A stretch of DNA of 64,000 nucleotides, from positions 47,368,001 through 47,432,000 of the forward strand of contig NC_135660.1 in NCBI RefSeq assembly GCF_964188315.1. Reading direction: 5' to 3'. The notes under the pieces were generated by a model that was not told the origin of the DNA, searched no databases, and saw nothing but the letters and a program-made list of their open reading frames with translations. This document shows, in pieces, positions 1-64,000 of the stretch (positions are counted from its first letter, which is position 1; every line of letters begins with the position of its first letter). The DNA comes from Podarcis muralis (taxonomy: Eukaryota). The translations under genes and the position numbers were made by a program.

Positions 1-25
1 AAAAATAAAGAAGTCTCCATTCTAA

Positions 26-273
26 GCCAGTGTGGTGTAGTGGTTAAGAGCGGTGGACTAGTAATCTGGTAAACCGGGTTCGCGTCCCCGCTCCTCCACA
101 TGTAGCTGCTGGGTGACCTGGGGCTAGTCACACTTCTTTGAAGTCTCTCAGCCCCACTCACCTCACAGAGTGTTTGCTGTGGGGGAGGAAGGGAAAGGAG
201 ATTGTTAGCCGCTTTGAGATTCCTTCGGGTAGTGATAAAGCGGGATATCAAATCCAAACTCTTCTTCTTCTTC
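26..273 (+). mobile_element. tRNA-derived SINE, Squam3-like (lacertid type)
   Basis: tRNA-like head (agccagtgtggtgtagtggttaagagc...ccgggttcgcg) and (CTT)n tail; near-identical copies at 7500, 29186, 36519, 55320; TSD ttctaagc at 20-27 and 271-278. Confidence 0.85.
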
Positions 274-316
274 TAAGCACGCCTCCTTATCCTTTCAGAT
301 GACTGTGTGACATCTA

Positions 317-490
317 GGGAAGGACCATAGCTCAGTGGTGGAGCATTTGCTGCGCGTGTAGAAGGTACCTGGTTCCTGGCATCTCCATGTAAGGCTAGGA
401 GAGATTCTTGGAGATGCACTGCCTGTCAGCACAGATGAAATGAGCTAAATGGACCAATGGTTTGACTCAGTATAAGGGAGCTTCTTTTGC
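317..490 (+). mobile_element. tRNA-derived SINE, Squam2/Anolis SINE2-like, diverged
   Basis: A-box-like head (atagctcagtggtggagca) and 3' segment gagctaaatggaccaatggtttgactcagtataagg; related copy at 38473-38672. Confidence 0.65.
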
Positions 491-1258
491 TCCTATTGCT
501 CTGAAAAATGTCAAAGAATGATTTCTGCTCCGAGGCAGGCAGGTATACAGCAGGCTGTGTCTTAGTACCAATACACTATTCAGCCATAATTAATCCATTT
601 AAGTGAGGCTTTACCCAAAGGTACAGGAGACGCTGGCTCAACTTAGCTAAATCATTCACTGAGGTCGAGGGGAAGTGCATATCCCAGCTGGTCTTCCATA
701 CTCAATGTATTTTGAGTTTTGATATCACCGTTGAAGGTTACCCTCTTAGGGACAGAGCAGAGTGGGTGAACTTTAAAACAGCAAGTTTGCAAACCTGTTG
801 GGAATGCTGATTAATAGCAGACTGAATGAAGGTCAAAGTGAAATACACACAGCCGATAACTCCGGTGGAACTGGTGAAGGTACATTAAGGATAAACTTGG
901 CAAATCAGGCTAATTCATAATTCAGTCTGAAGGCTATTTGGTTTATTTTGATTTATGGTCTGGAGGCTATTTGAGAGAAAGCATATTAGAATGGCAGATG
1001 GCTCTGCACCTACTTTCAGAAGATAAGAGGGGAAGGGCAGAGGATAAATGGAAGAAGCATAGTTATAGCACACACAAAATGAACTTACCAGGTTTGTAAT
1101 AAAGAATTGTAATAAAGAATACAAGCGCCCTTTGAAAACTCACTGCTTCATCAAGGTTTTCTTCAACTATCCCAACATTGTAATTCCTGTCCTCCATTGG
1201 TGTATGAGTCTCCTTCTTGTCCTCCCATCTGTCTTATTCGTGTAACGTATGTAGTCAG

Positions 1259-1703
1259 TAGGGATGGGAGAAAAATTTTATTCCGTCCATATTTAGAGGT
1301 GAATATATCAAATTTGCACTTTACAAAACCATATGAAAGCCACAACACAGCACTTATCTGAACCAAAACACAACACTTTGAAATTTGCACTTATACAAAT
1401 TTTGTGATGCAGTTCACCAACCCAAGTTTATAAAAATGCACATATGAGGAGAAAGTGCCTGGAAAAATAATAATAAGTTGGTGAACACAAAAGTGTTATC
1501 AGTGGAAACCACTTGCAAATATGTGTACATTAGTCAAAACTGCATAAAGAAATGGGTTCATTAGGAAAAACACACTAAAATGCTGGTGAATTTTGAGGAA
1601 GATTTGTTAAAAATGCACATTGGTGCAGAAATCTGAAGAAGTCAATTTAAGGTTGGAAAAATGAGAATCTGAGAGAACCAAAATCAACATATCCTTCCAT
1701 CCT
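1259..1703 (+). mobile_element. Old non-autonomous DNA-transposon-like repeat with TAGGGATG...CATCC termini
   Basis: Starts tagggatggg and ends ttccatcct; shares aaaatgagaa(t/a)c(t/a)gagagaa with 6890-7180 and, inverted, with 25539-25940. Confidence 0.5.
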
Positions 1704-2829
1704 CATTGAAATGGCCAATCTAGGGGTGAGCACGGCCCTTCCCATAGACCACCACTGAGTGGCAGCTAGGAAAAGAGAACATCTCTGCCCCATGCAGCTG
1801 CAGTGTCCAAGGAGCTGCAACCTGCACTCCTGTCTGAGCCATGCCTGCATTGTGTACTGTTGACAAAATAAATGTACAGTAATCACATAAGTGGTGCTAG
1901 AACAGGTAGCAGTAACAGCAGCATTGGCATGGAAACTGCAATCCTAATGACACTTCAGCAATCACTTGTAGTACAATAATGGGCACTTCTTTTCCCATTC
2001 CCCTGTCCAAATTAAGCCTTAATTTCTTGGTCTAAAAAATCAATGGTGGAAGTAAGACCTGAACTGCCAGTCCAGTCGGCATCCAAACCTACAATGAGAA
2101 GAGGGTGCAAGCTTGTCTATCCCTTGGGCAGCGAAAACCTTTTGACCAGCTTCACCCCAACCCCCTCTTGCCTGTTCTGTCCTGTTCTTTGAGTACTAGT
2201 GTCAAGGTGACCCATTGGATATGATTTATTTGGGTATTCAAACAGCTCTTGATAATATCCCTCATAAAACAATATTAATCATTTTACATTTATGAGCTCA
2301 CATTAATGATAGTGTCTTTTATCTAGATGACTCGGCAAAGTGTTTCACCAAGTCCCTACTAACTATGCATTGTCCATGTCACAGGGAAGGGATACAAATC
2401 TGGAATATAATGTTACGAACTTATAGTTTTTACACAATCCAAACTGTGCAAAGCATACAAGATGGTGGGGAAAGGTGCATTTAAGGGGAAAGCAGGAGAA
2501 CAGGAGAAATACCAATTAGTAGATGTAATAGGGTTGTCATATTTCAAAAAGTAAAATTACTGACACTCGCAATGTTGTGGAGCTCATAGAAACCCACCAA
2601 AAATAGTGATTTTAAGCTGACATATGGCAAGCCTAAGATATAGAGACTTGGTATATATTTCAAAAGTAGATATTTCAAAAGTAGATAGCAGTATTATGCA
2701 TCGTCTTATACCCGAAGCTCTCACGGCACCTTGTAAAATGCCACGAGTAAATATTAAAAATCCAAATAAAAGTCAGTTAAAAATTTATTTAAAAACCCTC
2801 AGGCATCAAACACAATAACATAATCACCA

Positions 2830-3110
2830 TAAGTCAGCAGCATGCCAGGTTCCCTGGGGAGAGCATTACCAAGGTTGGGAGCCACAACCAAAAAGACCCT
2901 TTCTTTAGTAGCCACCATCTGCATTTCAGTCAGATGGAGTATTCAGAGACGTAACACAGATGACGAACTGAGTACCAGGCAAATCTATATGGGAACAGAT
3001 ACTCCATAAGGTAATAAGATCGCAAATCAAATAAGGTTTTATAAGTCAATAACAGCCCTTTGAATTTGGTGAGGAAACATACTAGAAGCTTTTTAGCCAG
3101 TCAAAGTAGA
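2830..3110 (-). mobile_element. Degraded L2 LINE 3' region
   Basis: Resembles the reverse complement of the L2 3' coding/UTR segment, better preserved at 52855-53235; heavily diverged. Confidence 0.4.
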
Positions 3111-3357
3111 TAATACTAGGCTAGATGGAAACATATAATTTATGGGATTAATATCCTGCTACTTCCTAAGCGTAAATGATCCAGTGAATCAGCATAAATG
3201 ATCCAAGCATACATGTTACAACAGTTCCATAAAAAAACTAATTTAGCAAAATCAGATTGAAATTAATACACATGTATCTTCTAAAAATATATTATTCATC
3301 AACTTTAAAAGGCCTTCCAAAAGGGGAGGTTTTTGCCTGATGCTGAAAATTTGTCTA

Positions 3358-3488
3358 TGTTGTTGTTGTTGTGTTGTTGTTTAGTCGTTTAGTCATGTCC
3401 GACTCTTCGTGACCCCATGGACCAGAGCACGCCAGGCACTTCTGTCTTCCACTGCCTCCCACAGTTTGGTCAAACTCATGCTGGTTTA
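3358..3488 (-). mobile_element. BovB (RTE) LINE 3' tail, heavily 5'-truncated
   Basis: (CAA)n tail plus gactcttcgtgaccccatggaccagagcacgccaggc, matching 47690-47810; TSD tctatgttg at 3354-3362 and 3489-3497. Confidence 0.85.
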
Positions 3489-4643
3489 TCTATGTTGGCA
3501 CCAGCCTACTGAGGCTACTGAGGCCACATGTCCCCAGTGACAAGAGATATCAAGGAGTACCACCTCCAACTATGGAGTGGTGCAACCGCATCCCAAAGAC
3601 ACTGAATTCCTGGACAAAGGAACCATCCATTCACAGCACATCCATCTTCTTGGGATTCAGCTTCAGTTTACTGGCCACCCTGAAGCTCATTACCAAACCC
3701 AGAGACTGATTCAGCATCTGTAGAGCTTCACCTGAGAGTCTGATGTGACACATGGCAGCTTCCTATGTTCCTATTAATATCTGACACTCCCTGATTGCTG
3801 GGTCTCATTCCAGGTATAACCTGACAAAAATTAAACTATATCCAACCTTTCCATTTCTCATCTTGCTGAAATTTTGTTGCTCTCAAATGAAGACGGCTAT
3901 GTTCTGAGCCAATCATCTTTATCCTATAATTGTTTAATCACAGAAAAGTCTTTTAATAACAAGGTGTGTTTTTAAATATGCCATACAGCTAGTCCCTCTT
4001 ATCTGGATTAAAGTGCTGTGTTTGGCGGCATTAGTTGGAAGTATCACTTCTCCGAGCTCTTACAAAGTCACAGGAGCGATTTGCAGTGCCCTAGCTTTCA
4101 AATTAAGATTTTATTTCATTTACGAGGGTATAAGGACATGCAATTTAAAGGGGGGAAATGTCAGGTTAATTGCTTGAAAGCAAAGGTTTCATATTTTAAT
4201 TAAGCTTTAAGTGGAGTTGCTTAATTGCTCTTTGATTTTTGCTTTCAGATATGACGATATGAAGCTGGTTAAAGAATATCTCTACTGATTAAGTAATAAC
4301 AATAGCAACTTCGCTGTGATTCTAGAGCCAAGGGAGTTTAATGATGTGCATTTCTTTTTCCCCCAGCCCTGTTTTAAAATAGCAAACTTTGAGTAACTGA
4401 AGATCAAGTTCAGTTTCACTGCTGTGCACAGCAGCAAAATGCTTTTGGTGCCATTTCTATGGAGGCAGAAGTACCCCCAAGCTGCATATCCACTCCTTCA
4501 GAGGGAGTGTAACCCCATCAAGAGTACACAACCTCCCATCCTCTGAGCCCACTAACAGTGCTTAGGTGTTATCTGGGTTGAGCTTCAGTCTGCTGGCTCT
4601 CATCAGGTCCATTACCAGGGCAATACAACAGTCCAACAAATCT

Positions 4644-5008
4644 AAAGGTAAAGGACCGCTGGGTGGTTAAATCCAGTCAAAGGCAACTATAGGGTGTGGT
4701 GCTCAGCTTGCTTCAAGCCTAAGGAGCCAGTGTTTGTTCACAGACAGGTTTCCGAGTCATGTGGCCAGCATGACTAAAATGATTCTGGCGCACAGAACAC
4801 CGTGACGAGTGCCAGAGTACACAGAAGCACTTTTTCTACCGCAGCAGTACCTATTTATCGACTTGCACTGGTGTGCTTTTGAACTGCTAGGTTGGCAGGA
4901 GCTGGGACCGAGCAACAGGAGCTCACCCTGTCATGGGGATTCGAACCGCCAGCCTTCCGATTGGAAAGCCCAAAGAGGTTCAGCAGTTTAGACCACAACG
5001 CCACCCAC
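4644..5008 (-). mobile_element. Sauria SINE
   Basis: Reverse complement of Sauria SINE body (gtacctatttatc.acttgcac, gaactgctaggttggcaggagc, gattcgaaccgcc) with aaaggtaaagg tail. Confidence 0.9.
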
Positions 5009-5390
5009 TGCATCTACTGCCACTGGATGACTACTGGCAGGATACATGTGTTAACTAGGGGTGCCAAGTTATTAGCAATCTAGCAACCACTACTCAGTGT
5101 ATGTTTCTTCATACATACCTTGCACTGGTGTGACAATTCCCACCATTTCCCTCCCATGATGCATACACATTAACAAAGACGTCCTCTCCTGGAATGTGGC
5201 CACAAGGAGATAAACCCAAGGCTTGGCTATGTCTCTCTCCAGTGGGCTCCTCTGTATCCCCATCTGCTCTGCTTCTAGGAGAGTTAATTTGGACTGCTTT
5301 TGTCATATACAAAAATGTTTTCTGGTGGCTCCCCTCACCAGTATTGATATGGTATGATTCCATCTGTCCCTGGGCCTTTAAGAAGTGTTA

Positions 5391-5720
5391 GTGACGCAGG
5401 TGGCACTGTGGTCTAAACCACTGAGCCTAGGGCTTGCCGATCGGAAGGTTGCGGTTTGAATCCCTATGACGGGGTGAGCTCCCGTTGCTCGGTCCCAGTT
5501 CCTGAAAACCAGCAATTCGAAAGCACGCCAGTGCAAGTAGATAAATAAGTACCGCTCCAGCGGGAAGGTAAACGGCATTTCTGTGTGCTGCTCTGGTTTC
5601 ACCAGAAGCAGCTTAGTCATACTGCCCACATGACCCGGAAAAACTGTCTGCCGCAACTCCAGAATCGTTCGCAACTGGACCTAACTGTCAGAGGTCCTTT
5701 GCCTTTTTTTTTTTTTTTTT
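5391..5720 (+). mobile_element. Sauria SINE with internal deletion and T-rich tail
   Basis: gtgacgcaggtggcactgtgg head and gtgcaagtagataaata core; TSD aagtgtta at 5383-5390 and 5721-5728. Confidence 0.92.
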
Positions 5721-6754
5721 AAGTGTTACAAGAGAGTGGAAGAGGGGTGAGACATGGCATGCACTGGAGATTTTTTATTATGCAAAGGATTGACCAAATG
5801 TGGGAAGAGCTGGCATGACCTGCATGCATATGTTTTTATCTTTGGTTGCCCACTTTGGTGCCTAGAAGCAGCATGGCAGATTGAAATGGGGAAATGAAAC
5901 AATAAATTAAGCATGCACAGCAGCTTCCTTCCCAGGCCACTGTCCAGCACAGTCATTTTGGCCCACACTCTTATCTATTTAGATTATCGGCAAGCTAAGT
6001 GAGCTAATAAGCATCTGCCGGTGAGGTTTTGCCCTCATCAGCATCACAAGAGGTAATTCTGACCCCTGCAAACCTGGCAAAGCGTTTGATCAGGAGAAAA
6101 CAGGGAATCAATAAAAACACATCTCATCTACAGAATTAAAGTAGATTTACTCCCAATTCTCTGCGTCTGTGGTGCTCCGTCCTGCTTTCCCTTCATTAAT
6201 TTGGATTAATTTAATTTCTTCCTGAGCACTGCTGCCTTTTATCTGCTGCTCAGCTTTAAGATCCTAGGAGGACCTCATGTGGTTTTAACAAAACAAGACA
6301 GATGGGGCTTCCATTCCAATGTAATGGATGATCTGGACCTGCAGTTTTTAAACGATCTAACCTTTTCCCCTTACAGAAATCTAATACATACATGATATAG
6401 CTGAGTTAATTTTTAAGCTTTCTTGTGCACAATACTTCACTGGGGAACTGGATTTTGGTTCTTGTTTTGTTTCAAAAGGCGCATATACAGCAAGTCCTAC
6501 TGAAGTCACTGGGTAAGTGTGCATAGAACTGCGTATTCTACATGCTTATCTCTCCCACTGAAACTAGTAAAATCTGTGCAGCACATTCCTATGCATTTTT
6601 CACTGGGAGTAAGCCCCATTGAACTTACTTCCAAGTACACACCTAAAGGGTTGCACAGTAAAGTACTCAACTTTGGCTGGATTTTTTTGCATCAAGGCCA
6701 TTTCCCCCCACAGTGGGACTTGCTCCCAATGTTTGTTGTAGCCCTAGAAGGATA

Positions 6755-6880
6755 ATGAGCTATCCATCACTGGATGTCTTCAAACAGAGGATTGACAGTT
6801 ATGGGCTGAGGATGCAGTAGTTCTAGATTTTTTGCATCAAGCAGAGAATTGGGCTAGATAACTCTATGGTTCTATAAAGG
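6755..6880 (+). mobile_element. Old CR1 3' end
   Basis: ccatcactggatgtcttcaaacagaggattgac resembles the CR1 3' terminus seen at 20370-20410. Confidence 0.5.
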
Positions 6881-6889
6881 ACATCCTGT

Positions 6890-7180
6890 CAAAATGGATG
6901 GAGGGGCATATATTGGGATAAAGAGTCCATAAAAATGCATACCATTAATTAGTGAAAGTAACATTCACAAGTGCAATGTTTTAGGGGAAATTGCTTTGCA
7001 AAAATATGTATGTTAGGCAAATTTGCAAATAAGAATTGTGTATATTAGAAGTTTGCAAGGACTTCTTTGGGTTTTTTAAAAAAAACACAAATTGGTATAG
7101 AAACTGGAGAACTGAACACAAGACTGGGGGGAAAATGAGAAACAGAGAGAAATCCAAATGATTCTGGCTTTCCAATGAGT
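6890..7180 (+). mobile_element. Second diverged copy of the 1259-1703 repeat family
   Basis: Shared aaaatgcata, gcaaaaatatgtat and ggaaaatgagaaacagagagaaatc segments. Confidence 0.45.
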
Positions 7181-7499
7181 TTTCTCCAGGTTTAGGGCTT
7201 ATCCAGACTTCCCTTATCATCATGTTTTCCAGGCACAGGACCATATTTTAAAGCTCTGGATCTGAGGGTTTTTCATGTTATTATTTTTTCAGAACCAGAG
7301 CAAATGACAATCCAAGGAAAACCTAATGGCCATGTCTTCTGATTCAGCGGTAAAGCACAGATTTTCTGGAAACAAAAAGAACATTCAGACATATATCGTT
7401 AAAGCCAGGACCTGATCTTAGAAATGCAGCAAAAAAAGAAGTCTAGATGAACCCTTAATCTCACTAGTGACCTTGGCAGGTTTCTGCTTTCAGACACAG

Positions 7500-7753
7500 A
7501 AGGAGAGGAGGAGGAGAGTCTGGATTTGATATCCCGCTTTATCACTACCCTAAGGAGTCTCAAAGCAGCCAACAATCTCCTTTCCCTTCCGCCCCCACAA
7601 CAAACACTCCGTGAGGTGAGTGAGGCTGAGAGACTTCAGAGAAGTGTGACTGGCCCAAGGTCACTCAGCAGCTGCATGTGGAGGAGCGGAGACGCGAACC
7701 CGGTTCACCAGATTACGAGTCCACCACTCTTAACCACTACACCACACTGGCTC
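7500..7753 (-). mobile_element. Squam3-like SINE
   Basis: Reverse complement of 26-273. Confidence 0.9.
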
Positions 7754-7797
7754 TAGTGTCCTGAATCTGCTAAAAGTATGCCCCTGAACACTAGTTA

Positions 7798-7957
7798 CTG
7801 GAAACCACAGGAGAGGAGAGGGTTTTAGGGCTCAGGTCCTGCTTGCAGTTTTCCCAGCAGGCATCTGGTTGGCCACTGTGAGAACAGGACGCTGGACTAG
7901 ATGGGCTTTTGTTCTGATCTGGCAGGGCTTGTCCTATGTTCTTATGTTCCTTATGCA
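7798..7957 (+). mobile_element. Old L2/CR1-group LINE 3' tail
   Basis: ggccactgtgagaacaggacgctggactagatggg...ctatgttcttatg tail; related copies at 37919-38055 (+), 51511-51639 (+), 57603-57712 (-) and 23390-23620 (-). Confidence 0.6.
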
Positions 7958-10900
7958 TTAAAGGCCATGGCTTACTCACTTCAACCGTCCGTGTATGTTT
8001 TGCTTAATTTATTTATTTGGTCAGATGAGGGCTTTTCTTATTTTACAACTTGGCTCCTTATGCTTCTCTGCCTATTACATATCAAATTATCTGCTTTGTT
8101 CCCCTTTGATTTTCCCCAAGCTGTCAAAAGACCCGAATGTCAGCGCTGCTTGTAGCTGAAGTTCTCCAAGGGAGAGGATTCCAATTCAAGCATTAAAAAG
8201 GAAACAAACCCTTAAAACTGTTCCACAAATTAGAAGCTGGGATTTGCTCTGCTTCAGATCCCCACAAAAAAGTACCATGGAAACAGAATAAAGATGAATT
8301 TGACCCACACCACTCTTTTTTGTGTCTCTGATTTGTGTGGATTCTTGGAGCCATTTACAGTACGTATTATAATACAGAAACTATTCCAGAGAGTGAGCAG
8401 CCCCACATTTGCCATTGCTCTGTAATTGGAGCAGGGATTTAATTTTGCTTACAGTTATAAAACATAAAAGGTCTCTCAAAAGAAAGAGAATAGTTCACAG
8501 TAAGCTCCACCTCTGATCTAACAAACAGACACGTCCAAGAGTACTTCCTCTTATTCTTCAGGTTTGGGTTGTTGTTTTTAATGTATACAGAAAAGAGAAC
8601 TTCCTCCAGTCTTCTAGTTTCAAATGTTGCTGTTCCCTTCCAGCGTAACTGGAAGATAATCTCATACATGGGACAACATGAAACAATAAAAATGTCACTG
8701 CCACAATGAATAGTTTATTAAGGTCTGATGGATTGATTCAGTGACTTTTTGACGTAATTTTAGTCTGTCAAACCATGGTTGTATTTCCACAGAACACTAA
8801 GCAAATAAATAAATAAATTCTGGTTTAAAATACCAGGAAATGCATGAGCAGCAAGCGTGTTTACTGATGGTCAGGAACAGAAATCAATCAAGTGAATACA
8901 TTTGGTATTCATCTTTTTTTTAAGTACACAAACCATACATAATTAATGACTTTTTAACAGTGTTTTGATGTTTACTTTATGCTGAAATGAATGTAAGTTA
9001 TTTCAATATGTATGTGATTTGTGTTAAATAGCAGTGAGACAATGACATATTTGACCGAAACCGAATTGCAGTGAAATGGAAACAGTGCTGCCCTCATACA
9101 TCCCTAGTTAGAGAGCCACAAACTCCTCAACTCTATCTTAAGGGGTGGGTGGGTGGGTGGGTGTAGGCTAAACAAAAAGAACCAGCACTGACCCTATCTT
9201 TTCTAGAAGCTGGCTCTTGAGATGGACAGACTTCTGATTTTTCTGATCTACTTTGTTTTTTACTAGAATCCCAAGATTTACCAACCACCGCCAGTTATAC
9301 AAGAACTGCATTTTGATTTTTGTTTTTTAATAAAAGAAAAAGGGCGTCTCTGAGCATATCCTGAACCAAGGAATTTGTTTTTGATACCAGCACTGAATAG
9401 AACTCCCAGGTCTTTTCACTCAAAGTCCACTCCTGGTTGGCTTTTCTTCATTGCAACCTAATTTGGATGGGGAAAGTAGCTTCATTGCTGCTATTGTTTA
9501 AAAAATTGCAAGCCAGAAACGCTACTAATCTACAGCAAACTACCCAGATATTTACTAATAGATCCAATCCACCTTCTGCCCTGTTCTACCCTAGATCAGA
9601 AAGCAAAACTGGAAAAGACCAGGCTGCTTGTTTTGTTTTACTTTTCCTATTCACTTGGGATTCTAATAACAACATACTTTAGCTACGATGAGAACTATAT
9701 TGCATGTTGTTTGGGCCCAAGTCACTATCTTTACAAACCTGTTATTATTTGAGCTTCATAGACAGTGCAATTTGAAACTGAGGTCATATAATTTAAGCAG
9801 ATTTTGATGCTGTTTCAACTTCCCAATGAACAATTGGCTCAGTTGCAAGACAAGTTGTTGGTCCCTAACATTTTGAACTCTTCTGAAACTTCAAGGAAAG
9901 TTAAGGAATGATTTTATGCACTTTCCCCCTCAGTGTTCAATCACAAACCTGAATATTCTATGGTTGGGTTGTCTTTAATGGATGTTTTACTTTTACGCTT
10001 ATAAAGTTTTCAAATTAAACTTTCTCTTTCTGTCACTCAAAGGTGGGTGGTAGGTGATGATCCCTGTTATTTTCCATCCCCATAAATTCTTTTAATTGGT
10101 TGCCAATATTGCAGCTATACCACAGGCTCTCCTGTCAAATACTGTTAAAATGATCCCTTGTCTGGAGACGGTATTGGGCGAAAGGTCTTCCCTGCTATGC
10201 AGGGGAAATGCTAAGTAATCAATTTTCAATGAGATCAGATGTCAGATACAGAAGTGTGAATAAGACTGTCTGTTCAAGTGGACAAAAAGGATGTCAAACT
10301 AGAATAATATTGGTTCAACAAATCAGATGAGCTATTCAACACCCTGAGCAACATGGGCACAACTTGAGAAATGGCCTCAGAGACAACAGGCGTGCAAAGA
10401 TTATGGGTATGATTGAGCTAAAGTTAAGCATAATTAGTTACATGACACTGATTTTAATGAGAAAGTTAAGCATGTGCTTAATTCTCCATAGCTGAAATCA
10501 ATGGGACCTCAAAGTACTTAACTTTGGCTCAATCATGCCTAAAATTGTTTTGCAGAAATCTTACAAATATGATTCTGGGAAACTCCTCACTCCATCAAAA
10601 ATGTTACCCTGGTAACATTCCTAATTTTGAGTGGAGGAAGAGTTGGATCTCGCTACCCTGTTTTTAGTACCAACACAGGACTTTGGTTTCCAATCTCCAT
10701 GAGGTGGTATGCTCAGGCACCCACAACAAGAGAGTGAGAGAGAACGATAACTATACACTAGCTATTCTCCTTCTGTACTATGAGCTCCTTCACTATGAGT
10801 TTCTTGTTCCAGCTATGCAAAGAGGCATTAGAACTCCAGAATAGTCAGATGCCTTTGCCTCTGTCTAGTGATCCAAAATTTGTCTGCTACACATGGGTAC

Positions 10901-13388
10901 ACAATCTAGATTACCTTAGCATATCCAGTACCAAGGAAAACCTGGAAATCTGTACTTTAGAACCATTATGCACAATTTTGCATGACTTTCTCCACTTCTA
11001 ATTATGGGATGGAAAGACCACTGAAGTGCCAACTACTGAGCACTAGAGATCCTACATAGCACTGCCCACTTAGTTCTTACATTCCCAAGGCATCCTCCAA
11101 CCACTCATATCTCTATTTTTGCAGGTATCTGAGCTAGAAATTTCTGTTCCCACAAACCAAATTCCATAGTTACCCAAATGGGAACAACAAATGGTATGGC
11201 ATGGCATAAGTGCAACTCCGTCCCCTCCCCCAGAATGAAGGGGGACAGGTCTTCTTCAACATTTCCCCCTTCATATCCACTCAAATGTCACCAGAAAAAG
11301 GAGTCCTGAAAAGAATCAAATTAGGAATGTTCTTTGTCCCCAGCCAATGACAGCTTGCTCTAGAAATATTTTTTGGGTACCAGCTTTGACCCACAAAGCT
11401 TGAGGTGGCTAAGATATTAAATAAGTTCTTCTTAACTCTGTTCTTCCACAGTTTCTGATTGATGGGGATCTCTCTTGACAATTCCATCCACACACCAAGA
11501 ATGAACAAAAAAAGTTTATGGAGGGAGCATTCTCAGTACTTCCTCCTTGTACCACTGAATTCAGCTCAGTTGCTGAACTCTCATTATCCCTGACCATTGG
11601 CCTTTCTGGCTGGGGCTTATGGGAATTGGAGTCCAACAGCATCAGGAGGATACCATGTTGACCAGAATACCCTAGAGGTTTGTCAACCACAAGCTTACTT
11701 TGAGAACAGCATCAGGCACTGTGTGCAGGATTTAATAAATTATTCAAAATATATAGTTTTTAAACAATCGTTTCCCCCATCTCAAACATTTCAGTTAGAT
11801 GCAAAATATTAAAAATATGTGCTGATTTTTACTTGAGAATAAGCTATTTTTGTTAGGAAGAAAGTGGTGATCAATTTGGAAAAAATACTGGAGAGTGTCA
11901 ATGTGTGTGCAAATCTTTAGTATCTTCCCTAGACTCCCTAACACTTCAGAATTATAAATATACTGCACTCCTTTGGAAATCAACAATAAAGTATCTTGGT
12001 TCTTTTCTTATCCTGTTTTGTGCCAGTCCCGATCATTAGAAGCAAATAGACAAGAAAATATAAAAGAGAGGGGGGGGAAATATGAACTGCAATATAAACA
12101 ATTTAAACAATTACATGAATAAAAGCACAGTCTGCTACAATAGGTAGGTCAATCTATAAAATATGAGAATAAAGGCACTGCAACAGATGCCAACCTTCAA
12201 AGTATGCTGTGAAAAGAATACTAAGTGCCAACTCATGGCTTAGATCAGTATTTGTAATTTTTGCAAAAAGCAGAAGAAATGAAGGGGGTGTCTGGAAAAG
12301 GGAGTGGGGCTTTGTCTCTCTCCATCCCTTTTGTATTTAACACCTCAGTCCTAACCCTTTAGCAGTAAGCCCCACTGCAGTGAATAGGGCTTACTTTTAA
12401 ATGCATTGTAAAGCTGGACTGAACAGCCGCAAATGCTTTTACATGACCATTCATCTCATATGAAAGCGGGAGGGAGTATATTCAGCAAACGGGGTTGGGG
12501 GAAGGTGAGAATTAAGGGTAGAGGGTCTTACCTTTAAATACCAAGTGGCTTGGCTTGCCTACTTCCATTCCTTGCCACCACTTCAAGTTTGGGCGTGGTT
12601 GCTCTCTACAGCCTACTCACTTTCCTGGGACAGGATGTGTCATTTCAGAGACAGAATGCCATGACTCAGGAAGCTGCCTTAGACCAAGTCGGACTAACAA
12701 GTGTCTAGTTCAGTACTGGCAGCAACTCTCTTGGTTTTGGCCTAATGTTATAGAACAAATTGAAAAGGGGATGCCTACAAAGCACTGCTGCTAGAGTGAT
12801 TCAAAGTCTAGCCCTGGTTGCATTTGATGTTTGGATGTTCTGGCCACCTTTTGTCTCCAAGAATGACTATGGAACGAGATTGGGGTTGAGATGGAAAGGT
12901 ATGGTTATAAACTGATTCCAGTCTTCCGTAGCACATGAATAAATCAACTGACCACAGCCCAGTAACTACCTTGCTGTATGTGTGCTAAATACTAAAGTGT
13001 TGACAGAGGCTATAGATGTCACGGCTAGAAATTGGCTGCTGTTTCTTTAATGCTTAAAAAGCTGGGTCAGCATCAGTCAGCAGCCTGCACCGGGTTGTAT
13101 ATATAGAGTGAGAAATGTTAGTTTGTTGTTGGGTTGGTTGGTTAGTTAGTTAGTGAAAGCTGGTAGTGTTGATGTGTGTACAGTTGTTCAGTCGCTTTTG
13201 CAGAAAGACTTTTAAGAATAAAAGCAGAAAGTACTCTGCAAGGATACTTTTCTCGTGGACTCTTTTATGCTGACAAGGGTCTGAGGACCAGGCTGAGGCG
13301 ACAAAGGGAGGTCAGACCCTTTATTTTTTTAAAAAAACCACTGACAATAGATGCTTTGTTTGGGTCAATGAAAGTTGTGGATGGGTAA

Positions 13389-13759
13389 AGGGACATGGGT
13401 GGCACTGTGGTGTAAACCACTGAGCTTTGGACTTGCCGGCCGGAAGGTCGGTGTTTTGAATCCCTGTGACTGAGTGAGCTCCTGTTGCTCGGTCCCAGCT
13501 CCTGCCAACCTAGCAGTTCGAAAGCATGTCGAAGTGCAAGTAGATAAATAGGTACCGCTCCAGCGGGAAGGTAAATGGCGTTTCCATGCCCTGCTCTGGT
13601 TTTGCCAGAAGTGGCTTAGTTATGCTGGCCACATGACCCAGAAAAACTTTCTGTGGACAAATATCCGCTCCCTCGGCCTGTAAAGCGAGGAGAGCGCTGC
13701 AACTCCAGAGTCGTTCATGACTGGACTTAACTGTCAGGGGTCCTTTACCTTTACCTTTA
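13389..13759 (+). mobile_element. Sauria SINE, full length
   Basis: gggacatgggtggcactgtgg head through ggtcctttacctttacc tail. Confidence 0.92.
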
Positions 13760-15744
13760 AAAGTACTTAATTATGGAATAGCAAATGGCGTAAAAGGAGA
13801 GCAGCAGCATCTGTGCTTAGACAAGGGAGCTGAGTGCCACATCCAATGCTATCCTTACAGAGATAGCAAGGGGCTCATATGAAAATGGATTCATTTTTTA
13901 AGCAACTCTGCAATTCTAAATTCAGGGATGACTCTGGCTAGTTTCTTAAACTTTCATTTAAAAAAACAAAAGAACTGTCTCTGCTCTCTTCTGTGTGTGT
14001 GCTTGCTTATATGTCGGCATTTGTACATATTGAATTCATGCATCAATAGCCACTTTACAGTCTCCCCACCCCAAAAGGTGTGATGCAAAGGGGTGTTAAT
14101 AATTTGATGTCAAAACTACAGCAGTTTCACTGATCAAGTAACTGGTGTGAATGATTGGCAGATAGTCAATAGAGTGCCTGCTGAAGAGTGTCAAAACAAT
14201 CCATCACCACAGTACTATTGCTGCCAAAGATATTCACCTAGTACAGCATCTACAGTTGTATTGTGCCTAATAACAAATATGTAATATTTCAGTTCTGTTC
14301 TGCCGGGTGACCTCAGCCCCCAGGTTGGTAACAATGGAAAATTAATGGTTAGTTAATGAAACTAACTAATGGTTAGTTAATTTCTGTACAATGCCTTTGA
14401 AGAAAATGGTTATCAGGCAGAATGACATGCAGATATTACCCAGAGCATAGCCAACTGATTCAACACTTGTTATCCTAAACACACATCTATGGATACACTT
14501 TACATAAAACCTGTATGAGTTTGGCACACCTAGCATACTCTGAAGTTAAAGAGCTCAACAGAGCAATGGGTGTGAATAAACTCAGGAATTTTCCATCTGT
14601 AGATCTGGCAAACTCTGAACCACACAAAGACAATCTTCCCTGCGCCTGGCTTTGTCTTACCCATTTCTTAATGATTAGCTGGAAGTTAAGGTTAGGTCCT
14701 GTTCCACCTTATTTCCATTTGTGAAAGGACTTGCCACTGAGGACATCCCACAGCAGAGGCAAATCACCACTTCTAATAGTGATTCAGTATATGAGTGCTT
14801 TACAGCAGGAATAGCCAATGTGGTTATCTGCTATTGAACCACAACCTGCATTATGTCTGACTGTTGGCTATTCCGGCTGAGGCTGATGGAAGATCTACTC
14901 CAACAGCAACCAGAGGGTGCCATGTTGGGTAACCCCTGCTTTACAGCAACTTATCACATATTTTTGTCTGAATAATTCAAACATGCAGCTGATATTTTTC
15001 TGCTCTTTGGTAGGAGCAATCAGCTCTGCAACACTTGCCAAGTAGATACAGTCATCATTGGACATTTTTGCCAACAGTACTAGAAAACTTTTAACTGTAT
15101 TTACTTGCAGGAACAAAATTATAGCAGTTTAAAACAGGCTTTTTGGAAAGGTTAACTTCATTTATAATTGAGTGCATTTGATATTAATAAGTATAATAGA
15201 GCTGTATTTTCAACGTGGCACAGAGCTGCAGATTTTTTAATTATATATTAGCATGGTATTAAGCTGGTTTTATTTTCTGAGCACTGCGTCAATTGCTGTT
15301 GTTCCTTAAGAAGCATGATTATTCCCAAGATGATTATGCATTCAGATAAACAATCAATGACATTAATCAAAGAATGTTTTTAGTAGTGCCGAGTCAAAAC
15401 AGGGGCATCAGGAACACTTTTGTACCATCCGAAAAAGATACTCCCTTTTGATGTTTGTTTGAGGGGATCAAAAGGTTGTAAAATGTCAGCAAAAGAGTGA
15501 ACAAGTTGAGCTTTCTTAGTGTTTGGTAAGGGTGGGAGGATGTTCAGGGGATATCACTGCATACTGCATGTTCACTTCTGTGACAAGGAGTGCCACACAA
15601 AGCAGAAGTATGCAGTGATTTTCCACATTTCATCAAATGTTTAAGCTGCAGGCTAATGGGAAAAAACACCACAACATATTCTGGGAATAGATATTTATGC
15701 TTCATTACAGATCTCAGATATAGCTTAGACCTGCCAAATATATA

Positions 15745-15935
15745 CCTTCTCCTGGAAGAAAGGTACAGAAGTCCCACAGCACCACCTTCTGGGCCAAACC
15801 TTCTGGGAAGGACTGGAGGCACTGTAAGACCTTGCCTCCTAGTCCCACCCATGCCAGATGACCAAGAAGGCTCAATGGCATCAAAAGTGGCAGAGAAGGA
15901 CATGTTTTCCATATTCTTAAGGCACCCAGCTAAAT
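15745..15935 (-). pseudogene. Degraded L2 reverse-transcriptase fragment
   Basis: Minus frames give SFSATFDAIE (cf. L2 DLSAAFDTIDH), then after a frameshift LAWVGLGGKVLQCLQSFPEGLAQKVVL (cf. L2 LGVGGTALQWFRSFL...QKVVL). Confidence 0.65.
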
Positions 15936-16017
15936 CAAGGAACAAGTTACAAAGCCTTCGTTCCAAACGGGATTGGCCAGAAGCTGTTATTGGGAGATGG
16001 GGAGTTGCTGAAGTAAC

Positions 16018-16190
16018 CAGTGTGATGTAATGGTTGGAATGTTGGCCTAGGACTCTCAGTCTCAGTCATGAAATTCACATAGTGATCTTGCCTCACAGGG
16101 TTGTTGTGAGGATAAAATGAGGAGGAAAAGAACCATGTATTCCATCTTGTGCTCCTTGGAGGTAAAATGCAATCAATAAATAAATGAGAG
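16018..16190 (+). mobile_element. Ancient tRNA-derived/MIR-like SINE
   Basis: ccagtgtgatgtaatggttggaatg head, cctcacagggttgttgtgaggataaaatg core and (TAAA)n tail. Confidence 0.5.
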
Positions 16191-16567
16191 GTCGTGACCC
16201 CTCTCCTTGATAGGCGCTTTGCACCATGTAAAGTCTCAGGCATAATAGTTACTGTACTTTGCTTTGCATGGACTCAACTTCTACCTGATCCTTTTTACCT
16301 GGAGATGCCTGGGTATCTTCTTGGTACCTTCTGAAGATAGGATTTGATTCCTATCTCAACAGACTCACATATTCTCATTTAAATTAGCTACTACTTTATA
16401 TTAACTTCTGCTGTTTAATCCATTAGTTGCATTAGTTTTACAGCGTTACTGTATCCAGTGATTAACTGCAGCTCTGTTTTACTCCTGCCTAATCACAGCA
16501 TCCTGATCACAGCTCCTGATGTTGGTTGCTGGATTCTAAAACCCTGCTTTGGATTCCCATGCCACAG

Positions 16568-16569
<2 letters not shown>

Positions 16570-16604
<35 letters not shown>
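16570..16604. repeat. (TG)n microsatellite
   Basis: Direct reading. Confidence 0.97.
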
Positions 16605-16608
<4 letters not shown>

Positions 16609-17420
16609 AACAGTCCAGATTGCATTTAATTGACATGAAAGACCTATTTGTTTTCATGCTGTGAATAATCAACTGAAAAACTCACTTTCATTAGCTTTAT
16701 CAAACCATTGTTGGCAAACATCCTAAAGTTTCCATATAACATCTGCAAAAGTATTAAAACTAATTATGAAGCCATCTGGAATAAGAACAGAATATTTTTT
16801 TTCTTGATTTTTAAGGGGCCCTCCATGAATAACTGGCTTCATAATAAATGGAATGTCAAGCAAATGATTATAATAACAACAGCAGAATCATTGAGGAAGG
16901 ATGCAAGGAGATTTGCATCAAGAAAGTCACAATTGCTCATTAAGAGAGAAACATCACAGAGACACTGCCATCCACTGCTACCTAAGGTCTTCTTCATATG
17001 TCACATGCAGTGGCAAAGTTGCTGCCATCTGTGGCTCCACACTGCCCCCTTGTTCCCATGGAGGCCAGCGTTAGGTAGGGAGTGGGCCACAGTGAAGCAA
17101 ACAGTAGCAGCAGGCAGTCGTAAGTGAATATGTGAGACCTGTGCTGGATCTGTCCAACATTATGACCCCCTCTGCACTATACATTTCAAACAGTATCATA
17201 CCACCTTCAAAAATCATGAGTTTCCCCCAAAGAGTGCTGGGATCTGCAAATAAGTGTGCCGAGAATTGTTGGGAGACCTCTGTTCACTTCACAGAGCTGC
17301 AATTGCCACAATTCCCTGGGAAGAGGGGTTAATAGTTAAACCACAGTGAGAACTGCAGCTGAGACCACACTATCACAAAGCAATGCCCTCATTACAAGCA
17401 GGGCTGGCCCAATACATTTT

Positions 17421-19464
17421 TTTTTTTAATAGTTTTTATTGTATTTTTTCAGACATAGACAGAAGAAAGAAGAAAAAAGAAAAAAAAGACAAAAAGAAGA
17501 TAAAAAGAATCATAACCCTTCAACAACTTATTTCAACTTTCTATCGAACTTCCCCACATCTCCCGCACAATGCATTCTTAACAATAAATTTATCAGCAAG
17601 TTATAACCTTGTTTCATGTGTTTCTTTTATACTTTCAATTGCAGTTTAAGTTTAAATCCCTTATTGCCCATTTACTCTGAAAACAAAACATATTATCATT
17701 TTTAACATTTAAACTTTGATTCTTTCAATAATGTTATCCAATTTCATAAATGTTACACACTCATTGCTGGGGCTAGCATTTCAAATTATGCGTCATTTTA
17801 TAGTTCATATAACTTATAAAATTTTTGCAGATAGTTCTTAAATTTTTTCCAGTCCTCCTCCATTGCTTCTTCTCCCAGGTCTCGGATTCTGGCAGTCATT
17901 TCGGCCAACTCCATGTAGTCAATCAGTTGCGTTTGCCACTCTTCCAGTGTGGGCAAATCTTGAGTCTTCCAATATTTGGCGATCAAAATTCTTGCTGCCG
18001 TGGTGGCATACATAAAAAACGTTCTATCCTTCTTTAACACCCTTTGGCCGACAATACCCAAGAGGAAGGCCTCCGGTTTTTTAGGGAAGGTGTACTTAAA
18101 CACCTTTTTTAACTCGTTGTAGATCATTTCCCAGAAGGCCTTCACTCTTGGGCAAGTCCACCAAAGGTGAAAAAATGTTCCTTCAGCCTCCTTGCACTTC
18201 CAACATTTGTTATCAGACAAATGGTATATCTTAGCAAGCTTGACTGGGGTCATGTACCACCTGTATATCATTTTCATGATGTTTTCTTTCAAGGCATTAC
18301 ATGCCGTAAATTTCATACCGGTGGTCCATAACCTTTCCCAGTCTTCAAACATGATATTGTAACCAATGTCTTGAGCCCACTTTATCATGGCTGATTTAAC
18401 TGTCTCATCCTGTGTATTCCATTTAAGCAGCAAGTTATACATTCTCGATAATACCTTGGTCTTTGGTTCTAACAGCTCTGTCTCAAGTTTCGATTTTTCC
18501 ACCTGGAATCCTGTTTTTTTGTCTAACTTAACAACCTCGTTAATTTGGGCATAGTGAAACCAATCTTGCACCTTATCTTTTAAGTTTTCAAAGCTCCGCA
18601 ACCTCCAATTGTCACCAATTTTTTCTATTAGTTCCCAATATTTCGGCCAACCGGCCTCCATATTGGGTTTTTTCCACGCCTTGGCCTCCACTGGTGATAA
18701 CCACCTCGGAGTCTTACTTTCAAGTAAGTCTTTGTATTTCATCCAGACCATAAAGATTGCTTTCCTGACAATATGTTTTTTGAACATTCCATGTGTTTTT
18801 GCCTTGCCGTACCACAGATACGCATGCCATCCTAACAAATTGTTAAAACCTTCCAGGTCTAGGACATCTGTATTCTCTAATAAGATCCAATCTTTCAACC
18901 AGCAGAAGGCTGCCGCCTCGTAGTATAACCTTAAGTCCGGCAGGGCAAACCCCCCTCTTTCTTTTGCATCAGTTAGTATTTTAAACTTTATTCGGGGCTT
19001 TTTGCCCTGCCAGACAAACTTTGATATATCCCTCTGCCACTTTCCAAAACATTCCACTCTGTCCACGACCTGCAAGGTTTGAAATAAGAACAACATTTTT
19101 GGCAAGACATTCATCTTAACAGCAGCAATTCGGCCCAGCAAGGAAAGCTTCAGTCTCGACCAAGTTTCCAAATCTTTCTTAACTTCTGACCAGCATTTCT
19201 CATAATTGTCCTTAAACAAATTCAAATTTTTAGGCGTCAAGTTTACCCCCAGGTATTTCACTTTCTTAACCACAGTTAACTCTGTTTCCTTCTGAAACCC
19301 CTCTATTTCTAAAGGCGTCAAGTTTTTCCCCAAAACTTTAGTTTTTTGTTTGTTCAACTTAAATCCTGCCACCCGACCAAATTCTTGTATCAATTCCAGA
19401 ACTCTTTTTGTACTAGATTCTGGCTCCTGTAGTGTTATTACTAAGTCATCTGTGAATGCTTTCA
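17421..19464 (-). mobile_element. Young 5'-truncated L1-clade LINE
   Basis: Poly(A) at 17417-17427 with AATAAA at 17435-17440 (minus strand); perfect 16-bp TSD tggcccaatacatttt at 17405-17420 and 19465-19480; uninterrupted ORF2 3' half. Confidence 0.95.
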
Positions 19465-19477
19465 TGGCCCAATACAT
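17798..19477 (-). pseudogene. L1 ORF2 C-terminal fragment (RT C-terminal part plus Cys-rich domain), 559-codon open frame
   Basis: FTDD at the RT YADD position, KYLG motif, SLLGRIAAVKMNVLPK, RGGFALPDL and CWKC...H.WWTC knuckle. The first residues (MYWA) come from the TSD, so this is not a true start. Confidence 0.93.
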
Positions 19478-19656
19478 TTTAGCACCTGAGGCGACTCACA
19501 AAATGGCACCTCTCCTCACTACCACCAGGGAAGAAGGCATAAGTGAAGATCTACATCAGGAACAAGTGGGGAATAAAAATCTACATCGGGAATAGTTGTG
19601 GGGTGAGGAATCAAAACAACCTTATCTGATGTCATATAGACCTTATCTAAAATGTG

Positions 19657-20511
19657 GCTAACACCCCAGAGGACAGGAACACACTTCAAAACGACCTTGA
19701 CAGATTAGAGAACTGGGCCAAAACAAACAAGATGAACTTTAACAGGGAGAAATGTAAAGTATTGCACTTGGGCAAAAAAAATGAGAGGCACAAATACAAG
19801 ATGGGGGACACCTGGCTTGAGAGCAGTACATGTGAAAAGGATCTAGGAGTCTTGGTTGACCACAAACTTGACATGAGCCAACAGTGTGACGTGGCAGCTA
19901 AAAAAGCCAATGCAATTCTGGGCTGCATAAATAGGAGTATAGCATCTAGATCAAGGGAAGTAATAGTGCCACTGTATTCTACTCTGGTCACACCTCACCT
20001 GGAGTACTGTGTCCAGTTCTGGGCACCACAGTTCAAGAAGGACACTGACAAACTGGAACGTGTCCAGAGGAGGGCAACCAAAATGGTCAAAGGCCTGGAA
20101 ACGATGCCTTATGAGGAACGGCTAAGGGAGCTGGGCATGTTTAGCCTGGAGAAGAGGAGGTTAAGGGGTGATATGATAGCCATGTTCAAATATATAAAAG
20201 GATGTCATATAGAGGAGGGAGAAAGGTTGTTTTCTGCTGCTCCAGAGAAGCGGACACGGAGCAATGGATCCAAACTACAAGAAAGAAGATTCCACCTAAA
20301 CATTAGGAAGAACTTCCTGACAGTAAGAGCTGTTTGACAGTGGAATTTGCTGCCAAGGAGTGTGGTGGAGTCTCCTTCTTTGGAGGTCTTTAAGCAGAGG
20401 CTTGACAACCATATGTCAGGAGTGCTCTGATGGTGTTTCCTGCTTGGCAGGGGGTTGGACTCGATGGCCCTTGTGGTCTATTCCAACTCTATGATTCTAT
20501 GATTCTATGAT
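19657..20511 (+). mobile_element. CR1 LINE 3' fragment
   Basis: ORF LQNDLDRLENWA...KCKVLHLG...PHLEYCVQFW...RRLRGDMI; (ATTCTATG)n tail at about 20488-20511. Confidence 0.96.
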
Positions 20512-21844
20512 GGTTGAAGTGGGAATCAAAGGCCATCACTGGGTGTGGGGCTCACTCTGAATCATGCTGGGTGGGTTCAGACCCCAGGAGACCCCAGAAG
20601 GCAGCCCCTGCCATTTCCTCCCTAGGGGTGGGATGAAACCAGCAGTACCTCATATTCACAAAGAGTCCTTGAGGAGGCAGCATTGGAGCATGCCGCAGCC
20701 ATCACTACCATTGCAGCAGTGGCAGTGTTGAAGTCTGGTTGCAAAATTGTCGCAGTGCTAGAGAGGACACTTAGGAGCAATTGTGTCTTGAATTTCCTTG
20801 CATGGCTCAATAAAGAACTAGACTTAACTGCCAGCTCTAGCTACTTGAAACCCTCTGATTCTATTGTAACAGGTCCTCCACCTCTGCAAGTGTGGGGAGG
20901 GACTGGTGCTGTAAGATCAAACTTCACCATATGACGGCTTGTCTAGATTTATGGTGATGGAAGAATAACATGCACTGTGCAATTCCTTGGCTCTTAGCTC
21001 TAGGCCAGCTCTTAAACTTTCTGCAAGTTGACTATGATTTCCAAGTCCCTATTGCTACTAATTGAACAAGGGAAGAAACATGCCAGCCGTTGTTTGCCAT
21101 AAGACCAATTTCAGATGCATAAATGATAGATGCAGCCAGAAAGGCATTATCATAATCATTCCTCCATATAAATGTTTCAGATGTTGGAGTTCAGGCCTGT
21201 TAGCTCATGGCGAGACACTCACTGCTAAGCTACTGACTAAATGCATTAATATGGATTTCCCCCCGTTGTAATGAACTGGTGCTCTCAAGGTGAAAAAGAG
21301 CATGAACACATGGAAGGAGCCATGCAGTTCACTCCACAAAAGGAGAGCACTGAATTAGCAATGATACTTGGCCTGTGCACCCAGCGTGCCATTCTATGAT
21401 AAATGCCTAGGAGAGCCCAAACTGTCAGCTGTGTTCAGAGCTTGCTTCTGTTCCTGATATAGGAGACTACCTCTGCTATCAATAAGCAGCAGCTCCTTGC
21501 TTTTCACATAAGTACAGGTTTTTTTAAAAAAAAAGTGCTGGAGCAAAATGAAGCAGTGGTGTAGAAAACAGCAGGAACAAATCAGCATCCTTTGTCATAT
21601 CACCATGCACCAGGTCTGATGGATGTAACAGTACAGCATATTGATCTGAAACTCCTTTCCCCCTGCCCCAAACCAAGTGTTTGGTTAAAAATGTTTATTA
21701 GCAGCTGAGACTGTCCATCCACCCGCCCTGCTTTTTTATTTCTGTTCTTTAGTAGTTCTTAATTAATTTTCATGGATGGAATCCAAGGAGCTGCTCAGAG
21801 TTAGACAAAGATGCTTAGACTCACCCAGTGGAATTTTCCTTTGA

Positions 21845-21935
21845 ACAAGACTGCATCAACAGAAGTATAGTGTCCCAATCCAGGGAAATAATAGTACCAC
21901 TCTATTCTGCCTTGAGTCAGGCACATCTTGAGTCA
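21845..21935 (+). mobile_element. Old CR1 RT fragment
   Basis: Translates CINRSIVSQSREIIVPLYSAL, matching the young CR1 at about 19920-19990. Confidence 0.75.
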
Positions 21936-21939
21936 GGGC

Positions 21940-22098
21940 CAGTGGCGGGGCAACATGCTGCAGCCCCCGGAGCGGAGAACAGGCAGAGGCGTGGCTGGCA
22001 CAAATCCCGGAGGCGTGGCGCGCCATCCGCGATGGCACCCTTTTCCCAAATGGTACCCGGTGCAGTGTGCTCCCCCTGCCCCCCTCTGTACACCAATG
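21940..22098. mobile_element. hAT-type MITE
   Basis: Imperfect TIRs CAGTGGCG / CACCAATG; 8-bp TSD gtcagggc (21932-21939) / gtcagggg (22099-22106); GC- and CpG-rich interior. Confidence 0.7.
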
Positions 22099-23204
22099 GT
22101 CAGGGGTACCAACCTGAATAAAAATATTGTGAGGGGAGCAGGAAACTCCAGACAGGAGCCAATGGACCATAGCATCCCCCACAAAATGCCAAAGCTGGAT
22201 GGATCATTCCAATTTAATGTACGTCTTACGGCGATCCTTAACCCAGGATTGATACTGCGAAATTATCAACCAACAGATGGACTATATGATTCAGGATGCA
22301 CACCCAATGCCTACACCAAAACCTGCTGACATCTGTAACTGATAAAGTTGTGGCCTGCTAAATCCCAAGATATTTGTCCTATGATTATTTGCATATTCCA
22401 TGCCTTGGCCCCCACCAGCCGTGGACTCACTGGACTCACCTGCAATTGCAGGACCACTGGCACGTATTGCATTATTCTTAGTTGCTACACTATAGTGCCA
22501 ATCCATGAGAGAAGGTTGTTGCCTTCTTGTGCCCTGGGATGGGATGCTGACGGTTCCAGCAAGGGCAATTACTTGGCTAATAGAAGCCTATTGCTTTCCT
22601 TTTCCTCCATTTTTATGCCTGTTCAGGGAGGACACTGCTGTCAGCTGCTTTGAGCAAAAGGGATAAAAAGTTATGCGCAAAAGAGAGGCATAATAAACAT
22701 TTTCATTGCCAGCAGAAGTTTTAGCTCTGCTGCTCATAATGTAACAAAATGAAAATATCTGTCTTCTTACAAAAGAGGGAAGCTGTACAATCCATCAAAA
22801 TGTCATGGATCTCAGATCAGGGGCCCTAGCAGCCTGTCTGCATCTCTTTGCTTTCTGCAAACTAGGTCTGAAAAAGAGGCCATGATCCAACTAGCAATCA
22901 CTGTTCAGCAAGACCAGCTGTAAGCTGGAAATGTGAACACAGTGAGTGAAGGTTTGCTCTGCTGTCCCAGCAATCCCATGATGTAGAAGTCTGTGCTGGA
23001 GTATTATTCTGTGGAGCACAAGAAGTGGGCTTAGAACTGAGGGAAGGCACTAGAAACCTTTGTCACCTGCTCTATCTATAACTGAGCAATATCTCTCTCG
23101 TTCAAGAGGACAAGTTACCTTCCTTCTCTCTTGTTTTCATCCTGCCTGGCCTACAGGCTACTTATCTGGCCTGGCCTATAGACTACTTACCTAAATTTAG
23201 CACA

Positions 23205-23338
23205 TAGCCACGGCTTTTTTCAGCTGGAACTCAACTCCAGCACCTCTCAGGTGGGCGCCATTGCCATTCTAAGAGAACAAGAGAGAAGTTCACAGTGAGT
23301 TCCAGCACCTCTTTTTCTATAAAAATAGAAGTGTGCAT
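23205..23338. mobile_element. Short MITE-like repeat
   Basis: Internal duplicated ccagcacctct motif; ends tctataaaaatag; family call is from resemblance only. Confidence 0.4.
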
Positions 23339-24044
23339 AGCTAGCATTGGGCAGTGCAGAAGCATTAACAAAACAATGCTAAGAGCCCTCCTCTAGCATC
23401 CTCTTTCACAGAGTAGCCAGCCAGGGGCCCATAGAAGCCCACAGGCAGGGCATGAGTGCAATAGCCCTTTCTTGCCAATACTCCTCAGAGGCTGGTATTC
23501 TGAGGCATGCTGCCTCTGCTGCCATAGGTAGCCAACAGCCATCATGGCAAGTAGCCATTGAAAGCATTCTTGTTCATGGATTGGTCTAATCCCATTTTAA
23601 GCCATCTATGCTGATGGCCATTGTGGCATTAGTGATTTAAACCTGCCTGCTCTGCAGCGCAAATGTACACCATTCGATTGGATATCTGAAATGCATGCAG
23701 ATGAAGTGAGTTGTTTGAGCTTCTAAGGAGCATTTGGCTCGTGGATTTGCATTGATGGAAATGCAGCCTAGAATGTGACAGACAGGAAATATCTCTCCCT
23801 TCACTGGGGATCATGGTATATTGCAACTACTGCCAAAGGGAAGCTACTTCTGAGATTGGTACCACAGATTAACATACCCTTTTAAGAAAAAAGACTATGG
23901 GAAGAAACTAAAGGTACTCTAAGCATTTCAGTCAAGATCTGGGGTTCTCAACATGGCACCCATAGAATGGGTTTGGGATGTATTTTTGGAAGACACCTGT
24001 GTGTGAATTTGTTTTATGTGTGGAGAGCAGTGCATGCTGAAGAC

Positions 24045-24525
24045 AGGCAAAGACAGGCGAACTAATACCAGTGTACTGGAAGAAGGAAAGATCACCAATG
24101 TTGAAGCAATGATTCTTCAACATCAACTTCATTGGACTGGTCACGTTGTTCAGATGCCTGATTATCATCTTCCAAAGCAACTACTCTATTCCAAACTTTA
24201 AAATGGAAAGCATAATGCTGGTGGTCAACAAAAGAGGTTTAAAGACTCTCTCAAGGCAAATCTTTCAAAAAAGTAGTACAAACACTGACAACTGGTGGCC
24301 TGCGAGAACTCCAGTTGGAGAACAGCCTTTACCAAAGGTGGCATGGACTTTGAAGACACTCAAACTCAGGACAAAAGGGAGAAATGAGCTATGTAAGAAG
24401 AAGGCACGCTTGGCAAACCCTCACCATGATCAACTCCCACCTGGAAACCTATGTCCTCACTGTGGAAGGATGTGTGGATCCAGAATTGGCCTCCACAGTC
24501 ACCTACGGACACACTGCTAAGACCA
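24045..24525 (+). mobile_element. RTE-clade (non-BovB) LINE 3' fragment, frameshifted
   Basis: Translates RRTNTSVLEE...QLHWTGHVVQMPDYHLPKQLLYS and terminal CPHCGRMCGSRIGLHSHLRTH zinc finger, typical of RTE ORF ends. Confidence 0.88.
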
Positions 24526-25538
24526 TGTTCACCAAATAAGAAGACCCATGGAACCCAATGGCATTCCCAGAAAGCCCGCCTGGAGCCTTCCATTATATCC
24601 TCCCACTCCATTTTTAAAATTAAAAAATCTAGTATGTTTTTTGTTTGTATTGGAGTTGCCTTTTTATGGGAGGTGTTGCCTGATTTTTTTGTCTGTGTTC
24701 TTTTCGGAGGGGAGGTGTTTTATGTGCTTTAGTGGGGGGGATTCTGAGCATCACCAGTTTTCCTCCTGCAAAATGGGGATTTTAGTGGTGCCCACAGCAG
24801 CTCCGTAGATTTCCAAATGTTCCTCCAGACCTAAAACATTTGGGGATCCCTGGTCTAGACTGTCACTTCAGAGCACTAAACTAGAGTAGGTTCTACTAAC
24901 CTCCAGTGCTGCTCACTTGCCTGACTTTGAATAAATCTTCCATCCTTTACTTTTTTGACATATTAACAGCAAAGGAGAAACTAGACAAAGAAATATAAAA
25001 CATCTCATAAACTTGGAACTGTCTGGCTGGCTATATTTTAAAGTAAAAGTTTGGGCTATTTTTTATCTTGTTAGGCATCCAGATTCTTTCATTTGATATC
25101 AGTTTCTGTCTTCACACTGTGTGCCATTTTCTGTAGGTAAAAACCAGGTGCAAAGCAAAACAGAAAATTAAGACCAAGAAAATCACTGCTGGGAAGCTAA
25201 TTGTTTGAGCTTTAAAAGGTATTGCCAGATTGTATAACACACTTCTTCAATTTAGTTACTTAATGCTCATTTCTTGATATATCTCTAGCCCAAGGATGCT
25301 CTGCATGACAAACTAATTAACATCAAGGTGGGAATTAAATGCTACTCACTTAGTAATTTTGTGTTCTAGGCTATACTTCCAATCAAATTAGCACCTCGGC
25401 AACGTGAGATTTTTTTTATCAAGGAAGCATAAGTTCTGAAAAGAACCTCAATAAGATTTTGTTAAAGAAGCAGCTCAGCTCCTGTGCACATCTACTTTGA
25501 AGCAAGTTCCATTAGAGTCCATAGGACTTACTCCCAAG

Positions 25539-25940
25539 TAGGGATGGGCAAATCTATTTCAGTTCTTTCAGTTTCATATTTTTCCAATCTTACGTACACT
25601 TCTCCACATCAGTTTGCTTTTTTTTTGTAAGTGCTCAAAATTCATCAGCATTTTATGGTGAATTTCTCCCAATATACACATTCGTATCTGGTTTTGCCAA
25701 ATATACACATTTTTTCAAAGAACTATATTGTATGTTATTTTCACTAACAGATTCATTATTATTTACCATGTCAAACGCATTTTTGCACATGTTAGATGAC
25801 CAGAAAACTGCATTGCAAAATTTGGAGAACTGCACATTTTGACGTGTGGTTGTGTTTTCATTCAGGTATTGTTTCAGAAAGTGCAAATTATGTCAAGTGC
25901 CCCTTTAAATGAGAACCAACAACTATCCCTGCCCTACATC
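25539..25940 (-). mobile_element. Third, inverted copy of the 1259-1703 repeat family
   Basis: tagggatgggc start; reverse-complement similarity to 1400-1690; ends catccc. Confidence 0.5.
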
Positions 25941-26740
25941 CCAACTCTCAAGTAAGCATTTGTAAGATTTCAGTGTAAATCAACGCTATCAAAATTTTCG
26001 GGTTGGAGGTTTTTCCCCACAGGAATGTCGTTTTTCTAGATTCTTTTCACACAAAATTCACTTCTCACCTAAACCATGTCTTTCTGTTTAAAAGCCTGAC
26101 AACCACACAGCAATTAAATCTTATATAGACATTGTGATGTAAGAAACCAAGACTTCGATGAACTAAGGAGATAGCGGGTAAAAGCTCTGGGCCACAATCA
26201 TCCCATACATTTAAAACACTATGATGCCACCTTAGACAGTCATGGCTTTCCCCAAAGAATTCTGGGAGCTGTAGCTTGTTAAGGGTGCTGAGAGTTCTTA
26301 AGAATTCTTCATTCCCCTCTCAGAGCTACCATTCCCAGACCAGCTTAACAACCCTTCTTTGCAGAAAACTCTAAGAATTGTCACTTTGTGAAGACAATAG
26401 AGGTCTCCTAACAACCTGCATGTATGGTGTGAATGTGGCCCTGGTCTCTAGCCACAGCGAGTCACAGAGTCAAAGGTCATCATATACGCGCTATCTTCTG
26501 GTCCATTGGCCTTTTCCATTTCTCTTTTTGTAGGTAAGTGCTGCACATGTTTCCACATACTCTCAGGGCTGGATAATCACCTAGTTGCTGAGGTGCTCAA
26601 ACACGCCTTATCAAAATTATCCACCTTTTGATAAATGCACTGCTTTCCTGACAACTCACAGTGATCTTTTTTGTTATTAGGTCTGTAAAATCTTAAAATG
26701 ACATTCTTACTAATCTTTGGTCTGGAGCTATATTATTCGG

Positions 26741-26741
<1 letters not shown>

Positions 26742-26780
<39 letters not shown>
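26742..26780. repeat. (TG)n microsatellite
   Basis: Direct reading. Confidence 0.97.
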
Positions 26781-26785
<5 letters not shown>

Positions 26786-28006
26786 CCAAAGGCAAATTTT
26801 GATCCCTCCACTGAACTGCAAAAAGCAACTTTTGAACTCATTCTGTCTTTCCCCAACAAATGGCCCGGTCAACTTGCTAGCTAAGCAAAGCATCTAATGA
26901 ACTTTAATATTGTTGTCTATTTGGTTTATTACTAATAATATCTCTTCTTCACTGGATAATAAATACCACCAAGATAGTAGCTGTCATGGTTTAGGTTTTA
27001 TGTTACTTAAAGCAACTTGAATAGAGTTTTGGCTAAACTCCCTCTTAAGCATTTCCCCCCCTCTGTCTTAATGAGCACAGATTCAGCATTTTATCAAAGT
27101 AGTTTCTTGAAGAAGAATTTAGCATTCCAGTCTCTCTCACTGGATGCCTGATCTCATCTGACTAATTGATTTTGGCTAATGGTCCAGTGGCTTGTTTTGT
27201 AGCTTCTGCTCTGTTAAATGAAAGAGTGAGAAAGTCCTAGAGCATCAGGTCATCTTCCACAATGGAAAAGAGTAAAACCAGCCGTGCAACTCATATTCAA
27301 CCATCTGGAAAGAACAGTTAATTCTTCTTGGGGAAGAGGCTTTGTAAAGCAACTTTAAGGCCTGATTTTAACATCAAGCAAACACATCTCTTTTAATGCG
27401 ATGGGATAGGTTTTTGAGGAAGTGGAGTATATTAACTCCATATTAAAATAATCACCTGATGGATATACAGAAGCCTTTGCTCACCATTACTGGAGTCAGA
27501 CCAATTTCAGATATTTTACAGATGCCTGGTGAATAAGAATCTGTCATGGTTTATTCTAACGTGAAGCAACCACATTTTGTGCAATTTCAAAAACAGATTG
27601 TGCATTGTGAAACAAGTTTATATGCATCTGCAGTTGTGCATAAGGAGCAGGGTTGCTAATTTAAAAGAAATAGATAAGGAAATGATAAAAAATAAATACA
27701 AAATGAAGATGAATATTGTTTTCTTTCAGCCTTCATAGCCTCCAAATACTATCTACAACAGCTACAGGTGTTGGCCCTTGAAGAGATTTCTTCCTCTAAA
27801 CCCTTCAGTAGAAATTAGCCTAATCGCATTTTCTTATTCAGCCAACAGCTTGGAAAATCCCAGGGCAGGCCCTCAGTTGTATTTGTTTTGGCTCCTTGTT
27901 CTTCCTTCTCCAACACTTTTCTCAATTATAGCTATCCAAGTGGGGGCTGAACAAAGACCCTCCCAACTGCTGCACAGTGAAATTATTAGAATTGAGGGGT
28001 AGTCCA

Positions 28007-28100
28007 TGTGGTGGCCTCCAGATGTTGGATTCCAACTCCAACAGTCAGTCCCTGCCAGCATGGCCAACTATCAGGAATGATGGGAGTTGGAGTCTAGCAA
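28007..28100. mobile_element. Palindromic MITE, partial
   Basis: ggcctccagatgttgga...gatgggagttggagtc; same family as 39654-39781, 11590-11660 and 30640-30700. Confidence 0.6.
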
Positions 28101-29185
28101 GACATGATAACTAACAGTAATCTGAAGTGAAATACATTGGCAAGCCCTGGATTAGGTTCAATGCATATAGATCCCTGGATTCAAACTCTTACTGGAGTGG
28201 TGTGGGGTCTTTCTGTGGGGAAGCAATTCCTGTACCATGAAGGGCGAGCATGGCCTAAGCTTTTATATCTTTCAGGTCCCCTTCATCTCCACCACTGCGG
28301 TTTTCACATGGTCATTCCCTCTGTGGGTCTGCCACAGCTTTTTTTTTTTTTTACAGCCTATTAAAAAGGTATCAAACAACACAGGGATGAATTTTAGGGA
28401 GCAAACTATTTAAACAGCTACGCTCTGCAGCTTCACCACCTGACTCCTAGCCCCTTCACCCTCTTTATTGTGGCATAAAACTCATTCGTAGGTAAAGATT
28501 TAAAAATGAAATCTTTTGCAATTGCTATCTTGTCTGTCCCACTCCACTGCTCCTTTCCTAAAGGGGTATGCAGGGAATGAGGAAAGGAAAGAGAGAGAAA
28601 TTAAATTGTTTGAGTGGGGAAAATAGCAAAAACATGGAACTTTTCTCAAGTGAGGCATCTGAAGGCTGTAAAATAAGATAGGATGTTTGAGGAGCAAATG
28701 GAGCCTGACAAGTTCATCTAAGGAAATACTGAATGTGGCCTTTTAAAAGATTTTTGCTATTGCTAAGTATAGAGGGAAGGAGTAGGTTCTTAAAGCAGTT
28801 GCCACACACTGAAAGTGTTATCAAGTAGTCAGAGCTGAGATGGATTTACATGATACAAATATATTTCTCACATGCATCTCTATGACCCAAATCACCTGCT
28901 TAGGGAGCTAAGGGTCAAGCAAGTGCATTTAACCTGGCTGCTTTGAGTTTGGGCAAATAAACAGTGGAATATATAAGCAGGTGGAAGCATGGAGTTGAAA
29001 TAAGATAAACGACCCACACTTGCCTCCACATGCATTGATATTTGCAGTTCCTGTACATAAAGGAAGTGAGTTCTTACTATATAAAATACACATCTTACTT
29101 TGTAAGTGTTCAAATGACTACACAGCCAAGATTTGCAAAATGGCTACATAACCCATCAAAAGTTGGATCCATTCAAATGAACAAC

Positions 29186-29434
29186 AAGAAGAAGAAGAGT
29201 TTGGATTTGATATCCTGCCTTTCACTCCCTTTAAGGAGTCTCAAAGCGGCTATCATTCTCCTTTCCCTTCCTCCCCCACAACAAACACTCTGTGAGGTGA
29301 GTGGGGCTGAGAGACTTCAAAGAAGTGTGACTAGCCCAAGGTCACCCAGCAGCTGCATGTGGAGGAGTGGAGACGCAAACCCGGTTCCCCAGATTACAAG
29401 ACTACCACTCTTAACCACTACACCACACTGGCTC
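29186..29434 (-). mobile_element. Squam3-like SINE
   Basis: Reverse complement of 26-273 with (AAG)n tail. Confidence 0.9.
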
Positions 29435-29500
29435 TTCCCCACTTGGTTTTCAGTTGAGGGCAGCAACCAATTAGCATTATTGTTACGTCTTTAATCTTGT

Positions 29501-30209
29501 TGTTGTTGTTGTCTTCAGTCTGTCTTGAGGGACAATGGAGTGTGCCTCCAGGGGTGAGGTCAAATCACTGCATTAGCAGCACCTAAGTAACCTCCCCGGG
29601 ACACAAGCCTGGGTAGTGTGTATAGAGGTCCTGGGCTGCCTAGATAACAAGATCCCCTTCTCGGTCTCGCTGATATGGGCCAACGGAAAAGAGAGCAATA
29701 CGTATGGCATCAGCTTGGCTGCAGTTGTTGTTGGAAGGAGGCAAACAAGGCGCCATCCAACTGTTTTAGGGACTCCACTCTGGATTTGTGTAGGGTTTAC
29801 TTCATAGCCTTTTCTTCTCCCACATGGCAGCTGCAGTTTAGGATCAAAGTTTTCTATCTCCTTCCCACATTGACAAGCCCCATCTGCCCCTCACTTCCCT
29901 CTTTAGCATGTGCAGAAACCACCTTCCTGACTATTGGTCTTGTCCACACAATCCACCAGAGCCTGTCTTTGCATGCAGGGGAAGTCCCTAACTCACTGAG
30001 GATTTGAGACCCAGCGGCTACCCTCACCTCGTTTAGCCAGCCAATCAAAGCCATTCCCAGGGTGTGGCGGCTGTACACACTGACAGCTTTTAGGAACCAC
30101 AGGTGAGAGCTGAGTGCAGTTGGGTACCAAAGGTGGACAAACTACCTTTGGTAGCATAATGTGTCCCCTATCAGAAGCACTCCTCCTCCTCTAACACCCC
30201 GTACACCCC
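29501..30209 (-). mobile_element. Non-autonomous RTE-type retroelement: ribozyme head, no ORF, (CAA)n tail
   Basis: (TTG)n tail at about 29498-29513; imperfect TSD tttaatcttgt (29490-29500) / tttcatcctgt (30210-30220), 9 of 11 identical; no RT-like ORF; RTE affiliation inferred from the tail type and 5'UTR-like motifs. Confidence 0.7.
30021..30209 (-). ncRNA. Putative HDV-like (nested double pseudoknot) self-cleaving ribozyme
   Basis: Minus strand: P1 GGGGUGU (30209-30203, repeated at 30200-30194) / ACACCCU (30065-30059) with G1.U wobble; P2 CUCUCACCU (30109-30101) / AGGUGAGGG (30029-30021); P3 GGU (30098-30096) / GCC (30068-30066); P1.1 CC (30094-30093) / GG (30058-30057); J4/2 GCUAA with candidate catalytic C at 30036. 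Confidence 0.72.
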
Positions 30210-31540
30210 TTTCATCCTGTATGGTTACTAAAAACATGCACTAGAGTGAGAGGAAATCAACGCCAGATTGACATCATGTTCAACAATGTGAAAGTATTCC
30301 TTTAATCTGCTTTGAACTCTTTTTCTCCCTTCCAAGTTCCCAACGAAATTTGTATGCAAGAGCTCTTTAAACATAAAAGGTAATTAAATGACAAGACCCA
30401 TCATAAATACAGAGCTCCTCAAACAGAAGGAAAGCACGCTTGGCCAAAAAGAAATTAATTAAATATAATCTGATTTTTAAAAGTTAATTATATATCTTAT
30501 GTTGTCCTTATTCAATAGTACTGTGTTGGGAGGATAGAAATCAGAGCATTATTTAAGGGCTTCTCTGCCTTTAACTTCTGCCTATATTTCTTCCTATGCA
30601 CATAAGAAACTGGCCCATCTACCTCAATGTTGACCACACAAGGGTTGGGAACCTTTGGCCCTCCAGATGTCTCTAAACTTCACCTCCCAACAGCCCCAGC
30701 AAGCTTGGCTGCCCGTGTTTCTTTAGGGTTTCTCCCAGCCCTTTCCAGAGACGATGGGAACTGAACCCGAGATGTGCTGCATACAAAGCAAATGTTCTAC
30801 CACTCAGTTATGGCCCTCCTCTAAAGTCAGGGTTTTTGACTCCAGTAGAACACTCGAAAATAGATCGGCTGAGAAAGAGCAAGCAGAAGAGAAACTGACT
30901 ATGCGTTCTCAGTGAAATTATTGTACTGAGGCGAATTGGAGTGCTCATAAAATGTATGAAAGACTTTAATGCCTCAGGGTCTTTTATTAGAGCAGCGGTG
31001 CAATCTTGTACATGTCTGCTCAGAAATCAGTCCTACTGAGATCAGTGGGGCTAACTTCAGGCAACGTGTGCATAGGATTGCTACCTAATTGTTCAGAGGC
31101 ACCAGGAGGTTTCCAGCTACATTCAGAAGGTCGGGAATTTAAAGGTAGCTTCTCCTCTGCTCTTTTTCCACTTAAAGTCAAACAATGCTGAATATCAGCT
31201 CTTAGTCTTAGCATATATAATATAAAGGATGAATTGGCCAGAGATGTTAGGGATCCCCTATACCTCCCTTTGTTGACATGGTTTGCAGTGTAGATGTGAC
31301 TTGCTGCATTTATCTTTTCTGTCCTGGGTCTACAATATTGCAAAGATAGTAGTTGTATGTAATTGTTGTTATCCATGCTGTTGGACATTTATCAGCATAG
31401 TTGAAGGTGCCGTGACTTTCCACGGATCCTCAGAATACTGATTACATGGCCACACAACAGATATATGCCACATGTTGGCCAGGAAGTACTTTCCTCTGCC
31501 ATTTTAAATAAGTCCCTCACAGCTTGTGTCCAAAAGCCTT

Positions 31541-32029
31541 TGTCACGGTCCAGTCTATGGGTGATCGAAGTCCCAGCTGAGGACATCAGGACCAGGGGCA
31601 AGATGGCGGGGTGGGAGCAGGAACGAGAGCCCAGAAGCCAGGGGTCAGAGGGTCAGGAAGCAGGGAGTCATGACATCAAGGGTCAGAGGGTCAAGAAGTA
31701 AGGAATCATGAAGTCAAGGGTCCGAGGGTTGAGAAGCAAGGAGTCACGAAGTTGAGGGTCAAGAAACAAGGAGTCAAAAAGCCAAGGTCCGAGGATTAGG
31801 AAGCAAGAAGCCAAACGTAGCAAGGCATGAAACGTGTTGTTGTGGCAAAGAGCCGAAGGGAAATGCTGACCTTAAATCCCTTCCCAGCTCTTGCCACCAG
31901 GTGCAGTGAGTTGCCAAGTGGCCTCATCTGTGTGGCTGCGCCTTGCCTTTCCAGAACAAACTTAGGAAGGCCCCAGTCCTGCGAAGCCCTACTGGTCACA
32001 GGGCCTGGCTCCTGCACGCACTCCTGACA
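31541..32029 (-). mobile_element. Solo LTR (Gypsy-like)
   Basis: TGTCA...TGACA termini; 5-bp TSD gcctt (31536-31540) / gtctt (32030-32034); TATA-like atttaa on the minus strand near 31873; internal tandem repeats. Confidence 0.78.
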
Positions 32030-32435
32030 GTCTTCTTCTTATGTAAGAAGATACCAGGTATACCCTGGGTAGCCAGTGAACATCATTCTTTTCCCTCACA
32101 AACAATTTAAAACCATAGCTCACTCTCTTTCATTTCTTCAGAGAGTGTATTTCCAAGAAGGGTGGGGTGGGGTGAGAAAAAAATGGTTGGCTTTTCTAGC
32201 TTTTTGTAATGGAAGTAAAATCACCAGGCATCATAGCACTTATTCATAGAACTATAGAGTTGGGAGGAATCACAAGGGTCATCCAGTCAAATCTCCTGCA
32301 ACGTAGGAATAATCATCTGAACACTGACAGATTTCTTACCCAGGGACACTTCCCTCATGTGTCCATGTTGATTCCTCCCCCCCCCCCCAAAAAAAAGGAG
32401 GGGATATCATTTCTATTCTCTGCCCCCAAAATGAA

Positions 32436-32690
32436 TACAATTGTACCTTGGTTTTCGAACAGCTTAGTTCACGAACAACTTGGAACTCGAACGCAACAAA
32501 CCTGGAAGTAGGTGTTCCAGTTTGTGAACTTTGTCTCAGAAGTCGAATGTCTGGCGCGACTTCCACGGCTTCCGATTGGCTGCAGGACGCTCTTGCCACC
32601 AATCGGAAGCCAAGCCTTGGTTTCCAAATGTTTCAGAAGTCGAACAGACTACCGGAACACATTCCGTTCAAAAACAAAGGTACGACTGTA
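32436..32690 (-). mobile_element. Tc1/mariner (Tigger/pogo-like) MITE
   Basis: TA flanks; TIRs ca(a)ttgtaccttgg / aaaggtacgactg; inverted homologue of 43587 and 60976. Confidence 0.85.
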
Positions 32691-33619
32691 TATGAAAAAT
32701 ATTTACTTGACAACTATTGTACAATCAATCAATCAATCAATCAAAGCAGGATGTGTGCTTGTGAAGTTTTAATGCCTTCAGTTAAAAGCATGGTTTGCAT
32801 CAACAGCAATGAAAGAGGCCACATTATATAGTGATCATTATATGCTGAAGACATCATATCTTGCAGGTAATAAGACCAAAAAAAAAACTAAGCGAGAAAG
32901 AACAAGAATAATTAATATTTGTTCAAAGATGGCTCCAAGGCTCTACTTAATAAGTAAAATATGTCATCTGTGACGAGAAAATTTTCATTTCACACCTGCC
33001 CTCAAGGCCTGGTGATCTCTTTAATGTCATCCAGGAAAGACTCAGACATACTTTAGACCTCATACAATTCCTGTTGTGTCCAAGTGCTGGGAACTTTCTT
33101 CACCTTTCCTGCGAGTTAATTATTGCTTTTCTCATACAGCAGTGCTGGTGCAGTCCTGATGTGACTTCCAATGCTACTTTTTCATTTCAGGCTCCTCATA
33201 TACACTGCAAATCAGAGTTTGTTGTTTTTTACTGTAGCAACTGGATACTTTTAAAATAAAGTTATATTAAAGGGCAGGAACTGTTTTGGTCACCCATATT
33301 TGGGGAAGAAGCGGCTGTTTTTATCCAGGGCAGAAGGTAGGTCAGGATCTATTGGCAAATCTCTGGATATTTGCCATAGATCAGCAAGGGTGTCTGATTC
33401 TCAATTGTTTAAGAATAGCAAAAAAGAAAAAAGACTTCTGCCCTCACCTCCCAAATCATATTGTTATAAACACTGATTTGCAAATTACTTGTGTATGCAA
33501 ATCATCCCAGTGCTGTAGGTAACTGGCACCAAGCCTTTGCACCACTACTTTGTCTCTGGCTCCACCCCCGCCTCAGCTGATTGGTAGCTTTCAGGATTCT
33601 AGTAAAAAAAAAACAATCA

Positions 33620-34118
33620 TGTGACATTAACATATGAGAGTGCTGGAGGTGAAATAGTTAAACAAGTTACCCAACCAGAACCCAGGGGTGGAGTCAGAGG
33701 GACTATAAAACCAGCTCTGGGAGGGGCGAAGGAGGAGTTCGTTGGGAGGTTGGTTGGAGTGGGAGTGAATTGAGATAGAGTCTGTGGGTAGTTTGAGTTA
33801 GTGTAGTGAAATAAGCTGAGTCGGGAACAGTTAGGCACTAGGAAGACAAGTAAATATCTGAGAGGTGGTTTAGTGAGTGAGAGCAGGTAGCGGAAGTTAT
33901 AGGTCTGGATAGGCACCCCATGATTGTAATTGACCGATACCGTTTATGAAACCACATGCTTGTTAAACTGCAATAAATAAACAGAAGTTTATGTTCCAAT
34001 TTAACCCTGACTGGACTCAGTATTGTACCAGGTAGGGCCTGGGTGGTGGCAGCTATAAATAAAGTGGTGGCACACCAATAGACGGTGAAACATCTGGGGA
34101 CCCTGTGTGATCGCCACA
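33620..34118 (+). mobile_element. LTR-like element (probable solo LTR)
   Basis: TGTGAC...GCCACA ends; TATA box ctataaaa at about 33703; AATAAA at about 33972; no clean TSD found. Confidence 0.58.
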
Positions 34119-36409
34119 GATCTCACAAGTATGAAGTATGCCCACCTGTTCTCTAAACCATGTGCCCCATGGCAGTAATGGTTAATTTACAAAGAGAGCT
34201 CATCAAGAATACTAACTTAACTGCAATACCCACCCAACTCCTGTAGCAAAAAATACACTCTGCATGTTTCAAGATGCCCTCATCTTTAGCATTCCTCTTG
34301 CATATCCCAGGGTCAAGTTCTGGTTCTACGCTTGCTGTGATTCTCTCTTGCATTCATTTTTAAAATGTGGCATAGCCTGCCGCTCTTTAATTTGCAAGCC
34401 TTTAACCCTCACTGCCCTGTAGCACAATGGGTAATAGCATCCCCCCCCCCTTCAAAATTCAATAGGATGGGCTTGGGCATGTTTGAGCTTACGTCACACT
34501 TCAGGGGTAGAAGAGTTGGGAGGGTGTCAGAAAGCGTAAAAAACCTGGCATTTTGTATATTTAGAGTTTAATCTATATGTAAATTTCCACCACTCCTTAA
34601 ATGAAAAATAATTCATGACAATTTATGCCTACAATTTATCGTGCAATTCTTTTTGTGTCATTAACTAATGCTTTCAGAGCAGTAATGCCATATTTTACAA
34701 AGCAACATTGATGCATTGTCTGGTCGGCTACAAAATTGAGGGTTTACTCCTGTACAAATGAATAAATAAAGGCACAATCTGGTCTTCGCGTGGTGGTTGG
34801 GGGGGTATTGTGGGTGTGCACACTTTTTCATCATTCACTTCTCTCACCCACCTGCCCATTTCAAGCAGCACACTGGCTCTTACACTGAATGCAGTATTGC
34901 TGGCCTAAGAGCCATTGATTAAAATTGATGAAAAGCCTATGGTGATATAACTAGCTTACAGCTCATGAAACTTTTGAGTTCTCTGCATGGTTTAGGGATG
35001 GCCCTGGGGGAAAGCAACGGAATTGGCCTTTTCTAATACTGAAACACAATTATGGAGAAAGCTTTGTCTGCTGATATTATGTCTATCAGACACCCTGTTG
35101 CTTATGTGGCCCTCGATTTATATTTGGGACCCACCCACAAAAGCTGGTGCAAATTTGCATATGCTCTTCATCCTATGCCAAAGTGCCCTCTTTGTGTGCA
35201 GAGGTGGCAGACCCAACCCACATATACACTGGGCCCAGACAATTCTGTTGGTACCCCTGTGAAGCAGCAGGGGAAGACATAGATGTGTATTGGTGTTAAC
35301 TTCCACAATTTCTCATTCGGATAACAAGCTAAATATTTGTTCCCAATCAAATTTAGAAGCAGGCTTCTTGGAAGAGAAAGGCAGATATATATGAATAGCT
35401 AATAAATCATGAAAGCTCACGTTTAATGCCCTTTTATATCTCTTACACTAATCCATTGGATTGAAACAATGGCTCAGCCATTTTCAGACCATTATCGGGA
35501 TGCAGAAATGTCCTTTTTAATCTTGAAAAATCACACGCTTACAGTGTATCCAAGTCGGAAGCGCATTGCTTTGCATACTTAAGAGCTTCTCCTCCTCCTG
35601 CAGTTTAATTGTCAGGTTTAGCATGAAGCATAGATGTCAGCTGGACCGATGCCATCATTCTAAAACTAGCGTATCTATACGAGAGCTGAAAACAATGAAT
35701 TATACACACATGTTTATATATTCATGGAAAGTTTTTAAATACATTTCAGACCCGGGAGCTGTCACCAGCATTGTAGTAATCTGGAAAAATAATCCCCAGA
35801 GTGAAAAGAATATTATGATGGATAAGACAGATAAGAAACTTGAGCATTTTCTAAACAAACAAACAAAAATACCAAACCTCTGGCCTGATCTTATGCATGT
35901 TTATTCAGAAATAAATTCTACTTCGTTCGTTGGAAATTAATCCCAATGGGGATGCATAGGATTGTAACCTAAGGGGCAGCTCAGATGACAGCAGCCCAGC
36001 TAGTGATGACAACACATGTTTTTTGCATTCAATTGTGTGCTCTTCTGACATTAAATTGTGTCTGGAACTTTGAGTTCAGCATCCCATATAGCCAGTTGCT
36101 GGATGATGAGGCTACAAGGAACAGTAGCAGCATCACCTTAACCCTGACCGTGTAGCAAAGTCAGGCCATTTTCGAATACATTTTGCTTTTAAATTTCACA
36201 CAGGACTAATAAGGCAAAGGTAGCCTTATGAATATGCTATCCAGAGGTGCAGGCAAATTGGATGATTACAAAGGAGGTCCAAATGAAATGAACCCAATTA
36301 GAGGCAAATGTTTCATAGACATGGTTACCTAAGGGAATACCTTACTGGTCATAAATGTAGGATATGTGCAGAGTGCAAACCCCAGCTGGGGAACATTGTG
36401 ATATAACAG

Positions 36410-36870
36410 ACCCACCTAGGTCTCAATGATACAGACCAGATCAGCCTCTTCATCCAGAAACAGATCGTGAATGAGGGAGGTCTTACTCCAAGCCAACCTG
36501 GCATTCAGCAACATGCTGGAGAGCCAGTGTGGTGTAGTGGTTAAGAGCGGTAGACTCATAATCTGGTGAACCGGGTTCGCGTCTCCGCTCCTCCACATGC
36601 AGCTGCTGGGTGACCTTGGGCCAGTCACACTTCTCTGAAGTCTCTCAGCTGCACTCACCTGTTTGTTGTGGGGGCGGAAGGGAAAGGAGAATGTTAGCCG
36701 CTTAGAGACTCCTTCGGGTAGTGATAAAGCGGGATATCAAATCCAAACTCTTCTTCTTCAACAGCAGTCACAAGCTGATAGGACACCAACTGCCCATGCC
36801 TGCCCCACCTCTCACACCATACCTTCCCCTCCCCTGAACCACTATAGGACCTTCCCTGCTTCTTGCTTCC
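36410..36870 (-). pseudogene. L2 ORF2 N-terminus (AP endonuclease start) split by a SINE
   Basis: Minus strand PIVVQGRGRYG leader (about 36870-36810), then LLNARLAWSKTSLIHDLFLDEEADLVCIIET (36515-36418), the APE N-terminal N...ITET motif. Confidence 0.75.
36519..36759 (+). mobile_element. Squam3-like SINE inserted in L2
   Basis: Near-identical to 26-273; short caaca duplication at both flanks. Confidence 0.9.
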
Positions 36871-37797
36871 CAGGCACATCGTAGACCCCAACAAAAAAAA
36901 CCCCACAATTTAAAGACCTGCAATTTAAAACATTTTGAACAGTCAAGGTAGCAAAAACCATAACAGCCCCCAACAGAAAGCCCTGGACAATACCTCAACT
37001 CAAGAGTTTGTTTTAGCTGGAGTCAGGGTCCTGCCTTCCCAGGTCCTCCAGCACTCTCAGCAAGGTGGTCTCCAGCATCAGGCCTATGAACTGGGACCAC
37101 TTGAAGCCTCAAAAATACAAAGGTGGGGGGGCATGAAGAAAACTACCAGTGCTCCTGCATTTTGTTTATGCGCTGTACTGAGGTTTGTGTTACCTTGCTC
37201 TCATCAAACTGGCAAGCAATGAATGTGAGTCATTTCTATATGCTGGAAATGTTAAAACTGTGTCGTTGTTGTTTTTAAAAAAATGTAAAGAAACATATCC
37301 AGAGCAGAAAGGTGCCCTAGCCAAGTGTGGAAATATCCCCTAGGCTTCGTGTGGGAGTAAAATATTTGTGACTTTATAGACAAGAAAACTCTCAAAGGTT
37401 CTGGCATCTGTAGGTTTGGTTACAGCCAGTTGTAAGCGGTTTTCGCCAGCCTTAATGCCCAAAGCAGCTTGTAATCTGTCACCCACAGGCTGGTTTAGTT
37501 TGAGATTTTCTCTGTTTAGACCTCTTCAGCTCCTCTTAAAACAGGTTGGATTTAAGAACTGTCAAACATAAATGGAAGGGAGAGAGGGAATCATTGGGAA
37601 GAAGTTACAAGTTTTAAGAGGTAAAATGGAGGAAAGGAATGGATTTATACGGGTATTTTCAGCACATTTGTGAGGGTTGAAACCCCTACATGGAATGACT
37701 TAATGGAAAATAGAAAGGAACTCAGCACTTAGAATGAAACCTGGCTGAAGAAAGAGGCTTATTAAAATGCATATTTTTGTGGCATGCAAAAGGCAAG

Positions 37798-37800
<3 letters not shown>

Positions 37801-37838
<38 letters not shown>
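37801..37838. repeat. (CA)n microsatellite
   Basis: Direct reading. Confidence 0.97.
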
Positions 37839-37845
<7 letters not shown>

Positions 37846-38472
37846 AAAACTTTCTTTTTCTCCTCATCTGGTCTGTTACAGAATAATCTTCATGTGATAT
37901 GCCACAGGTGGATACAGCTGCTGGAAACCACAGGAGGGGAGAGTGCTCTTGTGTTTGGATCCCGCTTGCGAGTTTTCCATAGGCATTTGGTTGGCCACTG
38001 TGAGAACAGAACTAGATGGGCCATTGGCCTGATTCAGCAGAATAGTCTTACATTCTCACGTGACAAGGACAGTCCCTAGAAAGGAGGCTATGTTGTTAAA
38101 AATGAAGCCTGTTTTCCAAATCCACAGACTACGGACACAGTTGTGCATTTCCCACCCGAGCTGAATATCATTGGCTGCTGATAGCAAGGGCTGGGGGACA
38201 AAAAAGTAGCAGTGCAGAGACTGTACTATATGGTACTGCAGGAGAGAGGTGATGCTAACAATGCGATGCCTTCGTTCTGCCTGCTTTGGCTCCCAGAAAG
38301 ACCCCTTCTGGTGGATGGGGAATATTTCAGGAAATATGCTGCTATATTTCTTGTTTGCTGCCCTGGGTTCCTTTTTGAGGAAGGACAGGGCAAAAAGTCA
38401 ATAAGTAACTAAATAAACAACTAGTGAAGCATATTGGTACATGTAGATAAGTGATGGAATGAAGGAGTCCAA

Positions 38473-38672
38473 CCAGAAGGAGAGATGTGGCTCAGAGGTT
38501 GAGCATGTGCATTGCATGCAAAATGTCTGAGATTCAATTCTTTGTCTCTCCAAGAAGGGCTTTAGAAAGAATCTTGCATGCGACCCTGCAGAGCCACTGC
38601 CAGCCAGTGTTGGCAAAACTCAGCTGGATGGGCAAGAGGTGTCTCCTGCTATGAGGCAACTTCCTGACCATA
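38473..38672 (+). mobile_element. Squam2-like SINE, diverged
   Basis: tgtggctcagaggttgagcat head and gagccactgccagccagtgt body, related to 317-490. Confidence 0.6.
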
Positions 38673-39653
38673 GTCTCATGAGTTCGCCTTCCTTCAGGAC
38701 CTGAATTTCCCCTATTCACTGAACAGGTTCATTCCTGCTTAGCTGATTAAATCTGATGGGCTGGCAGCCCAAAGTCTTGCCACCACAGGGCAAATAGCAT
38801 CCCTCTTTCAATAGATGAAACAAAGCGTACCAAGGCATTGATTCCTGAAGAGACAACACCACTTATATCATGCCGTAGTATAGAACTGTCTAAATAAATG
38901 ACTTCATGGAATCAATACTTTTAAACAGATACAGGACTTGAAGTGAGGCGGGGAGGGGCGGAGAGGAGAGGGCACCCTTTGTCAAAGCTCTTATTGTTGT
39001 TTTAGCAATTTAGAAAAAGCATCTCAGATATTCTTAACTTGCTCAGGGAAATGAAAGGGGTCCAAACAGCTGTAAAAAGGCAATTCTGAGCTCCTGCTTC
39101 ATTATCCTGTGAGCTCCTTTCATCTTCAGTAACTATAATCATCCTCATAGTCACTTATCAGTTAAAGCTTGAACTCCAGCCACTCTGCAGAGCCCAGAGC
39201 AAAGGCTGTTAATACTGGAACAAAAGAAATAATGGTCAGCCAATACTAATAAAAGGCCATTATCCTGCACCTAGAAGTTAGAGGGGTTCGCAGTCATTTT
39301 GCTACAGCACTTTTACAGCTACATCTAAGCTTCTTGCCCCAAAGCTCGTACAAGACAAGGAGAGTCTCTATCAGCAACTCCAGGACTTGAACATCAAATT
39401 TCGCTGCTTAAGGCTAAGGACCTGGACTGACACACTTGAGAGGGGAGAGTGTTTAGGCCTTGCTCATATCCCTCTTCTTTAGGGAATCAGAATGGACATT
39501 GTCAGCCCCTGGGATTGGTAGGCAGTAATAAGCATTTGGATTGGAAAGACTATATAAAAATGCTGGGAGATAGATGGAAGAAAAGATACCTCAGTAGAGG
39601 GAATTTTTAACTTATAAGGAAACGAAGATGTAATTTTCTTCAGAGTTAGCTAT

Positions 39654-39781
39654 GGGGAACCTGTGACCCTCCAGATGATGTTGAATCCCAGCTCCCATCA
39701 ACCCCAGCCAGCATGGTCAATAGTCGTGGATGATGGGAGGTGTAGTCCAGCAACATCTGAAGGGCTACAGGCTCCCCACTC
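39654..39781. mobile_element. Palindromic MITE, complete
   Basis: ggggaacctgtgaccctccagatg ... catctgaagggctacaggctcccc terminal inverted arms. Confidence 0.7.
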
Positions 39782-40070
39782 CTGAATTAAGAGAAATTTC
39801 TTGGGAATTAACCCACTTTGTGGTTTTTATTGAACATTTTTTGTTGAATGTCAGGTACATGAAGTAATAAATCTTACAAACATACAGAAACAAGAAAGAA
39901 AGACATTGTATATAACATAAGCTAGTTTTAAGGCTTGTAAACTGTCTGGCGCACTTGCAAAGGGGACATGAGACATGCATGGCTTTCTGCTTTTGTACCT
40001 GAGTTGATGCTACGTTCCAGCCACAGGACATTACACTTCTTGACTCACTCAGTTTTCCTCTCTTCACACA

Positions 40071-40098
40071 ACACACACACACACACACACACACACAC
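40071..40098. repeat. (CA)n microsatellite
   Basis: Direct reading. Confidence 0.95.
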
Positions 40099-40449
40099 CC
40101 ATGCATGGGTGCTGCTCACCTCAGATTAACACTTCCTGGAAGGATGAGTGGGTGTGCTTTCTGCCAAACTACAAACCCTGCAGCCTTTGCTTCGGCCTTG
40201 CAATGCACCATTGTCAGAGAGTGATTTGTAGTGAAGGCGTAGAAAGAATGAGGTGCTTAAGCCACTGCAGTCTGAAGTGGTTCAACAGCCCAGACACAGA
40301 TTTACCACCTTATGTACTTTGTGAGAACTCGCCTTGTTGATTATGCTCACATACCTGTAAGAGTCTTTGAAAATTGCCTCCATAAACTCTGCTCATAAAG
40401 AAAAGGAGCAGCGAACTTGTCCTCATGTTACAGGGACTGCCAAGGATTA

Positions 40450-40452
<3 letters not shown>

Positions 40453-40503
<51 letters not shown>
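40453..40503. repeat. (TG)n microsatellite
   Basis: Direct reading. Confidence 0.97.
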
Positions 40504-40506
<3 letters not shown>

Positions 40507-43500
40507 CCCAGTTCCTAGCTGCAAAATATTAATTAATATACTTGTAGGGCAGTTTACTACTTTGTTGTTGTTTATATAGTGCCATCAGGGATATCTGGTG
40601 CAGTACTAAAGCAGGTTCATTAGTACAGAATAGAAAAAGACAGATCTATACCCTGGGGTTATACACCCTAAACTGCAGGGAGAAAAGTACAGCAAGGCAA
40701 TAAAGGAATTATATTGGGTATGAGGGAATGTGTATGTAATGTATGTACACATACTGTAATACTTAGACATGTGCCACTTAAGTGTTATTGAGCCTCTCAC
40801 TGCTGTTCATGTGAATGACTGAATGAATGAGTAACAGAAACATAGTTTTTAAAATGTGTTTGGATCAGATTTTTAAAATGATTCATGATCATGCAGGAGG
40901 GATAGGTTCACAACAAATCCATTTTAAACAAGAAGCAGACTATTTGCAGTTAGGAAAGTGACAGGAAAATGCATTGAAAAGCGTAGGGTGAACGAATGAC
41001 TAACAGGAAGATGTTTCACCACCCCAAAAGAAAATCTGAATGAATGTAGGATGAATGTTCATTGTTGTACAACTGTCCCACAAATAAATCGGAATGAATG
41101 CTCAATAAAACCAGGTACAATCTAACCTCAGTGTAAACGTTGTGCAAACCAATCAGGATGAATGCCCAAAGGCTTCATTTAAATATGAATACTGTAAAAT
41201 CAAGGGGCTAAGCCCAGTGGTCACCAACCTTTTGAGTCTGGAGGCACATTTGAAATTTTGAGAAAGCGCTAAAGAAAAAGTTATCCTTTCCTAACACTGT
41301 TAATTCTTGGCCGTTGTATTTCCTCTTGCTGGTGAGCTGTGATAGAAGCCAACAATTTCAATGATGAAGGGCCAAAGCAAATAACTTTAGGATCCTTAGT
41401 CAATCTAACCTGGGAGAAAATGCTTCCTGACCCCAAGTAAGGGAAAGAGTCAGGACTTTGTACACTAACAATACCTATCCAACTGGGTTTTCTTCACGGC
41501 ACAAAATGGAGGCCATCTTGTGAAAGATACCAGGACAATAAATTCAATTGTCTGTCTCTCTTTGTCAGTTCTTTTCAGCAATTTCATCCAACCTAAGGAT
41601 ACATCTTTTCTACCCCAGACTTGCTCTGTCTTAGATTGCTTATAAAATTATAGGTGAATGGCAAAGGAAAGGCACAGGCGTTCTTTAATAGGTATATATA
41701 ATAATAGGGAAATAACAGAGGGAAAATTGGAGATGAAATATTTTGCACTTCACAGGCAAAGAGTCTTCAATTCTGAATATCTGACAATGTGAATAGCAAA
41801 TCCTTAGATTGTGTGATCAGATGAGAGTGGGTTTTTCCCTGTGCTTCAAAAAAGATAAAGATTTTCATTCTTTAACCAGCTTTTCTTTCTCCCAGTGATT
41901 TTTGCAACATGAAACGATGATGATTGGTAGTCATAAAAGCTCTAGAAAAGGTTAAACGTGGCAAGTGGGGGTTATTGACAAGCCCCCTTATTCAGTTATT
42001 AGCTCTCTATATGAGTGTTGGAGGCTCAGGTAGAAGAGTTGTGGTCTTAGGTAGCTGGTACTACAGAAAGGTTAAAAGCCAAAGACTGAGGGCATCTCGC
42101 ACAATATTAAATTGCTTTTTGCATCCTATTTATGTTAGACAAAAAGTATTTATAATGTTAATGAGCACTGTTGTTTATTATCCTGCACAAGTCAATATCA
42201 GCCCACCACACTTCCAGTGGGCTGATATTGACTTGTGCAGGATAATAAATTGAGGAATTAGAAGAGGCTCAATAGATCATTCCCACTCCTTGATGCTTAA
42301 TCTAAATCTGCTTCCTCACATTTGAACTCTATTGCTTCATAGGAAACTGAGTCAGACCATTCATTTACCTAACTCAATGTTATCTACATAACAGGTAGTA
42401 ACTCTCCAGAATTTCAGGCAGGGGCCATATCCAGGCCATAAACCTGCTACTTGCATGCCAAAACATGTCTGCCCTGAGCTTTCCTCCTTCTTTCCCCAGC
42501 CCTGGAAGAGAAGCTGAATATTGGCTCCCACTCCTCTTTCTACAATACTTTAAAACTGGGTGGTCCACAGGGACGTTCTGAATGAGAAATTCACATCTTT
42601 GAACTTCAGTGATGCAATGAAAGGATGCACTCAACCTCTGCAAACAGTTCAGAGGCTGTCATGGGTTCATTTCTAAAGAGGACATCAACTCAAACAAATT
42701 GGCAGATCTTCCAATGCCACCAGCAGGCATGTCAACAGGTCAAACCAAGCAGAAGATTCGTTTTTTGATAATGCCCTCATCGCTGCTCACTCAGCTAGGG
42801 ATCTGTTACCAGCTTGTCAAGTTCTTTTGGAGGACACCAGCCCCTCCCCACCAATAAACATGTAACTCTGAAAGATGAATAGGGGCCACTGGTTGAAAGC
42901 ATTTAGACAGCCGTTGCTTCCAATAGCTTTTTAAGCTATGCGGTAAGGTAAATGGAAAGTGTCCTCTGCAAAACAGTTCAGCCTTGAGAGGAGACAAACA
43001 TTTATGCTTTTTATATCCCCAATCTTTCTTTCCCCTCATTTGCTTCTCCAATTCCAGGCTTGGCAACAACAGCTTTACAAGGACTCACTCGTGATGCTTG
43101 GGTCAATGTTTTCGGAACTGACATTTTCCTTGCAAATTCAAACCAGGCACTTTCTCATGTTTGGCTGTGTGGCTCCATAATGTGATAACAATTTTAACAA
43201 ACGCCTCCCAAGGTCTTCTTTCTTCAGAAAGACGTTTGTCAGTAGATATTTGTTCAGTGCTCTTGAACAAGTCCACGACTGAAAAATGGTGGCAAATGCT
43301 TAAATCCCTGTGAAATTTATTATTAAAATCTAGAGGGGGAAATCTAGCAGCAAGGGATCTGGGGGATCCCTGTTCCTCCACTAACCCATAACAGTTTATT
43401 AACATGAGCCTTCAATCTGGCCTGATAGCAAAGTAAATCAAACAAGGTCAGAATAACATGGTATGCTGCCATGATACCATGACGGTGCATGCAAAAGCAA

Positions 43501-43586
43501 GCCATGCTGCTTTTTGACATCACCACAAATGAGTTGAGAGGGATGGGTCAGGGCCATTTGCATGCATGTGACTTCATGAAAGCAAA

Positions 43587-43831
43587 TACAGTGGTACCTC
43601 AGAAGTCCAACGGAATCCGTTCTGTAAGTCCGTTTGACTTCCAAAACTTTTGGAAACCAAGGCGCAGCTTCCGACTGGCTGCAAGAAGCTCCTGCAGCCA
43701 ATCAGAAACCCCATCGGACGTTCGGGTTCCAAAGAACGTTTGCAAACCAGAACACTCACATCCAGGTTTGTGGCGTTCGGGAGCCAAAACATTCAACTTG
43801 CAAGGTGTTCGGGATCCAAGATACGACTGTA
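43587..43831 (+). mobile_element. Tc1/mariner (Tigger/pogo-like) MITE
   Basis: TA-cagtggtacctc ... gatacgactg-TA. Confidence 0.87.
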
Positions 43832-44569
43832 CCTTGGTGGGACAGGTGAGCAGTACTGTGTGTTAATCAAGAGTGAAATCTGCAATTTGAAAAGATCCAG
43901 AGGCCCATTGCAGAAACAAACAAAAAAACATGTATTTGTTGGCAGGATTTAAATAGACATTTACAACTTTATTTACAGAAAACAAGAAATATAACAGGTG
44001 ACCAACAGAACATTTGTATAAACAGCAGAATGTAACATTTGGTGTAACAAACCAGAAAAGGAAATTGGGGGAAGTCAACAGGGAGAGGGAAAACTCTAAA
44101 ATAAATGTTAAGTGATGATATTGAATATTTGTTATGAGAAAAGAAAAGCAATAAAATTATGTTTTTTTTATTAAAAAAAAGACCCAGGGGCCCTAATGGA
44201 TCACAAACCATCCTTTCCAAGGACTGTGAACTCAAGAGAGGCAATTGACCAAATGTGTAAAAACACACAAGAAGTGGGATGTGAGTGTGTGTGTTTTCCT
44301 TGGACTTTTGCTTTACGCACCTCACCCATTCTGCCTCTCAAGCGTTACAAGCGCCTGAACGGAACTTTGCTTCCTGACCTTTCCAGTAATTACCCAACAC
44401 TCTTGCAGAACATATCAGAAAAGCCAGCCTTGCTTTGAAGCCATGATCTTTATCGGAAGAAAGAGAAAGAGAATAAAAGACAACAAGCTAAGAAACATCT
44501 TGCTTTGGAGAATGAAAAGATGTTCTGGATTAAAAATTCATTAATCAACATTGCCCTGGCAGTTTACAA

Positions 44570-45110
44570 ATGTCTGTGCCAGCTCAGCCAGCCAGCCAGC
44601 ATATACCTTAAAGGGCAGAGAAGATCAAAGGCACAGCAAGCTCCGGCTCGGCTGCAACCTCCTGAAAAATGAACTCAGCTTAACTTTTATGGCGTTCATA
44701 ATTATGTAACTCATTTCTAGGTGTAAATAATTCAGCGCGAATGAAAGGCGCAACGCGGGAGTGGGGTAGCTGTCCCCTTGCTCATCCTAACGATAAGATA
44801 TGAGTCCATTAACCTTTGCAAACAATTTTAGCGGGGAGAAATCCCTCTCCCAGGCGAGCTAAGCTAACCCTTCATTTCCAGCTGACATTTGTTTTATTTT
44901 TAATCTAGGCGTTTGTCTAATTAAGGAGATAGATTGGCAGCTTAATTTTCATATAAACTCTTTAACATCAATGGGGTTGCGTTCTGCAAACCAAACTAGG
45001 ATTTATTAAGGCAATAAAGGAGGCACTTCATAAAAATTTAAATGCCCGCTTCGTGGTATCCTTTACATGGTCGGGGGGGGGGAGGGGGGTGAAGAGCAGC
45101 GAAGGAAATC
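44570..45110. promoter_or_regulatory. Candidate conserved enhancer (unverified)
   Basis: Repeat-free, retains CpGs, with TTTTATGG (44685), TAATTA (44699, 44918), TGTAAATA (44722), GATAA (44792) and TGACA (44883). Confidence 0.4.
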
Positions 45111-46933
45111 TCTTAAACTGAAGAAAGGTATCTGTAGGACACTTAAAGCCTTTGCAAGCTTTGCATCTTTGTCTGTGAGTGTGCGTTTCTGTGCGTGTTC
45201 CCACATTTAACTGAGTTTCCCCTCTTTCCCCTGAGAACTCAGCAAGAGTCTGGATATCTGCCGGCTTTGCACCTTTTCATGCAAAAGGGTGCACTGGTTC
45301 AAATTAATTGACTCATTTGCAAGAGCCTCGAAGATGACGATGGGAAGAAAGCAGATTAGATTCTCTCTCTTGTGCTGCATCATCTGTTTACAGCAATATA
45401 GTAAATCAAAACAAGAGGAGCCAAGGCACATTTTCTGCCTGTGCCGCAGGAAGCGATGGGGGAAACTTTAATTGACCCCTCAGGAGACAGAAGCAAAAGA
45501 CTCTCTGGGGAAGGCTGCATCTTTAACACAGGGATATGGCTTTTCCCTTCAAACCGGAGGAAAGCATTAAAGCAGCACTCTGCAGGATGGTGCTAGGTGT
45601 CGTGGAAACAGAATCCTCTCCAGAATGGTTCGAGGGAAGCCATTTGTGAGTATTATTCTACATGGCTGATGACTCCAATCCTTGCAGTCTCAGACGTTTC
45701 ATTGCCACCAACAGCTTCTGTGTCCAAGAGAGCTTTCATGAGACCACACTGATTTATTCCAAGTTCCTGTGTTTAGATTAAATACCATCTGCTGGTTATG
45801 ACCTTACAACCGCAAAAACGTATTAACCACTGCCCTTTCACACTGTGAGAAGCATTCTTAAAACCCCTTATATAATTTGGCATCCCTTAATGCATTTTGT
45901 CCATCGTTTTATGCATATCATACGATTAGGAGCGCTAGAGATTGAGCAAAGAGCGGGTTTCAACACACATTCTCCTGTAGGAATTGGTAGACAGGTTTCA
46001 TTTTGAATGAACCTGGGATGTTATCCTATAACCACCAACAAAAATTCTGCCACCATTCCAGACAGGAGGGATTAGCTTATCCCTGTGCCACCTGTGCCAA
46101 ACCCATTGGAGAGATGGAGGGTTGAGAGGCAGAAGCAGGAGGGCTCAAGAGGGATTTGGCATTCCAGTACATTCAAGAAAGGGAATGCTGGATGTTTACT
46201 GCAGGCAGGGTACTCTAGAATCTCCACGCTCGCCTGTACAACCATGCAGTTTATTGGGGGAGCCTTCAGTGAAGCAAGTACCCCTAGCCCTATGAATATC
46301 TTCCTTCAAATAAGGAAGCCCCAGTGCAGCATTTGGCCACATGGGTAGTGATGATGATTACCCTACCAATTTGTTGTGAGGCTGATTCTTTGGGGAACAT
46401 TTTTTCTACAAGGGTAAGGTATTGATTCCTATATTATATCTAGTTAAACCCCTCCAGAATTCTGAAGGATTTCTCTGCAAAGAGTTGTTCTGAATTTTCT
46501 TTTAAAAATGAAGCACTTTCCATTACATCATAATGATTTGCTATAAACGTTAAGAAAGAAAAGGTCACGGAGCTTTACTGTTTTAGGCTGAAATCCTAGA
46601 ATCTTCTCCAGCTTTATGGGCGATGTGGTTCCCCCCCCCTTCTTCTTCTGTGTCATGCAATTTATGCCCTTAAAAACACAGAGAATACCATTAGGTGTTC
46701 CAACAGCAGATGAATCAATTCTCCTATCCTTTAAGTTCAATCATCTTTTATCCCACAGACAGCTGTGGTTATCTCTAAAAACCCACATTTCTCCACACTT
46801 ATCTCCATCAGCGTGTTCCTGCCTTCAGTCAGCAAAAGACTGTAACGAAGCTATTAAAAGCCGATGCAGAATGGTGACAACGCTGCCACTAAGGTCACAG
46901 AAGATAAAAGAATAAGGGGAGCCAAGGCAACGT

Positions 46934-47598
46934 CAAAGGTTTGCTGAGATATAAAAACCCATAATTGTCACCCAAGAGGTAACCAAAGAAAAGCGCCAGA
47001 GCCAAGACCAGACATTGTAGCAGAGCCACACCGTGGGAATGACAGGCCTCCTCAAGATTCTTGGTTGCCTCTCAGCATATTGATTCATAAGGATGATCTA
47101 GATGTTTTTGGAACACATGGTTCTCAAATTTAAGAGAGTGATTTACCTACAGTTGCAAAAGCTAAAGAGAGGGTCCCTTCTTCCTGACTCAGAACCCGCA
47201 GTCTGCAAGCAGGATCTAGCCCCCAACCAGATTTCATCTGGCTCTTTGGATCTCTCCTTCTTATCAGCTGCTCAGCAGACGACAGCAGAGAGGGGCAAGG
47301 GCTTTGCTGTTGTGTCAAGTATGCACATGTAGTTCATTTCTCTGCAAGTTTAAAGCAGAGGATGAAATGGCTCAGGTAGACTTGGGTTCTTTTCAAATAT
47401 GCCCAAAAGTACTCATGCATTTTGCAATTGCATGCATGCAGTTTTCAGGATGCAAGTGAATTTTGAAGTTTGAGATCTTATAAGAGGTAATTCAGGGCTT
47501 GCAGTTCATCTGTGCATTGATACTGTTTGCATTCTTTCTTCTGGGATTAGAGAGTTCTTTGTGCCTGTATTACAGTCAGGATAGGTCAAGGTGTTGGA
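46934..47598. repeat. Copy 1 of a local direct duplication
   Basis: 46934-47215 matches 51871-52152 (7 substitutions in 282 bp); about 47425-47598 matches about 52157-52328 (roughly 89%). Confidence 0.95.
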
Positions 47599-47689
47599 GA
47601 GCATCTTCATTTTTTTACAGTCTGTGAAGAAAATGGAAGGAGAATGAGGTTTTTCAGTACTAAATGTCTACCTCTGTTTTTGTGGAAGG

Positions 47690-48290
47690 TGTTGTTGTTG
47701 TTGTTTAGTCATTAGTTGTGTCTGACTCTTCGTGACCCCATGGACCAGAGCACGCCAGGCACTTCTGTCTTCCACTGCCTCCCGCAGTTTGGTCAAACTC
47801 ATGCTGGTAGCTTCGAGAACACTATCCAACCATCTCGTCCTCTGTTGTCCCCTTCTCCTTGTGCCTTCCATTTCCCAACATCAGGGTCTTTTCCAGGGAG
47901 ACTTCTCTTCTCATGAAGTGGCCAAAGTATTGGAGCCTCAGCTTCACGATCTGTCCTTCCAGTGAGCACTCAGGGCTGATTTCCTTCAGAATGGATAGGT
48001 TCTTGCAGTCCATGGGACTCTCTAGAGTCTCCTCTAGCACCATAATTCAAAAGCATCAATTCTTCAGCGATCAGCCTTCTTTATGGTCCAGCTCTCACTT
48101 CCAAACATCACTTCATAGCTTTAACTATACGGACCTTTGTTGGCAAGGTGATGTCTCTGCTTTTTAAGATGCTGTCTAGGTTTGTCATTGCTCTTCTCCC
48201 AAGAAGCAGGCGTCTTTTAATTTTGTGGCTCCTGTCAGCATCTGCAGTGATCATGGAGCCCAAGAAAGTAAAATCTCTCACTGCCTCCAT
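47690..48290 (-). mobile_element. BovB LINE 3' fragment
   Basis: (CAA)n tail; translations FTFLGSMITADAD...RRLLLGRRAMTNLDSILKSRDITLPTKVRIVKAM and SLEKTLMLG...RRGQQRTRWLD. Confidence 0.95.
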
Positions 48291-50962
48291 TTGTAGCCTT
48301 ATGCATATGCCCGTGGGGCAGAATGGTCCAATCCCACTTTACATTGGGCTGAGTGAGGGCAGAGGTTGGATTAGGCAGAAGGGCATCCCTGCCCAGCTCT
48401 CCTGGCTGAAGTAGCTTCCCATTGGCTTGTGCTGATAAAAGGACACAAGCATCACTCCAAAGCCAATGCCTTCCCCGTCGTGCCCACCAAATGTACAAGC
48501 AGGAAGGAAGCCCACTGGAGCGTCTTCACTGGTGAGAGGAAATTTCCAGAACAATCCCACAGGCATTGCATGATAGCATTGGACCGAAACTGGGCCCAAT
48601 TGCCCTGTCTCTCCCCTCCTCTCCCAACACACAGACACCCCTTCCACTGCAGCTGCAGTGGTGGCCCCACAAACTCCCATCAGCATGGGGAAGGTTAGGA
48701 TTGCACCTTAAACTGGCCCCATCCAGTTTCTAACCAATCCCAGGTCAGTTGGAGCTGGACTTTGATGTGACTGCAATATCATGTGATGACTGTATGAATT
48801 GGCCATCACAGACCACAAGTGACTGAAATGTAGCATTCATGTCACCTGAAACATAATACTTAAGTAGAACTAGCAGAATTTCCCCTGTTTTCTTCAAAAA
48901 CTTATTACTTTCAGCTCACGTGCTGTGGTTTGAGTCTTTGGAGTCCCTTTCGGTGAAACTTCATGAGGCATTTGTCATGCCTGTTTTTCAGCTGCATGTG
49001 GCGTTTTGCCACAGATCTGACTGAAACTTAGGTTCCTAGAGAAGAAGACATAAATCAGTTCATTCACATGGTCAAGCCATCAATCCACTTTCAGAGTAGG
49101 TATAAAACCAGTTTCCCAGGCAGAGTCTTCCATAGCTTCCTTTCCTGATTTGCAACAACTTCCATTTCCTGACACTCTTTTCTGGGGGAAGCAAATGGTA
49201 CACTTGGAAAAGATAAGCAGATTATTGTACAGGTCTGCTCAGTGGGGCCAGGATGGTAGGTAAATGCCAGCAGAATATTGCTGCTCTTGAGTGATATTTC
49301 TATTTATAGAAGTGATTCTCATAGGATGTGAGGTATAAGTACATAGCAGAAAGGATTGATTACTCTACAGAACTTGTTCCCCTAATGTAGCCATTCCCAA
49401 TCATTTTTATAAGGGCATCAGTCCACAGAAATTGTCTTTATCTGAAATGCACCAATTGATTCCCATTCTAGCAACTTCTGACCCAGAAGAAAAATCTTTC
49501 CTTTCATTTCCTCATATGACCACAACCCATCTCCGATAGGCTACTAATTCCCCTATGAATCTGTCTTAGCCTTCTGGTGGTTTCTGAATTTGAGAAACAT
49601 TGACTTATAAAGGTTTGAAATTACTTGAGGTGGAGCTATGCATTGCATATAGTCCCATGATTGATTTTTACATGATCCATGTGTCTTAGAAAAGGGGGCA
49701 TCTGATGCTGAAATCTGAGGAGGAGACATAACCCTTTCTCCTCATGCGTTTCCCACCAAAAATTGCTACCCCCAAAACTATGCATACAGGCAGAGCAGTG
49801 GACAGAGCAAACATCTAGGGAGAAGGAAGCTTCGAAAAGGAAGTCCTGCTGGTGCATATTAAGGTATTCTAGCCTTGTGTGGTCTTAGGATTTCAACTGA
49901 TGGAATGGTTCCTTTCAGCAGTTTTGCAGCAGCTATGTGTTGTGCATTGGGTTGTGAGTTGGATGCAAGGTGAAGTTATTGCACAGTTCATCTTGTGCCA
50001 CATTCTGCACCAATTCACTCCACTCAGATCCCCAATACGCTCATTAGTTTGTGTTAACCAGGACTCAGCTATATTGGCAAAGCAAAAGCACTTTATATGC
50101 ATTGTATGTGCATTATAACACTGACACCAGATGGCGCTGTGGAGTTTCATTTTTGCTAACCCGGTTTCTCATACAAAGTTTACAATGCATTTAGATCCAG
50201 CCCTGCTTAAAAACCCAACTTCTTCTTGATCAGTCAATAAGTTTATTGCTCTAGGTGAAGGCCATCACAAATTCATAACGATAATATCAATAAAATAATA
50301 TAGAGCATGCATCCATAATACACCCAACTTCTACTTTCGTTTAACATGCTTAAAACTCAAATATCATTTCTTATGCACACTGTAAGTTTAAAATAAGGCT
50401 TCTTTCTCCTCTTCCTTCTTCTTTTTTTTTTTTTAAAGTGGCCCACCTTAGTGAAGGTAGCAGAGGCTCCAGGGTCATCCCACAAAAGTCTTCTTACCCT
50501 CCGTCATCATTATACCAAGATTGCTGTTCTAGGTTGCCTGAATCATACATATTTATGGCAAACTCGAAAGAGACCTTGTTGTGAAGCTTTAACATACTGG
50601 GGGGGGGGGGATTTGAGGTTATTCTTGCCTCAATTGCTTGTGTTTTTTAAGCAGATGCACAAAGTGTCATAGCAGCCAATCCTCCGACAGACTGCAATTT
50701 TCAGTGATGTAAAATGCTGATGGGAAGTTCAAGCTGTGTCGACAAATCAAACTTTAACGTGTTTTGTAGCTGATGGAAATAGTTCAAAACACAGCTAGAA
50801 GGCAATCTGAGTGAGGAGAGCATACCTTCTTTTTTAAAGATTTCAACATGAAGGGTTTGAGGGGGTTATAGTTGTTGTTGTTTTTAAAGAGTTCAGCATT
50901 GTGTGAGTCATTTTATGGTTTGTTCACCCATTATATTTAGGACTCGTAATATGGGACCCAAA

Positions 50963-51308
50963 GGGACGCGGGTGGCGCTGTGGGTAAAAGCCTCAGCACC
51001 TAGGGCTTGCCGATCGCATGGTCGGCGGTTCAAATCCCCACGGCGGGGTGCGCTCCCGTTGCTCGGTCCCAGCGCCTGCCAACCTAGCAGTTTGAAAGCA
51101 CCCCCGGGTGCAAGTAGATAAATAGGGACCGCTTACTAGCGGGAAGGTAAACGGCGTTTCCGTGTGCGGCTCTGGCTCGCCAGAGCAGCGATGTCATGCT
51201 GACCACGTGACCTGGAAGTGTCTCCGGACAGCGCTGGCCCCCGGCCTCTTGAGTGAGATGGGCGTACAACCCTAGAGTGGCCCGTACGGGCAGGGGTACC
51301 TTTACCTT
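50963..51308 (+). mobile_element. Sauria SINE, CpG-rich variant subfamily
   Basis: gggacgcgggtggcgctgtgg head and ggtacctttacc tail; TSD atgggaccca at 50951-50960 and 51312-51321. Confidence 0.93.
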
Positions 51309-51642
51309 ATAATGGGACCCACTTCTGGACAAAATGAGCATGTAGAATTTGACAGTCACACGTGATGGTGAACCCACTTTTGTTCAGTGCATTTTGATAC
51401 CAAAGCTATCAATTCAAAACTGAGTCTACCTTAGATTCATCATTCTTCTGATTATAGGATGTTCCCTTTCAGATCAATAAGGCAATAGGCTTCTGAAAAC
51501 CAGTTGCATGAAACTGCAGGAGAGAAGAGAGCTCAGGTCCTGCTTGTAGGCCTCCCATAAGCATCTGCTTGGCCACAGTGAGAATAGGACGCTGAACTAG
51601 ATGGGCAACTGGCCTGTTCCAGCAGGTTCTTCTTATGTTGAA

Positions 51643-51830
51643 TTGTTGTTGTTGTTGTTTAGTCATTAATCGAATCCAACTCTTCGTGACCCCATGGACC
51701 ATGGAATGTTAAGCATAACCTTGCTAGCATGTGAAATGAGCCCAGTTGTGGCGTAGTTGGAGCATTCTTTGGCACTGCCCTTCTTTGATATTGGGATGCA
51801 GGCTGATCTTCTCCAATCCTCTGGCCACTG
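51643..51830 (-). mobile_element. Internally deleted BovB: 3' tail joined to an early-RT fragment
   Basis: Tail at 51643-51701 matches 47690-47745; 51702-51830 encodes QWPEDWRRSACIPISKKGSAKECSNY...LISHASKVML, the BovB RT start. Confidence 0.88.
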
Positions 51831-51870
51831 AAGATGCTCCAGTGGGCTTCCCTCCTGCTTGTACATTTGC

Positions 51871-52328
51871 CAAAGGTTTTCTGAGATATAAAAACCCATA
51901 ATTGTCACCCAAGAGGTGACCAAAGGAAAGCGCCAGAGCCAAGACCAGACATTGTAGCAGAACCACACCATGGGATTGACAGGCCTCCTCAAGATTCTTG
52001 GTTGCCTCTCAGCATATTGATTCATAAGGATGATCTAGATGTTTTTGGAACACATGGTTCTCAAATTTAAGAGAGCGATTTACCTACAGTTGCAAAAGCT
52101 AAAGAGAGGGTCCCTTCTTCCTGACTCAGAACCCGCAGTCTGCAAGCAGGATACAATGCAATTGTAGGATGCAATTTCCAGGATACAACTGAATTTTGAA
52201 GTTTGAGGTCTTATAAGATGTAAGTCAGGGCTTGAAGTTCATCTGTGCATTGATATTGTTTTCATTCTTTCTTCTGGGATTACAGAGTTCTTTTTGCCTT
52301 TATTACAGTCGGGATAGGCCAAGGTGGT
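51871..52328. repeat. Copy 2 of the local duplication, lacking about 200 bp present in copy 1
   Basis: See 46934-47598. Confidence 0.95.
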
Positions 52329-52854
52329 AGTAATTAAGAAATGTCACATACCTTTTAGAATTAATATACCACATGGCGGGGCTAGCTTCAGAACTAACTT
52401 CTCCATTGGCTGGTCCTAAGTCCAGCCCTCAGGCTCTAATTGGCCAAAAGGTCCAAAAGAAAATTAAACTTCCCAAAATTACTTCTGAGAAAGTGATGGT
52501 ATGGGATCGGCATCGCCTAACTAGTGGTGCAGGGAAGGTGTCTGATCGAAATATGTCTATGGATGTTGTTTCTTACCCTTTAAAGCCTTTAGGACTAGCT
52601 CAGCAAATGACCATTAACGTAGAGCCAAATAAAAACAATTTATATTTTGGCTTATTTCCTAAATTCCCCATCTTTACTGTGTCTTACATTTTACAAGAAA
52701 AATACCTGGAAGTGGCGGTTAAAAGCTCTAGACTGATATAGCTCTGCAAATTTAAATATAACCCCATGCACCTGAAGAGATATTGAAAGGCCAAATATGC
52801 AGAGAATGGGAATTGAGCAAAGCAGGGCCTCCTTTCTTGGGGGAGAAACAGTCT

Positions 52855-53235
52855 AGGTCCAGTATACCTGAAGGGGCGTCTCCACCCCCATCGTTCTGCC
52901 CGGACACTGAGGTCCAGTGCCGAGGGCCTTCTGGTGGTTCCCTTACTGCAAGAAGCCAAGTTATAGGGAACCAGGCAGAAGGCCTTCTCGGTAGTGGCAC
53001 CCACCCTGTGGAATGTTCTCACACCAGATGTCAAAGAGGAAAACAACTACCAGACTTTTAGAAGACATCTGAAGGCAGCCCTGTTTAGAGAAGCTTTTCG
53101 TGTTTAATAGATTATTGTATTTTAATATTCTGTTGGAAGCCGCCCAGAGTGGCTGGGGAAACCCAGCCAGATGGCCAGGGTATGTATGTATTAATTAATT
53201 AATTAATTAATTATCTATCTATCTATCTATCTATC
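52855..53235 (+). mobile_element. L2 LINE 3' end
   Basis: ggccttctcggtagtggcacccaccctgtggaat, catctgaaggcagccctgtttag and gccgcccagagtggctggggaaacccagccagatg, with AT-rich microsatellite tail. Confidence 0.85.
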
Positions 53236-55319
53236 AGTCTGGTGGTAGCTCTATCTTCTATATTTTAGTTGGAACTAACACTAGAATAAAGGAGGAGTGC
53301 TTAATCGTCATGTGAGCAGGTTCATGATGTTTTACATATTCCCCATGTACAGAGCTGTGGAAATTTGTCTTGACAAACTATCACCATGCTAAGAGATAAC
53401 AGCTTTTAAGGCATGAACAATGTAGTTGCTATTACCATATGGGATTCCGCATGCTGTGATTTTCATACCATATGGATAAGACAATTCTCTAGGCCCTCGG
53501 GTGGCTATATTTAAAGAATGGGAGGGTTCCTTTTTCTTTAAGCTGAAGATAGATGGGAATTGTTAATGGCATATTTATACCAGACACTTCCATTGCTTGT
53601 TAGCAGTCATTCGCCTGCTTAAATGGCTTCAAAGGCAAATTCACAGAGAACAAGGTTATCAGTGGCTTGACTGGCCATAATCAGTGGAGGCTCCTCTGTT
53701 GGACAAAGTGGGGCATAGACTTTCAAGATTCTGAAACTTCCAAACCCTTCCCATGACCAGCTATTCTGCTGAACCAATTAAAGCATGCAAGCCAGGTTTC
53801 CTTTCATGGCATTCATGATTCCCCTCTTCCACATCTTAGCCTCATAACCTGAGACATAGGCTGACAGTGAATAGCCCAAGGTGAGCCAGGGGGCTTCACA
53901 GATGAGTGCTGATTTTAACCCTTGTCTCCTGCATCTTAATCAATTTAATATCTATCTGCATTCTGGAACAAAGGCAAAGAAAGGAATAACATGGGGGCTG
54001 TAATCTTTTTCTGTAGGGCTGAAAGTTTAACAAGAATCCTGCTGTCAGTTCTGAAGACTAATCAGCTCAGCCTCTGGTCCTACCTGGGAGCCATTCTCAT
54101 GGAATTAAGCAGGGCTTGCTTCTAAGTAATGAGTGGTTATTGTGACATTAATCCACACTAGAAATTGTGACAGTAGGGACCCCATCAAAAACCAGGTTAG
54201 ACACTTTTCAGTTTAGTTAAGCACAAAGCACTTGCGCAACTGCAACGTTTTGGTGTCCACACCTTTACAAAGGAGGAGGATGGGAAGAAAACCAGAACAA
54301 CATGGCCTCCACTATGTGACTTCCCTGGTCCCACCCATGTGACCTTATAGGCTCCACCTACATGACCTTCTTGGCTATAAGCTGCCCCACCAGGTCCAGG
54401 AGCTACCAGCCGTCACTGGTCATGATAGGTATCTATTACCTCCAGGATGAGGATATTACCTCTGAATATTCGCTGCTGATGAATAATAGGAGGAGAGGAT
54501 TGTTACCCTCATAACCTGCTTGTGGGCATGGCTAGAGATGTGCTTATGCAAAGATGGCTCTAGGGAAATTAACATGGTGAGCCACCATTTTAATTTCCCT
54601 AGAGTCATCTATACATCTGTAAGCAAGGTTTTCTTAAAAAAAAGAAAAAGAAAAGAAATGTTTCTTTTTCTTTTTTTTAATGAGAGGGAATGGTGCAAGA
54701 GAGCTTGGCACAAAAGAGGGAGTTGAGCTCCCTGGGCTATCCACTAACAATATCTTTGTTTTCAGGCTTTCTCTAGACATCTTGAGGCCGCTGTAAGAAA
54801 GAGGATGCTGCAATACATAGACCATTGGACTGATCCTTCAGGATTCAACTTATGTTCACTTTCCCCAGGGAACTCTTGAAATTGTAGCAAGGGATTTCAT
54901 ATACAACTTCACCAAGTTGCAGCAATCTTTGAGGGTCGCCATGATCGTTTAAATAGGTACTACAAACTTTTAGCACAGGTATAGTCTAAGAGGGTCAAAC
55001 ATAATGTAACAGCGGTTCTGTTGCACTTCTGTCTCACTGTCACCTCTGTTCAAAAAGGCTTTGCATGTTTCTGAAACTTGCAAATGCTGTTTACTGGAGT
55101 CACTGGTGTGTTGAATGTACACACTTCTGGCGAGAATGCCTCATATTATGCTCAATTGTCTGGGGGGGGCGTGATTGACTCTTTCCATGCTTAATATCAT
55201 GTGGAGAAGGAGTTTTAGCAGATCAGATTCTGAAGGACAACTGAGAAAAGCTGCACTTGCCAAGATTCCCTTTACAGGCACAGCTATTCGAGATTTAGAT
55301 TCTCCTTTGTTTCTGGTTA

Positions 55320-55565
55320 ACCAGTGTGGCATAGTGGTTAAGAGCGGTAGACTCGTAATCTGGTGAACTGGGTTCACTTCCCTGCTCTTCCACATGCAGC
55401 TGCTGGGTGACCTTGGGCTAGTCACACTTCTCTGAAGTCTCTCAGCCCCACTCACCTCACAGAGTGTTTGTTTTGGGGGGAGGAAGGGAAAGGAGATTGT
55501 TAGCCGCTTTGAGACTCCTTCGGTTAGTGATAAAGCGGGATATCAAATCCAAACTCCTCCTCTTT
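55320..55565 (+). mobile_element. Squam3-like SINE
   Basis: Near-identical to 26-273. Confidence 0.9.
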
Positions 55566-56340
55566 TCATCGCATCAGTGAAACACATGGAAACCCAGTAT
55601 AAACTGCTGGTATAAGATTCAGATGTAATCATATTGGGGAGGTGAAACACGTCTGCAGACTATACTTGGCAAGGCAAGTGGCAGTGAAGATAAAGTCAAA
55701 ATGCTGAAACATTTTGCAGAAATGGCAAGGCTCTGCTCCAAAATTTGCTAACGTAAATGAAAAACATTTCCATTGACTTAGAAGTTTGAAGTTGCTGGGG
55801 AAATAATCTTCAAATTCAGTCTCATTCTCACACTTTCATGTTTATAAATCCAGTTTTGTAAGAGGTACTTGGGCATGCAGTTTCTTGGACAAGATGCCAG
55901 CTTGCTTGCCTTTCTTTTCCATCTAGTAATTTATTGTTACCTTCACCAGGTAAACATCTCAGGGTTTCTTTACACCAAGCCGTTTGGATAAATTTCTAAT
56001 CATCACTGGCACATACACACTGCGGTGGGAACAAGGGTGTTTTAAAGTTAGCAAGAGCATGTGGACCCTAACAAAGGGAGGAGGGAAGGGTGTACGTGGA
56101 GCTCTGGAAAATAGAAGCAGCCATGTCTTTTGAGATGAAGCAGCCTGCCCCACAGCTGGTGGGAATGTTTGAATGCAGCCTCCTGCTGCGCAAGCCAGCA
56201 GATTTTGAAATATATTTGGCTGCCATTGTGTGCAATGTTGTAGGGGCAAGCACTGAGTTTAAAGCAAAGTGATGAAATGAGTGGTGAATTTTATCTTTGC
56301 TCCTGCTTTAAAGAGAGACAGAAAAGAATTATTATGGTAG

Positions 56341-56341
<1 letters not shown>

Positions 56342-56391
<50 letters not shown>
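56342..56391. repeat. (TG)n microsatellite
   Basis: Direct reading. Confidence 0.97.
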
Positions 56392-56393
<2 letters not shown>

Positions 56394-56724
56394 CAGTGCT
56401 ATCTTTGATTAAAGCACTTTCACAGGAACCTCATTTAGCAAGAGATTTGTTACAGAAACATCAGCAAACAATTAACTTGATAAGATCTATCAAATGTAGG
56501 GATAGGCTAAATTTATTCAGGTTAAATCTAGCCAGTCTCAAACTTCGTTCTTCCTGCTGAAATGACACCAGCTGTTACACATACACTTACCTTTTCTCAA
56601 GAAAGAGGAAAGAATATGCTATCAAAACTTCATTAATATTCATCATCGCAATCACCATCAATGTTGTCCTGTTTTTCAAGACCTTCAGACAGCTTTGGCA
56701 GGGAGCGGCTAATAATAATTCCCT

Positions 56725-56840
56725 GTTTAGGGAAGTTTTTAATGTTTGATGCTGTATTGTTTTTAATATTCAGTTGGAAGCAGCCCATAGTGGCTGGGGA
56801 AACCCAGCCAGATGGGCGGGCTATAAATAATAAATTATTA

Positions 56841-56890
<50 letters not shown>
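56725..56890 (+). mobile_element. L2 3' tail with (ATT)n expansion
   Basis: gtggctggggaaacccagccagatggg matches 53150-53180; (ATT)n at about 56840-56890. Confidence 0.85.
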
Positions 56891-58095
56891 CTTTTTGGTG
56901 GGGTTCCTGCTTCATCCTATCAGTTTAAACGATAACCCTTCTTTCTTGAGATTCTTTGCAATTTCAAATGGAAAGCTAAAGGTTGCATTTCCGCTGACTG
57001 AAGATCTTTTGTTGAAGCTCAATATGTTTCCTTCAAGCTGAACTTATGCAGTCAGAAGTGAGCACTATTGAGTTCAATAGCACTTATGCTACGTATTGCA
57101 GTCATGCTGATCCTAACATGGGATTATTGGGCATTATACTTTGTACAGCTGCTTTGTGGTATATATCAGTGGATCCATACACCTGCCTACATTGTTGGGT
57201 TCATTGCTGCAGGACAAGGTCATTGCTTTGCCTGGGGTCCTTTGTGCCAAATCCTGCATCTCCTGACCCTTCTTCTTCCCCTTACAGTGTGGCCAGATGC
57301 ACTCCTGATGAGGCCCAGCCACCCACATATTCATTTGCCAGAGCCAGTGATGCATATAAATCAGCATGTGCTCCCCCCCCCCCCAGATTTGTTCCAAAAG
57401 ATCAAGCAATGCCCCTGCTGCTGGGACCTGTCATGATGAGCTCCTGCGCTTCATAATTTCCCACTACACCACTGGAGAGAATAAAGGGATTTGGAGCAAG
57501 TTGTCTGCATGTGAAAGATTGAAGGGAAGAGCTGGAGAGAAGACTCCAGGAGACAATGCTGATGGTGGTTTTCTTTTTCTTTTTCTCTTAGTGAGAAAGC
57601 ACATAAAAACCTAAGGAAAGCCCTGCTGGATCAGGCCAAAGGCCCATCTAGTCTAACATCCTGTTCTCATAGTGGCTAATCAGTTGCCGATGGGAAGCCT
57701 ACAAAGCCTCTTCTTCATCTTCTGAAGGTGCTTCACATCTTAAGACATGAGTGAGTAAAGGCAAGGTTGGGAAATGGCCTTCAATGCCCTCCTAAGTATG
57801 GGGGAGAGAACACTGGATAAATTCAGCAGCATTTAGGCCATCTGCTGCTGATATAGCTTCGCCGCAAGGAGAAAGAAAAAGTTGCTTTTTGTCATGGTGA
57901 GCAAAAGCCATCTATATGTTTGCAATCAACAGAGTATTACCAATCGGCTCTTTGGCAAATGTTATGTTGGGCCATTGAGACTAGGTTTACCCAGAGTAAA
58001 CTATTTCAATTAATGAATACAGCTACATTAGGTCCATTAACTTCAATAGATCTACTCTGAACAAAAGTTAGGTGACCACTGTTCATAATCTAACC

Positions 58096-58518
58096 TAGAA
58101 TCATAGAATCATAGAGTTGGAAGAGACCACAAGGGCCATCAAGTCCAACCCCCTGCCAAGCAGGAAACACCATCAGAGCACTCCTGACATATGGTTGTCA
58201 AGCCTCTGCTTAAAGACCTCCAAAGAAGGAGACTCCACCACACTCCTTGGCAGCAAGTTCCACTGTCGAACAGCTCTTACTGTCAGGAAGTTCTTCCTAA
58301 TGTTTAGGTGGAATCTTCTTTCTTGTAGTTTGGATCCATTGCTCCGTGTCCGCTTCTCTGGAGCAGCAGAAAACAACCTTTCTCCCTCCTCTATATGACA
58401 TCCTTTTATATATTTGAACATGGCTATCATATCACCCCTTAACCTCCTCTTCTCCAGGCTAAACATGCCCAGCTCCCTTAGCCGTTCCTCATAAGGCATC
58501 GTTTCCAGACCTTTGACC
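58096..58518 (-). mobile_element. CR1 LINE 3' fragment
   Basis: About 99% identical, inverted, to about 20085-20508. Confidence 0.96.
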
Positions 58519-58590
58519 TGAATGTAAGCTTTTTGTACAAGTGAATCAGGATGAATGCTCAATAAACAGATTGTCTGGACATACCCATAG

Positions 58591-58926
58591 GTAAAGGGAC
58601 GCCTGACTATTAGGTCCAGTTGCAGACAACTCTGGGGTTGTGGCACTCATCTTGCTTTACTGGCCGAGGGAGCTGGCGTACAGCTTCCGGGTCATGTGGC
58701 CAGCATGACTAAGCTCCTTCTGGCAAACCAGAGCAGTGCACAGAAACGCCGTTTACCTTCCTGCTGGAGCGGTACCTATTTACTTGTACTTTGACGTGCT
58801 TTCAAACTGCTAGGTTGGCAGGAGCAGGGACGGAGCAATGGGAGATCACCCCATCGCAGGGATTTGAGCAGCCAACCTTCTGATCAGCAAGCCCAAGCTC
58901 TGTGGTTTAACCCATAACGCCACCCA
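58591..58926 (-). mobile_element. Sauria SINE
   Basis: Reverse-complement body; TSD gacatacccatag at 58578-58590 and 58927-58939. Confidence 0.93.
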
Positions 58927-60975
58927 GACATACCCATAGACACTCCTAATTTTCTCTTGCTTTTTGGCTCATAAATCAACCCTTATACCTATGCATTAGG
59001 AGGAGATGGTCTCTCCAGCAAACGGCCTTTCTCATTTTCCTACCAGAATAATTTCTCAAGTATCATTCAAGCTACTTGAAGGAATCAGGCATAGGTTGCA
59101 TTCTGTTTTGCTTCACCCACAACCTTACCAGAGGTTCCTGGTGACCTTGGCTTTCAGCTCTGTTCTTTGCTTTTGCCTAGACAGATAGCTGCTATCTGGC
59201 ATACCAGCCTACTCCAACCCTGCAAACCTCTCTGTCCTGTTCCACCTGCCCTATCACCAACTCCCACCTTTCTGCACCCTCCATATTCTTAAGCATTGGT
59301 CGCATTGGCCTCTTTGGCTGTTGTGGACATGCTTGTCCTATACACAGTAATCCGATTATATACAATTCCTGAGTACTCACAAAGTCCCAACACTGACAGA
59401 GAACTGTAGTTGGCATGTGCTAAAAGTCTTGATTCTTGAGTTCCCGTCACAGCTCAAGACACACTTACAACACTGTTTTGACAAGTCTGTTCATTACTTG
59501 GGTGTAGACAGTGTGATATGGGCTTGATTCATTGGCATCTCTGATACTTGTATTTTTCTTCTTCGTTAGGTGGACTAATAAATTAATATGGGGAAATAGC
59601 ATGGCAAGAAAGGTGAAGCTTGCCCTATCCCAGAACAGCTGCTGCAGTTGAATTTTGGGCTATATCTTATTTCAGGGCGCAGTCAAATGTCATGGAATCT
59701 GATCATAGACCCCATGAGGTATAGTTTGGGCCATAGGATCATAGACCCTATATATGAGGTATAGTTTGTGCCACAGTGAGAAGCATAAAACCCAGCCTCG
59801 GCATGTTTTAAACCGAACAAACTCAGCTGAGCAAGGAGGGGAACTCACATGAGTGGAGTACTAATCAGGGCAAGCATTTATTTTGCATGTCTGATCTTTA
59901 AAATATTTTAAAATCTATCTGAGAAAATATACACCCTTGACATTCAAAGGAGGGCAGGGAAATCTGAAAGGAGAGGGAAATATTTACATGAGATTTGTGC
60001 AACATGGCGAGTCCCGTGAAAATGCTAGCCACCTTGAGCCTATGGGCAGAGGGAGCGAGGATATAAACTGAAATAAATAAATAAAACGCATCCCTTCTAT
60101 CTTCAAGCAGCGTACACAAAGGCCACAGTTAAAAAGACTCCCGTGGAATACTGATGGGATGGAACAAGCAAGTCTCTGGTAGAAGAAGGACCCCTTGTGG
60201 TGTGAAAGAAAAACAGAATGAATTGAATACACGCCAGAAAGCAGCTTCTGGCCTGATTTGCTCATGGGGTGAAGATTAAACACTTTGAGAGGTAAATACA
60301 GCAGAACGTCCCCTCACACTGTTAACGTGATGCTTATGTTGGAGGTGGCCAAGAGCACAATGTATATGGTTACTTGGAAGTCCCACTGTGCTCAGTGGTG
60401 CCGACTCTCAGGTAAGTGTAAACAGACTTGCAACCTTAGAAAGGATATGCAAGCAGGACTATGAAATGTCAGAAGGTTCACTTTGCTTACTCCACTGAGA
60501 TGGCTGTTGAGCATCTGAGGCTTATGTATGTGGTACACAGTGTTTGCGTGTGTCTGTGTGTGTGGTGGGGCTCATTATATCTTTAAAGAGAGAGCTGAGA
60601 CCTATTTACTCCTTTGCTTAATGTAACACCTGTAACTTGAATATTTGATTTCACTGACAATAATGGGTTAGATGTATGTATGGACATACACTTGGAAATC
60701 AAGCTACACTGTCTAATGGCAGTTGATTGATATTTTGTGCATGCTGTGTAAAATATTAATCAAGCAATGAATAGTAAATACTGTCTTATTTGCTAACAAG
60801 CAAAAGAGGAAAGTGCAAACAACCACTGTAGCGTGGATAATTAATCAAAAGATGGATCTCAGTTGCCATACTCTTGAAACTCTCCCATTTAGTCACATGA
60901 TGTATGTTAGCTCAGGCCTTTCATATGACATACATTTTGATGTGACTTTTGAAATAAGAGTATTTTATTTAAAAC

Positions 60976-61220
60976 TACAGTGGTACCTCGGAAGTCGAAC
61001 GGACTCTGTTCCAGAAGTCTATTCCACTTCCAAAATGTTCGGAAACCAAAGCATGGCTTCCAATTGGCTGCAGGAAGTTCCTGCAGCCAATCAGAAGCTG
61101 TGTCTAGTGTTTGGGTTCCAAAGAACGTTCGCAAACCAGAACAGTCACTTCTGGGTTTGCGATGTTTGGGAGCCAAAACGTTTGACTCGCAAGGCATTCA
61201 GGATACAAGGTAAGACTGTA
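60976..61220 (+). mobile_element. Tc1/mariner (Tigger/pogo-like) MITE
   Basis: TA-cagtggtacctcgg ... aaggtaagactg-TA; homologous to 43587-43831. Confidence 0.87.
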
Positions 61221-64000
61221 ATGGCAAACGATTGATGGTCTATCATCTTCTTGATACTCAATGGGTTTTCAGCAGGGTGGTACACCAGATTGAATCCTAA
61301 TCCAAATTGGGCCAAGGATCAGAGCAGGATCTGGGCCTCAGTTCGGTTGGGTTGAAACAGCTTTGGATCACTACTTGTTGAGTAGGCCTGGGTCATAGGG
61401 CTGTCAGAGAGCAGGGCATCAGGAAGGAATGAGAGGAAGGCAGGAGCAAGAAAAAGGAGAGACCATGAAAAGGAGAGACCTACTGAATCAGTCTGATCCG
61501 GTGGATCAGGGTGGCCCTAATTTTCAGGTGCCTCCACGGAGGGGAGCTAGATGCAGTATATCTATTGAATGTCTAAGAAGGCTAATTCTTTCATTAGGCT
61601 TTGCACCTTTTTTGCCAGCTTTCACTGCATATTCTTTGTCTTTAGGACATATTATACAGTTTCTTCACTTCTGTCATTAAAATCTTTCTCGCTTTCTCGC
61701 GCTCTCTCACACCGAGAGAAAGGTCAAAAACACTTCGCTGGAGATGGGTTTTCCATTTTATTGTCTACGAGGTTGCTAGTCGTGGTGTATATAAATAAAA
61801 TATATACGTAGGGTCTGCTAGCTGCCTTGTTGATTTGGTTGCATTTAGGGCCTGTTTATTTCTTCCTCTCATTCTACACTGGGGAGAGAAAGAAAGGGAA
61901 GGAAAGAACTGGAACATTAAAAATAAAAAACAAGCTGCTATTTGATACACTTCCTTTGCATTAAAACTGCATCAGGCTTCTGACTTGCTTTTAACAGCAT
62001 CCACGCCCTGCTTCTGGGAGTGAGGCGTTGGCATCTCTTGTGAGCCATTAGATTTACACTTGCCGACGTTGTTCTTTGAAAATTTGAGAGTTCTGCTTGG
62101 TGAGCAGGGTCTCAGGTGGCTTGCAAGAAATAAGGCTGGCTCCCATCTTTCCATTTGGGAGTCAGTGTTCCTGTGGGGATTAAAGTCCCCTGTAGATGAC
62201 CAGCTTGGCATGTGCAAGCAGCAAATCACCACCACTTATTCTGTTCTTGCTGCAGACGCGTAACAAGCTTCCACATATTGTGATGTTGATAGTCAGAGAC
62301 ACGCAGGTGACCACACATTTCACTTTCCTGTCAGAGAAAATCTACTATAAACTGTCCCTGTCACCCCCATAGGGACATGTCATTGTTATTTTCCCCTTAG
62401 GACTCAAGGCACACACTTAAGATCACCTAACGCAAGCTTGTTTACTCCACTTAATACTCTTTAATGGACTGCATTCACTGTTTTGCAAAGGAACACTTTT
62501 TCTACTCTTTTCAGGGTTCATCCACACCATGCATAGAAAGCATGGGTCTGGGCAGTTTTTTATTCTGCTTGCTCCTTTCCAGGGGAAAATCCGCTCTTTA
62601 GCGATAGATCAAAACAAATGGCAATCCGGAGAAAAACTGAATTGCCATTTGCTCCTATTAACCACTAAAGAGCAGTTTTCCCCAGGGGAAAGTAGCAGAA
62701 CAAGAGGAAGTGTAAATAAGCCCTCAGTGCGTACCTAGGGATGAAAGTGGGGGTGGGGTTCATATTCGCTTTAGCAATTGCAACAGGAAAGAGATTAGTT
62801 CTTCCAAATGAATGCATGTGAGCAGCAGTACAAGTTTGGTATATAGACACCTCAGGATGTCTCATAGCTGAATGGAATATGGAAGTGCTACAGCTTCTAG
62901 CACAACCTGGTCAGCACACATTTTCTAGCCAGAAATCCATTGAGAGGTATTGGGCTCTTGATTGTAAAACAGTGAAACTGCCTGTTCCTTAACGCGCTTG
63001 TAGACTTCATTTGGCCAGATAGGTAGCAATGTGCTATTATCATGAGTATGTGAGGTGTTTAGACATTGGTAACCACAAGTACTTTCTTAGACTGCTACCC
63101 TAAGCTCTACTTTATGTACAGCAGGGAGGGGGAACATGTGGCCATGCAGATATCTGGGGCCATGTTGATGGAAGTTGGAATCCAGTAAGATTTGTAGGCC
63201 TGCAAGTCTCCTGTCACTGCTGTACAGAGTGCCTTACCACTGGCCACTTTCACTTGACTTTAGTTTGTACTCAAATTTAGCCTGTCCCCAGCCTAGTTTG
63301 GTTGCAACTGCTTTCCTCAGACAGGACTCTAGACACTAGATGCAACATGGCCATGCATTTGATGATACATGTCCCAGTACCGTAATTGATATTTTCTTGT
63401 TTTGGCTCACTGACAATACTCAGAGCATCTGTTCTCGATTCCATATATAGAAGAATACCTGATCAAAGGAAGTTGTTTTATTTCTTCCCTTCCTTAGAAA
63501 GTGCAGTATTAGGACTCTTGATGATCAATGAGATTAAACTCCTAAGGAAAGCCAGTGCTATAAATTCTTAAAGTGTGGAATGGCTGCTATATCAGCAGGA
63601 GAGGGTATTTTTGCAACAAAAACAAACAAACAAACAAACAATGTGGTGGAAAATAGCTCCCTCATGTTAGACCTCTGAGGTATAATGGAGTCCTTATTGA
63701 AAGCAATACAGAACAGCGTTCCTGACTATTGTTGCCGAGCCAATTGCTTCTGAATGCCAACGCAGCCACTTTTAACACCAGCAATGAAACACATAGCCTT
63801 GTCAACAGGAGTGCAACACTTAAAAACCAGAGCCAAAAGATTTCCCCTCCCTTTATCAATTTTGTCCACAATGGAGGGTTGAATCTGCTGCCAGTGGAAA
63901 AAGAGAGCTAATAGCCAATGTTCTTCCTAGTGGAAGGAGCTGCTTGGAACTCAAATAGTGTAGTCCTAACCGTGTTTTCTCAGAAATTTGTCTTGCTGAT

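What the first reader, a model, noticed from the sequence alone, without database searches (positions are those of the whole stretch)
29490..30220. ORF-less ribozyme-headed retroelement whose boundary matches the predicted cleavage site
Seen: the ~710-bp unit has a (CAA)n 3' tail like the BovB/RTE tails in this window, no RT-like ORF, and no tRNA-like head. It is bracketed by an imperfect 11-bp duplication (tttaatcttgt / tttcatcctgt) that begins immediately next to G1 (30209). The P1 5' strand is tandemly repeated (GGGGUGU-AC-GGGGUGU). Inference: this is a non-autonomous SINE-like family in which a ribozyme, not a Pol III promoter, defines the 5' end. Host read-through transcripts would be self-cleaved to unit length and mobilised in trans by an RTE LINE, such as the family at 24045-24525.
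Basis: partly seen in the sequence, partly recalled or inferred. Interest (0 to 1): 0.7.

Follow-up and report, generated by a model that had tools for sequence, protein, structure and literature searches.

The report
Ribozyme-headed shortened RTE retrotransposon
This 709-base insert is an old, worn copy of an abundant jumping element made only of the front and back ends of a longer LINE retrotransposon found in the same genome; its first bases are predicted to fold into a hepatitis-delta-type self-cutting RNA with an extra hairpin, which likely set the element's start, an arrangement that is already known.

Summary
The unit (30209-29501, minus strand) is one copy of a dispersed family (6,750 candidates; 83% identical to the consensus). 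It is not a SINE of separate origin. It is a bipartite non-autonomous RTE-type LINE: a 5' UTR joined by internal deletion to a 3' end. Decayed parent copies in this genome carry the same UTR upstream of an APE-RT ORF and nearly the same tail. The proposed driver at 24045-24525 has a different tail and is rejected. An intact relative from a metagenome starts with the same HDV-like core (48 of 50 nt, one compensatory pair) and a canonical 7-nt L3; this family has a 28-nt L3 with a hairpin. Full-length copies start at or just after G1, but most copies (25 of 29) are 5'-truncated. The tandem GGGGUGU is predicted to be the P1.2 stem strand, not a second cut site. This copy's core is damaged. Cleavage and read-through are untested. 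The kind is published (Kojima 2018), and this scan has noted such elements, with the L3 hairpin, in other genomes.

The parts
29501..30209 (-). Whole bipartite non-autonomous RTE-type element (short subfamily), 709 bp
30209..30220 (.). 5'-side target-site duplication copy (12 bp if G30209 is counted, else 30210-30220)
29489..29500 (.). 3'-side target-site duplication copy, 2 mismatches to the other
30203..30209 (-). P1 5' strand; G1 = 30209 = predicted cleavage site and family 5' end
30108..30202 (-). J1/2 domain (P1.2-like); the second GGGGUGU is predicted to be the 5' strand of its basal stem
   Evidence: folding of the family consensus and of L330
30096..30107 (-). P2 5' strand, linker and P3 5' strand (GGU here, GGC in the family)
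30069..30095 (-). L3, 27 nt here (28 nt in 66 of 72 copies; 7 nt in the intact relative L330), with an inserted 6-bp hairpin
30057..30068 (-). P3 3' strand, P1 3' strand and the GG of P1.1
30023..30056 (-). P4 domain, J4/2 (CUAAAC; predicted catalytic C at 30036) and P2 3' strand (C-to-G change at 30030 breaks one pair in this copy)
29568..30022 (-). Rest of the RTE 5' UTR, including a domain at about 29892-29836 that is shared with distant RTEs
29512..29567 (-). 3' end of the parent RTE (mostly 3' UTR), joined by internal deletion at about 29572-29567
29501..29511 (-). (CAA)n tail

Best explanation
This is an old copy of a non-autonomous element made of the 5' UTR and the 3' end of a LINE present in the same genome (likely RTE clade), headed by a predicted HDV-like ribozyme that likely cut the family's RNA at the element's first G. 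SHOWN: a dispersed family with TSDs; the UTR, ORF end and tail are collinear with decayed APE-RT copies; the deletion junction is defined; full-length copies start at G1; the core is conserved with an intact relative. INFERRED: a long subfamily arose by deleting almost the whole ORF, and the short subfamily (this copy) lost about 66 nt more across the junction and about 60 nt inside the UTR. Pol II transcripts beginning upstream of or at the element were trimmed at G1 by the ribozyme, helped by the P1.2 stem. The parent's APE-RT protein bound the shared 3' end in trans and inserted cDNA by target-primed reverse transcription, most often stopping early. This copy is likely a weak or dead ribozyme (broken P2 pair, weakened P3 and P4).
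For: Parent copies: L316, L317 and L319 carry unit positions 311/446/520-682 directly upstream of the ORF, and L316 and L319 end in the matching tail; tblastn covers 787, 999 and 374 of 1037 aa of an intact protein; RVT_1 E=4.6e-10. L274 and L322 carry the ribozyme region, with the L3 hairpin, upstream of coding pieces. The long subfamily keeps the ORF's last codons and shows the junction. The consensus matches 21 of 80 metagenome loci of related LINEs, 20 of them in the 5' part. L330 has an open 1082-codon frame and a head that passes a strict HDV descriptor from its first G. The cores share 48 of 50 nt, the two differences forming one compensatory P2 pair, against 58 of 94 in J1/2. G at the G1 position in 21 of 34 copies, against 5 of 34 one base further upstream. 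TSDs 16 of 46 versus 21 of 400, with 12 of 16 ending within -2 to +3 of G1.
Against: No cleavage was measured. No single copy in this genome with G1, the whole ORF and the tail was found. The parent copies' 3' end differs from the unit's at diagnostic sites (53-56 of 66 matches), so the true driver may be a sister subfamily. The 28-nt L3 departs from the canonical core; only 5 of 61 near-full heads pass the strict descriptor in the right register, and this copy fails. The head sample is biased towards full-length copies. Covariation rests on one outside relative. A 5' end at G1 would also arise from a promoter starting there. In four RNA runs (6-13% of each read) the unique flanks had zero depth, and the few reads on the unit carried other copies' letters, so read-through is not seen at this locus. 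The RTE label was not tested by a tree.
Confidence: 0.75

Rival explanations
1. Same bipartite element, but the 5' end is set by an internal Pol II promoter in the retained UTR that starts at G1. The ribozyme fold is a relic, disabled by the L3 insertion or kept for another role such as protein binding or RNA protection.
For: The element keeps about 450 nt of UTR beyond the ribozyme, conserved with distant LINEs. Kojima 2018 (PMC5786205) says bipartite LINEs are very likely Pol II transcribed and that LINE 5' regions drive transcription. L3 is part of the catalytic core (PMC4908430).
Against: Every core nucleotide around the insertion matches the canonical relative, and the hairpin is kept in both autonomous and non-autonomous copies. 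There is no excess G one base upstream of G1, as reverse-transcribed caps might leave (weak, and the expectation is recalled).
Confidence: 0.2
2. One reading: a SINE-like family with its own ribozyme head, mobilised by the RTE family at 24045-24525.
For: No Pol III head; 5' ends at G1.
Against: That family has a different tail ending in (GAA)n; head and body are the 5' UTR of another LINE family.
Confidence: 0.03
3. Random truncation or local decay of an autonomous copy; the fold and the TSD are chance.
For: Most copies are 5'-truncated; the TSD here has 2 mismatches.
Against: The same internal junction recurs across dozens of loci; TSDs exceed the control; the core is conserved in L330.
Confidence: 0.02

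Closest known systems
Bipartite non-autonomous RTE LINEs: RTESINE1/2, WALLSI3, MAR4_MD, RTE-N2_Lch, Bov-A (Kojima 2018, PMC5786205; parts 1-4 of 5 read, supplement passages seen)
   Same: Only the 5' and 3' parts of an RTE, no ORF, no small-RNA head, the LINE's 5' end retained; the paper links this to 5' self-cleaving ribozymes.
   Different: Different host and parent family. Whether Repbase or Dfam already names this family could not be checked (libraries not held).
HDV-like ribozymes at RTE 5' ends (Ruminski et al. 2011; not held, seen only as cited in PMC5786205, PMC3774820 and PMC6765202) and drz-Agam-2-1 with its P1.2 domain (PMC4908430, passages)
   Same: Nested double-pseudoknot layout, predicted cut at the first base of P1 coinciding with the element's 5' junction, and a structured J1/2 (P1.2).
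   Different: L3 is 28 nt with an inserted hairpin rather than 7 nt; no activity has been shown here.
R2 SIDEs, NARTc and RIME (review passages in PMC6765202; abstracts of PMC3414825 and PMC3383444 in a search listing; PMC5786205)
   Same: ORF-less internal-deletion derivatives mobilised in trans; SIDE and NARTc keep the parent's ribozyme.
   Different: Other LINE clades and hosts; SIDEs are site-specific in 28S rDNA, whereas this family is dispersed.

Membership tests
Bipartite non-autonomous RTE LINE | 5' part is the 5' UTR of an autonomous LINE | tested here: met
Bipartite non-autonomous RTE LINE | 3' part is the 3' end of the same LINE family | tested here: met
   53-56 of 66 matches, with diagnostic differences
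Bipartite non-autonomous RTE LINE | No ORF; spreads as its own unit with a shared junction and TSDs | tested here: met
Bipartite non-autonomous RTE LINE | Parent belongs to the RTE clade | tested here: inconclusive
   Single APE+RT ORF of about 1040 aa in close relatives and a UTR domain that resembles RTE alignments in Kojima's supplement by eye; the C-terminal motif as an RTE mark is recalled; no tree with named RTEs was run
HDV-like ribozyme | P1 (7 bp from G1), P2, P3, P1.1 and P4 in nested double-pseudoknot order | tested here: met
   Family consensus and L330 pass the descriptor; this copy has one broken P2 pair
HDV-like ribozyme | J4/2 with catalytic C in C-N-R-A | tested here: met
   C in 68 of 72 copies; identical in L330
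HDV-like ribozyme | Short (about 7 nt) L3 | tested here: not met
   28 nt in 66 of 72 copies; its first six nt equal those of L330's 7-nt L3
HDV-like ribozyme | Self-cleavage 5' of G1 | not testable with these tools
   Needs an in vitro assay; 5'-end clustering is indirect
Pol III SINE (tRNA, 5S or 7SL head) | Small-RNA-derived head | tested here: not met
   the head is LINE UTR

The most novel reading that the evidence does not exclude
The family's ribozyme is active despite a 21-nt hairpin inserted into L3, a loop of the catalytic core. With L330, which has the same core and a 7-nt L3, it forms a natural with-and-without pair showing that the HDV fold accepts a fourth peripheral domain, and its cut fixed the 5' end of thousands of vertebrate insertions.
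Probability: 0.55. Interest if true: 0.5.

Novelty: new member of a known kind. Interest (0 to 1): 0.3.

Why it matters
As an element it is ordinary: ORF-less derivatives that keep a LINE's ribozyme-bearing 5' end are published. The useful part is the matched pair of ribozyme heads with and without the L3 hairpin, which makes a direct test of core tolerance cheap. The identified parent and junction also show which UTR parts are dispensable for mobilisation in trans: the short subfamily lost a motif that is conserved in distant relatives.

Tried and rejected
Driver at 24045-24525: rejected on its tail. Second cleavage register at the second GGGGUGU: only 5 of 61 heads start at +9/+10, amid starts spread from +4 to +16; both the consensus and L330 fold that stretch into the J1/2 basal stem. 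Rfam finds no HDV-type family in the unit or in L330's head, even at E<10, so Rfam is uninformative here. Pfam on eight short stop-free pieces of L317 gave nothing above cut-off; no PDB sequence match. A pattern for an autonomous-specific head found only L322 itself. A helix between the parent's 5' and 3' ends (lead from earlier notes): whole-segment duplex z -2.7 for this genome's parent and -1.8 for L330, but the best duplexes did not sit at the junction. A 10-bp helix in L330 was not shared by the 12 other metagenome loci tried, several of which aligned poorly, and the short subfamily lacks the 5' strand; not supported here. No RNA holder was listed for the stretch. No empty allele among the shown joints of four DNA runs (56 rows not shown), so the TSD could not be checked against an empty site. 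360 kb from 36 evenly chosen stretches held only one 38-bp tail match, too few for an unbiased 5'-end histogram. An alternative P3 register (proximal GCU, with the hairpin between P3 and P1) was considered by eye and not excluded. Ruminski 2011 and a 2011 review were not held; the two paper searches aimed at L3 changes listed nothing that describes an L3 hairpin by title or abstract start, which does not show it is unpublished.

Full report
Observation. The unit reads on the minus strand from G30209 to a (CAA)n tail ending at 29501, 709 bp. It has no long ORF, no match to an intact RTE protein and no Rfam head. The flanking duplication is there, but it extends to 12 bp with 2 mismatches and then includes G30209, so this copy alone cannot place the boundary to the base. 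The host looks gecko-like from a neighbouring SINE; that label is recalled and comes from no call.

It is a family. A search of the own genome gave 6,750 candidates; the 40 scored include this copy, and the others are 73-79% identical to it. A 744-bp majority consensus from 30 loci is 83% identical to this copy. Only one 38-bp tail match lay in 360 kb of evenly chosen stretches, which fits thousands of copies rather than tens of thousands (my arithmetic). Of 29 copies selected by the tail alone, 4 reach the first three bases and 25 start at positions 41-534. Of 30 long-variant copies selected by a junction motif, 3 reach the first 15 bases. Flanks were limited to 1.5 kb, so nested insertions may hide some heads. 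Most copies are therefore 5'-truncated, as for a LINE.

The 5' boundary. Among 61 heads reaching within 22 nt of the start (a sample biased to full-length copies), 38 start at G1 to +3, 5 at +9/+10, and 18 elsewhere between +4 and +16. In 34 copies with the first GGGTGT intact, the G1 position is G in 21 and the next base upstream is random, G in 5. TSDs were found for 16 of 46 copies with both ends, against 21 of 400 mismatched flank pairs; 12 of the 16 end within -2 to +3 of G1, with rough offsets. The boundary at G1 is therefore a property of the family.

The parent. The family at 24045-24525 ends in a different sequence followed by (GAA)n and gives 9-16 matches to the unit's last 66 nt. 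A longer subfamily of the unit keeps about 66 extra nt that include the last codons of an ORF. Following these led to 5'-truncated coding copies with a closely related tail (53-56 of 66 matches), and then upstream. L316, L317 and L319 carry the unit's UTR directly before the ORF, with 787, 999 and 374 of 1037 aa covered by tblastn. L274 and L322 carry the ribozyme region upstream of coding pieces. The RT piece hits RVT_1 and is up to 67% identical to database proteins, many of them about 1040-aa endonuclease-plus-RT proteins. One search shows the junction: the long variant follows the parent's UTR up to GAGTTA and then switches to the ORF end. The short variant, which includes this copy, has lost that junction as well. 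The parent copies differ from the unit at a few diagnostic 3' sites, and no copy with G1, ORF and tail together was found. The RTE label rests on architecture, a recalled C-terminal motif and a by-eye likeness to RTE UTR alignments in Kojima's supplement; no tree was run.

The ribozyme. The consensus matches 21 of 80 metagenome loci of related LINEs. One of them, L330, has an open 1082-codon frame, a related tail and a head that passes a strict HDV-like descriptor from its first G. The descriptor gave 9 hits in 636 kb; seven look like chance and one (L403) is a separate canonical-looking fold. L330 and the CpG-restored consensus share 48 of 50 core nt, the two differences being one compensatory pair in P2, while J1/2 shares 58 of 94. 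L3 is 7 nt in L330 and 28 nt in 66 of 72 copies here; the extra 21 nt hold a 6-bp hairpin, also present in the RTE-linked L322. In both heads the stretch after P1 folds as the basal stem of J1/2. In L330 that stretch is not a repeat of P1, so the tandem GGGGUGU is best read as the P1.2 strand. Such P1.2 stems speed cleavage in drz-Agam-2-1 (PMC4908430, passages). Five of 61 heads still pass the strict descriptor in the right register; this copy does not, having a G-G mismatch in P2 and weakened P3 and P4. Other individuals show a change at G1 and a 10-nt deletion in the tandem repeat, each in one contig, as expected of neutral decay.

Mechanism. Shown: structure, parentage, boundary and conservation. 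Inferred: Pol II transcription, cleavage at G1, recognition of the 3' end by the parent protein in trans, and target-primed insertion. Four RNA runs, 6-13% of each read, showed no depth on the unique flanks and only other copies' reads on the unit, so read-through is not seen at this locus. An internal promoter remains the main rival.

What is known. Kojima 2018 (PMC5786205; parts 1-4 of 5 read) describes bipartite non-autonomous LINEs from RTE, Ingi, Vingi and R2, notes that they keep the LINE's 5' end, and links this to self-cleaving ribozymes. PMC3774820 (passages) states that the cleavage site coincides with the 5' junction in RTE, citing Ruminski 2011, which was not held. PMC6765202 (passages) covers SIDEs and promoter-less RTEs. 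The L3 hairpin was not described in what I could see from two aimed searches; the unseen Ruminski paper and its supplement may bear on this. Earlier notes of this scan report the same arrangement in other genomes, with no look-alike by sequence; they are not counted as support. Their suggestion of a helix between the two ends was tested and not supported here.

Verdict. A real, ordinary bipartite non-autonomous LINE with an inherited, predicted HDV-like ribozyme. The L3 hairpin, with its canonical counterpart in L330, is the one point worth an experiment.

Noticed in passing
L328, L329, L330, L331, L346, L349, L366, L405 (5' UTRs) and L316/L317/L319: A motif of about 35 nt near the end of the 5' UTR is conserved across distant LINEs. 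The long subfamily's junction falls inside it and the short subfamily has lost it, so it is dispensable in cis for mobilisation.
   Followed up: partly
L403:3424 (+): A separate canonical-looking HDV-like fold (7-nt L3, J4/2 CGAA) lies inside the span of the RTE match, perhaps a nested insertion.
   Followed up: no
L355:~365-520; L364:~1475-1640: Related LINEs with a different G-rich head; L364 has a small hairpin near the presumed P3-P1 junction, hinting that insertions there recur (by eye).
   Followed up: no
window 29186-29435 (-): Very high-copy SINE next to the unit, Squam3-like (name recalled); family reads are abundant in RNA runs.
   Followed up: no
window 24045-24525 (+): 3' fragment of a younger RTE-type family (5,921 candidates, 88-90% identical copies) whose relatives end in (GAA)n; this copy lacks that tail.
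   Followed up: yes
window about 3371, 47703, 51657 (-): Three BovB-type 3' ends (label recalled) with (CAA)n tails, unrelated in sequence to the unit's tail.
   Followed up: partly
window 38481-38550 (+): tRNA-like stretch at 29.3 bits, just at the gathering score, likely a SINE head.
   Followed up: no
L066, L083, L118, L121: Further internally deleted versions of the unit with other breakpoints; single copies or rare subfamilies.
   Followed up: no
L161/L162 (G000:C11:53663228-53663939): The parent's 3' end occurs twice in tandem, 466 bp apart.
   Followed up: no

Follow-up and report, generated by a model that had tools for sequence, protein, structure and literature searches.

A putative HDV-like ribozyme at the head of a high-copy, ORF-less retroposon in the lizard Podarcis muralis

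The window, that is, the whole 64,000-nucleotide stretch of Podarcis muralis DNA analysed here, carries on its minus strand a non-LTR retroposon of about 709 bp, a single member of a family of high copy number that lacks ORFs (Table 1). Copy number was assessed by aligning the contigs and reads of four public runs with the window at 80% likeness. The summed depth reaches 10^4-10^5 from 29481 to about 30136-30140, compared with 9.85 on the unique flank from 30219 onward (about 10^3-10^4-fold), and the repeat occurs in organism A, the species of the window, as well as in another lizard, organism C; there are thousands of family copies in at least two lizard species. No ORF piece of the retroposon has a Pfam match on either strand, and no second copy occurs within the 64-kb window, where the sole recurring repeat is an unrelated SINE-like one. 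The 3' limit lies at 29497 or 29501, since tail and TSD overlap. Identification as a solo LTR was considered and rejected on the grounds of the microsatellite tail, the 11-nt TSD and the lack of TG...CA ends. The initial annotation had proposed an HDV-like self-cleaving ribozyme at the 5' end of a lizard retroelement; as regards the element this is borne out, for the motif stands in sense orientation at the head of a genuine retroposon.

Table 1 Features of the retroposon, of its putative ribozyme head and of a neighbouring repeat (window positions; sequences of minus-strand features are read on that strand).
Feature	Position	Strand	Remarks
ORF-less high-copy non-LTR retroposon, one copy, ~709 bp	29497..30209	minus	from depth, Pfam and the Podarcis lilfordi relative
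TSD, 5' copy ACAGGATGAAA	30210..30220	minus	directly upstream of G30209
TSD, 3' copy ACAAGATTAAA	29490..29500	minus	first 4 nt overlap the last CAA unit
T5 run	30230..30234	minus	ends 10 nt before A30220, the opening base of the TSD
(CAA)5 microsatellite tail	29497..29512	minus	TRF: (TTG)5.3 on the plus strand
P1 5' strand, copy a, GGGGUGU	30203..30209	minus	G30209 is G1 and very probably the first base of the insertion
P1 5' strand, copy b, GGGGUGU (alternative)	30194..30200	minus	
J1/2, long	30110..30193	minus	holds the closing helix and the 10-bp hairpin
P2 5' strand CUCUCACCU	30101..30109	minus	pairing probability ~1.0 in the nested ensemble
P3 5' strand GGU	30096..30098	minus	GGC in the Podarcis lilfordi copy and nearly throughout the family
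L3, 27 nt	30069..30095	minus	begins UCCUAA here, UCCUAG in the family
P3' GCC (30068-30066) abutting P1' ACACCCU (30065-30059)	30059..30068	minus	
P1.1 partner GG, directly 3' of P1'	30057..30058	minus	can pair with C30094 and C30093 of L3
P4 UGGCU/GGCUG, 6-nt loop	30038..30053	minus	helix -2.9 kcal/mol
J4/2 GCUAAACG, 8 nt	30030..30037	minus	candidate catalytic C30036
P2 3' strand AGGUGAGGG	30021..30029	minus	
~250-bp repeat with tRNA-like head	29186..29435	minus	
~250-bp repeat with tRNA-like head, other copies	25..272; 7506..7754; 36520..36759; 55321..55564		

A relative of the retroposon was recovered from Podarcis lilfordi (locus L001), where a copy 76% identical to ours spans window positions 30102-29521. 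It was found by HMMER with a spurious ORF of the repeat, the match being a Podarcis lilfordi "hypothetical protein", which as a query returned itself only. Homologous-protein searches with the window ORFs gave no relatives, and exact 28-mer and 25-mer patterns had no match in metagenome, prokaryote-genome or viral contigs. The metagenome contigs L002-L009 retrieved by HMMER have approximately 120-250 nt of the 3' half of the element in common with it, the ribozyme region not included. Within this half, a module of about 195 nt (29631-29825) is 68-72% identical to positions ~1996-2187 of L003-L009, a locus that is itself 94-99% identical over 4 kb among several unrelated metagenome assemblies, Tara samples included; the short contigs L002 and L007 match the same module at 77-78%. 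Part of the retroposon may be shared well outside lizards. The segment 29823-29859 is far more diverged from the family in the window copy than the rest: depth there is 40-200 as against more than 10^4, and the loose-end consensus sequences of the family align at only ~70%.

As for transcripts, the reads give no support to expression of the window copy: its unique flank is free of RNA reads, and read starts do not pile up. More than 100 RNA-seq reads of one run (X23) match the 44 nt of 29999-30042 alone and run past them both ways into different, well-agreeing sequence (agreement 0.86-0.91), which indicates that they derive from an expressed, diverged relative of the retroposon family.

The two TSD copies, 11 nt each, agree at 9 positions. 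Of 20000 random 30-nt stretches of the window, compared with the 5' boundary as anchor, 186 match as well as this (p ~0.009). A second TSD candidate, GUAACCAUA/GUAACAAUA, was rejected because it leaves 10 extra nt past the (CAA)n tail which are absent in the Podarcis lilfordi copy. A 2026 study of reptilian Bov-B LINEs describes tails of (CAA)2-6 and a "Tn-TA" signature, in which the TSD begins with an A after a T and a T-run lies about ten nt upstream of that A (PMC13295347). The insertion described here bears each of these marks, namely a (CAA)n 3' end, a TSD whose first base, A30220, is preceded by T30221, and a T-run ~10 nt upstream. At the level of sequence, its 3' end resembles the Podarcis muralis Bov-B end in the supplement of that study (PMC13295347) over ~28 nt including the tail; the like stretch consists of GACA(C)GACU.AA plus tail only, and its score equals that of shuffles when the tail is removed. 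No similarity to the retroposon head was found in the Podarcis muralis Bov-B 5' ends of the same supplement (PMC13295347). A 3'-end similarity that covers ~28 nt and is not significant without the tail does not prove a Bov-B partnership. The partner is nonetheless likely to be a Bov-B-type LINE, and the retroposon, a non-autonomous one, was probably mobilised by a LINE of the Bov-B/RTE type.

Since the TSD adjoins it with the Bov-B signature, the insertion very probably starts at G30209, which would make this base both G1 of the first P1 candidate and the predicted cut site. The boundary carries an error of ±1 nt because a G comes after both TSD copies. The cut had originally been placed at either G30209 or G30200; the TSD boundary leaves the predicted site at the former and disfavours the latter.

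The strands of the putative ribozyme follow one another in the order P1-P2-P3-P3'-P1'-P4-P4'-P2', that of the nested double pseudoknot of HDV. Both copies of GGGGUGU pair perfectly with P1', the G1.U wobble included, and thus give a P1 within the 6-7-bp range that opens with G1 and sets G1.U at the cut site. The 9-bp P2 contains one U.G pair, and GGU pairs with GCC in P3. L3 begins with UCCU, whose CC is complementary to the GG after P1'; for P1.1 this is a matter of sequence compatibility only. The long J1/2 is itself structured, with GAGUGC/GCACUC (30182-30177/30117-30112) and a perfect 10-bp hairpin (30153-30144/30134-30125). On all these helices the initial annotation was accurate in letters and position. 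P4, which it had called weak and reminiscent of CpG decay, is weak indeed, with 2 Watson-Crick and 3 wobble pairs; the Podarcis lilfordi copy has a C at the position of 30039 that would restore one P4 wobble pair, in agreement with such decay. Its reading of J4/2 needs one amendment: C30036 does lie within GCUAA, whereas the junction is 8 nt long, not 5. The pattern C30036-UAA combines a candidate catalytic C with an A-rich linker, and J4/2 is kept as GGCUA.AC in the Podarcis lilfordi copy. An L3 beginning UCCU.G, the GGG after P1' and the G1.U wobble are presumably features in common with the HDV ribozymes, and we take the GGC-UAA of J4/2 to be like the antigenomic form. The head of the retroposon differs from HDV in a J1/2 of 84-93 nt, in a hairpin inserted in L3, in its weak P4 and in a J4/2 linker that is 2-3 nt longer.

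How far such an arrangement could be fortuitous was assessed with a purposely permissive descriptor comprising a 7-bp P1 with G1.U, a J1/2 of at most 120 nt, a P2 of at least 6 bp, a 3-bp P3, an L3 of 5-30 nt starting with UCC, a P3' that abuts P1', GG, C[U/G]AA plus 0-3 nt, and P2'. Its sole match on both strands of the 64-kb window is the site at 30021-30209. In 400 first-order Markov random windows it yields 0.01 matches per window (0.075 in a looser version), and with P2 set to at least 9 bp it yields none in the 400. This search, of a kind put forward with the initial annotation, therefore finds the site, finds it unique in the window and places it above single-window chance. The statistic alone is not decisive, since the descriptor was written after the candidate had been seen and hundreds of windows were scanned. 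A covariance-model search, likewise put forward there, went against the proposal: the Rfam HDV, CPEB3 and drz models have no match in the whole window at the gathering score, at E<=10 no HDV-type match appears on stretches of 801 nt and 107 nt, and the fetched relative loci have none either. Some silence from Rfam is expected, because a long J1/2 and inserts in L3 depress the scores. Folding energy is unremarkable overall (z-score -0.86). The nested HDV helices and P2 sum to ~-48 kcal/mol, compared with an MFE of -70.8; the MFE fold pairs the G-rich 5' end elsewhere, and this alternative nested fold is far more stable.

A post hoc descriptor that, at 0.01 matches per window over hundreds of windows, would give several chance matches, the lack of an Rfam match, the z-score of the MFE and an L3 that is far too long would all suit the idea that complementary segments came to stand in HDV order by chance in the 5' region of a retroposon and were never a ribozyme. 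We consider this unlikely. The absence of any match in 400 random windows with a P2 of at least 9 bp argues against it, as do the position of the match at the 5' end of the retroposon, with the TSD boundary on G1, and the states of the family at three positions of the motif, all of which improve the fold and one of which is the conserved G of L3.

These three states are the following. At 30030 the family reads, near-unanimously, G instead of C on the plus strand (C instead of G on the minus strand); with G30100 this base forms a tenth P2 pair, which leaves both junctions shorter. At 30096, G replaces A (minus strand, C replaces U) at 47495 of 49174 depth, turning P3 into GGC/GCC. At 30090, C replaces T (minus strand, G replaces A), again near-unanimously, so that UCCUAA of L3 becomes UCCUAG. 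All three (3/3) are more HDV-canonical than the state of the window copy, and the Podarcis lilfordi copy carries all of them; they are the motif differences found among the best-supported differences listed, with 212 further, less well supported ones lying outside that list. By a rough count, the model would be improved by only ~4% of all single substitutions that the region could undergo. The direction of these differences is suggestive, short of a formal test, of descent of a decayed window copy from a more canonical ancestor. HDV-like ribozymes strongly conserve the G at position 6 of L3, which pairs in a reverse wobble with the U that opens the loop; a Nasonia R2 ribozyme that had lost this G no longer cleaved (PMC3774820). 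With an A at this conserved position, efficient self-cleavage of the window copy is unlikely, and the copy is probably a poor cutter or an inactive one.

In part of the family the partner of G1 in the G1.U wobble reads C (loose end at 30080). The comparison set for compensatory change consists of the majority states at the three sites and of one damaged Podarcis lilfordi copy, which lacks P1 and most of the 5' strand of P2. Upstream of ~30102 the homology of this locus to the window copy is no better than that of shuffles, and the locus is therefore uninformative on P1 and P2. At its positions 2604-2612 (minus strand) stands TATATAAAG, some 35 nt ahead of the conserved core; this may be a TATA box or a product of chance.

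Could the conserved letters be DNA motifs of a 5' Pol II promoter instead of RNA pairings? A CACCC box (30066-30059) and an inverted CCAAT box, GATTGGCUG (30047-30039), are found here and are partly kept in the Podarcis lilfordi copy, and non-LTR elements often have internal promoters (PMC3774820). Such a promoter would leave unexplained the letters of L3 and J4/2, the 9-10-bp P2 and the fact that a P1 complement stands precisely at the 5' end; it would, moreover, be compatible with a ribozyme and does not exclude one. As an account of the conserved letters in place of RNA pairing, we hold it to be very improbable.

The odd feature of the fold is L3, which is 27 nt long as opposed to the canonical 7-8 nt and thus falls outside the compact L3 of HDV-like ribozymes. 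The excess is a hairpin, GCUGU (30087-30083) / ACAGC (30074-30070), situated between the canonical 8 nt and P3'. It is present in the window copy, in the family loose-end consensus, where it has a sixth pair, and in the Podarcis lilfordi copy (5-6 bp overall), and it is therefore ancestral to every copy seen; no version of the family with a canonical L3 occurs among the copies examined. In an alternative register, GGC / UCCUAGAA / GCU, L3 would have its canonical 8 nt, but 19 nt would then separate P3' from P1'. We know of no verified HDV-like ribozyme with a 19-nt hairpin insert in L3 or with the arrangement of the alternative register.

The second particularity concerns the 5' ends of the family copies. 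Depth is 26016 at 30096-30136 but drops to 497 and further to 130 across 30137-30218, and several contigs that run on for 42-1006 nt cease to align at 30140-30148. From this fall and these stops, most of the family has its end near 30148, and the copies that can be shown to have the P1 strand number no more than about a dozen. The J1/2 module varies between copies, given that one family contig joins 30117 to 30185 through 8 letters that replace 30118-30184, with both flanks and the 5'-most segment kept. Near 30148 the family consensus is GGGGUAGU, which can pair with ACACCC(U/C) either through 5 bp and two mismatches at the top or through 7 bp with a bulged A; such a pairing is in the range of active R2 ribozymes (PMC3774820). 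R2 cut sites are documented to shift upstream when P1 re-pairs with flanking sequence (PMC3774820). By analogy, we hypothesise that in the subfamily of the window copy the cut site moved ~60 nt upstream and captured a better P1 complement. The likeness to the R2 shift (PMC3774820) would lie in the ~60-nt 5' extension past ~30148 and in a new end that is the better complement of P1', and it is drawn here from depth and from 30-letter loose-end consensus sequences.

An L3 hairpin in every copy seen, copies that mostly end near 30148 and not at 30209, and the TATATAAAG upstream of the Podarcis lilfordi core could also be reconciled with a fossil: the HDV-like ribozyme of an ancestral LINE, inactivated by the hairpin before the family amplified. 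The 5' ends of the family would then stem from transcription starts or from stops of the reverse transcriptase. This course of events appears decidedly unlikely to us, because an inactivated ribozyme would hardly have left most of the family with the conserved G of L3, the GC pair of P3 and the 10-bp P2, and the coincidence of the subfamily's 5' end at G30209 with a perfect 7-nt complement of P1' would have to be an accident.

Based on the above data, we propose, with a confidence that goes only slightly beyond even, that the family to which the window copy belongs has as its head a variant HDV-like ribozyme, which set the 5' end of the RNA at G30209, and that the window copy has since decayed. 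In this mechanism, the source element would be transcribed inside a longer host transcript, in which the double pseudoknot of P1, P1.1, P2, P3 and P4 would form. C30036 in J4/2 would then catalyse the cut 5' of G1 and release an RNA starting with GGGGUGU. The machinery of the partner LINE would reverse-transcribe this RNA from the (CAA)n tail into a T-rich target. That the fold is catalytic and that its cut end serves retroposition is our inference, whereas the pairings, the repeat family, the TSD and tail and the direction of the family differences are observed. Subsequent drift of the window copy would have changed the G of L3 into A and the C of P3 into U and removed the inner pair of P2. 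A more far-reaching version seems to us possible yet doubtful as a whole: a squamate retroposon of thousands of copies, with neither a Pol III head nor an ORF, would have its RNA 5' end set by an HDV-like ribozyme that tolerates the L3/P3' hairpin, would be cut ~60 nt further upstream in one subfamily, and would be served in trans by Bov-B.

In R2, R4/Dong, L1Tc, Baggins and RTE, HDV-like ribozymes are established whose cut falls at the very first base of the element, and active ones of R2 may have a J1/2 of 23 to more than 700 nt, a P4 that is weak or absent and 1-2 mismatches in P1 (PMC3774820). The retroposon head resembles these retrotransposon ribozymes (PMC3774820) in the order of the double pseudoknot, in a predicted cut just ahead of G1, where the element starts, in a long, variable J1/2 and in its weak P4. 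It is unlike them in its ORF-less carrier, the 19-nt hairpin insert in L3, a J4/2 longer by 2-3 nt and the lizard host. With RTE/Bov-B it has the type of tail and TSD in common. The partnership of the Sauria SINE with Bov-B (PMC13295347) offers another parallel, being likewise that of a non-autonomous element with the Tn-TA signature and a microsatellite tail; in contrast to the Sauria SINE, our retroposon has a head that is not tRNA-derived and a (CAA)n tail, as in the Bov-B LINE, instead of (ACCTTT)n.

In the literature searched, no HDV-like ribozyme is described in squamate Bov-B-type or gene-less retroposons and nothing was found that links Bov-B, squamates or lizards to such ribozymes, a weak negative given that most subscription journals were outside the search. 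Gene-less mobile elements with a self-cleaving motif include NARTc of Trypanosoma, the hammerhead retrozymes and Penelope-derived repeats. Each of these has either another class of ribozyme or hosts of another group than ours, and nothing here points to circular RNA. To our knowledge, verified vertebrate HDV-like ribozymes are few, namely CPEB3, a lamprey example and some R2 elements. If young copies of the family cleave, the retroposon would be a "ribozyme-headed SINE", a non-autonomous element that does without a promoter of its own, and its thousands of natural variants would serve the study of the HDV fold. Cleavage would also mean that L3 tolerates a helical insertion, and the descriptors used in genome searches for the HDV-like class could be widened accordingly. 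If young copies do not cleave, the family would hold a well-preserved fossil of an HDV-like ribozyme.

Other repeats lie in the vicinity. The SINE-like repeat of ~250 bp has a (CTT)n(GTT)n tail and a head, GCCAGUGUGGUGUAGUGGUUAAGAG..., that resembles a tRNA, and its five copies in the window are 88-91% identical; the one at 29186-29435 sits 55 nt downstream of the retroposon tail. ARAGORN calls no tRNA at this repeat. Its tail differs from the (ACCTTT)n of the Sauria SINE (PMC13295347). On the other side of the retroposon, a tandem repeat at 31642-31781 (38-bp unit, 3.2 copies, 81% match) overlaps rows of period 30 and period 15. Lastly, a borderline Rfam tRNA match at 38481-38550 on the plus strand (29.3 bits, gathering score 29) is probably the head of a SINE or else a tRNA pseudogene.
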